From an uncultured Anaerolineae bacterium (GTDB lineage Bacteria > Chloroflexota > Anaerolineae > JAFGEY01): a stretch of 29,417 nucleotides of DNA. Of the stretch, positions 1 through 29,417 are shown piece after piece. A program made the translations under genes and the position numbers. Below the pieces are notes generated by a model that made no database searches, had not been told where the DNA came from, and saw only the letters and a program-made list of their open reading frames with translations. The first letter of the stretch is position 1. Every line of letters starts with the position of its first letter. Location: assembly GCA_964481205.1 (NCBI GenBank), contig CAYZYE010000011.1, positions 12,788 to 42,204 on the forward strand, read 5' to 3'.

Positions 1-4
1 TGTG

Positions 5-28
5 GCGGCGGAATCCCTATTCCGCCGC
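5..28 (+). terminator. GC-rich hairpin (10-bp stem gcggcggaat/attccgccgc, loop ccct) at window edge. A T-run begins ~12 nt downstream. Possible terminator of an upstream gene outside the window.
   Basis: Inverted repeat read directly from the sequence. The T-tract is not immediately adjacent, so the terminator call is weak. Confidence 0.25.
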
Positions 29-49
29 TCCCCGTTTCACCTTATTTTT

Positions 50-78
50 TTGACTATTTGCCTGTGTTGTGTTACCAT
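50..78 (+). promoter_or_regulatory. Candidate sigma70-like promoter TTGACT-N17-TACCAT, ~100 nt upstream of the oxidoreductase gene
   Basis: Hexamers and spacing read by eye. The -10 is imperfect. Confidence 0.2.
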
Positions 79-177
79 AAAGCCGCTGTCGCCCGGCGCG
101 TCGCGGCCTCCATGGCTGGCGAGGGCATTGACGAGTTTTTGCAACGGAATCGGATCATTTTGACAAAGGAGTGAAAA

Positions 178-1362
178 ATGGTGATTGCAGGATCGGATCA
201 AACGGCCCGTTTCGAGCGCAAACTCAAAATGGGCATGGTCGGTGGTGGGCGCGACGCCTTTATCGGCGCGGTACACCGCGCGGCGGCGCTGATGGACGGC
301 AACGTCGAGTTTGTCGCCGGGGCGCTCTCTTCCACGCCGGAAAAGGCCATCGCCTCAGGACGAGACCTCTATTTGCCGGACGAGCGCAATTACGGCGATT
401 GGCAAGAGATGCTCGACCGGGAGAGCAAACGTCCGCCCGGCGAACGGATCGATTTTGTGTCCATCGTCACCCCCAACTGCGTCCACTATCCCGTCGCCAA
501 AGCGTTTGTCGACGCCGGGATCAATGTCGTCATCGACAAGCCGCTGGTGATGAACTCGGAGCAGGCCGGCCGTTTGATCGAGGCCGTCGACAAATCGGGC
601 GTGGTCTTGGCCGTGACCTATTCCTACACCGGCTATCCGATGGTGATGCAGGCCCGCCAGATGGTGCGCGAGGGAAAAATCGGCGAGGTGCGCAAAGTGA
701 TCGTCGAGTACCCGCAGGGCTGGCTGATCGGCTTGCTGGAAGAGACGGGACAAAAGCAGGCCACCTGGCGCACCGACCCCCGGCAGGCCGGCATCGGCGG
801 GGCGATCGGCGACATTGGTTCGCACGCCGAAAACCTGGTCAGCACCATCACCGGGCTGGAAATCGCCGAGCTGTGCGCCGACCTGACCATCTTTGTCCCC
901 GGCCGCAAACTCGACGACGACGCCAATGTGCTGCTGCACTATACCAACGGCGCGCGCGGCATCCTCTTTGCCTCGCAAATTTGCACCGGCCAGGAGAACA
1001 ACCTCAACATCCGTGTCTTTGGCACGCAAGGCGCGCTGGCCTGGGTGCAAGAAAACCCCAACTATCTCTATTATACCCCCGCCGACGGGCCGGTGCAGAT
1101 ACTCTCTCGCGGCAACGGCTACCTCTGCGCGGCTGCGCAGCGCGCCACGCGCACGCCAACCGGTCACCCGGAAGCGTACATTGAGGCTTTTGCCAACATT
1201 TACCGCAACGTCGGCGACACGATCCGCGCCAGATTGATGGGCGTCGATCCCGACCCGCTGGCGCTCGATTTCCCCACCGTGTACGACGGCGCGCGCGGGA
1301 TCAAATTCATCGAAAAAGTGGTCGAGAGCAGCAAGAGCGACCGGAAATGGACCACATTCTAA
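178..1362 (+). CDS. Gfo/Idh/MocA family NAD(P)-dependent oxidoreductase (sugar/inositol dehydrogenase-like)
   Basis: 394-aa ORF. N-terminal Rossmann motif [14 protein letters not shown] and the C-terminal alpha/beta domain are typical of the family. AAGGAG lies 6 nt upstream of the ATG at 178. GC3-rich codon usage. Confidence 0.9.
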
Positions 1363-1395
1363 AAACAGCCAGATCAACAACCAACTGGGAGGAAT

Positions 1396-2391
1396 ATGAT
1401 GGCACGACCTGTCACACTTTTTACCGGCCAGTGGGCCGACCTGCCCCTGGAAACATTGGCCGAAAAGGCCAAATCTTTTGGCTACGACGGCCTCGAGCTG
1501 GCTTGCTGGGGCGATCATTTTGAGGTTGACAAGGCCGAGGCCGATCCGGCCGGCTATGCCGCCGGTCGCAAGGCGATTCTATCCAAATTCGGCCTCGGCG
1601 TGTGGGCGATCAGCACCCACCTCGCCGGACAGCTGGTTTGCGACGTCAACGATTTCCGCACCGACGGATTTGCGCCGGCCGGGCTGGCCGGCCAGCCGGA
1701 GGAAAAACGCGCCTGGGCCGTCGAGCAGGTCAAGCGCGCCGCGCGCGCGGCCAAGGCCTTGGGTGTGAGCGTCGTCAACGGCTTTACCGGATCAAGCATC
1801 TGGCATCTGCTCTACGCCTTCCCGCCCTATGATTTCAGCGTCATCGACGAGGGGTTCCGGTATTTTGCCAAAATGTGGGGGCCAATCATGGATGAATTTC
1901 AGGCCAACGGCGTCAAGTTTGGTCTCGAAGTACACCCCACCGAGATCGCCTTTGACATCGTCACCGCCCGGCGCGCCCTCGAAGCGATCGAGCACCATCC
2001 CGCGTTCGGTTTCAATTTCGATCCCAGCCACCTGTTGTGGCAGGGCGTCGACCCGGTCAAGTTTATTCGCGCCTTCCCCGACCGCATTTTCCACGTCCAC
2101 ATGAAAGACGCCTCGGTACACCTCGACGGCGAGAGCGGCATCCTGGCTTCGCATCTGCCCTTTGGCGATCATCGCCGTGGCTGGGATTTCCGCTCCCTGG
2201 GCCACGGGCAGGTTGATTTCGACGGCATCATCCGCGCCCTCAACGACATTGGCTATGACGGCCCACTGTCGGTCGAGTGGGAAGATTCGGGGATGGAGCG
2301 CGAGTTCGGGGCGCAAGAGGCCTGCGCATTCGTCAAAAAAGTCGATTTTGCGCCGTCCAACGTCGCCTTTGACGCCGCGTTCGACGAATAG
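1396..2391 (+). CDS. Sugar phosphate isomerase/epimerase (xylose-isomerase-like TIM barrel) family protein
   Basis: 331-aa ORF with the typical N-terminus (LPLETLAEKAKSFGYDGLEL) and conserved His/Glu/Asp metal ligands. GGAGG RBS upstream of the ATG. Confidence 0.88.
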   Translation: MMARPVTLFTGQWADLPLETLAEKAKSFGYDGLELACWGDHFEVDKAEADPAGYAAGRKAILSKFGLGVWAISTHLAGQLVCDVNDFRTDGFAPAGLAGQPEEKRAWAVEQVKRAARAAKALGVSVVNGFTGSSIWHLLYAFPPYDFSVIDEGFRYFAKMWGPIMDEFQANGVKFGLEVHPTEIAFDIVTARRALEAIEHHPAFGFNFDPSHLLWQGVDPVKFIRAFPDRIFHVHMKDASVHLDGESGILASHLPFGDHRRGWDFRSLGHGQVDFDGIIRALNDIGYDGPLSVEWEDSGMEREFGAQEACAFVKKVDFAPSNVAFDAAFDE

Positions 2392-2465
2392 AATTGTTTA
2401 CCGGACTTGCCGGTCGATAATGATGACGCTCACGGTTGGGTCAAGGATAATGTAGGGAGAAAAGC

Positions 2466-2675
2466 ATGTCGGGGAAAAAAGGCAAATACACCACGATCAG
2501 CATTCCGCGCGAGTTGTACGAACGTGTTTCGGACCTGATCCGGGACACCGGCTTTCGCAGCCCCACCGAATACATTGTCTACTTGACACGGCAGGCCGTG
2601 ATCGCCATCGAAACCGATCGCAACCTGATCCACTCGCTGCCTTATGCGGTTGGAATCGCGGATGATGACGGGTAA
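2466..2675 (+). CDS. Small ribbon-helix-helix (CopG/Arc/MetJ-like) putative DNA-binding protein
   Basis: 69-aa ORF with GGGAGA 6 nt upstream. N-terminal beta-strand then helix pattern (TISIPRELYERVSDLIRDTGFRSPTEYIVYLTRQAV) is typical of RHH proteins. Native codon usage. Its 3' end overlaps the start of the next gene. Confidence 0.5.
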   Translation: MSGKKGKYTTISIPRELYERVSDLIRDTGFRSPTEYIVYLTRQAVIAIETDRNLIHSLPYAVGIADDDG

Positions 2676-4479
2676 GAGACGGGTACTCGTCGTCGGCGCC
2701 GACGGTGCCGACCCCAAGATCGTTGCGCGGATGATGCGAGAGGGACAATTACCCCACTTGGACGCCCTGCGCCGCCGGGGCGCGTGGGGGGCGCTGCAAA
2801 CGACATTCCCGCCCGTGTCGCCCGTCGCGTGGATGACCTGCCTGAGCGGCGTCCCGCCGCGCCAGCATGGCATTCATGACTTTATCACCAGGGCGGCAGA
2901 TTCGTATCTACCCACCATTGCCTTGTTCAACGTCCATGGCGGGGGCGGGCGCATCCCCACCTACACCAGTCGCCGCACCGCGCCGACGCTGGCCGAAATG
3001 CTCGCCGACGCGGGCAAAACCGCCTACATTCTCCAGGCGCCGGGCACGTTTCCGCCGATGCCCGTCGCCATAGGCGGCGTACTCGCCGGGTTTGGCATGC
3101 CCGATCTGTTGGGCACTTTTGGCGTTTCGGCCTGGTATACCACCGACGCCGGGAGCAAAAAGGACGCTGCGCCGGAGGGACGCGCCCTGGTGCAGCCGCT
3201 CGAACCGGTGGGCGGCGAGGTGTGGAGTGGGCGGATTCAAGGGCCGGGGCAAACGAGCCAAACCTTTGTTTTGCATCGTGTGGGCAGCGAGGCCGTGATC
3301 GAACTGGCCGCCGGCGGATCGTCGGCGGTTCGCCTGACCGTCGGGGCGTGGAGCAATTGGCTACGCCCGACTTTTGATTTGCCCGGCATAGGATCGATCC
3401 CCGGTCTGTGCAAATTCAAACTCGTCGCCCTGGACCGGCCCGTCGAACTGTACCGCACCCCGCTCTACTGTGCGCCGGATCGACCACTGTACCCGCTCAC
3501 CGAGCCGCCCGAATTTGGCGCCTGGCTGCAAAAACTGGTCGGCCCGTTTGCCGCCACCGGCATGCCCGCCGACCTCGACGGCGTGCGGCGCGGCGTGGTC
3601 GATCTGGACACCTTTTTGCAAGACGCCTACGCCAATTGGTCGCAGCAGGTGACGATGGCGCTGCGGTTGATGGCCGAAACGGATTGGGACTTGATCTTTA
3701 CCCATCTGTTCACCATCGACAACGTGCAGCACCTCTTTTGGCACGCCCAAGACCCCAGGCACCCGGCCCACACCGCTCAGGTGCAAGAGCGGTACGGCGG
3801 CGAGATCGAACGCGCTTATCGTTGGATCGACGCGCAGTTGGGGCGGTTGGTGGCGCAAACGGACGAAAACACTGCCGTTCTTGTCGTCAGCGATCATGGC
3901 GGCGCGCCGATCTATAGATTGGTGTATGTCAACGCCTGGTTGCGCGCGCAAGGCTATTTGGAACCGCGTGAGCCGGACGTCGCCGGGCAGGCGATCAAAC
4001 TGGACTGGGATCGCACCCAGGCGGCGATGTTTGGCAGCGGCAGCATTTGGCTCAACGTGCAGGGGCGCGACCCGCGCGGCGTGACGCCGCCCGGCGCCTA
4101 TGACGCGCTGCGGCAAGAAATTGCGCAAAGATTGCTCGACTGGCGCGACGAGGACAACGGACAGCCGGTGGTCAAGCAAGTTTTAAGCGGCGAAGCGGTG
4201 TTCGGCAAAGCAGCGCGTCAAACCGGCCCCGATCTGATCCCGGCGTTCCACCCCGGCTACGGGCTGGGGCGCGGCGAAGCGCTGGGGCGCGTGATGTGCG
4301 GCCGCCCCAGCGTCGCCCCCAACCTCAGCCGCTGGACGGGCGGGCACGAAGGCCCGTACCTGCCCGCCGATGTGCCCGGCTTGTATGTCTTGGGCGGGGC
4401 CGGCGTCGACCCGAAAGCTCTGAACAACGCCGCGCTTCAAGATGTCGCGCCGATGCTCATGCGCTTGTTGATCGAGTAG
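2662..4479 (+). CDS. Alkaline-phosphatase-superfamily protein (type I phosphodiesterase / nucleotide pyrophosphatase-like)
   Basis: Long ORF (track 2644..4479). N-terminal core VLVVGADGADP...TTFPPVSPVAWMTCLSGVPPRQHGI and later DHGG match the AlkP/NPP fold. The start at the ATG at 2662 (MMTGKRR, GGAA 6 nt upstream) is preferred over 2644, but the start is uncertain. Confidence 0.82.
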   Translation: MMTGKRRVLVVGADGADPKIVARMMREGQLPHLDALRRRGAWGALQTTFPPVSPVAWMTCLSGVPPRQHGIHDFITRAADSYLPTIALFNVHGGGGRIPTYTSRRTAPTLAEMLADAGKTAYILQAPGTFPPMPVAIGGVLAGFGMPDLLGTFGVSAWYTTDAGSKKDAAPEGRALVQPLEPVGGEVWSGRIQGPGQTSQTFVLHRVGSEAVIELAAGGSSAVRLTVGAWSNWLRPTFDLPGIGSIPGLCKFKLVALDRPVELYRTPLYCAPDRPLYPLTEPPEFGAWLQKLVGPFAATGMPADLDGVRRGVVDLDTFLQDAYANWSQQVTMALRLMAETDWDLIFTHLFTIDNVQHLFWHAQDPRHPAHTAQVQERYGGEIERAYRWIDAQLGRLVAQTDENTAVLVVSDHGGAPIYRLVYVNAWLRAQGYLEPREPDVAGQAIKLDWDRTQAAMFGSGSIWLNVQGRDPRGVTPPGAYDALRQEIAQRLLDWRDEDNGQPVVKQVLSGEAVFGKAARQTGPDLIPAFHPGYGLGRGEALGRVMCGRPSVAPNLSRWTGGHEGPYLPADVPGLYVLGGAGVDPKALNNAALQDVAPMLMRLLIE

Positions 4480-4501
4480 CCAGGATTGGTTCATTTTGCC
4501 C

Positions 4502-4525
4502 GGTTCGGATTGGTCAATCCGAACC
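4502..4525. promoter_or_regulatory. 24-bp palindrome GGTTCGGATTG-GT-CAATCCGAACC (core ATTGGTCAAT); putative operator
   Basis: Perfect 11-bp inverted arms around a GT centre, read from the sequence. The same core recurs at 4563-4580 and as a half-site at 4484-4491. Confidence 0.4.
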
Positions 4526-4562
4526 ACATTTGGAGACACGGCGATGCCGCTACACCAGAGAC

Positions 4563-4580
4563 GGGGATTGGTCAATCCCC
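4563..4580. promoter_or_regulatory. Second copy of the palindromic operator-like motif GGGGATTG-GT-CAATCCCC
   Basis: Perfect 8-bp arms. Centre-to-centre spacing to the first copy is 58 bp. It lies 41 bp upstream of the esterase start. Confidence 0.4.
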
Positions 4581-4620
4581 TTGGAGCGGAATCCTCAAGT
4601 CCCTCAGAATGGAGGTTTAT

Positions 4621-5596
4621 TGTGCCGCTGACATTTGATTTCCCACTGAAAAAACTCGAAACCTATCGTGGGATCAACCCCCGCCCGGCAGATTTTGACG
4701 CTTTTTGGGACCAAAGCCTGGCCCAAATGCGCGCGCTCGATCCCCAGGTGTCGTTGACGCCGGCCGAGTTTCAGACGCCTTTTGCCGAATGTTTTGATCT
4801 GTATTTTACCGGCGTTGGCGGCGCGCGCGTCTATGCCAAACTGCTGCGCCCCAAAAACGTCTCGACGCCGCACCCGGCGGTGCTGCTGTTTCATGGCTAT
4901 ACCGGCAGTTCTGGCGATTGGACGGGCAAACTGGGCTATGTCGCCAACGGCTATACCGTCGCTGCCCTCGACTGCCGTGGACAGGGCGGGCGCTCGGAAG
5001 ACGCCGGCGGCGTCACCGGCAACACCCACCGTGGACACATTATTCGCGGCCTCGATGACGCGCTAAACGGCGACCCGCAAAAGCTGCTTTTTTGCCAAAT
5101 TTTTCTCGACACGGCTCAACTGGCCAAGATCGTGATCGACATGCCCGACGTCGACGCCGACCGCGTCGGCGCCACCGGCGGCAGCCAGGGCGGCGCGCTG
5201 ACCGTCGCTTGCGCTGCGCTGGAACCGCGCATCAAGCGCGTGGCCCCCACCTTTCCCTTTCTTAGCGATTACAAGCGCGTGTGGGAGATGGACCAGGCCA
5301 AGGCCGCCTATGAAGAACTGCGCGAGTATTTCCGCCATTTCGACCCGCTGCACGAGCGCGAACAAGCCATTTTTGAAACACTAGGATATGTTGATATTCA
5401 ACATCTTGCTTTACGCATCAAGGGGCAGGTTTTGTGGTCGATCGGCTTGATGGACACGATTTGCCCACCGTCATCCCAGTTTGCGGCCTATAACAAGATC
5501 GTCGCGCCAAAAAAGATGGACATTTACCCCGATTTTGGTCATGAAGGGTTGCCGGGCGTGTCCGACCGGATCTGGCAGTTTATGGCTGCGCTATAG
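4621..5596 (+). CDS. Acetyl-xylan esterase / cephalosporin-C deacetylase (CE7, AXE1 family)
   Basis: Family-typical N-terminus (PLTFDFPLKKLETYRGINPRPADFDAFW), the GxSQG nucleophile motif (GATGGSQGGAL) and a C-terminal His region. The track ORF begins at 4496, but a GTG at 4621 with GGAGG 7 nt upstream gives the canonical ~325-aa length. Confidence 0.85.
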
Positions 5597-5634
5597 CGTC
5601 CATATTTGTTCCAGTGCTCTGAAAGGAGAATCCA

Positions 5635-6078
5635 ATGCAAGAAACACCGGTTACGAGTTTGGCGGTTTGTGGCGGCGCCATTTTGTGCCTGGGGCTGATC
5701 GTCCTGGTCATCGTCGGCGGCGTTGTCTTTTTCCTGGCGCGCCGCAAGAAACAGCCGCTGCCGGCCGCGCGACCCGCATCTCCGGCGCGGCCGGCCCCGC
5801 CGCCCGGCAAACCCGATTTCCCGCTGGGCGACAACATTGTTACCGACGCCGACATCAAGACCATCGACGATCTGGAGCATTATTATCCCCTGCCGCCTGG
5901 ATTCGAGTACCGGGTTACGGCCGCAGGCGTGCCGCAGGTGGTCCGCTCGCGCGACGGCCATGTTTACAACCGGTTTGTGATCGAGGCGGACATGATGACC
6001 TTTGACGAGCCGTACACCAGGTCCGACGGCCGGATTGGCTACCAGACGACCGAGGTGATCAAGATCACGGCGCGCTAG
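5635..6078 (+). CDS. Hypothetical membrane-anchored protein (one N-terminal TM helix, Pro-rich linker, ~80-aa C-terminal domain)
   Basis: 147-aa ORF with AAAGGAG RBS. Hydrophobic N-terminal segment then APAPPPGKP linker. No family recognised. Confidence 0.7.
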   Translation: MQETPVTSLAVCGGAILCLGLIVLVIVGGVVFFLARRKKQPLPAARPASPARPAPPPGKPDFPLGDNIVTDADIKTIDDLEHYYPLPPGFEYRVTAAGVPQVVRSRDGHVYNRFVIEADMMTFDEPYTRSDGRIGYQTTEVIKITAR

Positions 6079-6084
6079 TCAGGG

Positions 6085-6204
6085 CTGTTCAATTCTACAA
6101 TCCAGCGGTTGAAACCGCGTCTGGCGAGCCGTTGGCTGGTCGTCCCCCTACGGCGACGAGGCCCCGCCAGCGGTGACCTTGGTCACAAATTAGAATTGAA
6201 CAGC
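6085..6204. repeat. 120-bp element bounded by perfect 14-bp inverted repeats (GCTGTTCAATTCTA / TAGAATTGAACAGC), with internal small palindromes. MITE-like or structured-RNA-like.
   Basis: Inverted repeats read directly; 16/17 match if extended. Internal GTGACC-TT-GGTCAC (6172-6185). The 12-bp palindrome CTGGCGCGCCAG (6206-6217) abuts it. The element lies in the 5' region of the sulfatase-like gene. Confidence 0.4.
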
Positions 6205-6251
6205 TCTGGCGCGCCAGTCGAGATCGGTTCAACCTTGATTTGGGGGAATGT

Positions 6252-7691
6252 ATGAAAAACATTGTTTTGCTTGTCACAGATACCTATCGCTTTGATAATT
6301 TGTTTGATCGCGCTGTGAGGCCGGTGCGCACCCCACAGTTGGATCGATTTGCCGCCGAGCGCGCCACCGAAATCACGCGCTTTTACACCGGCAGTTATCC
6401 CACCATCCCTCATCGCACCGACGTAGCCACCGGCGTGCTTGGCTGGCCGCATTACGGCTGGCAGCCGCTCGACGTCAGCGGGCCGAATCATATCGCCGCC
6501 CTGCTCCGGGCGCAGGGTTACGCCGCGCAGTTGATCTGCGACTGTCCGCATCTATTCAACAGCCGCTTCCAGTTTGGCTTTGACGCCGCGTTCCAGATTC
6601 GCGGTCAAGAGGGCGACAAGTTTTTGCTGCATCTCAACGATCCGATCGCCAACGTCCTCGCTGACGCCAAGACACGTCTGCGCCCTGCTTTTCGCGGGCG
6701 TCACCTCGCCGATTTGCATCGCTGGATGAATCGCTATCCCCAGTACGAAGAGGAAACCTTTCCCGCCAAAACCGGGCGCACGGCGATCCGCTGGCTGGAA
6801 GAAAATAGCCGCTTTGCGCCCTTTTTCCTGTGGGTCGATTTTTTCGATCCCCACGAGCCGTGGGACGCGCCCGAGTACCTTGTTCGCCGCTACGACCCCG
6901 ATTACGACGGCCCGCCAATGTTTCACCCCAATTACGGCCCGGCGTCGGCGTACACCGAGGCCGAGCTGCACAACTTGTGGGCGCACTATGCCGCCGAAGC
7001 CGAGTTGGTCGACCGCTGGCTGGGGCGCATCCTGCTCAAGATGGACGATCTGCAACTGTGGGACAATACAATCCTCGTCATCACCAGCGATCACGGCATC
7101 TCGATCGGCGAGCACGCGCGCACCGGCAAGTCAAACATCAACGACGCCGACGAACGTTACTGGCCGATCTATCCCGAAATCGGGCATGTGCCTTTCCTCG
7201 TCGCCGGCAGCAATGTACCGCGTGGGCAGACGCTCGACGTTTTCGCCCAGCCGGTGGACATTTTGCCCACTTTGTGCGAGCTGGCCGGGGTCGAGGTCGA
7301 GGCTCCAAAACAGATCGAGGGACGTTCTTTTGCCGAGATCGTCCGCCAGGGGCGGGGCCATCACCGCGATATGGCGATCAGCGGCTGCCACATCCGCGCG
7401 CCAGGGGGCGCGCTGCCGCGCAAGGCGTTGACGCCGTTCCTGACCACCGAAAAATGGGGTTATGCGCCGGTCGGCGCGCACGGCAAGCCTGAATTGTACG
7501 ATTTGACCGTCGATCCGCTGGCCGAGAACGACATCGCTGCCGGGCGCCCCGATTTGGTCCGAGAATTGCACTTGAAATTGGTGCAGCATCTGGCCGATCA
7601 CGGCGCGGCAGAGGCGTTTTTGGCCTTGTGGCAAAATGAAGCGGGGGAAAAATCGGGCGAGGGCAAATGGGCGATCGATTATGACAATTGA
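6252..7691 (+). CDS. Sulfatase-fold (alkaline-phosphatase superfamily, S1-like) protein with Thr at the formylglycine position
   Basis: Track ORF 6240..7691; the ATG at 6252 (MKNIVLLV) follows GGGGGA. Sulfatase signatures are present: N-terminal metal-binding VTDTYRFDN, the block TPQLDRFAAE...TGSYPTIPHRTDVATG aligned to the C/S-x-P-x-R-x4-TG motif with T replacing C/S, then WVDFFDPHEPW and VITSDHG. Confidence 0.85.
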   Translation: MKNIVLLVTDTYRFDNLFDRAVRPVRTPQLDRFAAERATEITRFYTGSYPTIPHRTDVATGVLGWPHYGWQPLDVSGPNHIAALLRAQGYAAQLICDCPHLFNSRFQFGFDAAFQIRGQEGDKFLLHLNDPIANVLADAKTRLRPAFRGRHLADLHRWMNRYPQYEEETFPAKTGRTAIRWLEENSRFAPFFLWVDFFDPHEPWDAPEYLVRRYDPDYDGPPMFHPNYGPASAYTEAELHNLWAHYAAEAELVDRWLGRILLKMDDLQLWDNTILVITSDHGISIGEHARTGKSNINDADERYWPIYPEIGHVPFLVAGSNVPRGQTLDVFAQPVDILPTLCELAGVEVEAPKQIEGRSFAEIVRQGRGHHRDMAISGCHIRAPGGALPRKALTPFLTTEKWGYAPVGAHGKPELYDLTVDPLAENDIAAGRPDLVRELHLKLVQHLADHGAAEAFLALWQNEAGEKSGEGKWAIDYDN

Positions 7692-7704
7692 ATTTGCCCG
7701 GCGT

Positions 7705-9024
7705 TCAACGTGATTTTTTTCGTCCGTGGCAGTTTTTGTATTTTTTGCCACTGCCGCATGGACAAGGGGCGTTGCGTGGCACGGCGGCGTACTGTTTGGC
7801 CGCCGCCTCGTCTTGTTGAGCCAGATAAAGCATAATGTTGGACGGCGGTCGCTGCATGCGCAACTCTCGCGCCATAAAGCGCATCGCCTCGTCGATGTGA
7901 TGGAAAAAGGCCTTGTACCCCGCGCACAAATGGCTGACTCTCGGCTCGCCCGGCGCAGGGTGAATGATCCGGTTTTTGGGACACGCGCCGTTGCAAACAA
8001 AGCGCACGTCGCAATCCAGGCATTGCTGCGGCAGGGCGTCGCGTTTGGCCAGACCAAAACGCCGCTGTTCCGGCGATCCGACCATCTCGGCGACCGTTTT
8101 TTCCATAATGTTGCCGCGCCGGTAGCGTGGTTCGACAAAGTGGTCGCAGGCATAGAGGTCGCCATTGTGTTCCAGCACCAGGGCCAGCCCGCACACCTGG
8201 TCAAAGACGCACAGGCCGGGACGCTGCCCCAGCCACGCGGCCAGCGCGACATCAAAGATTTGCACAAACATCGTTCCAACATCGTGGCGCACCCACTCGT
8301 CAAAGATGGCGATCAAAAACTCGCCATACTGTTGCCCCGTCACCGAGCGCGCGGTGAGCCGTTCGCCTTCTTGAAAGCCGGTGTCATTGTCCCGCTCGAC
8401 AATGGGGATGAATTGCACAAACCGCGTCTCGTTGCGTATAAAGCGGTACACCTCTAGCGGATGTTCGACGTTGGCGGCGTGGACGGTGGTCAGAATATTG
8501 TATTCGACGTTGTGTTTTTGCAACAGTCGCAGCCCGCGCATCACCCGCGCGTGCGTCGCTCCGCCCGCTTTGTCCCGGCGAAAGGCATCATGCTGCGCCG
8601 GCGGCCCGTCGATGCTGAGGCCGATCAAAAAATTGTGTTCGTGCAAAAACTGGCACCACTCGTCGGTAAGAGTGGTGCCGTTGGTTTGCAGCGCGTTGAC
8701 GATGCGCATACCCGGCCTGGCGTATTTTTCTTGCAGCGCAACAGCCTTGCGGAAAAAATCCAGGCCGCGCAGCGTCGGCTCGCCTCCCTGCCAGCCAAAA
8801 GTCACTTCGGGCGCGCGTTGGGCCTCGATGTACTGGCGGGTAAACGTTTCCAGCATCTCTTCCGTCATCCAAAACGGGTCATCCTCCTGATAGAGGTTTT
8901 CCTTGCTCAGGTAATAACAATATTGGCAATTCAGGTTGCAAATTGGCCCGCGCGGTTTGACCATAATGTGAAACGAGGGCGGGCAACTGGCGTGTGGATC
9001 GGACATTGGTATTTTGCTTTCCAT
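7705..9024 (-). CDS. Anaerobic sulfatase-maturating enzyme (radical SAM, SPASM domain) with C-terminal SEC-C zinc-binding motif
   Basis: N-terminal FHIMVKPRGPICNLNCQYCYY (CxxxCxxC radical-SAM cluster) and C-terminal Cys clusters (CDHF...CLDCDVRFVCNGACP) match anSME. The tail CPCGSGKKYKNCHG is a SEC-C motif. The track start at 9096 lacks an RBS; the ATG at 9024 (MESKIP) or 9006 is more likely. Confidence 0.85.
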   Translation of the reverse strand: MESKIPMSDPHASCPPSFHIMVKPRGPICNLNCQYCYYLSKENLYQEDDPFWMTEEMLETFTRQYIEAQRAPEVTFGWQGGEPTLRGLDFFRKAVALQEKYARPGMRIVNALQTNGTTLTDEWCQFLHEHNFLIGLSIDGPPAQHDAFRRDKAGGATHARVMRGLRLLQKHNVEYNILTTVHAANVEHPLEVYRFIRNETRFVQFIPIVERDNDTGFQEGERLTARSVTGQQYGEFLIAIFDEWVRHDVGTMFVQIFDVALAAWLGQRPGLCVFDQVCGLALVLEHNGDLYACDHFVEPRYRRGNIMEKTVAEMVGSPEQRRFGLAKRDALPQQCLDCDVRFVCNGACPKNRIIHPAPGEPRVSHLCAGYKAFFHHIDEAMRFMARELRMQRPPSNIMLYLAQQDEAAAKQYAAVPRNAPCPCGSGKKYKNCHGRKKSR

Positions 9025-9131
9025 GTGATCTGTTGACGGACTTGCACTAACTCGTAGCCTCTTTGCCTGCTCTGTGAATCTCGGTGTAAGAAGCAAATGT
9101 GTCCGATAGTGAAACGGACTGGAAAAGCTCT

Positions 9132-9159
9132 ATTATACCGCTTTTTGAAATGGATACAA
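9132..9159 (-). promoter_or_regulatory. Candidate sigma70 promoter TTGTAT-N16-TATAAT for the maturase gene
   Basis: Read from the minus strand between the aroKB stop and the maturase start. The hexamers are close to consensus. Confidence 0.35.
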
Positions 9160-9163
9160 GCGT

Positions 9164-10744
9164 TCACTCTGATGTTTGCATCTCGCTCAAAACCTGCCGC
9201 ACCACCGCGCGCGGCGCTCCATCGACGATCTCGACCTCGCCGATCCTTTTGGGCAGAATCCAGCGCAGCGTTTTGCCCCGCTTTTTCTTGTCGCGCTGCA
9301 TGGCCTGCCAAATTGCGTCCGCAGCAAAGGGGATACGCGCAGCGGGCAAATGATGTCGCTCCAAAACGGCGGCGATCTGCTCCGGCAGCGATCGATCGGC
9401 GATGCCCATTGCCGCCGCGATTTTGGCCGCTGCGACCAGGCCAGTGCTCACCGCCTCGCCGTGACGGATCGTAAAGTTGCTCAATTGTTCGATGGCGTGC
9501 GCCGTGGTGTGCCCCAGGTTGAGAACCACTCGCCGCCCGCGCTCAAACGGGTCTTGCTCGACCACGTCGATCTTGACTTGCAGCGAACGGGCGATCCAGC
9601 GCGACCACACGTTCTGGTCATCGCTCCTGCCTGGGGTGTGACGCGCCAATTCCTCAAACAATTCGCCGTCGGCCAGCACGCCGTGTTTGATCAGCTCCGC
9701 CATCCCCGAAGCGATCTCGGATTGCGGCAGCGTTTGCAGCACGCCGGGATCGATGACCACCAGACTGGGTTGCTTGAACGCCCCAACCAGGTTTTTGCCC
9801 TGCGGCAGATCGACGGCCGTCTTGCCGCCCACGCCGGCATCGACCATCGCCAGCAGCGATGTGGGCGTCTGGACGACGGGCAGACCGCGCATAAACGTCG
9901 CCGCGGCAAACCCGGCCACATCACAAGTCACGCCGCCGCCCAGCGCCAATACCGCGCCGCGTCGATCCAACCCACCGGCGATAAATTGATCGTATAATGA
10001 CGCCAATGTGTCCAGTGTTTTGTATTGTTCACCATCGGGCATGGTACAGAGAAAAGGGGATAGCCCTGCCGGGCGCAGTGCATCGAGCACGCGGTTTTGG
10101 TACAATGCGCCCACGGTCGGATTCGTGACCACGGCGATGACGCCGGTCTCGCTGATCGGCCCGGCCAGGGCGCCGAGCTTTTCCAACAGGCCCATACCGA
10201 TGTGGATGGCATAGCGTCCACCCGGATGGCGCACCGGAAGCAGGATCGAAAAGGCCTGCTCGATGATCCGCGTCGCCACCTCGCCGACGGTCAGGCGCGT
10301 GGTGTCGATCTGGCGGGGGATGGCGGCATAAGCGTCCTGGCGCCTGGCCAACAGCCGTTCGATCTCGGCGCGGCGATCGGCCACGTCGAGCAGCGGGCGG
10401 TCTTGGGCCAGCGCCAGGCGTTGCAAAATGACATCCACACCGGCGGTGAGGCAAAAGACGGGACCGGAGGTCATCATCCGCCGGCGGTTGGTTTCGTCGA
10501 TCAGCGCGCCGCCGCCGGTGGCGATCACCAGACCGTCGCGACGGCTCAATTCGCGGCAGATTTCCCCCTCGAGTCGTCGAAAGGCCACTTCGCCATCTCC
10601 GGCAAAGATGCGCGAGATTGTTTTGCCGGCCCGTTTTTCGATCTCGTCGTCGATATCGACAAAAGGCCGCTCCAGTCGCCGCGCCACCTCGCGTCCGGCG
10701 CGGCTTTTGCCGGCGCCCATAAAGCCGGTCAGAATAATGTTCAT
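9164..10744 (-). CDS. aroKB: Bifunctional shikimate kinase / 3-dehydroquinate synthase (AroK-AroB fusion)
   Basis: N-terminal P-loop ILTGFMGAGKS with shikimate-kinase lid residues. The C-terminal ~360 aa carry DHQS motifs (GGGVTCDVAGFAAATFMRG, GHTTAHAIE). The start overlaps the aroC stop (ATGA, 10741-10744). Confidence 0.9.
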   Translation of the reverse strand: MNIILTGFMGAGKSRAGREVARRLERPFVDIDDEIEKRAGKTISRIFAGDGEVAFRRLEGEICRELSRRDGLVIATGGGALIDETNRRRMMTSGPVFCLTAGVDVILQRLALAQDRPLLDVADRRAEIERLLARRQDAYAAIPRQIDTTRLTVGEVATRIIEQAFSILLPVRHPGGRYAIHIGMGLLEKLGALAGPISETGVIAVVTNPTVGALYQNRVLDALRPAGLSPFLCTMPDGEQYKTLDTLASLYDQFIAGGLDRRGAVLALGGGVTCDVAGFAAATFMRGLPVVQTPTSLLAMVDAGVGGKTAVDLPQGKNLVGAFKQPSLVVIDPGVLQTLPQSEIASGMAELIKHGVLADGELFEELARHTPGRSDDQNVWSRWIARSLQVKIDVVEQDPFERGRRVVLNLGHTTAHAIEQLSNFTIRHGEAVSTGLVAAAKIAAAMGIADRSLPEQIAAVLERHHLPAARIPFAADAIWQAMQRDKKKRGKTLRWILPKRIGEVEIVDGAPRAVVRQVLSEMQTSE

Positions 10745-11856
10745 CGTTTCATCTCGGCGATGCTGTCGCCCCCCAGTTTTTCGACCAGTGCATCGGCCAG
10801 CGCCCAGGCGACCATCGCCTCACCGACGATCGAGGCTGCGGGCACGGCGCAGACATCGGAACGCTGGTACTGCGTCATCGCCGGCCTGCCCGTCGCCAGA
10901 TCGACCGAATGGCGCGGGGTGATCGTGGTCGGGATCGGTTTCATCGCCGCGCGGAGGACGATCGGCTGACCGTTGCTCATACCTCCTTCGATACCGCCGG
11001 CGCGGTTTGATGTTCGACTCGCCCTTGGCCCAAACTCGTCGTGAACCTGCGTGCCGGATAATTTGGCGTTTTCAAATGCCGGGCCGATCTCGACGCCCTT
11101 GATCGCCGGGATGCTGATCAGCGCCATCGCCAGCCGCGCGTCGAGCCGCCGATCCCACTGCGCGTGGCTGCCCAGGCCGATGGGCGCGTCTTGAACGACG
11201 ACCACGATCACACCGCCCAGCGAGTCGCCGTCTTTTTTGGCCCGGTCGATGACGGCGCGCATTTGCGCCGCTGCAATCTCGTCGGGACAGCGCACATCGC
11301 TCTGTTCGGCCAGGCTGTGCAGGCCGGCGGGCGGCAAATCGGGGATGTTGGCCGTCACGCCGCCGATTTCCAACACATAACTCTGTACCGATATGTTAAA
11401 CTGCGCCAACAGCGCTTTGGCGACGGCGCCAACGGCCACTCGCGCCGCCGTCTCGCGCGCGCTGGCCCGCTCCAAGATCGGGCGCGCGTCGTCGAGGCCG
11501 TATTTGACCATCCCGGCGTAATCGGCGTGTCCGGGGCGGGGCACGGTGAGTCTGGGCAATTCGTCGCTGCCGGTGCCCGCCGCCCAGCGATCTTGCCAGT
11601 TGGCCCAGTCGCGGTTGTCGATGCGCAGCGTGAGCGGCGCGCCGATCGTTTTCCCATCGATCACGCCGCTGAGAACGTGTACCGTGTCCCGTTCGATTTT
11701 CATCCTGCCGCCGCGCCCGTAACCTCCTTGTCGCCGCGCCAGGTCGCGGTTGATCGCGCTTACATCGATCGCCAATCCGGCGGGCAGCCCCTCGACGATC
11801 GCCGTCAGGCACGGGCCGTGCGATTCGCCGGCGGTGAGAAAACAAAGTTTGGTCAT
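10741..11856 (-). CDS. aroC: Chorismate synthase
   Basis: Signature N-terminus FLTAGESHGPCLTAIVEGLPAG and GGRMKIERDT. The ATG at 11856 (MTKL) is preceded by GAGGAT. The track ORF extends to 11943 without an RBS. Confidence 0.9.
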   Translation of the reverse strand: MTKLCFLTAGESHGPCLTAIVEGLPAGLAIDVSAINRDLARRQGGYGRGGRMKIERDTVHVLSGVIDGKTIGAPLTLRIDNRDWANWQDRWAAGTGSDELPRLTVPRPGHADYAGMVKYGLDDARPILERASARETAARVAVGAVAKALLAQFNISVQSYVLEIGGVTANIPDLPPAGLHSLAEQSDVRCPDEIAAAQMRAVIDRAKKDGDSLGGVIVVVVQDAPIGLGSHAQWDRRLDARLAMALISIPAIKGVEIGPAFENAKLSGTQVHDEFGPRASRTSNRAGGIEGGMSNGQPIVLRAAMKPIPTTITPRHSVDLATGRPAMTQYQRSDVCAVPAASIVGEAMVAWALADALVEKLGGDSIAEMKR

Positions 11857-11879
11857 AAAATATCCTCTACATATCAGGT

Positions 11880-12752
11880 TTACGATAAAACGCGCTCGCA
11901 CGCTTTTCTCATTACCTCTTGGGGGGGGCGCCGTCCGGTCCACAGCTCAAATGACAGTGCGCCCTGGGCAACGAGCATCCCCAGCCCGGCGATGCCGAGT
12001 GCGCCGGCCTGGCGCGCCTGGTGGAGCAGTCTGGTTTCCAGCGGGCGATAGACCAGGTCATAGACAACGAGATGCGCAGGAATGGGTTGCTGATCCGGCC
12101 AGATTGAAGCGTCGATCCGGGGCCACATGCCCAGCACAGTCGCGTTGACCAGCAGGTCGGCCTGGCGGGATTGCTCGATCAACGCTTCGGGCGTCAGCGC
12201 GCCGGCGCCCAAGTCCGTTTGTCGGGCGTGTGTGCTCAAATCGGCCACGAGAGCGTCGGCGCGGGCAGGGGTGCGATTGAGCACGGTCACACTCGACGCC
12301 CCGGCCGCGCACAGGCTGTAAACCGCGCCGCGCGCGACGCCCCCGGCGCCGACGATCAGCACTTTTTTGCCCTGCGGTTCAAAGCCACGTTGGCGCAGCG
12401 GCAGGATGAACCCCGGCACGTCGGTGTTGTCGCCGCTGATGGTGCAGGCCTCTTTTTCACGCTTGAAAATCAAGGTGTTGACCGCGCCGAGATGCCGCAC
12501 GTGCTCTGCAAGATCATCCAGAAAGGGGATCACGGCCTCTTTGTGCGGTACGGTGACATTGCAGCCGTAAAAGCCAAGCGCCTCGAGTCCCTCAATCGCT
12601 GCCTTGACCCGGCCCGGCGGCACCGGACAGGCGACGTAACGCCAGTTGAGGCCCAGCGCGTCAAAGGCGGCGTTGTGCATTTGCGGCGAGAGGCTGTGCG
12701 CAATCGGCCAACCGATCACACCGACAAGTTTGGTTTGGGAGTCGATGAGCAT
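11880..12752 (-). CDS. aroE: Shikimate dehydrogenase
   Basis: N-terminus VIGWPIAHSLSPQMHNAAF and the Rossmann motif GAGGVARG. AAAGGA RBS upstream. Confidence 0.9.
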   Translation of the reverse strand: MLIDSQTKLVGVIGWPIAHSLSPQMHNAAFDALGLNWRYVACPVPPGRVKAAIEGLEALGFYGCNVTVPHKEAVIPFLDDLAEHVRHLGAVNTLIFKREKEACTISGDNTDVPGFILPLRQRGFEPQGKKVLIVGAGGVARGAVYSLCAAGASSVTVLNRTPARADALVADLSTHARQTDLGAGALTPEALIEQSRQADLLVNATVLGMWPRIDASIWPDQQPIPAHLVVYDLVYRPLETRLLHQARQAGALGIAGLGMLVAQGALSFELWTGRRPPQEVMRKACERVLS

Positions 12753-12862
12753 AAAATATCCTTTGCCCGCTTGATCTGCTCGTCGCCAAAGTCGATGCCC
12801 TGCATCAAAATCGCCATTTGCGCATCTATGGATTTCATTGATATTCGCTCCTAATTCTTGAT

Positions 12863-14209
12863 CTATCCTACAGACATTACATTGCGTATCACGTATTCAA
12901 ATCCCGGAAAGGAATCGTCGATACAATCTGTATTTTGCACGACAGTCTCTCCGGCGGCGATCAGCCCGGCGACGGCCAACGCCATGGCCAGGCGGTGGTC
13001 GCCGTGGCTGTCGACGACCGCGCCTTGCAGCGGCGTTGGCCCGTGGACGACAAAGCCATCTGCTTGCGGTTCAATGTCCGCGCCCAGTTTGCGCAGCTCG
13101 TCAACCACCGTGGCGATGCGATCTGTCTCTTTGACGCGCAGCTCGCGCGCGTCGCGGACGATCGTCCGTCCTTGGGCCTGCGTGGCGGCGACGGCCAGAA
13201 TCGGGAATTCGTCGATCATGCGCACAACCATAGCGCCGCGTACAATCATAGCGGCGCCGATTTCCGCGCCTTTGAGCGGCGAGGTGCGAACGGTCACGTC
13301 GGCCACCGGCTCATTGCCCTGTTCTCGTTTGTTCGACAAGGTGATCCCGGCGCCCATCGCGCGCAAAACGTCGAGCAAGCCGGTACGGGTGGGGTTGACC
13401 CCGACGTCCGTGATCGTCACGTTCGAGTTGGGCGCCAGCAGCCCGGCAACCAACAGAAACGCCGCCGAGGAAAAGTCGCCAGGGATGTCGAGGTCGAGTG
13501 GTTCGAGATGATCGATCAGGGACGGGGTGAGGGTGATGGTCAGACCATCGACCGTGAGCGCATGTTCGGGTGGGCGTCGGGTGGGCGACGACCTGGGATT
13601 GGCGATTTGCGACTGGAGCATCCTTTCCGTGTGGTCGCGCGCCGGGCCGCATTGGCGCACCGTCGTTGGGCCATCGGCATAGAGGCCGGCCAGCAGCAGC
13701 GCCGATTTGACCTGCGCGCTGGCGACGTCGAGCGTGTGAACGCCGCCGTGCAGCGGCGCGCTATGGATGGTCAGCGGCGCGTACCCTTGTTGGTCATCGA
13801 TCTGCGCACCCATCTGTCGCAGCGGCCCGGTGATGCGGCGCATTGGGCGGCCGAGGAGCTGCGGATCGCCGGTCAGCGTGCAGCCGAACGGCTGGCCGGC
13901 CAAAATGCCCGCCAACAGACGCATTGTCGTCCCGGAGCGCGCGCAATTCAGCGGTTTTTCCGGCTTTTGCAATCCTGACCCGCAAATGGTCAGTGTAGTT
14001 TCGTCGCGCCGCTCGATCTCGACGCCCAGCGCGCGCAGGACGTTCAATGTGGCCAGGCAGTCGCCGGAGGGCAAGAAATTGCGGATGTGGCTTTTTCCTT
14101 CGGCCAGCGCGCCGAGCATCAACGCGCGGTGCGAGATCGACTTGTCGCCGGGGACGGCAATGACGCCGCGCAGCCGACTTGTTTGATGAATTTTTAACGT
14201 GTTCATCAA
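12863..14209 (-). CDS. aroA: 3-phosphoshikimate 1-carboxyvinyltransferase (EPSP synthase)
   Basis: 448-aa ORF with the family N-terminus (VPGDKSISHRALMLGALAEG) and conserved internal motifs. AAGGAAC RBS. Confidence 0.9.
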   Translation of the reverse strand: MMNTLKIHQTSRLRGVIAVPGDKSISHRALMLGALAEGKSHIRNFLPSGDCLATLNVLRALGVEIERRDETTLTICGSGLQKPEKPLNCARSGTTMRLLAGILAGQPFGCTLTGDPQLLGRPMRRITGPLRQMGAQIDDQQGYAPLTIHSAPLHGGVHTLDVASAQVKSALLLAGLYADGPTTVRQCGPARDHTERMLQSQIANPRSSPTRRPPEHALTVDGLTITLTPSLIDHLEPLDLDIPGDFSSAAFLLVAGLLAPNSNVTITDVGVNPTRTGLLDVLRAMGAGITLSNKREQGNEPVADVTVRTSPLKGAEIGAAMIVRGAMVVRMIDEFPILAVAATQAQGRTIVRDARELRVKETDRIATVVDELRKLGADIEPQADGFVVHGPTPLQGAVVDSHGDHRLAMALAVAGLIAAGETVVQNTDCIDDSFPGFEYVIRNVMSVG

Positions 14210-14243
14210 TTGGGTTCCTTATTTTGTGATCATTGCTGGTTTT

Positions 14244-14272
14244 CTCGTTCCTACGCTCTGCATAGGAACGAG
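14244..14272 (-). other. Perfect 10-bp stem / 9-nt loop hairpin (CTCGTTCCTA...TAGGAACGAG) in the tyrA-aroA intercistronic gap; not followed by a U-tract
   Basis: Inverted repeat read directly. It lies inside the operon, so an RNA processing, stability or translational role is inferred. Confidence 0.4.
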
Positions 14273-14296
14273 CAGTATTCATGGAACAGCCCTGGT

Positions 14297-15238
14297 TCAT
14301 GGAAACATTTCTCGCCGCGTCTCGCGGATTTTGGTCAGCACGCGGTCCAGTTTTTCCTCATCGCTTTCGGCGACGAGTTGGGCCAACTGCTGCAAATGCG
14401 CCGCGCACTCGGTCATCGCGTTGACGATTTCGCCCCGGTTGGTGAGCAAGATGTCGAGCATCATGGTCACATCGCTGCCGGCCACGCGCGAGGTGTCGCG
14501 GAATCCGCCGGCGACGATTTTCCAGATCAACGGATCGTTGGAGACTGTGGCGTCGCAGGTTTTGACCAGCGCGCAGGCGAGCATGTAGGGCAGATGGCTG
14601 ACGGCAGCGGTCAAATAGTCCTGTCGCGCCGCTTCGATGACCAATGGACTGGCCCCAACAGCGCGGGCGAGTTGCTGCCCCAACGCCAATGCTTTTTCTG
14701 ACGTGCGCGCCAGGGGCGAGAGGATAAAGGTCCGCCCCTGATACAGCGCCGGCTCGGCGACCTCGATGCCCGACTTTTCTTTGCCGCACATTGGGTGCGC
14801 GCCGAGTACCTGGATATTGGGCGGCAGGTTTGCCATCACCTCGACGATGTTGGCTTTGGTGCTGCCCAAATCCATCAACAGGCAGCCGTCGGGGAGCAGG
14901 GCGGCGATCACGGGCAGCTGGTTGATGATCGCCCGCACCGGTATGGCCAGGACGACCACGTCGGCCTCGCGCACGCCCTCTTTCAGGCTGGATGTGCCCC
15001 GGTCGATCAGAGCGAGTTCGAGTGCCTTTTGCACCGCTTCTTTTCTTCGAGCAATGCCGAGCACCGTTTTGCATTTTCCGCGCAGCGCCCCGGCCAGCGA
15101 TCCGCCCATCAGCCCCAGGCCAATGATGGCGACGGTGGCCTGGGGCAATGACTCAACGCGAATTTGCTTGCCGGTCGCGTTTTGCGCGTGACGCGATGGC
15201 CCCGTCACGCCGGGGGCGAGACCCAGGTTTTGACTCAT
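14297..15238 (-). CDS. tyrA: Prephenate (or arogenate) dehydrogenase
   Basis: Rossmann [15 protein letters not shown] and a conserved catalytic His region (GAHPMCGKE). The ATG at 15238 overlaps the DAHPS stop (ATGA). The track start at 15421 lies in a low-complexity, Arg-rich, non-native-looking extension. Confidence 0.85.
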
Positions 15239-16248
15239 ATCGTTCTCCCCACCGCCCCGGCGACGGCGCGCAGTTCGTCCATCAGCATGGCAAAGCGCTC
15301 TGGCTTGAGCGACTGCCCGCCGTCGGATAACGCTTCTTCTGGCCGGGGATGGACTTCGATGATCAGGCCGTCGGCGCCGGCGGCGACGGCCGCGCGGGCG
15401 ACCGGCGCAACGAGGTTCCATTTGCCGGTGCCGTGGCTGGGATCGACCAGGATGGGCAGGTGGGTCAGTTGCTTGAGCAGCGGTACGGCATTGATGTCGA
15501 GTGTGTTGCGGGTGTACGGCTCAAAGGTGCGAATGCCGCGCTCGCAGAGCATGACCCGGTCGTTGCCGTGCGAGAGAATATATTCGGCCGACATTAGCAG
15601 TTCTTCGATTGTGGACATCATGCCGCGTTTGAGGATCACCGGCTTTTGCGCCGCGCCGACGGCGTGCAGCAAGGCGTAATTTTGCATGTTGCGCGCGCCG
15701 ATCTGTAAAATGTCGGCATAGGTCGAGACGAGCGGCACTTTTTCCGGCGAGATGACTTCGGTGACGACGAGCAGCCCGGTTTCTTTGCGCGCCTCGGCGA
15801 GCAGTTTGAGGCCGTCCAGCCCCAGCCCTTGGAAACTGTAGGGTGATGTGCGCGGTTTGAACGCGCCGCCTCGCAGCACCGTCGCGCCGGCAGCCTGAAC
15901 CGCGCGTGCGGTCTCGATCAACTGTTCTCTGCTCTCGACGGCGCACGGCCCCGCGATGACGACGATCTGCTTGTCGCCGGCGTGGATGCCGTTTAGCCGG
16001 ACGAGGGTGTTCTGGGGCCTAAAGTCCCGGCTGGCCAGTTTGTAGGGGCTGAGGATCGGCACGATTTTGTCGACGCCGTCCATCCGTTCAAACTGCGCTT
16101 TGTCCAGCGGGCGGCCGTCGCCGACGACGCCAATGATCGTCCGTTCCTGGCCGTTCGAGAGGTAGACCTGACGCCCAGAACTTTCGACGCGGGCGACGAC
16201 GTTGGAAATTGCGCGCGCTGAAGCGCGTTTGTGCATGACGATAATCAT
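15235..16248 (-). CDS. aroF: 3-deoxy-7-phosphoheptulonate (DAHP) synthase, type I-beta, with N-terminal regulatory (ferredoxin-like/ACT-like) domain
   Basis: The core ([36 protein letters not shown]) is typical of Thermotoga/Bacillus-type DAHPS. A ~70-aa N-terminal extension is present. Confidence 0.9.
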
Positions 16249-16320
16249 AATTCTGTCAATCCTAGCCTGGATAAACCAGCACGGTTGCCCAACGCCAAGG
16301 TGTCGAGCGGCGGCTTGGGG

Positions 16321-17157
16321 TCATGGTTCGTCATCATGCGGCGTCATTGCCGCCGGGTAAGAGCCGAGCAATTTGACAAAGGAGGATCGACGCAGCAGTC
16401 CCATGATCGCCGCTTCGCATTCGGGGTCTTGCCAATGCCCGTCAAAGTCGAGGTAAAACATGTATTGCCAGGGGCGGTTGCGACGCGGGCGGGATTCGAT
16501 TTTGGTCAGGTTGATGTGCCGCTGTGCAAACTCGCCCAGGCTATCGTACAACGCGCCCGGTTGGTGCCGCGTGGTAAAGACGAGGGACGTTTTGCTGCGC
16601 TGTGAGCGGGGCGGATCGTCCAGCCCAAGCACGAAAAAGCGCGTATAGTTGTATTGAATATCTTGAATATCCTTTTCGAGGATGTCCAATCCGTACAACT
16701 CGGCGGCGAGGGCGCTGGCGATGGCCCCGGTTTCCGCTTCTTGAGTCTGGGCCAGATCGCGTGCGCCGCCGGCGGTGTCGAACACCGGTACGGGGGTCAG
16801 ATCGCGCCGCGCCAGGTGCCGCTCGCACTGGGCCAGGGCTTGCGGGTGCGATTTGACCTGCCGGAGTTCTTGCAGCTTGACGCCTGCCGGCGCGACCAGC
16901 ATGTGCCGCACGCGAAAGATGATTTCGGCGCGCACGCGCAGGTCGTGTTCCATCAACAGTTCGTAAGAATGGACTACCGAGCCGGCGGTCGAGTTTTCGA
17001 TGGGCAGCATTGCGTAATCGGCGTCTCCTTGTTCGACGGCGATGAACAAGTCCTTAAAGGCGTAACAGGGATGGGGGTCTGCGTCGCGGCCAAAGAACTG
17101 GCGGACGGCTTCTTCTGAATAGGCGCCGGCCACACCTTGAAAAGCAACGCGGGTCAT
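16321..17157 (-). CDS. pheA: Prephenate dehydratase (catalytic + ACT domains, no fused chorismate mutase)
   Basis: [17 protein letters not shown] and ESRP motifs, and a C-terminal ACT domain. The ATG at 17157 has a perfect AGGAGG RBS and overlaps the aroH stop (ATGA). The track ORF (to 17559) is an Arg-rich over-extension. Confidence 0.9.
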
Positions 17158-17531
17158 TTTTCCTCCTGGGATACGAGATCGGGGCGCAAAGTGCGCGCGC
17201 GGTTGAGATAGATGTGGCGAATCCGCTCTTGCGGGCAGTCGGTGTTCCAGTGGATGAGCACGCGAATGCACATTGGTAAACTGCCGGGAACGGCCATCTC
17301 TGGCATACACAACAGAGGTACCTGACGCCAGCCCAGCTCGCGCGCGGCGCGGGCCGGGGCAACGGCGTCCAGGTCGGGGGTGACGGTAAAGATGACGCTG
17401 GCCACATCGACCGGCGACAGGGAATTGACGGCGCTGATCCGCTCCAATAACGCTCGCGTCGCCGCGAGAATCGCTTGCGTCTGATTGACGTCGACCGTTG
17501 TTGCGCCTCGAATGCCACGACAAACCATCAT
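17154..17531 (-). CDS. aroH: Monofunctional chorismate mutase, AroH class
   Basis: 125 aa; [13 protein letters not shown]...TPDL...[11 protein letters not shown]...IRHIYL is similar to Bacillus subtilis AroH. GAGGAGG RBS. Confidence 0.85.
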
Positions 17532-17625
17532 TTTTCCTCCTCGATTGTACTGTGTTCACAGAGTGGTTGGGCTTGCAGTTTTTAAAATGTCCCCAACCTT
17601 TTTTTTCTGGAATTGCCTTACCACG

Positions 17626-17666
17626 CCCAAAACAAAAAAGGACGTGGAGCGGGCTGCTCCACGTCC
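17626..17666 (-). terminator. Strong rho-independent terminator (11-bp stem GGACGUGGAGC/GCUCCACGUCC, 5-nt loop, followed on the minus strand by UUUUUUGUUUU)
   Basis: Read directly. It lies 28 nt downstream of the putative leader-peptide stop and ~95 nt upstream of aroH. Confidence 0.8.
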
Positions 17667-17694
17667 AGAGTTGCTTTTTACCCTCGTTTACCGG

Positions 17695-17799
17695 CTAAAC
17701 CAGCGACCTCCCAACGCACAACAACCGCCCCTGTGGTGCGGAATAATACGTAAAGTAAAATTGATTGTTGTGCCCGGTACGCTGTGTATTTTCAATCAT
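17695..17799 (-). CDS. Putative 34-aa aromatic leader peptide MIENTQRTGHNNQFYFTYYSAPQGRLLCVGRSLV (leaderless AUG 7 nt after the -10)
   Basis: Hand-translated from the minus strand. Not in the ORF track (<60 aa). Contains tandem Phe/Tyr codons UUU UAC UUU ACG UAU UAU. It lies between a near-consensus promoter and the terminator, upstream of the Phe/Tyr biosynthesis operon. Confidence 0.45.
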   Translation of the reverse strand: MIENTQRTGHNNQFYFTYYSAPQGRLLCVGRSLV

Positions 17800-17806
17800 G
17801 GGAGCA

Positions 17807-17835
17807 ATGATACCCTGTTTGAGCTATTTTGTCAA
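17807..17835 (-). promoter_or_regulatory. Near-consensus sigma70 promoter TTGACA-N17-TATCAT
   Basis: Hexamers at minus-strand 17835-17830 and 17812-17807. The spacer is exactly 17 nt. Confidence 0.5.
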
Positions 17836-17907
17836 ATTGACCCCGGACGCCGGGAGTATTTCTAGTTCGGCGCAAATGGGTTGGACGTCTGTTGTCCCAC
17901 ACCAACC

Positions 17908-18675
17908 TCAAGTACGGTGCGACAGCAACTGCCCCAGTACGTCGGGATGGTTGGTGATGATGGCGTCCACGCCGATGTCGAGCATGCGGCGCATATCCGG
18001 CTCTTTGTTGACCGTCCAGACGTTGACGCGGTAGCCCTGTTTGTGCGCTTTGCGGACGTATTTGGCGTTGACCAGGCCCAGGCCGGGGTGCAGCGCGGCA
18101 TATTTGACGCCGGCCATTCGCGCCAGGCGGGCGAACAGGTGGGTCTCGACCTGACCGTACAGCAGTCCCAGGGCAATGTTGGGGTTCAGTTTGCGCACGC
18201 GGCGCAGACTGGAGGGGTTGAACGAAGAGATGATCACGCGATCGACGAGGTGGTTGTCCTCGATCAGGCGCACGGTTTCTGCTTCCAGCCCGATGGAACG
18301 GTCGCCTTTTTCAACCTTGATTTCGATGTTGATGAACAGGCGGCGGCCAACGGCGTCGAATACCTGCTGCAAGGTGGGGATGCGCTGCCCGGCGAATTTG
18401 GGATCAAAGCGCCGGCCGGCGTCCAGCGCGCTCAATTCGGCGACCGTCATTTGGCTGACGCGGCCAACGCTGCCGGTGACGGCGTCGACGGTGGCGTCGT
18501 GAATGACGACGACCTCGCCGTCGGCGGCAAGGCGGACGTCGAGTTCGATGCCGTCGGCGCCCATTTCGGCGGCCAGTAGAAATGCGGCCAGGGTGTTTTG
18601 CGGCGCGCGCCCGCTGGCGCCTCGATGGGCGATGTTGAGCGTTCGACCGGCATAGATGTGTTCCAGTGCAAGCAT
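17908..18675 (-). CDS. Glycerophosphodiester phosphodiesterase (GDPD family)
   Basis: NIAHRGASG...ELDVRLAADGEVVVIHD motifs. The ATG at 18675 (GGAG 9 nt upstream) is preferred to the track's TTG at 18690. A 1-nt gap separates it from the preceding gene. Confidence 0.85.
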   Translation of the reverse strand: MLALEHIYAGRTLNIAHRGASGRAPQNTLAAFLLAAEMGADGIELDVRLAADGEVVVIHDATVDAVTGSVGRVSQMTVAELSALDAGRRFDPKFAGQRIPTLQQVFDAVGRRLFINIEIKVEKGDRSIGLEAETVRLIEDNHLVDRVIISSFNPSSLRRVRKLNPNIALGLLYGQVETHLFARLARMAGVKYAALHPGLGLVNAKYVRKAHKQGYRVNVWTVNKEPDMRRMLDIGVDAIITNHPDVLGQLLSHRT

Positions 18676-18676
18676 G

Positions 18677-19978
18677 TCATAGCTCCACAAAGTATGATTC
18701 GCACGCGCGATCGAGCAGTTCTTTGCTCATCACCGGTTTGACGCCGAGGTAGCGTGCGATGTCAATGATTTCGTCCAAAACGTCGCGCGGGTGGCAGGCG
18801 CGCAGTTCGTTGTGACGCTTGTGATAGTATTCTTTGAGCAAATAAACCAGTCCTTGCTCGTCATAGGGCACACGTCGAATCTGGCACATCCGTTTGAAAA
18901 TCTCGCGGTACTCTTGAAAGTTTGGATTGCCGATATGGATTTTGTGCCGGATGCGCCTCAAAAAGGCCTCATCGACCAGGTCTTTTGGCTCCAGGTTGGT
19001 TGAAAAGACAATGAGCACGTCGAAAGGCACTTCGATTTTGCTGCCGGTTTCGAGGGTCAGGTAATCGACCTTGTTCTCCAACGGCACGATCCAACGGTTC
19101 AACAAGTCGCGCGGGCGCACCAACTGCCGGCCAAAGTCGTCGATCAGGAACATGCCGCCGTTGGCTTTGACCTGGAACGGCGCTTCATACGTTTTAGAGG
19201 TGATATTATAGATCAAGTCCAGCGTCTCCAGCGTCAGCTCGCCGCCAACCTGGACCATTGGCCGGTGAATTTTGATCCACCGCCGGTCGAGCGTGCGCGT
19301 TGCGCCTGCCTCGTCGCCGTCGATCGGTTTGTGGCTGACCGGGTCGAACACGTTGATGATTTGGGCGTCTACTTCAATCGCATACGGGATGTAAATGCTG
19401 CCGCGCATCATCAAGGAGCCGATGGCCCGCGCCACCGAGGTTTTTCCATTGCCGGGCGGCCCGAACAAAAAGATGGAACGCCCCGAATTTGCCGCCGGGC
19501 CAATTTGGCCGAACGTTTTTTCGTTCAACACCAGGTGCGAGAGTGCCTTTTCCAGGTCCTGGCTGTGAACCATCACCTGCTGCAACGACTGCAAGTCCAT
19601 CGCGCGGCGGTATTGATCGAGTGTCACCGGGGCCGGCCCGACGTACATGTTGCGTTCAAGCAGCTCGCGGGCTTTGTCGCTTCCTTTTTCCGAGATCGAA
19701 TACTGGTAACTTGATTCGCCGAACCCGCCGGTACCTTTGACCTCGCAAAATTTCTCCCGTTTGAGAAATTCCATCACCTGGTCGATCACGCCGGAAAAAG
19801 GCAGTTTGATCTCGTCGGCGATGTCATAGCCGGAAATGCCCGCGCCTCGATAATACAACATTTTGAGCACGAGGTCGGCGAGAAAGCTCAGGCTCAACCC
19901 CGTTTCTTCGATCGAGCGCACCGTAGACAAGGTGAATTTCTGCCGGGCGGCATGGTTGTTTGCTGTTTGCTGCGTCAT
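18677..19978 (-). CDS. AAA+ family ATPase with ~110-aa N-terminal winged-helix-like domain (function unknown)
   Basis: Walker A FLFGPPGNGKT, Walker B MFLIDDFG, sensor-1 IVFSTN and an Arg-rich sensor-2 region. GGAG RBS. Confidence 0.85.
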   Translation of the reverse strand: MTQQTANNHAARQKFTLSTVRSIEETGLSLSFLADLVLKMLYYRGAGISGYDIADEIKLPFSGVIDQVMEFLKREKFCEVKGTGGFGESSYQYSISEKGSDKARELLERNMYVGPAPVTLDQYRRAMDLQSLQQVMVHSQDLEKALSHLVLNEKTFGQIGPAANSGRSIFLFGPPGNGKTSVARAIGSLMMRGSIYIPYAIEVDAQIINVFDPVSHKPIDGDEAGATRTLDRRWIKIHRPMVQVGGELTLETLDLIYNITSKTYEAPFQVKANGGMFLIDDFGRQLVRPRDLLNRWIVPLENKVDYLTLETGSKIEVPFDVLIVFSTNLEPKDLVDEAFLRRIRHKIHIGNPNFQEYREIFKRMCQIRRVPYDEQGLVYLLKEYYHKRHNELRACHPRDVLDEIIDIARYLGVKPVMSKELLDRACESYFVEL

Positions 19979-20018
19979 ATTTGCTCCGTACTAGAAAAAT
20001 CCGGGAACGCCGACTTGC

Positions 20019-20408
20019 CTATTCCTCTGGGCGGGTAGACAGGACGCCCTGTATTTCGTGCAACAAATTGTTGACCACAAAGGGTTTGACGATATAGCCG
20101 GCAAATTGATGGGCATGTGACTTGGTGCCGTTCGGGTCTTCGAGAAAGTGCCGCGCGGTCAGCATGATGACCGGAACCCGGTCGAACCGGTTGTCGGATT
20201 TGATTCGTTCCAGAACCTGCCAGCCGTCCATAGGATTCATCATAATGTCCAGCAAGACCAGATCGACGGGCGTTTCGGCCAGCATGTCCAGGCCATCCGG
20301 CCCATTGGTGGCCGATAAAACCTGGTAGCCTTCTTTTTCAAAGATCAACTTGCCCAGAGCGATCATTTCTTCATCATCTTCGATGATTAGAATCTTTTTT
20401 TGATACAT
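20019..20408 (-). CDS. Single-domain response regulator (CheY-like receiver only)
   Basis: KILIIEDDEEM...LVLLDIMMNPMDG...VPVIMLT...KPF matches a REC domain with the phospho-acceptor Asp. The start is either the ATG at 20408 or the GTG at 20426. Confidence 0.8.
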   Translation of the reverse strand: MYQKKILIIEDDEEMIALGKLIFEKEGYQVLSATNGPDGLDMLAETPVDLVLLDIMMNPMDGWQVLERIKSDNRFDRVPVIMLTARHFLEDPNGTKSHAHQFAGYIVKPFVVNNLLHEIQGVLSTRPEE

Positions 20409-20458
20409 AATCGTATCATCCCACACCTTTCTGTTCAGGTCGTTTTTTTCTGCTCATG

Positions 20459-21601
20459 TCAGTTGTCCGGCCGGGGTGCGGCGAGCAGCTCGACGATGAG
20501 CTGCTGGATCGCTTTTGTTTGCGGCAAGAGCACTTGCGCTCCCTGCGACGTGGTCCACGGTGTGGCCGTTTTATAGCCCAGGCTCTTGCTGCGCACGTTT
20601 TGCGGATCGACGCCCTGAAAATACGAGGCCAATAAAATCGCATCGACCATACTCAGGTCGGTTTCAAAGGCAGTGTTCAACGTTTGCCACAGTTTTGGCG
20701 CTTGGGCCAGATTTTTTGGTGTAAAGGTCTGCTGCCACAATCCTTTCAGCACTTGCTGCTGACGCCGCGACCGGTCGAAATCGTCCGTGGTCAGCCGGGA
20801 GCGACAGTACATCAATGCCGTGTGCCCGTCCATCCGGTGCGCGCCAACGGTCAGGGTGATTCTGGACATGCCGCTTTCCGACAACGGGTCGGGGAATTGA
20901 TCGGTGATCGGTTTTTCGACGTACACGGTCACACCGCCCAGCGCGTTGACAATGTCGACAAAGCCTTGAAAATCGACGCGAATGTAATGGTCGAGGGACA
21001 CGCCCAGATTGTATTGTAACGTTTTGTCGAGCAAGGCGTGTCCTCCGCCGGGATAGTTGGTTCGCTCGCCCAATGCGTCGACGGTGTTGATGCGGTTATA
21101 GCCGTAACCGGGGATATAGACCCACAAGTCACGCGGAATGGATAACAATGAGATGCGTTTTGTATCCATTTGTACAAAAGCCAGGATGAGCGAATCGGTG
21201 CGCCACACGCCGGCATCGGGTTTTTCGTCGATGCCCAGCAAGACGATGACGACCGTATCGTCGCCCAGCGGTATGGCGGGGGCGCCGGCGGTTTGGGTCG
21301 TTGGCGACGGCGTGGATGTGGGAGGCAGCGGCGTATCGGTGGGCGCAGGCGCGGCCGGCGTGTTGGCGATGGAGGTTGGCGTGCCAGTGAGCGTGGGCTG
21401 CGGTTCGCCAATCTGCGCCGTGACGATGGTGGGCGCAGCGGCGTGCGCCGTCCCTGGCGTCACACCGCTGCAAGCGACGCCGTTCCATCCATAGATGCCG
21501 ACCAGCGTCGCACCCAAGATGAGCCATACCAGGACGCCGGCGCCGGTCGCACCGGCCAAAACGATCTTTTCATAGTGATTCAGAATTAACCAGGGTTTCA
21601 C
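20459..21601 (-). CDS. LytR-CpsA-Psr (LCP) family protein with N-terminal TM anchor and Pro/Thr-rich linker
   Basis: LCP core: VLLGIDEKPD...RTDSLILAFVQMDTKRISLLSIPRDLWVYIPGYGYNRIN. N-terminal hydrophobic helix and a PT-rich spacer. Confidence 0.85.
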   Translation of the reverse strand: MKPWLILNHYEKIVLAGATGAGVLVWLILGATLVGIYGWNGVACSGVTPGTAHAAAPTIVTAQIGEPQPTLTGTPTSIANTPAAPAPTDTPLPPTSTPSPTTQTAGAPAIPLGDDTVVIVLLGIDEKPDAGVWRTDSLILAFVQMDTKRISLLSIPRDLWVYIPGYGYNRINTVDALGERTNYPGGGHALLDKTLQYNLGVSLDHYIRVDFQGFVDIVNALGGVTVYVEKPITDQFPDPLSESGMSRITLTVGAHRMDGHTALMYCRSRLTTDDFDRSRRQQQVLKGLWQQTFTPKNLAQAPKLWQTLNTAFETDLSMVDAILLASYFQGVDPQNVRSKSLGYKTATPWTTSQGAQVLLPQTKAIQQLIVELLAAPRPDN

Positions 21602-21638
21602 ACGCGATGTCCATTTTGAATTCGATCAAGTCATATCC

Positions 21639-21667
21639 AGTATACCCTACAACGGTCAAACTGACAA
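21639..21667 (-). promoter_or_regulatory. Candidate promoter TTGTCA-N17-TATACT for the LCP gene
   Basis: Read on the minus strand, ~40 nt upstream of the LCP start. Confidence 0.3.
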
Positions 21668-21731
21668 GGTTTTTAGGCGAGGGGTATGCGCACCAAGTCG
21701 GGCTGTCGCTCTCGGCATATTACATTGCCTA

Positions 21732-21780
21732 CCCTCCCGGAGGTTCTGCCGACGCAAAGCGCCGGACAGTTCCGGGAGGG
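21732..21780 (-). other. Nested stem-loop: outer 9-bp stem (CCUCCCGGA/UCCGGGAGG) enclosing an inner 7-bp stem with a G·U pair and a UUU loop. No U-tract follows.
   Basis: Read directly. It lies between the GNAT-fusion stop and the LCP promoter. Confidence 0.3.
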
Positions 21781-21800
21781 CAGGCTGAGTGGTTGCCGAT

Positions 21801-24800
21801 TCAACTGGTATAGTCTTTGAGACAGGTGTACCGTCTGGCCTGCTGCACATTGTCGCACAGGCCCAGATAGCAGACCCGTTCGGCGACGCGCTGGGGGCGG
21901 ACATCCAGTTCGCCGAGAAGGCCGAGGTGCCCGCCGGCGTCGCCCCAATCGACCAGCCGGACGTCGGGGTAGGGGCTGACCAGGATTGCCGTGCGCCCGC
22001 TTTCGGCGTTTGTCGCCAACCCCCACCGGCCGGCCTCCGACCAGCTGTCCCACGGCGTGGGTTTGCGCTCGACAAACTCGCTGCGCACCACATTGTGCCG
22101 CCACTCGCCGTCGGGCTGCCAGTAGGTCTGCCAGCCATAGCCCAGGCTGCGCCTGGCCGTGGTCAGGTTGTGCAGGCGGTAGACGAGTTTGAGCACGTTG
22201 CTGTGACCCACGGTCAGATAGTCGAGATCGATGGCCAATCCGGCCAATTTTTCCCGTTCGAGGGTGCAGCTGAGGCGCACGCCGGTCCAGTTGACGCCGC
22301 GCGCGTCGGTGGCGGCGATGTTTTGAGCGGCCAACTTTTCCTGCCACAGTTTGCCCGGCATTTCGCGCCGCAGTCTGGCCAGCGGCATCAGCCCGCCGTA
22401 CCAGTTGTTCATCCAGCCAAAGGTTTTCGGCTCCGGGTAGGGCGAGAGCAGGTGGTTGGTCCCGTTTTCCTGCCACGAGATCACCGCTCCGGCAAAGTCG
22501 GGCGCGATGGTCCAGCGGGTGCGGCCATTGTCGATGATCCAGGTGTTCTGGTTGGTAAACACCTGAACCTCGGAATGGTCTCCCAGGCGGACGATGGGCA
22601 CGGCAATGTGATCGTCGAACAGTTGCGTTTGCAGCGATACATGGCCCTCATAGGCCATCGCCGTGGGGGGGACGGTCAGTTTGAGCGGTTGCGTGAACGG
22701 TTCGCGGAGCGTCGCGCCCTTGATCTCAAAGGCGCCGTGATCGCCGTCGACGCCCTGGGGCAGCGACAGTATCGCCTGGCCGATCAGCGGCCGCGCGCGC
22801 AGGTTGTCGATGATCAGCGTGGCTTTGATCTGATCGTCGAGCGTGATCAGCGGCGATGGTTCCAGCCGCGCATCGTGTACGGCGCGCGATTCGACCGGTA
22901 TCGGCTCCGGCTTGACGTTGGCGCCGGTCAGCCGGCGAGAGTGCGCGCGCACGGTGCGCCAGTCGCCGGGGCCGGCGTACAGGTAGAATGTGCCGAACGG
23001 GGTCCACGTTTGCGGCTCGCAGTTGGTTTTGGGCCAGAGTAAGAGCATACCCCAATGGCCGAGTTCGTTTTCGACAACCGTGTCCGGCCAGAGCAGTCCT
23101 ATCGTGCCATGCTGCGAGGTTGTGGCCGCCCAATGCTCGGCAAACGCTTCGGGCGTTTTGCTCACGTCCTCCTCGGCGGTGGGAAACTCGGACATTCGGC
23201 TTTGCACGATGCCCGCGTCCAGAGGCAGGGTGAGTGTTGCTTCGTCGCGTTGGGCAATTTGGAAAAAGGGCTGCATTTGGAGCGTGTACGGCGTGACCCC
23301 GTTGTTGATCAGCGCATAGCCGATCTCGATCAACGGCCCGGCGCTCAGTGTGACCTGACGGCGCAGGGTGATCCCCGGATAGTCGTCCGACGCGACGCTC
23401 AGGGTGGCCGTGATCCGCCCATTTTCGCGTTCTAGGGCCACGTCGAATGTTTTGTCTTCCAGCTCGGAAGGCCAAAACGGCGGGCCAAGGAACTCGCGCG
23501 CGCCGCCCAGGGAGGCGTCTCCGTTGGCGGCGCGGATTTGCATCCAGCCACGTGATTCGATGATCAGCCGCGTCCATTCGTTTTCGATACGTACTTTGGG
23601 TTCAATTTGCCCGGCGTTTTCGCGATGAGCGAGTACGCTGCCCGGCGGCAAGCTAAAGACGACGAGTGGTCGGGGCTGTGTCCGGTGCGGCGCGCCGGCG
23701 TCGTCGAAATGGATGGTTGTTTGAATCTCGTAAACGCCGCCCTGCGCCGCCGAGAGGGTGATCGGCGCGCCGGCCCAACCCTTTTTGGGCACGGTGATCT
23801 GTTTTTGCGTCCAGTCTGTGACCAGGCCGGGCGTCGGCGCGATGCTGACCGTGGCCGTGATCTCGCGCTTTATATAGTTGTGCAGTTGGAGGTGTACGTT
23901 CTGGGCGACGCCGGGAAAGAGGGTGACGTAGCGGGGCGCCAGTTCGACCGAGATGGCGGGGCGCGGGTGCAGGCCGGTCGCCAATTCGATCACTTCGCCG
24001 TCGATGATGAACAATGTTTTGACCACCGGCGCCGGTTTGCCAGGCTGTATACCTGGCGCGTCGGCGGCGATGCCGACCGGGGCGGTCGCTTCGGCGCTTT
24101 CGCCCGGCTGAATTGTCAATGCCTGGCGATGTTCGATCGACAAATGCTCGCTGCCGTTGGCGATCAATGAGACGCGCATCGGTTTGTTTGTTTTGTTGGT
24201 CAGTTTCCAGCGCATCTGTGTCGTCAGGCCACGGGCCGGTTCGGTCTCGTCGACGATGGCGGCGGCCGCCAGGTTGTTGGTTTCCACCGCGGTGATGGTG
24301 CGCGATTGGCGGTCGACCCACACGGTGAGCATGTCGTCGCCGGCTTGCCAGCGGTAGGTAAAGACTTGCATCCCTTCCCAACGTTCGTCATCCTCTTTTT
24401 GTTCCAGTTTGCGCTGGAACGTTTTGTACCAGTCGTGTTTTTCAAAATAGGGGCCGGCGCAAGGCATGGTCAAGATGCCGGGGACAAAGTTGCGCATGTG
24501 TACCGAGCTGTCCGGCACCCAGTACAGTCCCGTCTTTTTGTACAGCGGCACCGACTTGAGGTTGCCCGGCCAGGTGTGCAGGGTCAGTTGTTTGAAGCCC
24601 AGTTCGATGCAGCGATCGATGCAGCGGCACAACAGTTGGCGCGCCAGGCTTTTTCCTTGATAGTCGGGTTGCACGTTGAGCAGTTCGACATAGCCCACTC
24701 CGGGGTCGTCTTCGCACTCGCTGAACGAGCAATAGCCGACGATCTTGGCCCGGTCCGCGGTTTCGACGACATAGACGAACAGGTTGCGACCGCGTTCAAA

Positions 24801-24947
24801 GCGTTCGATCACTGTTTGCGGCGTGATCTGGGCGCCGCCGCTCCAGGTGCCGGGCCATTGATCGTCGCTGGCCTGCCACATCGCAACCAATCGGGCAGCG
24901 TCCTGGTTGATGTTTTTGATTTCACGGATGACAAATTCAGTGTTCAC
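21801..24947 (-). CDS. GNAT-family N-acetyltransferase fused to a ~880-aa uncharacterised beta-rich C-terminal region
   Basis: The GNAT motif (VGYVELLNVQPDYQGKSLARQLL...FKQLTLHTWPGN) lies in the first ~170 aa. The remainder has no recognisable family and no signal peptide. The GTG at 24947 with AGAGGA 5 nt upstream is preferred; the track start at 25028 runs through a terminator hairpin. Confidence 0.8.
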   Translation of the reverse strand: MNTEFVIREIKNINQDAARLVAMWQASDDQWPGTWSGGAQITPQTVIERFERGRNLFVYVVETADRAKIVGYCSFSECEDDPGVGYVELLNVQPDYQGKSLARQLLCRCIDRCIELGFKQLTLHTWPGNLKSVPLYKKTGLYWVPDSSVHMRNFVPGILTMPCAGPYFEKHDWYKTFQRKLEQKEDDERWEGMQVFTYRWQAGDDMLTVWVDRQSRTITAVETNNLAAAAIVDETEPARGLTTQMRWKLTNKTNKPMRVSLIANGSEHLSIEHRQALTIQPGESAEATAPVGIAADAPGIQPGKPAPVVKTLFIIDGEVIELATGLHPRPAISVELAPRYVTLFPGVAQNVHLQLHNYIKREITATVSIAPTPGLVTDWTQKQITVPKKGWAGAPITLSAAQGGVYEIQTTIHFDDAGAPHRTQPRPLVVFSLPPGSVLAHRENAGQIEPKVRIENEWTRLIIESRGWMQIRAANGDASLGGAREFLGPPFWPSELEDKTFDVALERENGRITATLSVASDDYPGITLRRQVTLSAGPLIEIGYALINNGVTPYTLQMQPFFQIAQRDEATLTLPLDAGIVQSRMSEFPTAEEDVSKTPEAFAEHWAATTSQHGTIGLLWPDTVVENELGHWGMLLLWPKTNCEPQTWTPFGTFYLYAGPGDWRTVRAHSRRLTGANVKPEPIPVESRAVHDARLEPSPLITLDDQIKATLIIDNLRARPLIGQAILSLPQGVDGDHGAFEIKGATLREPFTQPLKLTVPPTAMAYEGHVSLQTQLFDDHIAVPIVRLGDHSEVQVFTNQNTWIIDNGRTRWTIAPDFAGAVISWQENGTNHLLSPYPEPKTFGWMNNWYGGLMPLARLRREMPGKLWQEKLAAQNIAATDARGVNWTGVRLSCTLEREKLAGLAIDLDYLTVGHSNVLKLVYRLHNLTTARRSLGYGWQTYWQPDGEWRHNVVRSEFVERKPTPWDSWSEAGRWGLATNAESGRTAILVSPYPDVRLVDWGDAGGHLGLLGELDVRPQRVAERVCYLGLCDNVQQARRYTCLKDYTS

Positions 24948-25001
24948 GTTTTCCTCTTTCTGGACTAGTTGGACGCAGTTTGAGCAAACCGCGCTGGCAT
25001 G

Positions 25002-25034
25002 AAAAAAAGGCCGTGGGGATGATCCCACGGCCTT
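25002..25034 (-). terminator. Strong intrinsic terminator T1 (11-bp stem AAGGCCGUGGG/CCCACGGCCUU, 6-nt loop, seven U) 54 nt upstream of the GNAT-fusion start
   Basis: Read directly from the minus strand. Confidence 0.75.
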
Positions 25035-25074
25035 AAAATTGACTCGGTGCTTTCACTCGATCCACGATCGAGCG

Positions 25075-25105
25075 AAAAGGCCGTGGAGTGTTGTGTCCCA
25101 CGGCC
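25075..25105 (-). terminator. Weaker terminator-like hairpin T2 (8-bp stem GGCCGUGG/CCACGGCC, 11-nt loop, UUUUCG) whose arms are identical to those of T1
   Basis: Read directly. The shared arms allow a T2-3'arm : T1-5'arm antiterminator pairing. A 7-bp hairpin (25056-25072) lies between T2 and T1. Confidence 0.5.
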
Positions 25106-25144
25106 CGTTGATAATGATCTAGATGTCAACTTTGGTTGACATAA

Positions 25145-25228
25145 CTACCAGCGACCAGGCACACGACACCTATTTGATTGACGATCGCGACCACATTTAA
25201 CGCGACAGATCATAAAGATGTCTTGCAT
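25145..25228 (-). CDS. Putative 27-aa Cys/Arg-rich leader peptide MQDIFMICRVKCGRDRQSNRCRVPGRW
   Basis: Hand-translated. Not in the ORF track. Strong RBS AAGGAGG with a 7-nt spacer. The stop is followed after 2 nt by an 8-bp/4-nt-loop hairpin (AUGUCAAC-CAAA-GUUGACAU), then T2 and T1. Confidence 0.45.
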   Translation of the reverse strand: MQDIFMICRVKCGRDRQSNRCRVPGRW

Positions 25229-25267
25229 CTGGCATCCTCCTTGTTGTATTTGCACTGCCAGTGAACT

Positions 25268-25295
25268 ATTATATTCCAAGATGCCCGTTTGTCAA
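25268..25295 (-). promoter_or_regulatory. Consensus sigma70 promoter TTGACA-N16-TATAAT
   Basis: Exact consensus hexamers on the minus strand (25295-25290 and 25273-25268). The predicted TSS is ~33 nt upstream of the leader ATG. Confidence 0.55.
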
Positions 25296-25525
25296 GTGCG
25301 GTTGGGGCGTCTTGGCATAGCCCCTTGTGGGCGGGTGAAGCAGCCGCTCCCGCCGGATCGCCAGGTCCGGCGGCTGAACAAGCTGAATCCGACCGGGGTT
25401 GCTATTTTGGGCCTGGATTTGGCAATCCAGGCCGAGCAAAGCGAGCGCCGGTACTATTGGCCTTTGTAGTTTTGGCGTCCGGCCAGTCGGTGGGTCTGTC
25501 TGGCGCCACCGTAAACAGGCGGCGC

Positions 25526-25873
25526 TTATTCTGTGTTATGAACAAAGACGCCGCGTTTGTTGAGGATGGCGACAATGCCGTCGATGACCACATCGACGAT
25601 GAATTTGAGCGCCTGTTTTTCAATCATCGCCGGCAGGTAGGGAATGTCAATATCGTACTCGTCGTACACGGCCAAAATGATCTCGGTGGCGCACGCTTTT
25701 TTCTGCGCTCCGCCTTTGATCGCTTGCATATCTTCAACGGCTTGAATGGCTTCGTCAAACAGTTCAAACATGACGCTCCAGTCAAAGCCTTCCTTAAAGA
25801 CTTTGATCCTGGGCGCGATGTCGCGGACAAAAGTGTTGGTCAGTTCCTGGCATGGCGTTCTGGCTTCTTGCAT
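25526..25873 (-). CDS. Hypothetical small alpha-helical protein (115 aa)
   Basis: ORF with a perfect AGGAGG RBS before the ATG at 25873 (track start 25900). No family recognised. Confidence 0.65.
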   Translation of the reverse strand: MQEARTPCQELTNTFVRDIAPRIKVFKEGFDWSVMFELFDEAIQAVEDMQAIKGGAQKKACATEIILAVYDEYDIDIPYLPAMIEKQALKFIVDVVIDGIVAILNKRGVFVHNTE

Positions 25874-25975
25874 TTTTTGCCTCCTGGAGAATGTCCTCAA
25901 TCGACGGGTTGGTGGGTGAACAAGTGGGTTATGGACATTATAACATACGACAGATGATTGTGCAATGGTCGTTTC

Positions 25976-26716
25976 TCAATTCTGGTGTAGAACAAAGGAC
26001 TTGCCCGGTTTCATCAGCACGACGCGCGCTTGAATGTCCAGCTCGCGGCAGGCATTGACAAAGTCCTGCGGGTCGGCATTGTTGTCGCGGAACATCCGGT
26101 AGTGCATTGGGATCACGACGCTCGGCTGGACGATCGCGGTGAGTTGCGCGGCTTCCAGCGCGTTCATATTGCCCCACCGGCCATTGATCGGCACGACGAA
26201 CAGATCGGGCTGCATGTCCTGTGCCTCCTCGATCAACCGGGGCGCGTATTCCGAGTCGCCGACCTGGTAGACGGTAAATCCGTTCGCGTCCAGCACAATG
26301 CCAATGGCGTCGTGTTTGTCGCCGGAATGGTGTTTGGCGTATACGGCGCTCAACTCGACATCTGCCACCTGGATCGACTGGCCGCGATCCAGGGCCAGGA
26401 ATCGCTCGGCCGGCAGCGCCATGCGCAGCCAGTGTTCCTTGCACGAGGTCGGCCCGACAAAGAGCGTTTCGGTCCGCTCGGCGGCGGGGCGCAGTGTATG
26501 TTCGTCAAAATGGTCGGTGTGATCGTGGGTGGTGACAATGATGTCGGCCTTGAGCCGCGAAGGGGGAATGAGCACCGGCGTCAAACGCTCGCGCGTCGCG
26601 CCTTGGGATGTGGCATACGAGAGATAGGGATCGACGCAGACGCCGGTATTGGACGGAAAACGGTAAATAAAACCGGCCTGGCCAAGCCAGGTGACACAAA
26701 GTGTGGTCATTTTCAT
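25976..26716 (-). CDS. MBL-fold metallo-hydrolase
   Basis: HxHxDH motif (VTTHDHTDHFD) plus downstream His/Asp ligands. Confidence 0.85.
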   Translation of the reverse strand: MKMTTLCVTWLGQAGFIYRFPSNTGVCVDPYLSYATSQGATRERLTPVLIPPSRLKADIIVTTHDHTDHFDEHTLRPAAERTETLFVGPTSCKEHWLRMALPAERFLALDRGQSIQVADVELSAVYAKHHSGDKHDAIGIVLDANGFTVYQVGDSEYAPRLIEEAQDMQPDLFVVPINGRWGNMNALEAAQLTAIVQPSVVIPMHYRMFRDNNADPQDFVNACRELDIQARVVLMKPGKSFVLHQN

Positions 26717-26920
26717 CCTCGTGTTTTTCTATCTGTTCGGATCGATGCCTGTAGCCAAAAATTATGGTACAGGACGAATTGTAACGTGTATTATACTCGG
26801 GGCTGCACGGGCTGTCAAATTCGATATGCGCCGAACCTTGCGCCAAATGCAAGGATGAGTACAATAGTAAATGCTGGGGCCGCAATCTGTTTGATTTCAA
26901 GGCAAAGGTAGGCAAGTGTG

Positions 26921-27535
26921 ATGTCCGATCGACCTCTAAAAAGTTCGAGTGCTGCTGCCAAACGGGCGACGCGCGCAGAGCGCGCCCGGTCGCGCTGGAT
27001 GAACAAGAACCAGTCTCCGCCTCCATCCGCATCTTCCCCGCGATTAAAGATCAGTGTGGTAATTCTCTATTTGTTGGTTGCCATCTCGTTGTCGGCAAAT
27101 GGTTTTTTTGTCTGGCTGCTCGTCAAGGTGCAAGAGCAAGCCTATGCGTCGTTGGACCAGGTCATAACCATGGCCAACGCGATCGGGGACGAGGTGATCA
27201 CGGTGCCGATCCACGTCCAGGAAGAGTTTCCGGTCAATGTCTCGGTGCCATTCGAATACAGCGACACTTTTGCGGTCAACACTGTTATACCCATTTCGAC
27301 CACGTTGGTAGTGCCCTTTGAAATCATGAACGCGACGATCAATATTGATGTGCCGGTCGATTTTACCGTGCCGATCAGCCTGGGCGTTCCCGTGTCGCTG
27401 AGCAAGACGTTTGACATCAGCACCACCATCCCTGTCGAATTTGATCTGAGCATTGATGTAAAGTTGTCGGATACGCCGCTGCCGTTGTACCTGCAAGATT
27501 TGGAAAAGATCATCCGCGACACCAAGTTTCCATAA
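26921..27535 (+). CDS. Hypothetical single-pass membrane protein with Val/Pro-rich beta-strand-like extracytoplasmic domain
   Basis: AAGGTAGG RBS. One TM helix (ISVVILYLLVAISLSANGFFVWLLV). The domain is repetitive and V/P/I/T-rich. No family recognised. Confidence 0.7.
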   Translation: MSDRPLKSSSAAAKRATRAERARSRWMNKNQSPPPSASSPRLKISVVILYLLVAISLSANGFFVWLLVKVQEQAYASLDQVITMANAIGDEVITVPIHVQEEFPVNVSVPFEYSDTFAVNTVIPISTTLVVPFEIMNATINIDVPVDFTVPISLGVPVSLSKTFDISTTIPVEFDLSIDVKLSDTPLPLYLQDLEKIIRDTKFP

Positions 27536-27564
27536 AATTGGGACTTTTCTTTTTAATCGAGTTA

Positions 27565-27573
27565 TGGTATAGT
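27565..27573 (+). promoter_or_regulatory. Extended -10 element TGgTATAGT upstream of the SPFH gene
   Basis: Read directly. The -35 is weak. Confidence 0.25.
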
Positions 27574-27614
27574 ATACATAACGGTGTGGACCAGGATCGA
27601 ATCTGGAGGGTGGT

Positions 27615-29240
27615 ATGAAAAAGATCAAAAGCGCCAAGCAACTCATCATCACACTGATCGTTGGTTTTGTGCCAACAGCAATCTGCTTTACTGTGGGGTG
27701 GTCAATCGCGGGTTGGGTTTTCTTTTTGTTGACCCTCTTGGGCCTGTGTTTTACCTTTGTTTCCCGGTTGTATGTGCTCGTGTTCTCTTTGTTTGCCGTT
27801 GTGTCGATCTCGGTCATTTGTGGCATGGTGATCGATCGATGGGGCTTTGGCGATATGGTGGGCACCCTGGCCGGGTGGCGGCCGGTAATTTCATGGGCAA
27901 TTGGCCTCGTCGTTGGCATCATCGTCCTGGTTGGTTTCTGGTTCCCGGTGCTCTATGTCAACGCCCGGTGGTTGATGGATTCGTCCAGGTCGCTCGACGT
28001 TTCGACCGGGCAAATGATAAAGTTTTTGATCTCGCGCATATTTCAAACCGGGCAGCAGGTTATCGTCGTCGACGACGGTCCCAATGGCGTGAGTATTTTC
28101 GACAACACTCGCGGCATTTTGTCGGGCGTCGGCGGGCCGGGCATTTTGATCCTCTCGCCCGGCTTTGCGGCGGTCTTGCAAAGCGGCGGCCGGATCACGC
28201 GGGTTGTCGGTCCGGGCATCCACAAATTGAACCAGTTTGAGAATTTTGTCCAACCTCGTGAGACAAAGGGGTTGGTGGATTTGCGTCCCCAATTTGCCGG
28301 CGGCACCAAGTCCCCGGCCACCGAGGTGCGCACCAAGGACGGCATTCCGCTCGAGATCGTGATCGGCACTTTTTTCCAGCTTGAACCCACTCATGTCACC
28401 GATCAACGCCCGGAAAGTCATCTCCCCGGCGGCGACGCGACCACGCCGGTCATTGGCGGGCCGGAATATCCCGTTTACGAGGCGATCATTCGCAAAGCGT
28501 TGGTCAAGATCCCCCGTGGCGGGTTCAAAACCGGCTGGTTTCCCGGCGACCCGATCACCCGTCTGCGCGACGTGGTAGCCACGTACACGCTGGACGAGAT
28601 ATTTCAGGTGGTCGATGACGACCCCAACAATCCGAAAACCGCGGCCGACCGGCGTGTGATCCAGCGCATCGAGGAGGAGATCAAGCGACGCTTCAACCCC
28701 TCCGGCGGCGGCGTCTGGTTCAAAGGCATTGACATTCGCGAGATTCGGATGAAGCCCGAAATAGAAGACCAAATGCTAAAGCGCTGGGTGGCGGACAAAG
28801 AACGCCGTGATAGAATCGCCGATGCACAAGCAGAAAAGCTGGCAATCATTGAGCGAAGCAGAGGTCAAGCCCAGGCGCTGCAAACATTGGAAAAAGTAAA
28901 GTATTCCGCTCGCAAAGATATGCTCGACACCATTGATAGTATGCTTGCCATACTGGTCAAGAGCGGTCACGAACAGATGGCGGTCCGAATCGTCAGCGTG
29001 ATTGAAGAACTCACCAGGCGCGTCGGCGAGGATGAGACGGTGCGGATGCGGTACATTGAAGCGATGGAAGCGATTATGCAAAGCGATGGGACAAAGAGCT
29101 TCATGATCACGTCGCCGGCGCCCGCTCCATCGGGGTCATTGCCAGCCGCACCGGCCCCGACAATGCAAACAATGCCAACAGTGCCAACAGTGCCAACAGT
29201 CCAGATAGTTCCAGGGTCAGGCAACAAAGACAAAAAGTAA
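27615..29240 (+). CDS. SPFH/band-7 (stomatin/prohibitin/flotillin/HflKC-like) domain protein with four N-terminal TM helices, coiled-coil and Pro/Thr-rich C-terminal tail
   Basis: GGAGGG RBS. SPFH core (VVDDGPNGVSIF...GILILSPG...KDGIPLEIVIGTFFQLE...VWFKGIDIREIRMKPEI), then a heptad-like helical region and a PTVPTVPTV tail. Confidence 0.85.
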   Translation: MKKIKSAKQLIITLIVGFVPTAICFTVGWSIAGWVFFLLTLLGLCFTFVSRLYVLVFSLFAVVSISVICGMVIDRWGFGDMVGTLAGWRPVISWAIGLVVGIIVLVGFWFPVLYVNARWLMDSSRSLDVSTGQMIKFLISRIFQTGQQVIVVDDGPNGVSIFDNTRGILSGVGGPGILILSPGFAAVLQSGGRITRVVGPGIHKLNQFENFVQPRETKGLVDLRPQFAGGTKSPATEVRTKDGIPLEIVIGTFFQLEPTHVTDQRPESHLPGGDATTPVIGGPEYPVYEAIIRKALVKIPRGGFKTGWFPGDPITRLRDVVATYTLDEIFQVVDDDPNNPKTAADRRVIQRIEEEIKRRFNPSGGGVWFKGIDIREIRMKPEIEDQMLKRWVADKERRDRIADAQAEKLAIIERSRGQAQALQTLEKVKYSARKDMLDTIDSMLAILVKSGHEQMAVRIVSVIEELTRRVGEDETVRMRYIEAMEAIMQSDGTKSFMITSPAPAPSGSLPAAPAPTMQTMPTVPTVPTVQIVPGSGNKDKK

Positions 29241-29417
29241 CTTGCCGTCTTGTTGGAAACTGTCAACATCTCAAAATCCGCATTTTGGTTAGTGTCTTCA
29301 AGTTTTCGCTATTGCAACTTTGCCCGGCCAAAGTCGCCAGGCTCAGGAAATGGAAAATTGGCTGGTAGAATTGGAAATTCAACGCAGAGACGCCGAGTCG
29401 CAGAGCCGATAGATATG

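Follow-up and report, generated by a model that had tools for sequence, protein, structure and literature searches.

The window, that is, the whole stretch of 29,417 nt that was analysed, carries on its minus strand a series of eight genes for the biosynthesis of aromatic amino acids, and the order proposed for them in the initial annotation (aroH-pheA-DAHPS-tyrA-aroA-aroE-aroC-aroKB) agrees with the NCBIfam assignments. The operon holds both pheA and tyrA together with nearly all the steps of the common pathway. The ATG of its first structural gene, aroH, lies at 17531; the strong Shine-Dalgarno sequence of this gene, GAGGAGG, is left free in all predicted structures. As had been claimed, no promoter of its own is recognisable for aroH, and the minus strand from 17700 to 9164 is free of promoter-like sites, including internal ones. 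The gene on the upstream side of the operon, coding for a glycerophosphodiesterase, ends at 17908 and is not followed by a clear terminator.

The promoter, leader ORF and terminator in front of aroH

Three elements precede aroH (Table 1). The near-consensus promoter TTGACA-N17-TATCAT is indeed present on the minus strand, matches the consensus at 11 of 12 positions and is the only promoter-like site seen when 16800-18800 was scanned. The anticipated leader ORF follows it, with 34 codons translating to MIENTQRTGHNNQFYFTYYSAPQGRLLCVGRSLV, a TAG stop at 17697-17695 and, at the place described, the codons UUU-UAC-UUU-ACG-UAU-UAU, of which two of the six specify Phe and three Tyr. Aromatic codons make up 5.2% of the codons of the neighbouring genes, and the chance of finding at least five of them in six consecutive codons is about 2e-6 per position, or about 6e-5 over the whole ORF. 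The short ORF hence clusters codons for the very amino acids made by the operon through pheA and tyrA. Finally, the strong terminator reported 28 nt past the leader stop is found as GGACGTGGAGC-AGCCC-GCTCCACGTCC, an 11-bp stem with 8 G-C pairs (-21.6 kcal/mol) and a U-tract; an intrinsic terminator thus separates the leader ORF from aroH. The leader measures about 170 nt from its predicted start to the end of the U-tract, slightly more than the figure of about 160 nt first given. The ATG of aroH comes about 97 nt past the U-tract; this spacer of about 100 nt is structured and unusually long, that of most close relatives being much shorter.

Table 1. Positions of the features of the leader and operon within the window
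Feature	Position	Strand	Remarks
-35 hexamer TTGACA	17830..17835	(-)	kept at the equivalent site in 14/15 related leaders
-10 hexamer TATCAT	17807..17812	(-)	TAtnAT, spacer 16-17 nt, kept in relatives
Leader ORF, 34 codons + TAG	17695..17799	(-)	equivalent ORFs in relatives
Segment 1 (GGGCACAACAA), predicted anti-antiterminator partner of segment 2	17765..17775	(-)	1:2 duplex -21.3 kcal/mol
Putative regulatory codon run UUU UAC UUU ACG UAU UAU (F Y F T Y Y)	17743..17760	(-)	
Small hairpin CCGCACC-ACA-GGGGCGG	17725..17741	(-)	directly past the aromatic codons
Segment 2 (CGGUUGUUGUGCGUUG), predicted partner of segment 1 or of the terminator 5' arm + loop	17712..17727	(-)	2:3 duplex -21.3 kcal/mol
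Small hairpin GUUUA-GCCGG-UAAAC, holds the leader stop codon	17686..17700	(-)	relatives: AGGAU...AUCCU
Intrinsic terminator hairpin (segments 3 + 4)	17640..17666	(-)	5' arm 17666-17656, loop 17655-17651, 3' arm 17650-17640
U-tract TTTTTTGTTTT	17629..17639	(-)	directly 3' of the terminator hairpin
aroH, monofunctional chorismate mutase	17154..17531	(-)	first structural gene; TIGR01796, 143.6 bits
pheA, DAHP synthase, tyrA, aroA, aroE, aroC, aroK-aroB fusion	9164..17157	(-)	rest of the operon

The geometry of the promoter bears on how the ORF could be translated. The leader ATG (17799-17797) lies 7 nt past the -10 hexamer, and the start codon is predicted to be at, or to adjoin, the 5' end of the transcript. 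In those relatives that show an A in this place, it is the 7th or 8th base past the -10, and in the window the A at the 7th/8th base is that of the leader ATG itself. The ORF has neither a Shine-Dalgarno sequence nor an alternative in-frame start, and since the former is lacking, use of this ATG would depend on a leaderless start. In the close relatives examined, the likeliest start codon lies 29-69 nt downstream instead, a few also having an in-frame start 8-17 nt past the -10, and the window is the clearest leaderless candidate among them. Leaderless translation of the leader ORF is thus plausible, fits the promoter geometry and would be specific to the lineage of the window. For some Chloroflexi, predictions put leaderless starts at only about 5% of genes (PMC3160421), which weighs against such a start; a leaderless regulatory short ORF appears to have a precedent, by the title and abstract of the study concerned, in mycobacterial Cys attenuators (bioRxiv 10.1101/834739).

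Other coding interpretations of the region were considered and rejected. A plus-strand ORF at 17485-17865 (126 aa) runs stop-free across the leader, the antisense strand of many relatives being largely stop-free too; as a gene it fails, the frame of the aromatic run against the fixed terminator being split 9:5:1 among relatives, and therefore no single antisense frame can be conserved. The peptide could also be read as a RiPP precursor for the downstream radical SAM/SPASM enzyme, a reading that fails because the C-terminal part of the peptide is not conserved in frame and because the leader ORF travels with aroH and not with that enzyme. The leader peptides matched no family in Pfam or NCBIfam. 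An exact look-up in a protein collection returned two relatives' leader peptides that had been called as genes, though given no name.

Conservation of the leader among relatives

Homologous leaders were found upstream of aroH in 14 related genomes, 12 of them by nhmmer (E 6e-15 to 4e-4) and the other two added by their conserved terminator motif. An alignment of orthologous regions had been suggested as a check of the initial annotation, and it upholds the proposal, as an ORF containing a Phe/Tyr run (such as WFYFYYFT, NFYSYYYFT or WFSYYYFYFS) is present in every related leader. On a broader scale, an upstream run of at least five aromatic codons in eight is present at 38/41 Chloroflexota aroH loci as against 4/37 loci from other phyla, the Chloroflexota runs having 5-7 aromatic codons in eight. 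At all 40 loci tested, a start codon and a stop share the frame of the run, and wherever a terminator was identified (40 loci) the stop of the ORF lies 20-39 nt upstream of it. The G+C-rich hairpin and U-tract are kept at essentially every related locus, with compensatory changes in the three outer terminator pairs among 15 relatives. The set of promoter, aromatic ORF and terminator stays with aroH even in lineages whose upstream genes differ. At one locus (L012) the element has been relocated to the front of the next aro gene. A search of metagenomes with the pattern CGTGGAGCN{4,6}GCTCCAC gave 120 loci with a single family member among them (L185), the pattern being too unspecific.

What is conserved in the ORF is its codons. 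The aromatic run varies by exchange of F and Y (U or A at the second position), by synonymous changes and by shifts in position, and many relatives also carry Trp codons among those for Phe and Tyr. The 3' segment GCUUYRCG of the relatives, a motif related to segment 2 of the window, is found in three frames relative to the run (split 7:4:2), and because it occurs in all three it must be conserved as RNA. The comparison points to a leader ORF kept as codons and not as a peptide.

Such conservation of RNA segments, along with the alternative structures of the leader, would also be expected of an RNA switch read by uncharged tRNA in the manner of a T-box, by a ligand or by an RNA-binding protein, with the U/A-rich codon run serving as a binding site and the ORF incidental. 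T-boxes are known in Chloroflexi, and within the close family hardly any nucleotide changes occur in the final two aromatic codons (UAU UUU). However, the run is in frame with both its start and a suitably placed stop at every locus tested, and its F/Y, synonymous and positional variation is the behaviour of codons, not of a fixed motif. Moreover, no Rfam family, whether Phe_leader, another leader or attenuator family or the T-box, matched the window or 20 related loci at the gathering threshold. In the window no match to the T-box (RF00230) appeared even at E <= 10, where the only matches were at chance level, to a human lncRNA and to the aspC motif; the latter (17.4 bits against a gathering score of 100, E = 7.3) was aligned mainly through the terminator tail and was taken as chance. 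Nor does the leader have room for a canonical T-box Stem I, and it showed neither a specifier nor a T-box sequence. An RNA switch of this kind is therefore very unlikely.

Alternative pairings and the proposed control of termination

The initial annotation had placed the switch between AAUUUUACUUUAC, in the Phe/Tyr codons, and GUAAA...GUAAAA ahead of the terminator. This part of the proposal did not hold up: the pairing is worth only -6.2 kcal/mol, its motifs are absent in relatives, and it does not overlap the terminator (17692-17672 against 17666-17640), so that it is unable to compete with it. A different set of helices is suggested by the sequence of the leader. Segment 1 lies just 5' of the Phe/Tyr codons, where the rear of a ribosome held at the first Phe codon would cover it, and can pair with segment 2; the latter can alternatively form the conserved antiterminator, in which 17727-17712 pairs with 17668-17651, with several G-U pairs and one G-G mismatch. 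The energies of the isolated helices are balanced, at -21.3 (1:2), -21.3 (2:3) and -21.6 kcal/mol (3:4). At the place of the small hairpin directly past the aromatic codons, relatives have hairpins of other sequences. A role for the hairpin around the stop codon is weakly indicated, and the model does without it.

Folding with a constrained ribosome, which had been proposed as a check, gave the expected alternatives when the transcript was cut before the 3' arm: with the ribosome on the F/Y codons the terminator 5' arm pairs with segment 2, and with the ribosome at the stop the 1:2 helix forms and the 5' arm is free. At equilibrium the terminator is the favoured fold of the full-length leader in every case, masking of a ribosome included, and the switch must for this reason be kinetic. 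Further, the minimum-energy fold of the truncated transcript without a ribosome already has the 2:3 helix, and termination without translation would accordingly rely on 1:2 forming first.

Since RNAalifold recovered only the terminator from the 15-sequence alignment, the alternative helices were tested explicitly. The 2:3 duplex of the window taken alone does not differ significantly from shuffles (z = -1.3, p = 0.09). In the close family, a 12-pair 2:3 helix has standard pairs in 90.5% of cells, compared with 35-55% for slid controls. Because segment 3 does not vary within the close family, column shuffles were not significant and strict covariation for the 2:3 helix is weak; the helix was therefore judged by the slid controls and by a swap test. 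In the latter, made on 13 loci with diverse terminators, the matched duplexes summed to -241.8 kcal/mol and the deranged ones to -185.2 ± 7.9 kcal/mol, with 0/7430 derangements as low. At each of 40 loci the terminator 5' half was also matched to the stretch past the codons: the best duplexes had a mean z of -2.1, with p <= 0.05 in 25/40 (the shuffles preserve mononucleotide content only), and they start 8-23 nt past the last aromatic codon in 38/40. These complementarities argue for a 2:3 antiterminator that would be mutually exclusive with the terminator.

For the 1:2 helix, folds of the pre-terminator transcripts have 299/431 segment-2 bases paired; 223 of these 299 have an upstream partner, and 179 of the 223 partners fall in the zone that a stalled ribosome would occupy. 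In the window, 12/13 segment-2 bases pair with partners inside this zone. The geometry of 1:2 differs between subfamilies, and in one relative (L002) segment 1 differs by a change that, judged by eye, is compensatory. In these models, then, a ribosome stalled on the regulatory codons would block the anti-antiterminator.

The following sequence of events could account for the arrangement. The strong promoter would start a transcript at about 17799, and a ribosome would translate the 34-codon ORF behind the advancing RNA polymerase. Under a shortage of Phe-tRNA or Tyr-tRNA, the ribosome would stall on the F-Y-F-T-Y-Y codons (17760-17743), and its footprint would cover or separate segment 1 (17775-17765) and the small hairpin, leaving segment 2 (17727-17712) free. 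Segment 2 could then capture the emerging 5' arm and loop of the terminator, so that no terminator would form and transcription would continue into aroH...aroKB. With both amino acids in good supply, the ribosome would reach the stop codon (17697-17695) and 1:2 would pair again behind it; the 5' arm would be left free, the hairpin at 17666-17640 would form and transcription would end at the U-tract. The trp/phe/his-type attenuator put forward in the initial annotation is supported by the arrangement kept in relatives and by the lineage-specific complementarity between segment 2 and the terminator 5' arm. The leader is very probably a transcription attenuator of the ribosome-mediated kind, which responds to charged tRNA-Phe and tRNA-Tyr and governs a single large aro operon.

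A translated Phe/Tyr sensor could also act on another output, such as aroH translation, mRNA stability or Rho-dependent termination in the 100-nt spacer. The structured spacer, longer than in most close relatives, and the fact that the terminator always wins in silico at equilibrium would suit such an output. However, a hairpin and U-tract retained at essentially every related locus and co-varying with an upstream segment speak for termination as the controlled step, and the GAGGAGG of aroH is free of any predicted sequestering structure; this alternative is likewise very unlikely. That the hairpin is a constitutive terminator or insulator for the glycerophosphodiesterase gene, to which one would be useful as it lacks a clear terminator, with a chance short ORF and no regulation, is scarcely credible given the near-consensus promoter that faces aroH upstream of the hairpin, the joint travel of promoter, ORF and terminator with aroH despite different upstream genes, the chance of about 6e-5 for the codon run and the relocated element of L012.

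Comparison with known attenuators

Leader-peptide attenuation is best known from Proteobacteria and some Actinobacteria. The Phe/Tyr leader attenuator proposed here overturns no concept; it would extend the classical device to Chloroflexota, where nearly every sampled aroH locus has the element and where it is apparently not yet catalogued. A search of the freely accessible literature found no description of aromatic attenuators in Chloroflexi. The further reading, that this is a widespread uncatalogued Chloroflexota family of Phe/Tyr (often Trp) attenuators in which one translated sensor sets the expression of nearly all of the shikimate pathway and of the Phe and Tyr branches, with a leaderless version here and with the terminator loop used in the antiterminator, is as a whole somewhat favoured. 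It would represent a natural multi-amino-acid sensor, with Phe, Tyr and often Trp codons acting, from a single promoter, on an aromatic pathway that is nearly complete. The 1:2 / 2:3 / 3:4 logic comes in many lineage-specific versions, which should be well suited to the study of attenuator evolution, and the apparently leaderless version could serve to test whether 70S-type initiation at a 5' AUG couples fast enough for attenuation. For annotators, there is a short ORF and an RNA element that the Rfam, Pfam and NCBIfam models searched do not match.

With the pheL-pheA, pheM-pheST and trpL/hisL class of E. coli, the element shares a short leader ORF in which regulatory codons are grouped, the alternative helices 1:2 / 2:3 / 3:4, an intrinsic terminator placed ahead of the first gene for biosynthesis, and the control of a terminal-pathway gene, pheA. 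It differs in having no sequence or covariance-model similarity to the Rfam leader families, in its mixed Phe and Tyr codons (with Trp in many relatives) in place of a single-amino-acid run, and in its control of nearly the whole shikimate pathway along with both the Phe and the Tyr branch. In addition, the terminator loop bases join the predicted antiterminator, and the stop codon lies downstream of segment 2; because of this position, the replete state would probably arise from 1:2 re-forming behind the ribosome, and not from segment 2 being covered.

A functional likeness is also seen to the leader peptide aroR, encoded ahead of the aroF (DAHP synthase) operon of Corynebacterium glutamicum (Neshat et al., 2014, by way of the review PMC11802643). 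According to that review, aroR has a mixed Phe-Tyr-Phe motif, ribosome stalling on it raises transcription of a common aromatic-pathway operon, and the response is to Phe and not to Tyr. The Chloroflexota elements belong to another phylum and have longer runs (5-7 aromatic codons) and a larger operon; the likeness drawn here is one of function only. The mycobacterial polycysteine short ORFs similarly place a regulatory ORF at the 5' end of the transcript and sense an amino acid through ribosome stalling; at the level of title and abstract, at which the two are compared (bioRxiv 10.1101/834739), they differ in sensing Cys and in their phylum, and the leaderless start in the window is a predicted one. 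Finally, the aromatic supraoperon of Bacillus subtilis under TRAP and the T-box-controlled aromatic genes of Firmicutes also gather many pathway genes into one attenuated unit, but they employ an RNA-binding protein or uncharged tRNA where the Chloroflexota element would employ a translated leader peptide.

Leader and operon in the window

The chain of elements put forward in the initial annotation, namely a near-consensus promoter, a 34-codon leader ORF with a six-codon Phe/Tyr run, a strong intrinsic terminator and a large aro operon, is borne out on the minus strand, with the 11-bp hairpin beginning 28 nt past the ORF stop. The promoter is the sole promoter-like site in a 2-kb scan, and the leader ATG lies 7 nt 3' of its -10 element. 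Against a background in which aromatic codons make up 5.2% of codons in neighbouring genes, five of them among six consecutive codons would arise by chance at ~6e-5 in an ORF of the leader's length. NCBIfam models give the gene order aroH, pheA, DAHP synthase, tyrA, aroA, aroE, aroC and an aroK-aroB fusion, to 9164, and a scan of this stretch returned no minus-strand promoter-like site.

Features of the leader (segments pair as 1:2, anti-antiterminator; 2:3, antiterminator; 3:4, terminator helix; energies of these three were computed on isolated helices)
Feature	Position	Strand	Remark
Promoter TTGACA, 17-nt spacer, TATCAT	17835-17830, 17812-17807	minus	11/12 consensus positions
Leader ORF, 34 codons, MIENTQRTGHNNQFYFTYYSAPQGRLLCVGRSLV	ATG 17799, stop TAG 17697-17695	minus	sequence
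Segment 1, GGGCACAACAA	17775-17765	minus	1:2 helix -21.3 kcal/mol
Regulatory codons UUU UAC UUU ACG UAU UAU	17760-17743	minus	sequence
Segment 2, CGGUUGUUGUGCGUUG	17727-17712	minus	2:3 helix -21.3 kcal/mol
Terminator hairpin GGACGTGGAGC-AGCCC-GCTCCACGTCC, then TTTTTTGTTTT	17666-17640	minus	11 bp, -21.6 kcal/mol
Segment 3, terminator 5' arm and loop	17666-17651	minus	
Segment 4, terminator 3' arm	17650-17640	minus	3:4 helix -21.6 kcal/mol
aroH start	17531	minus	NCBIfam

Between the U-tract and aroH (17628-17532, minus) lies a spacer of ~100 nt, against a few tens of nt in most close relatives. It contains an A8 run (~17606-17599) and a hairpin, GGTTGGG-N19-CCCAACC; in L201 and L202, contigs of the same species, a G replaces an A in this hairpin and the pair is retained as G-U. 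At the other end, 68 nt past aroK-aroB, lies a gene for a radical SAM/SPASM protein whose C terminus carries a SEC-C motif (7705-9096, minus), which may be joined to the aro operon transcript, since the scan found no terminator-like site between the two.

A leaderless start is a reasonable prediction for the window ORF, for which the sequence contains no other in-frame start codon or Shine-Dalgarno. The A that opens its ATG is also read from the sequences of relatives, 7-8 nt past the -10, which is consistent with a conserved transcription start site. In the close relatives examined, the likeliest start codon lies 29-69 nt downstream (the 5' UTR is 29 nt in L203, the nearest different species), with an additional in-frame start 8-17 nt past the -10 in a few. 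For some Chloroflexi, ~5% of genes are predicted to be leaderless (PMC3160421), and mycobacterial leaderless short ORFs are described as Cys-responsive attenuators (bioRxiv 10.1101/834739).

Aromatic leaders among related aroH loci

AroH homologues assign the window to Chloroflexota, class Anaerolineae, and two same-species metagenome contigs carry a leader identical bar one synonymous change, GCA to GCG. A scan limited to one genome per species yielded 80 aroH loci. In 12 of them an nhmmer search with the window's leader detected homologous sequence immediately 5' of aroH, and two further loci have the terminator core in common. In every homologous leader a short ORF contains a Phe/Tyr run (for example WFYFYYFT, NFYSYYYFT, FAYYYFYFS, WFSYYYFYFS and YIYYFTYFT), and a TTGACA-N16/17-TAtnAT promoter is present in 14 of 15 leaders. 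More distant Chloroflexota, including Caldilineaceae, Ardenticatenaceae, Promineifilaceae and Chloroflexales, have the same layout in unrelated sequences, with runs such as FYFYFFS, YFYFYRYFY and FYFGYFWFGYF and then a strong terminator.

With a run defined as at least five aromatic codons in eight, at most 360 nt upstream of aroH, one is present in 38 of 41 Chloroflexota loci versus 4 of 37 loci of other phyla. The positive windows total 130 Tyr, 114 Phe and 18 Trp codons, and, for the 40 loci with an identified terminator, the ORF stop lies 20-39 nt 5' of it. Judged from sequence, the predicted attenuator is widespread among the sampled Chloroflexota. The reading in which a constitutive terminator adjoins a chance ORF is excluded, being contradicted both by this conservation (38/41) and by L012, an Anaerolineae locus where promoter, aromatic leader ORF (…FFSYYYFAYAS…) and terminator stand 3' of aroH, before the next gene (L012:3500-3800). 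The element has thus moved past aroH: what it accompanies is the aro operon, not aroH itself.

Among relatives the run varies by F/Y exchange, synonymous changes and position, and it is always in frame with a start codon and a stop just 5' of the terminator. GCUUYRCG, conserved 3' of the run (R-L-L-H in many leaders), is found in all three frames relative to it, split 7:4:2; its conservation is thus at the RNA level. The leader peptides match no Pfam or NCBIfam model and are either uncalled or unnamed in public collections. Constraint on the run at the level of codons and on the downstream part at the level of structure is the signature of a leader-peptide attenuator.

A Trp codon occurs in 18 of 42 aromatic codon windows, often immediately 5' of the F/Y run (WFYFYYF, DWGYFYFYF); such leaders include L002, L007, L030, L035 and L075, and the window leader has none. 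A comparable aromatic leader (SFGFYYWFSDGF), together with a terminator, lies upstream of aroH at L008:1500-1782 and L015:1760-2039, on contigs binned as Neomarinimicrobiota and Thermotogae, which are either mis-binned Chloroflexota contigs or mark a wider spread of the element. The -35 region is tandemly duplicated at L002:2745-2800 (GATTTGACAAATCAGGC twice), and in several relatives the -35 hexamer is extended into a common TTGACAAATC motif. In L004, ~3 kb 3' of aroH (L004:6316-6366), there is part of a SAM riboswitch, truncated where the locus ends.

A stop-free plus-strand ORF of 126 codons (17485-17865) runs antisense to the leader over its full length, and many relatives too have few stops on that strand. 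Relatives differ in the frame that the aromatic run takes with respect to the terminator, which makes an antisense protein unlikely; the ORF is probably a by-product of sense-strand constraints and no gene. The frame shifts of GCUUYRCG are at odds with the leader being a precursor peptide for the radical SAM/SPASM enzyme 3' of aroKB.

Predicted antiterminator pairing and the ribosome

The alternative pairing suggested in the initial annotation, AAUUUUACUUUAC with GUAAA...GUAAAA, has to be given up: it reaches -6.2 kcal/mol, is lost in relatives, which have AGGAU...AUCCU in place of GUAAA...GUAAAA, and lies wholly upstream of the terminator, with which it is therefore unable to compete. The close-family consensus after the codons, GGUUGCUUCACG, can base-pair with the terminator 5' arm and loop, CGUGGAGC-AACC. 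In a 15-sequence alignment, standard pairs occupy 90.5% of the cells of this 12-pair 2:3 helix, against 35-55% in slid controls with the partner moved 1-3 columns; on the same alignment a column-shuffle control gave no significance, and RNAalifold returned the terminator alone and did not recover the alternative helices. The terminator itself puts no constraint on its loop bases, and by eye these track segment 2 in the close family, matching as UUG-CAA in most, CUG-CAG in L004 and GGGUCG-CGACCC in the L007/L030/L018/L005 group.

The terminator core CGTGGAGC-N4-6-GCTCCAC (window 17640-17666 and 14 relatives) is invariant, with AroH proteins only 60-72% identical. More distant relatives retain the 5' arm CGUGGAGC even where the 3' arm is unpaired with its AGC, which would fit constraint by the antiterminator rather than the terminator.

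The invariance of segment 3 leaves little room for strict 2:3 covariation, and the pairing was therefore tested across lineages with differing terminators. When the 5' half of the terminator was paired with the post-codon region in each of 40 loci, the best duplex had a mean z of -2.1 versus shuffles, with p <= 0.05 in 25 and a start 8-23 nt past the last aromatic codon in 38; for the window on its own, the 2:3 duplex has z = -1.3 (p = 0.09). When terminators were swapped among 13 loci with diverse terminator sequences, own-terminator pairings summed to -241.8 kcal/mol and deranged ones to -185.2 ± 7.9 kcal/mol, none of 7430 being as low as the matched set. Before the terminator forms, segment 2 is mostly sequestered (299/431 bases paired), and 179 of 223 upstream partners lie inside the zone of a ribosome stalled on the aromatic codons.

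Ribosome-constrained folding behaved as expected of a switch between these helices. With a footprint masked from 15 nt 5' to 12 nt 3' of the A site and the transcript ending just before the 3' arm, a stall on the first, middle or last aromatic codon leaves 7 of 8 core 5'-arm bases paired with segment 2, and a ribosome at the stop codon lets the 1:2 helix form with the 5' arm free. The truncated transcript without a ribosome already has 2:3 in its fold. At equilibrium the full-length leader always prefers the terminator, and the choice of structure must therefore be kinetic, as it is in textbook attenuators. A ribosome on the last Tyr codon would extend to ~17733, leaving segment 2 free, and one on the stop would cover ~17712-17685, leaving segments 1, 2 and 3 free.

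Relation to known attenuators

Overall, the window leader is well supported as a classical attenuator. Some output besides intrinsic termination is unlikely and not needed, and Rfam searches exclude a T-box or another known RNA family. The twists are modest: mixed Phe/Tyr(/Trp) sensing, suggested by the codons; a near-complete aromatic pathway that would be under control of the leader; and a probable leaderless start in the window's lineage. The literature outside subscription journals yielded no account of attenuation by aromatic leader peptides in Chloroflexi. The Chloroflexota leader has no sequence kinship with any curated family, and it would work like pheL, trpL and hisL, being most like the C. 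glutamicum aroR leader, for which PMC11802643 (citing Neshat et al., 2014) gives an F-Y-F motif upstream of a DAHP synthase operon.

Follow-up and report, generated by a model that had tools for sequence, protein, structure and literature searches.

A leader ORF and two terminators with identical arms as a putative ribosome-dependent attenuator of a GNAT-fusion gene in uncultured Anaerolineae

In the window, the 29,417-nt stretch of DNA from an uncultured Anaerolineae bacterium that was analysed here, a gene for a large GNAT-fusion protein is preceded by a perfect promoter, a short leader ORF and two terminator-like hairpins built from the same arm sequences. The question raised by this locus is whether such a leader controls the gene and, if so, which event it senses. 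Comparison of related loci and RNA folding point to a six-segment RNA relay that depends on the ribosome and attenuates transcription of the GNAT-fusion gene in cis, a reading to which we assign a probability of roughly 60%. The elements of the locus are as follows.

25268..25295, minus strand: promoter TTGACA-N16-TATAAT, 12/12 consensus
25236..25242, minus strand: Shine-Dalgarno sequence AAGGAGG of the leader ORF, 7 nt before the ATG at 25228
25145..25228, minus strand: leader ORF, 27 codons plus stop, encoding MQDIFMICRVKCGRDRQSNRCRVPGRW
25216..25233, minus strand: R1, 5' strand of helix P1, GCCAGAUGCAAGACAUCU, holding the start codon (MFE fold, RNAalifold, covariation)
25190..25192, minus strand: codon 13 of the leader ORF, GGT for the conserved Gly, 25 nt ahead of R2
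25153..25171, minus strand: R2 motif AGGUGUCGUGUGCCUGGUC, 3' strand of P1 and alternative partner of the top and loop of T2
25123..25142, minus strand: linker hairpin ATGTCAAC-CAAA-GTTGACAT (RNA: ATGUCAAC-CAAA-GUUGACAU), 2 nt after the stop
25075..25105, minus strand: candidate terminator T2, arms GGCCGTGG (25105-25098) and CCACGGCC (25086-25079, R4), then TTTT; in the RNA, 5' arm GGCCGUGG and loop GACACAACACU, the arm top plus loop being R3
25054..25074, minus strand: middle hairpin CGCTCGATC-gtg-GATCGAGTG (RNA: CGCUCGAUC-gug-GAUCGAGUG), from the fold
25000..25034, minus strand: T1, predicted strong intrinsic terminator, AAGGCCGTGGG/CCCACGGCCTT at 25034-25007, then T7; RNA arms AAGGCCGUGGG (R5) and CCCACGGCCUU (R6), plus U7
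21801..24947, minus strand: putatively regulated gene for a 1048-aa GNAT-fusion protein, GTG start, Pfam GNAT at residues 22-140

Architecture and occurrence of the cassette

A sequence-only reading of the locus had named the consensus promoter, the Shine-Dalgarno sequence, the 27-codon ORF, the 8-bp CAAA hairpin 2 nt after the stop, T2 with UUUU and T1 with U7, and all of them are present in the cassette, which spans 25295-25000 on the minus strand. The middle hairpin that it described as 7 bp long also exists, with a core of 9 bp that reaches up to 13 bp with G-U pairs. The gene lies downstream of T1 as proposed, while the spacing of 54 nt needs correction: the GTG start at 24947 is 52 nt past the T-run and 59 nt past the T1 stem. 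Between T1 and this start the window contains no sigma-70-like site, in agreement with the idea that the gene lacks a promoter of its own; the single other 12/12 promoter-type site in the 29.4-kb window is at 26818.

The cassette was found in 19 sequences from about 14-15 lineages of uncultured Anaerolineae, and its recurrence in 18 sequences from organisms other than that of the window places it far beyond a chance feature. Eight of the lineages come from loci that were fetched via the protein and are thus unbiased as to the cassette, and a DNA-pattern scan of metagenomes gave 10 true matches among 11. Wherever downstream sequence exists, the cassette is followed by a structural gene in the same orientation. 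Of the 18 other sequences, 15 continue into an orthologue of the GNAT fusion and two lie on contigs that break off before such a gene would be reached; the sole exception is L028, where the cassette precedes an operon of a RIO1 kinase and tandem GNATs. L001, L008 and L009 have a longer interval of 450-550 nt between T1 and the GNAT gene, which contains additional small ORFs and may hold a second promoter.

A dispersed repeat of the REP or MITE type does not account for this distribution. The covariance model gives exactly one copy per locus in the 212 kb searched, which argues against a REP-like element, and within the 29-kb window the GGCCGTGG arms occur as part of the cassette and not as a scattered repeat; of the five octamers in the window, four fall within these 100 nt. 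No description of the cassette was found in the literature.

Those cassette sequences whose promoter region was inspected carry the TTGACA -35 element and a near-consensus -10 element, and a Shine-Dalgarno sequence of GGAGG or GGAGA is followed by ATG or GTG 4-9 nt further on in all 19 cassettes. The leader ORF is open in 19/19, with a length of 19-29 codons. From the ATG to the R2 motif, frame 0 contains no stop, whereas the two alternative frames have 20 and 22. These observations indicate a short leader ORF with its own ribosome-binding site that is kept by selection and is probably translated. The encoded peptide evolves freely except for 1-3 Gly codons: in 15/15 lineages a GGN codon stands in frame 17-28 nt ahead of R2, compared with 2/15 and 3/15 for the other frames, and it is often part of Gly-Ser-Gly, in which the Ser codons are drawn from both codon families. 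Differences between closely related leader pairs, which were read by eye, are mostly non-synonymous. Tandem identical regulatory codons were not found in the leader ORFs, as had been noted for the window from its sequence. The suggestion of Cys/Arg sensing is not supported, because neither residue is conserved among the other leaders.

The R2 motif, helix P1 and the coupled hairpins

The best-conserved block of the whole cassette is the R2 motif at the 3' end of the ORF, with the core GUAGUGYGCCUGG and the family consensus GGUGUAGUGYGCCUGGUC. In most lineages it is translated as CS(A/V)PG, in L019 it is read as EVCLC, and in L008 and L015 it contains the stop TAG. Since different lineages read R2 in three frames, it is an RNA element and not a peptide; the terminal PGRW, previously regarded as a feature of the peptide, is part of this RNA motif. 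A conserved +1-frame peptide, GVVRLVAG, was suggested by three sequences whose substitutions seemed synonymous, and was rejected once further sequences showed stops and frame changes, from which it follows that the 3' end of the ORF is conserved at the RNA level. An ORF on the opposite strand, MSTLVDITTSDQAHDTY, was likewise discarded, as a stop interrupts it in L001 (by eye).

R2 pairs with the start-codon region to form helix P1 of 13-16 bp, which is seen in the MFE fold of the window and in 17/18 full-leader MFE folds and is also predicted by RNAalifold. For P1, pairing stands at 94.7%, 3 pairs are compensatory, and its covariation score was reached by 0/500 shuffles; on the model-based alignment, including group B, the values are 92.1%, 4 pairs and 0/500, with the proviso that the sequences are related and the shuffle statistics in this work hence overstate significance. 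A single sequence-based alignment of all lineages failed for P1 because group B uses a shifted register, which was handled by per-sequence duplex energies and covariance-model alignment. The full leader folds with z = -5.6 relative to dinucleotide shuffles.

R2 has a second potential partner in R3. The mean duplex energy is -21.6 kcal/mol for R2:R1 and -16.9 kcal/mol for R2:R3, whereas the same window of T1 paired with R2 averages -8.3 kcal/mol; R2 is complementary to the loop of T2 and not to that of T1. R2:R3 is better than shuffles (p<0.05) in 14/18 sequences and weak in L014, L029 and L019. Furthermore, a triple co-change occurs in L001 and L009, where R2 C>U is accompanied by R3 G>A and R4 C>U. 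Helix P1, the complementarity of R2 to the top and loop of T2, and the conserved in-frame Gly codon were all overlooked in the sequence-only reading, and the arm-swapping on which it relied gives no switch without P1 and R2:R3. The 3' extension of R2 (GGUCGCCGGU) is also conserved; pairing of the 5' UTR with this extension was considered and dropped as inconsistent across lineages.

Pairing in the stems of T2 and T1 amounts to 92%, with 14/22 pairs compensatory, and their arms change in concert: a strand swap affects both hairpins in L019, as does a G>A change in L016. The proposed check of ORF and arm conservation thus comes out positively, with covariation of the arms across lineages. T1 with its U-run is kept in 18/18 complete cassettes, and no good U-run follows T2 in L002, L014 and L031. 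The swapped pairing of the T2 3' arm with the T1 5' arm (R4:R5), the central proposal of the earlier reading, forms in 18/18 sequences tested, at a mean of -25.8 kcal/mol compared with -23.2 for T2 and -20.5 for T1. It is 87% paired with 5/11 pairs compensatory, and its covariation score was reached by 1/500 shuffles; its percentage paired is no better than shuffles (49/500), and part of the complementarity follows automatically from the likeness of the two hairpins. Mutually exclusive helices, including an intrinsic terminator at which transcription is expected to end, lie upstream of the structural gene. The remaining hairpins are less constant. The linker hairpin is found in the long-linker lineages (the window, L001 and L009, with a variant form in L008, L002 and L027) and is absent from the short-linker lineages L014, L015, L017 and L020, and the T2-T1 linker varies so widely among lineages, from 7 to 62 nt, that the middle hairpin is not a conserved part.

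A proposed ribosome-gated relay and its alternatives

The proposed relay would operate behind a strong constitutive promoter and comprises R1 at the start-codon region, R2 at the 3' end of the ORF, R3 in the T2 5'-arm top and loop, R4 as the T2 3' arm, and R5 and R6 as the two arms of T1. In the default OFF state, P1 (R1:R2) would hide the leader start codon and lock away R2, T2 would form from R3:R4 and T1 from R5:R6, and transcription would end at T2 or, failing that, at T1. A ribosome that reaches the stop codon would also leave the system OFF, because R2 is then covered. In the ON state, an initiated ribosome would lag or stall in the middle of the ORF, presumably at the conserved in-frame Gly (often Gly-Ser-Gly) codons 17-28 nt before R2, so that R1 is occupied and R2 is naked. 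R2 would then capture R3 as it emerges and free R4; because the arms are identical, R4 would pair with R5, leaving R6 single-stranded, with the result that neither terminator forms and RNA polymerase enters the gene. Our best guess for the trigger is slowed elongation at Gly/Ser codons or general translation stress.

Folding in silico is consistent with parts of this scheme. Sequential folding yields R2:R3 in 16/18 sequences when the 5' half of the ORF is made inaccessible, but the R4:R5 relay wins in only 8/18 at intermediate transcript length. Equilibrium folding with an imposed ribosome footprint leaves both T2 and T1 in place in most sequences; together with the 8/18 for R4:R5, this means that the ON state must be kinetic. 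A more specific version of the relay is possible, if doubtful. Here, Gly-x-Gly or Gly-Ser-Gly codons, or a nascent GxG peptide, would report a particular signal, such as Gly/Ser-tRNA charging or a ribosome-directed natural product, through the three tiers P1, R2:R3 and R4:R5, disarming both terminators at once and co-regulating GNATs. The cassette would in that case be a previously undescribed, regulon-level sensor in Anaerolineae, and the 1048-aa fusion and the RIO-kinase/tandem-GNAT operon would share an acetylation-based stress response.

The same RNA hardware could in principle be read by a small molecule, a protein or an RNA that binds R2, P1 or the arms, as a riboswitch-like or protein-mediated antiterminator in which the ORF is incidental or auxiliary. 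Such a sensor would fit a conservation of R2 and the hairpin arms that far exceeds the need of simple stems, a P1 that closes a 40-60-nt domain in the manner of a riboswitch P1, the absence of a regulatory codon run, and the ~120-aa protein gene that adjoins the cassette in several loci. We nevertheless regard it as improbable. The inside of P1 shows no conserved structure or nucleotides, unlike aptamers; Rfam gives no match at the gathering score over the whole window and only chance-level matches at E<=10 over 24900-25350; and no candidate binding-protein gene is common to all loci. A pure RNA or protein switch needs neither a kept ORF (0 vs 20/22 stops) nor a frame-specific Gly, and the conservation of R2-R5 is explained by two partners per segment. 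Another unlikely reading separates the cassette from the gene altogether, as an independent small gene for a ~150-250-nt sRNA, a 19-29-aa micropeptide or both, with its own double terminator and a position upstream of the GNAT gene that reflects shared function or synteny and not attenuation. A perfect promoter, a strong Shine-Dalgarno sequence, an ORF and two terminators do form a complete transcription unit, 17/18 sequences have the stable OFF fold as their MFE, and the long intervals with small ORFs in L001, L008 and L009 put the GNAT gene well beyond it. However, the peptide is poorly conserved except for Gly and its C-terminus differs in frame between lineages, the gap between T1 and the gene in the window is only 52 nt without a promoter-like site, and in each context, that of L028 included, a gene in the same orientation comes directly after the cassette; nor has a plain terminator any use for the R2:R3 and R4:R5 pairings. 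A precursor of a RiPP made with neighbouring B12-radical-SAM and GNAT genes was rejected too, as a radical SAM gene occurs in only some loci and the peptide is poorly conserved with a frame-shifting C-terminus.

A different logic on the same ribosome is also given a low probability. Read-through might report successful or closely coupled leader translation, for example if a ribosome terminating at the stop codon blocks T2, or P1 might mainly autoregulate leader translation while the terminators set a fixed low read-through. The place of the stop codon speaks for this logic, since it ends 23 nt after the R2 start in 11/19 cassettes and sits inside R2 in L015, and T2 starts so shortly after the stop in L014, L017 and L020 that a terminating ribosome could reach its foot; the sequestering of the AUG by P1 would suit autoregulation. 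In the window, L001, L002 and L008, however, T2 lies ~40-50 nt past the stop and beyond the reach of a terminating ribosome, and both the R2:R3 complementarity and the conserved position of the Gly codon are left unexplained.

Relation to known leaders and significance

With E. coli attenuators of the trpL/hisL/pheL type the cassette shares a strong promoter, a short ORF led by a Shine-Dalgarno sequence, alternative helices that overlap in the order 1:2 / 2:3 / 3:4, an intrinsic terminator ahead of the structural gene, and a (putative) stall ~20 nt upstream of the segment to be left free. A textbook Phe/Tyr leader-peptide attenuator, in which FYFTYY precedes the 3' strand of the first helix by 21-36 nt, is found in the same window at 17835-17625, before pheA, DAHP synthase and tyrA, and its presence in this genome speaks for the attenuator reading of the cassette. 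In contrast to this type, the cassette has 1-3 Gly codons in place of a cognate codon run, no cluster of codons for a pathway's amino acid being found in its leaders, and its downstream gene does not belong to amino-acid biosynthesis. In addition, segment 1 of the cassette contains the leader's own start codon, and its terminators of identical arms are coupled by R4:R5, giving six segments versus four.

A second group comprises leaders that respond to translation stress. The downstream genes of the cassette include GNAT enzymes, plus a kinase in L028, and may be compared with YjhQ of the toiL operon, a GNAT-family protein. In the case of ermC, cat, yxjB and toiL, the translation status of a short upstream ORF, and not the supply of an amino acid, remodels the RNA and the peptide sequence is loosely constrained, as would hold for the cassette. 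Its geometry is compatible with such a response to stalling, given the R2:R3 pairing in 16/18 sequences once the 5' half of the ORF is blocked. The B. subtilis yxjB leader is presented as a leader ORF sensing translation stress or antibiotics (PMC6851288), and E. coli toiL, which lies upstream of topAI-yjhQ, is reported to respond to stalls at different positions and to act by occlusion of the ribosome-binding site and Rho-dependent termination (PMC12121999). The read-out of the cassette differs from the latter and from the translational attenuation of ermC, as it would consist of two predicted intrinsic terminators. The third group, riboswitch and T-box leaders, resembles the cassette in a P1-like closing helix, a mutually exclusive antiterminator and terminator, and a relay via a hairpin of the anti-antiterminator type. 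Unlike riboswitches, the cassette has neither a conserved aptamer core nor an Rfam match, and keeps an ORF inside the would-be aptamer region; unlike T-box leaders, it has no specifier or T-box sequence.

From its sequence features, the cassette looks like a ribosome-sensing transcription attenuator of apparently new design. As one motif has two partners and the terminators are wired in series by identical arms, one upstream decision would neutralise both, a relay logic that could serve synthetic biology. To our knowledge, almost no gene regulation has been characterised in Chloroflexota, to which the cassette would add a cis-regulatory RNA family supported by covariation. It marks a GNAT plus beta-sandwich fusion family and a bacterial RIO kinase, and suggests that a translation-linked condition induces both, which would be a first experimental lead on these proteins.

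The AF2 model of the fusion protein shows a GNAT domain and, behind it, many beta-sandwich domains in a long row. Searches of NCBIfam, PDB sequences and Foldseek returned only generic GNAT or multi-Ig matches and gave no support for a resistance enzyme; the GNAT domain matches RimI-like and ArsN1-like proteins, all below cut-off, and the fold search was uninformative. Fusions of a GNAT domain with a beta-sandwich array form a widespread family that also occurs in archaea.

Architecture and distribution of the cassette

The cassette upstream of the GNAT-fusion gene is real and conserved, and the features that the sequence-only reading had described are all present on the minus strand of the window. 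The layout is listed below, including the relay segments R1 and R2.

25295-25268, minus: promoter TTGACA-N16-TATAAT (12/12 consensus match)
25242-25236, minus: Shine-Dalgarno AAGGAGG, with the ATG 7 nt further, at 25228
25233-25216, minus: R1, start-codon region (window GCCAGAUGCAAGACAUCU; family consensus CCAGAUGCGCUAC)
25228-25145, minus: leader ORF of 27 codons, MQDIFMICRVKCGRDRQSNRCRVPGRW and a stop
25171-25153, minus: R2, conserved motif (window AGGUGUCGUGUGCCUGGUC)
25142-25123, minus: CAAA hairpin of 8 bp, the first of four hairpins 3' of the ORF
25105-25075, minus: terminator T2, GGCCGUGG/CCACGGCC, followed by UUUU
25074-25054, minus: middle hairpin, 9-bp core
25034-25000, minus: terminator T1, AAGGCCGUGGG/CCCACGGCCUU, followed by U7
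24947, minus: start (GTG) of the GNAT-fusion gene, 1048 aa

The middle hairpin, claimed to have 7 bp, exists with a larger core, and the gene does lie close behind T1, its exact distance being corrected to 52 nt; no promoter-like site was found in this gap. Only two 12/12 consensus promoters occur in the 29.4-kb window, including that of the cassette, and four of the five GGCCGTGG octamers fall within the cassette. The complete leader folds with a z-score of -5.6.

The GNAT fusion itself assigns the window to an uncultured member of the Anaerolineae (Chloroflexota). About 50 orthologues of it occur in metagenomes at 48-68% identity, and their loci were obtained via protein search, so that sampling was unbiased with respect to the cassette. 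Among these relatives' loci, the orthologue is preceded by a complete cassette in L001, L002 (identical to L010-12), L008, L009, L014, L015, L016, L017, L019, and L020; it is missing in L013, L018, and L021, where the GNAT-fusion gene directly follows another gene. Furthermore, JGI metagenomes scanned with a DNA pattern of the motif plus T2 gave 11 matches, including 10 true cassettes and one chance match within a coding region. With the window included, this makes 19 cassettes representing about 14-15 lineages of uncultured Anaerolineae. Outside the window, 15 of 18 have the orthologue downstream, and two more lie on contigs too short to show it. No Rfam family matches the cassette, and a literature search found no published description.

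In the relative L028 (266-2668), a cassette carrying three hairpins of the CCGUGG type stands before genes for a RIO1-family kinase (540-1604) and for a tandem-GNAT protein (1577-2668), the latter without homology to the 1048-aa fusion beyond the GNAT fold. This second gene context shows the cassette to be portable, always co-oriented with the downstream operon, and hints at a small regulon.

Leader ORF, predicted helix P1, and putative tandem terminators

A Shine-Dalgarno sequence and a start codon exist in 19/19 cassettes, the ORF spanning 19-29 codons. From the ATG to the conserved motif, frame 0 contains no stops against 20 and 22 in frames +1 and +2; hence, the short ORF that had been proposed is held open by selection. 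The peptide sequence is weakly conserved, and the ORF differences within the close pairs L001/L009, L014/L031, and L017/L032 are mostly non-synonymous by eye. Cys/Arg sensing had been suggested from the window peptide, but its Cys and Arg are not conserved in relatives. The PGRW end also fails as a peptide feature, the terminal VPGRW being a by-product of a nucleotide motif whose reading frame varies: it is read as CS(A/V)PG in most lineages and EVCLC in L019, and in L008 and L015 it holds the ORF stop codon (GUG UAG). In most lineages, the leader stop ends 23 nt after the R2 start. An in-frame GGN (Gly) codon exists 17-28 nt 5' of the motif in 15/15 lineages (the other two frames have one in 2/15 and 3/15), often within G-x-G or G-S-G, where the Ser codons are drawn from both the AGY and UCY families.

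The motif in question, R2 (consensus GGUGUAGUGYGCCUGGUC), is the most conserved block of the cassette and a key element that the earlier account omitted. Its pairing with R1, the helix P1, is present in the window MFE fold and in 17/18 full-leader MFE folds, and was predicted independently by RNAalifold. P1 is 94.7% paired with three compensatory pairs, one of them a U-A to G-C change in the window itself; its covariation score was reached by 0/500 shuffles, and slid controls drop to 21-48% paired. Group B (L022, L023, L028, and L029) has a shifted register, CAGGCGCAU/GUGCGCCUG, and on a model-based alignment including it, P1 is 92.1% paired with four compensatory pairs (0/500 shuffles). Variants include an SD-proximal GGCACAC in L019 and GUCAACA/UGUUGAC in L020. 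The predicted P1 structure is preserved though sequence and register vary, and a covariance model of it hits each cassette locus exactly once and nothing else in the 212 kb searched. Just 3' of R2, an extension (GGUCGCCGGUGA; window GGUCGCUGGUAG, 25144-25156) is strongly conserved and contains the stop codon of the leader; no sequence pairing with it consistently was found across the loci compared.

R2 is also complementary to R3, which comprises the loop of T2 and the upper part of its 5' arm (GGCGCACUAC and variants). The R2:R3 duplex has a mean energy of -16.9 kcal/mol and the equivalent T1 window one of -8.3; the R2:R3 pairing is better than shuffles at p<0.05 in 14/18 sequences. The T2 loop is conserved and that of T1 is not. 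In L001 and L009, an R2 C>U change is matched by R3 G>A and R4 C>U, R4 being the T2 3' arm. The tandem terminators are borne out by stems with 92% pairing, in which 14/22 pairs show compensatory change; they vary in concert, both carrying G>A in L016 and both being strand-swapped in L019. In the latter (215-285), both hairpins read CCACGG...CCGUGG instead of CCGUGG...CCACGG, and the best partner of the R2 window is the T1 top-and-loop window (-20.7 kcal/mol). The proposed arm swapping, between R4 and the T1 5' arm (R5), likewise holds: the R4:R5 helix forms in 18/18 sequences with a mean energy of -25.8 kcal/mol (T2, -23.2; T1, -20.5) and is 87% paired with 5/11 pairs compensatory. As a genuine alternative helix, R4:R5 is suggestive rather than proven, because such pairing is partly an automatic result of two similar hairpins.

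A proposed six-segment relay and its alternatives

The cassette is best read, with a probability of roughly 0.6, as a leader-peptide transcription attenuator in which a six-segment relay operates and P1 would sequester the start codon. The topology 1:2, 2:3, 3:4 is common to classical attenuators, and the cassette would add 4:5 and 5:6. In the absence of ribosomes, formation of P1 would hide the AUG, both terminators would fold, and transcription would stop; a ribosome reaching the stop codon would cover R2, again giving termination. An initiated ribosome lagging mid-ORF would occupy the 5' part and leave R2 exposed; when the A site holds the Gly codon, the front of the ribosome would reach to just short of R2. 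Free R2 could then capture R3, R4 would pair with R5, and R6 (the T1 3' arm) would stay single-stranded, disarming both terminators. That R2, R3, R4, and R5 would each be bound by two partners would account for their unusual conservation. When the 5' half of the ORF is made unavailable, sequential folding forms R2:R3 in 16/18 sequences, supporting the first relay step; the second is a close call at equilibrium, the relay winning in 8/18. Folding of the entire transcript favours T2 and T1, so the switch would need to work kinetically, like known attenuators. Candidate signals are stalling at Gly/Ser codons or general translation stress, the latter likened to the case of the toiL uORF (PMC12121999).

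A switch binding a ligand, protein, or RNA would dispense with ribosome sensing, and it is unlikely given a P1 interior without a conserved core and a maintained leader ORF. It is similarly improbable that the cassette is an independent sRNA or micropeptide gene: it is strictly co-oriented with the downstream operon, the gap from T1 to the gene in the window is short and promoter-less, and the alternative pairings would be purposeless. A ribosome-dependent device of the opposite logic is a less probable alternative. The favoured attenuator has a textbook counterpart in the same window, indicating that the organism uses ribosome-mediated attenuation:

17625-17835, minus: Phe/Tyr attenuator; leader MIENTQRTGHNNQFYFTYYSAPQGRLLCVGRSLV and a stop, 34 codons with a Phe/Tyr run

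Its promoter is TTGACA-17-TATCAT, and just 7 nt separate the -10 box from the ATG (leaderless-like). A helix GCACAACAA/UUGUUGUGC and a terminator GGACGUGGAGC..GCUCCACGUCC with U6 are followed by genes for prephenate dehydratase, DAHP synthase, and prephenate dehydrogenase; the element looks like a classical aromatic-amino-acid attenuator.

The putatively regulated gene and neighbouring elements

Pfam places a GNAT domain at residues 22-140 of the GNAT fusion, together with an Ig-like domain, and the AlphaFold model (pLDDT 89) contains the GNAT domain and, after it, beta-sandwich domains in a long series. Foldseek, NCBIfam, and PDB sequence searches returned no specific function. Full-length homologues of ~30% identity occur in the archaeal groups Thermoplasmata, Methanomassiliicoccales, and Thermococci, and in Armatimonadota (L003-L007), suggesting a widespread uncharacterised family; the covariance model found no credible cassette at these loci, the sole match being weak (L007, E=0.44).

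Upstream, a second perfect promoter (TTGACA-17-TATAAT; 26790-26818, minus) precedes an MBL-fold hydrolase gene (26716-25976) and a 124-aa gene (25900-25526). No obvious terminator separates this operon from the cassette, and a hairpin at ~25409-25432 is without a U-run. A gene for a ~120-aa conserved protein is the immediate 5' neighbour of the cassette in several loci, though not in every one (window 25526-25900, minus; L001 2879-3241; L009 1339-1704), its sole match being a weak, sub-threshold Phage_holin_6_1. Farther upstream, L001, L009, and L014 have genes for a B12-binding radical SAM protein and for a protein of 228-238 aa. Elsewhere in the window, an intergenic 35-nt inverted repeat without an Rfam match (6063-6225; 77% complementary, arms 93 nt apart) is located upstream of a 483-aa gene beginning near 6240.

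Between T1 and the gene, the window is without any ORF; L001, L008, and L009 contain one of 72-86 aa. In L002 (3886-4010), L014 (2431-2508), L017 (2361-2508), L031, and L032, a second SD-led small ORF of about 25-50 codons follows T1 and ends in RE and a TGA overlapping the GNAT start (cGTGAGTGA), which suggests translational coupling.
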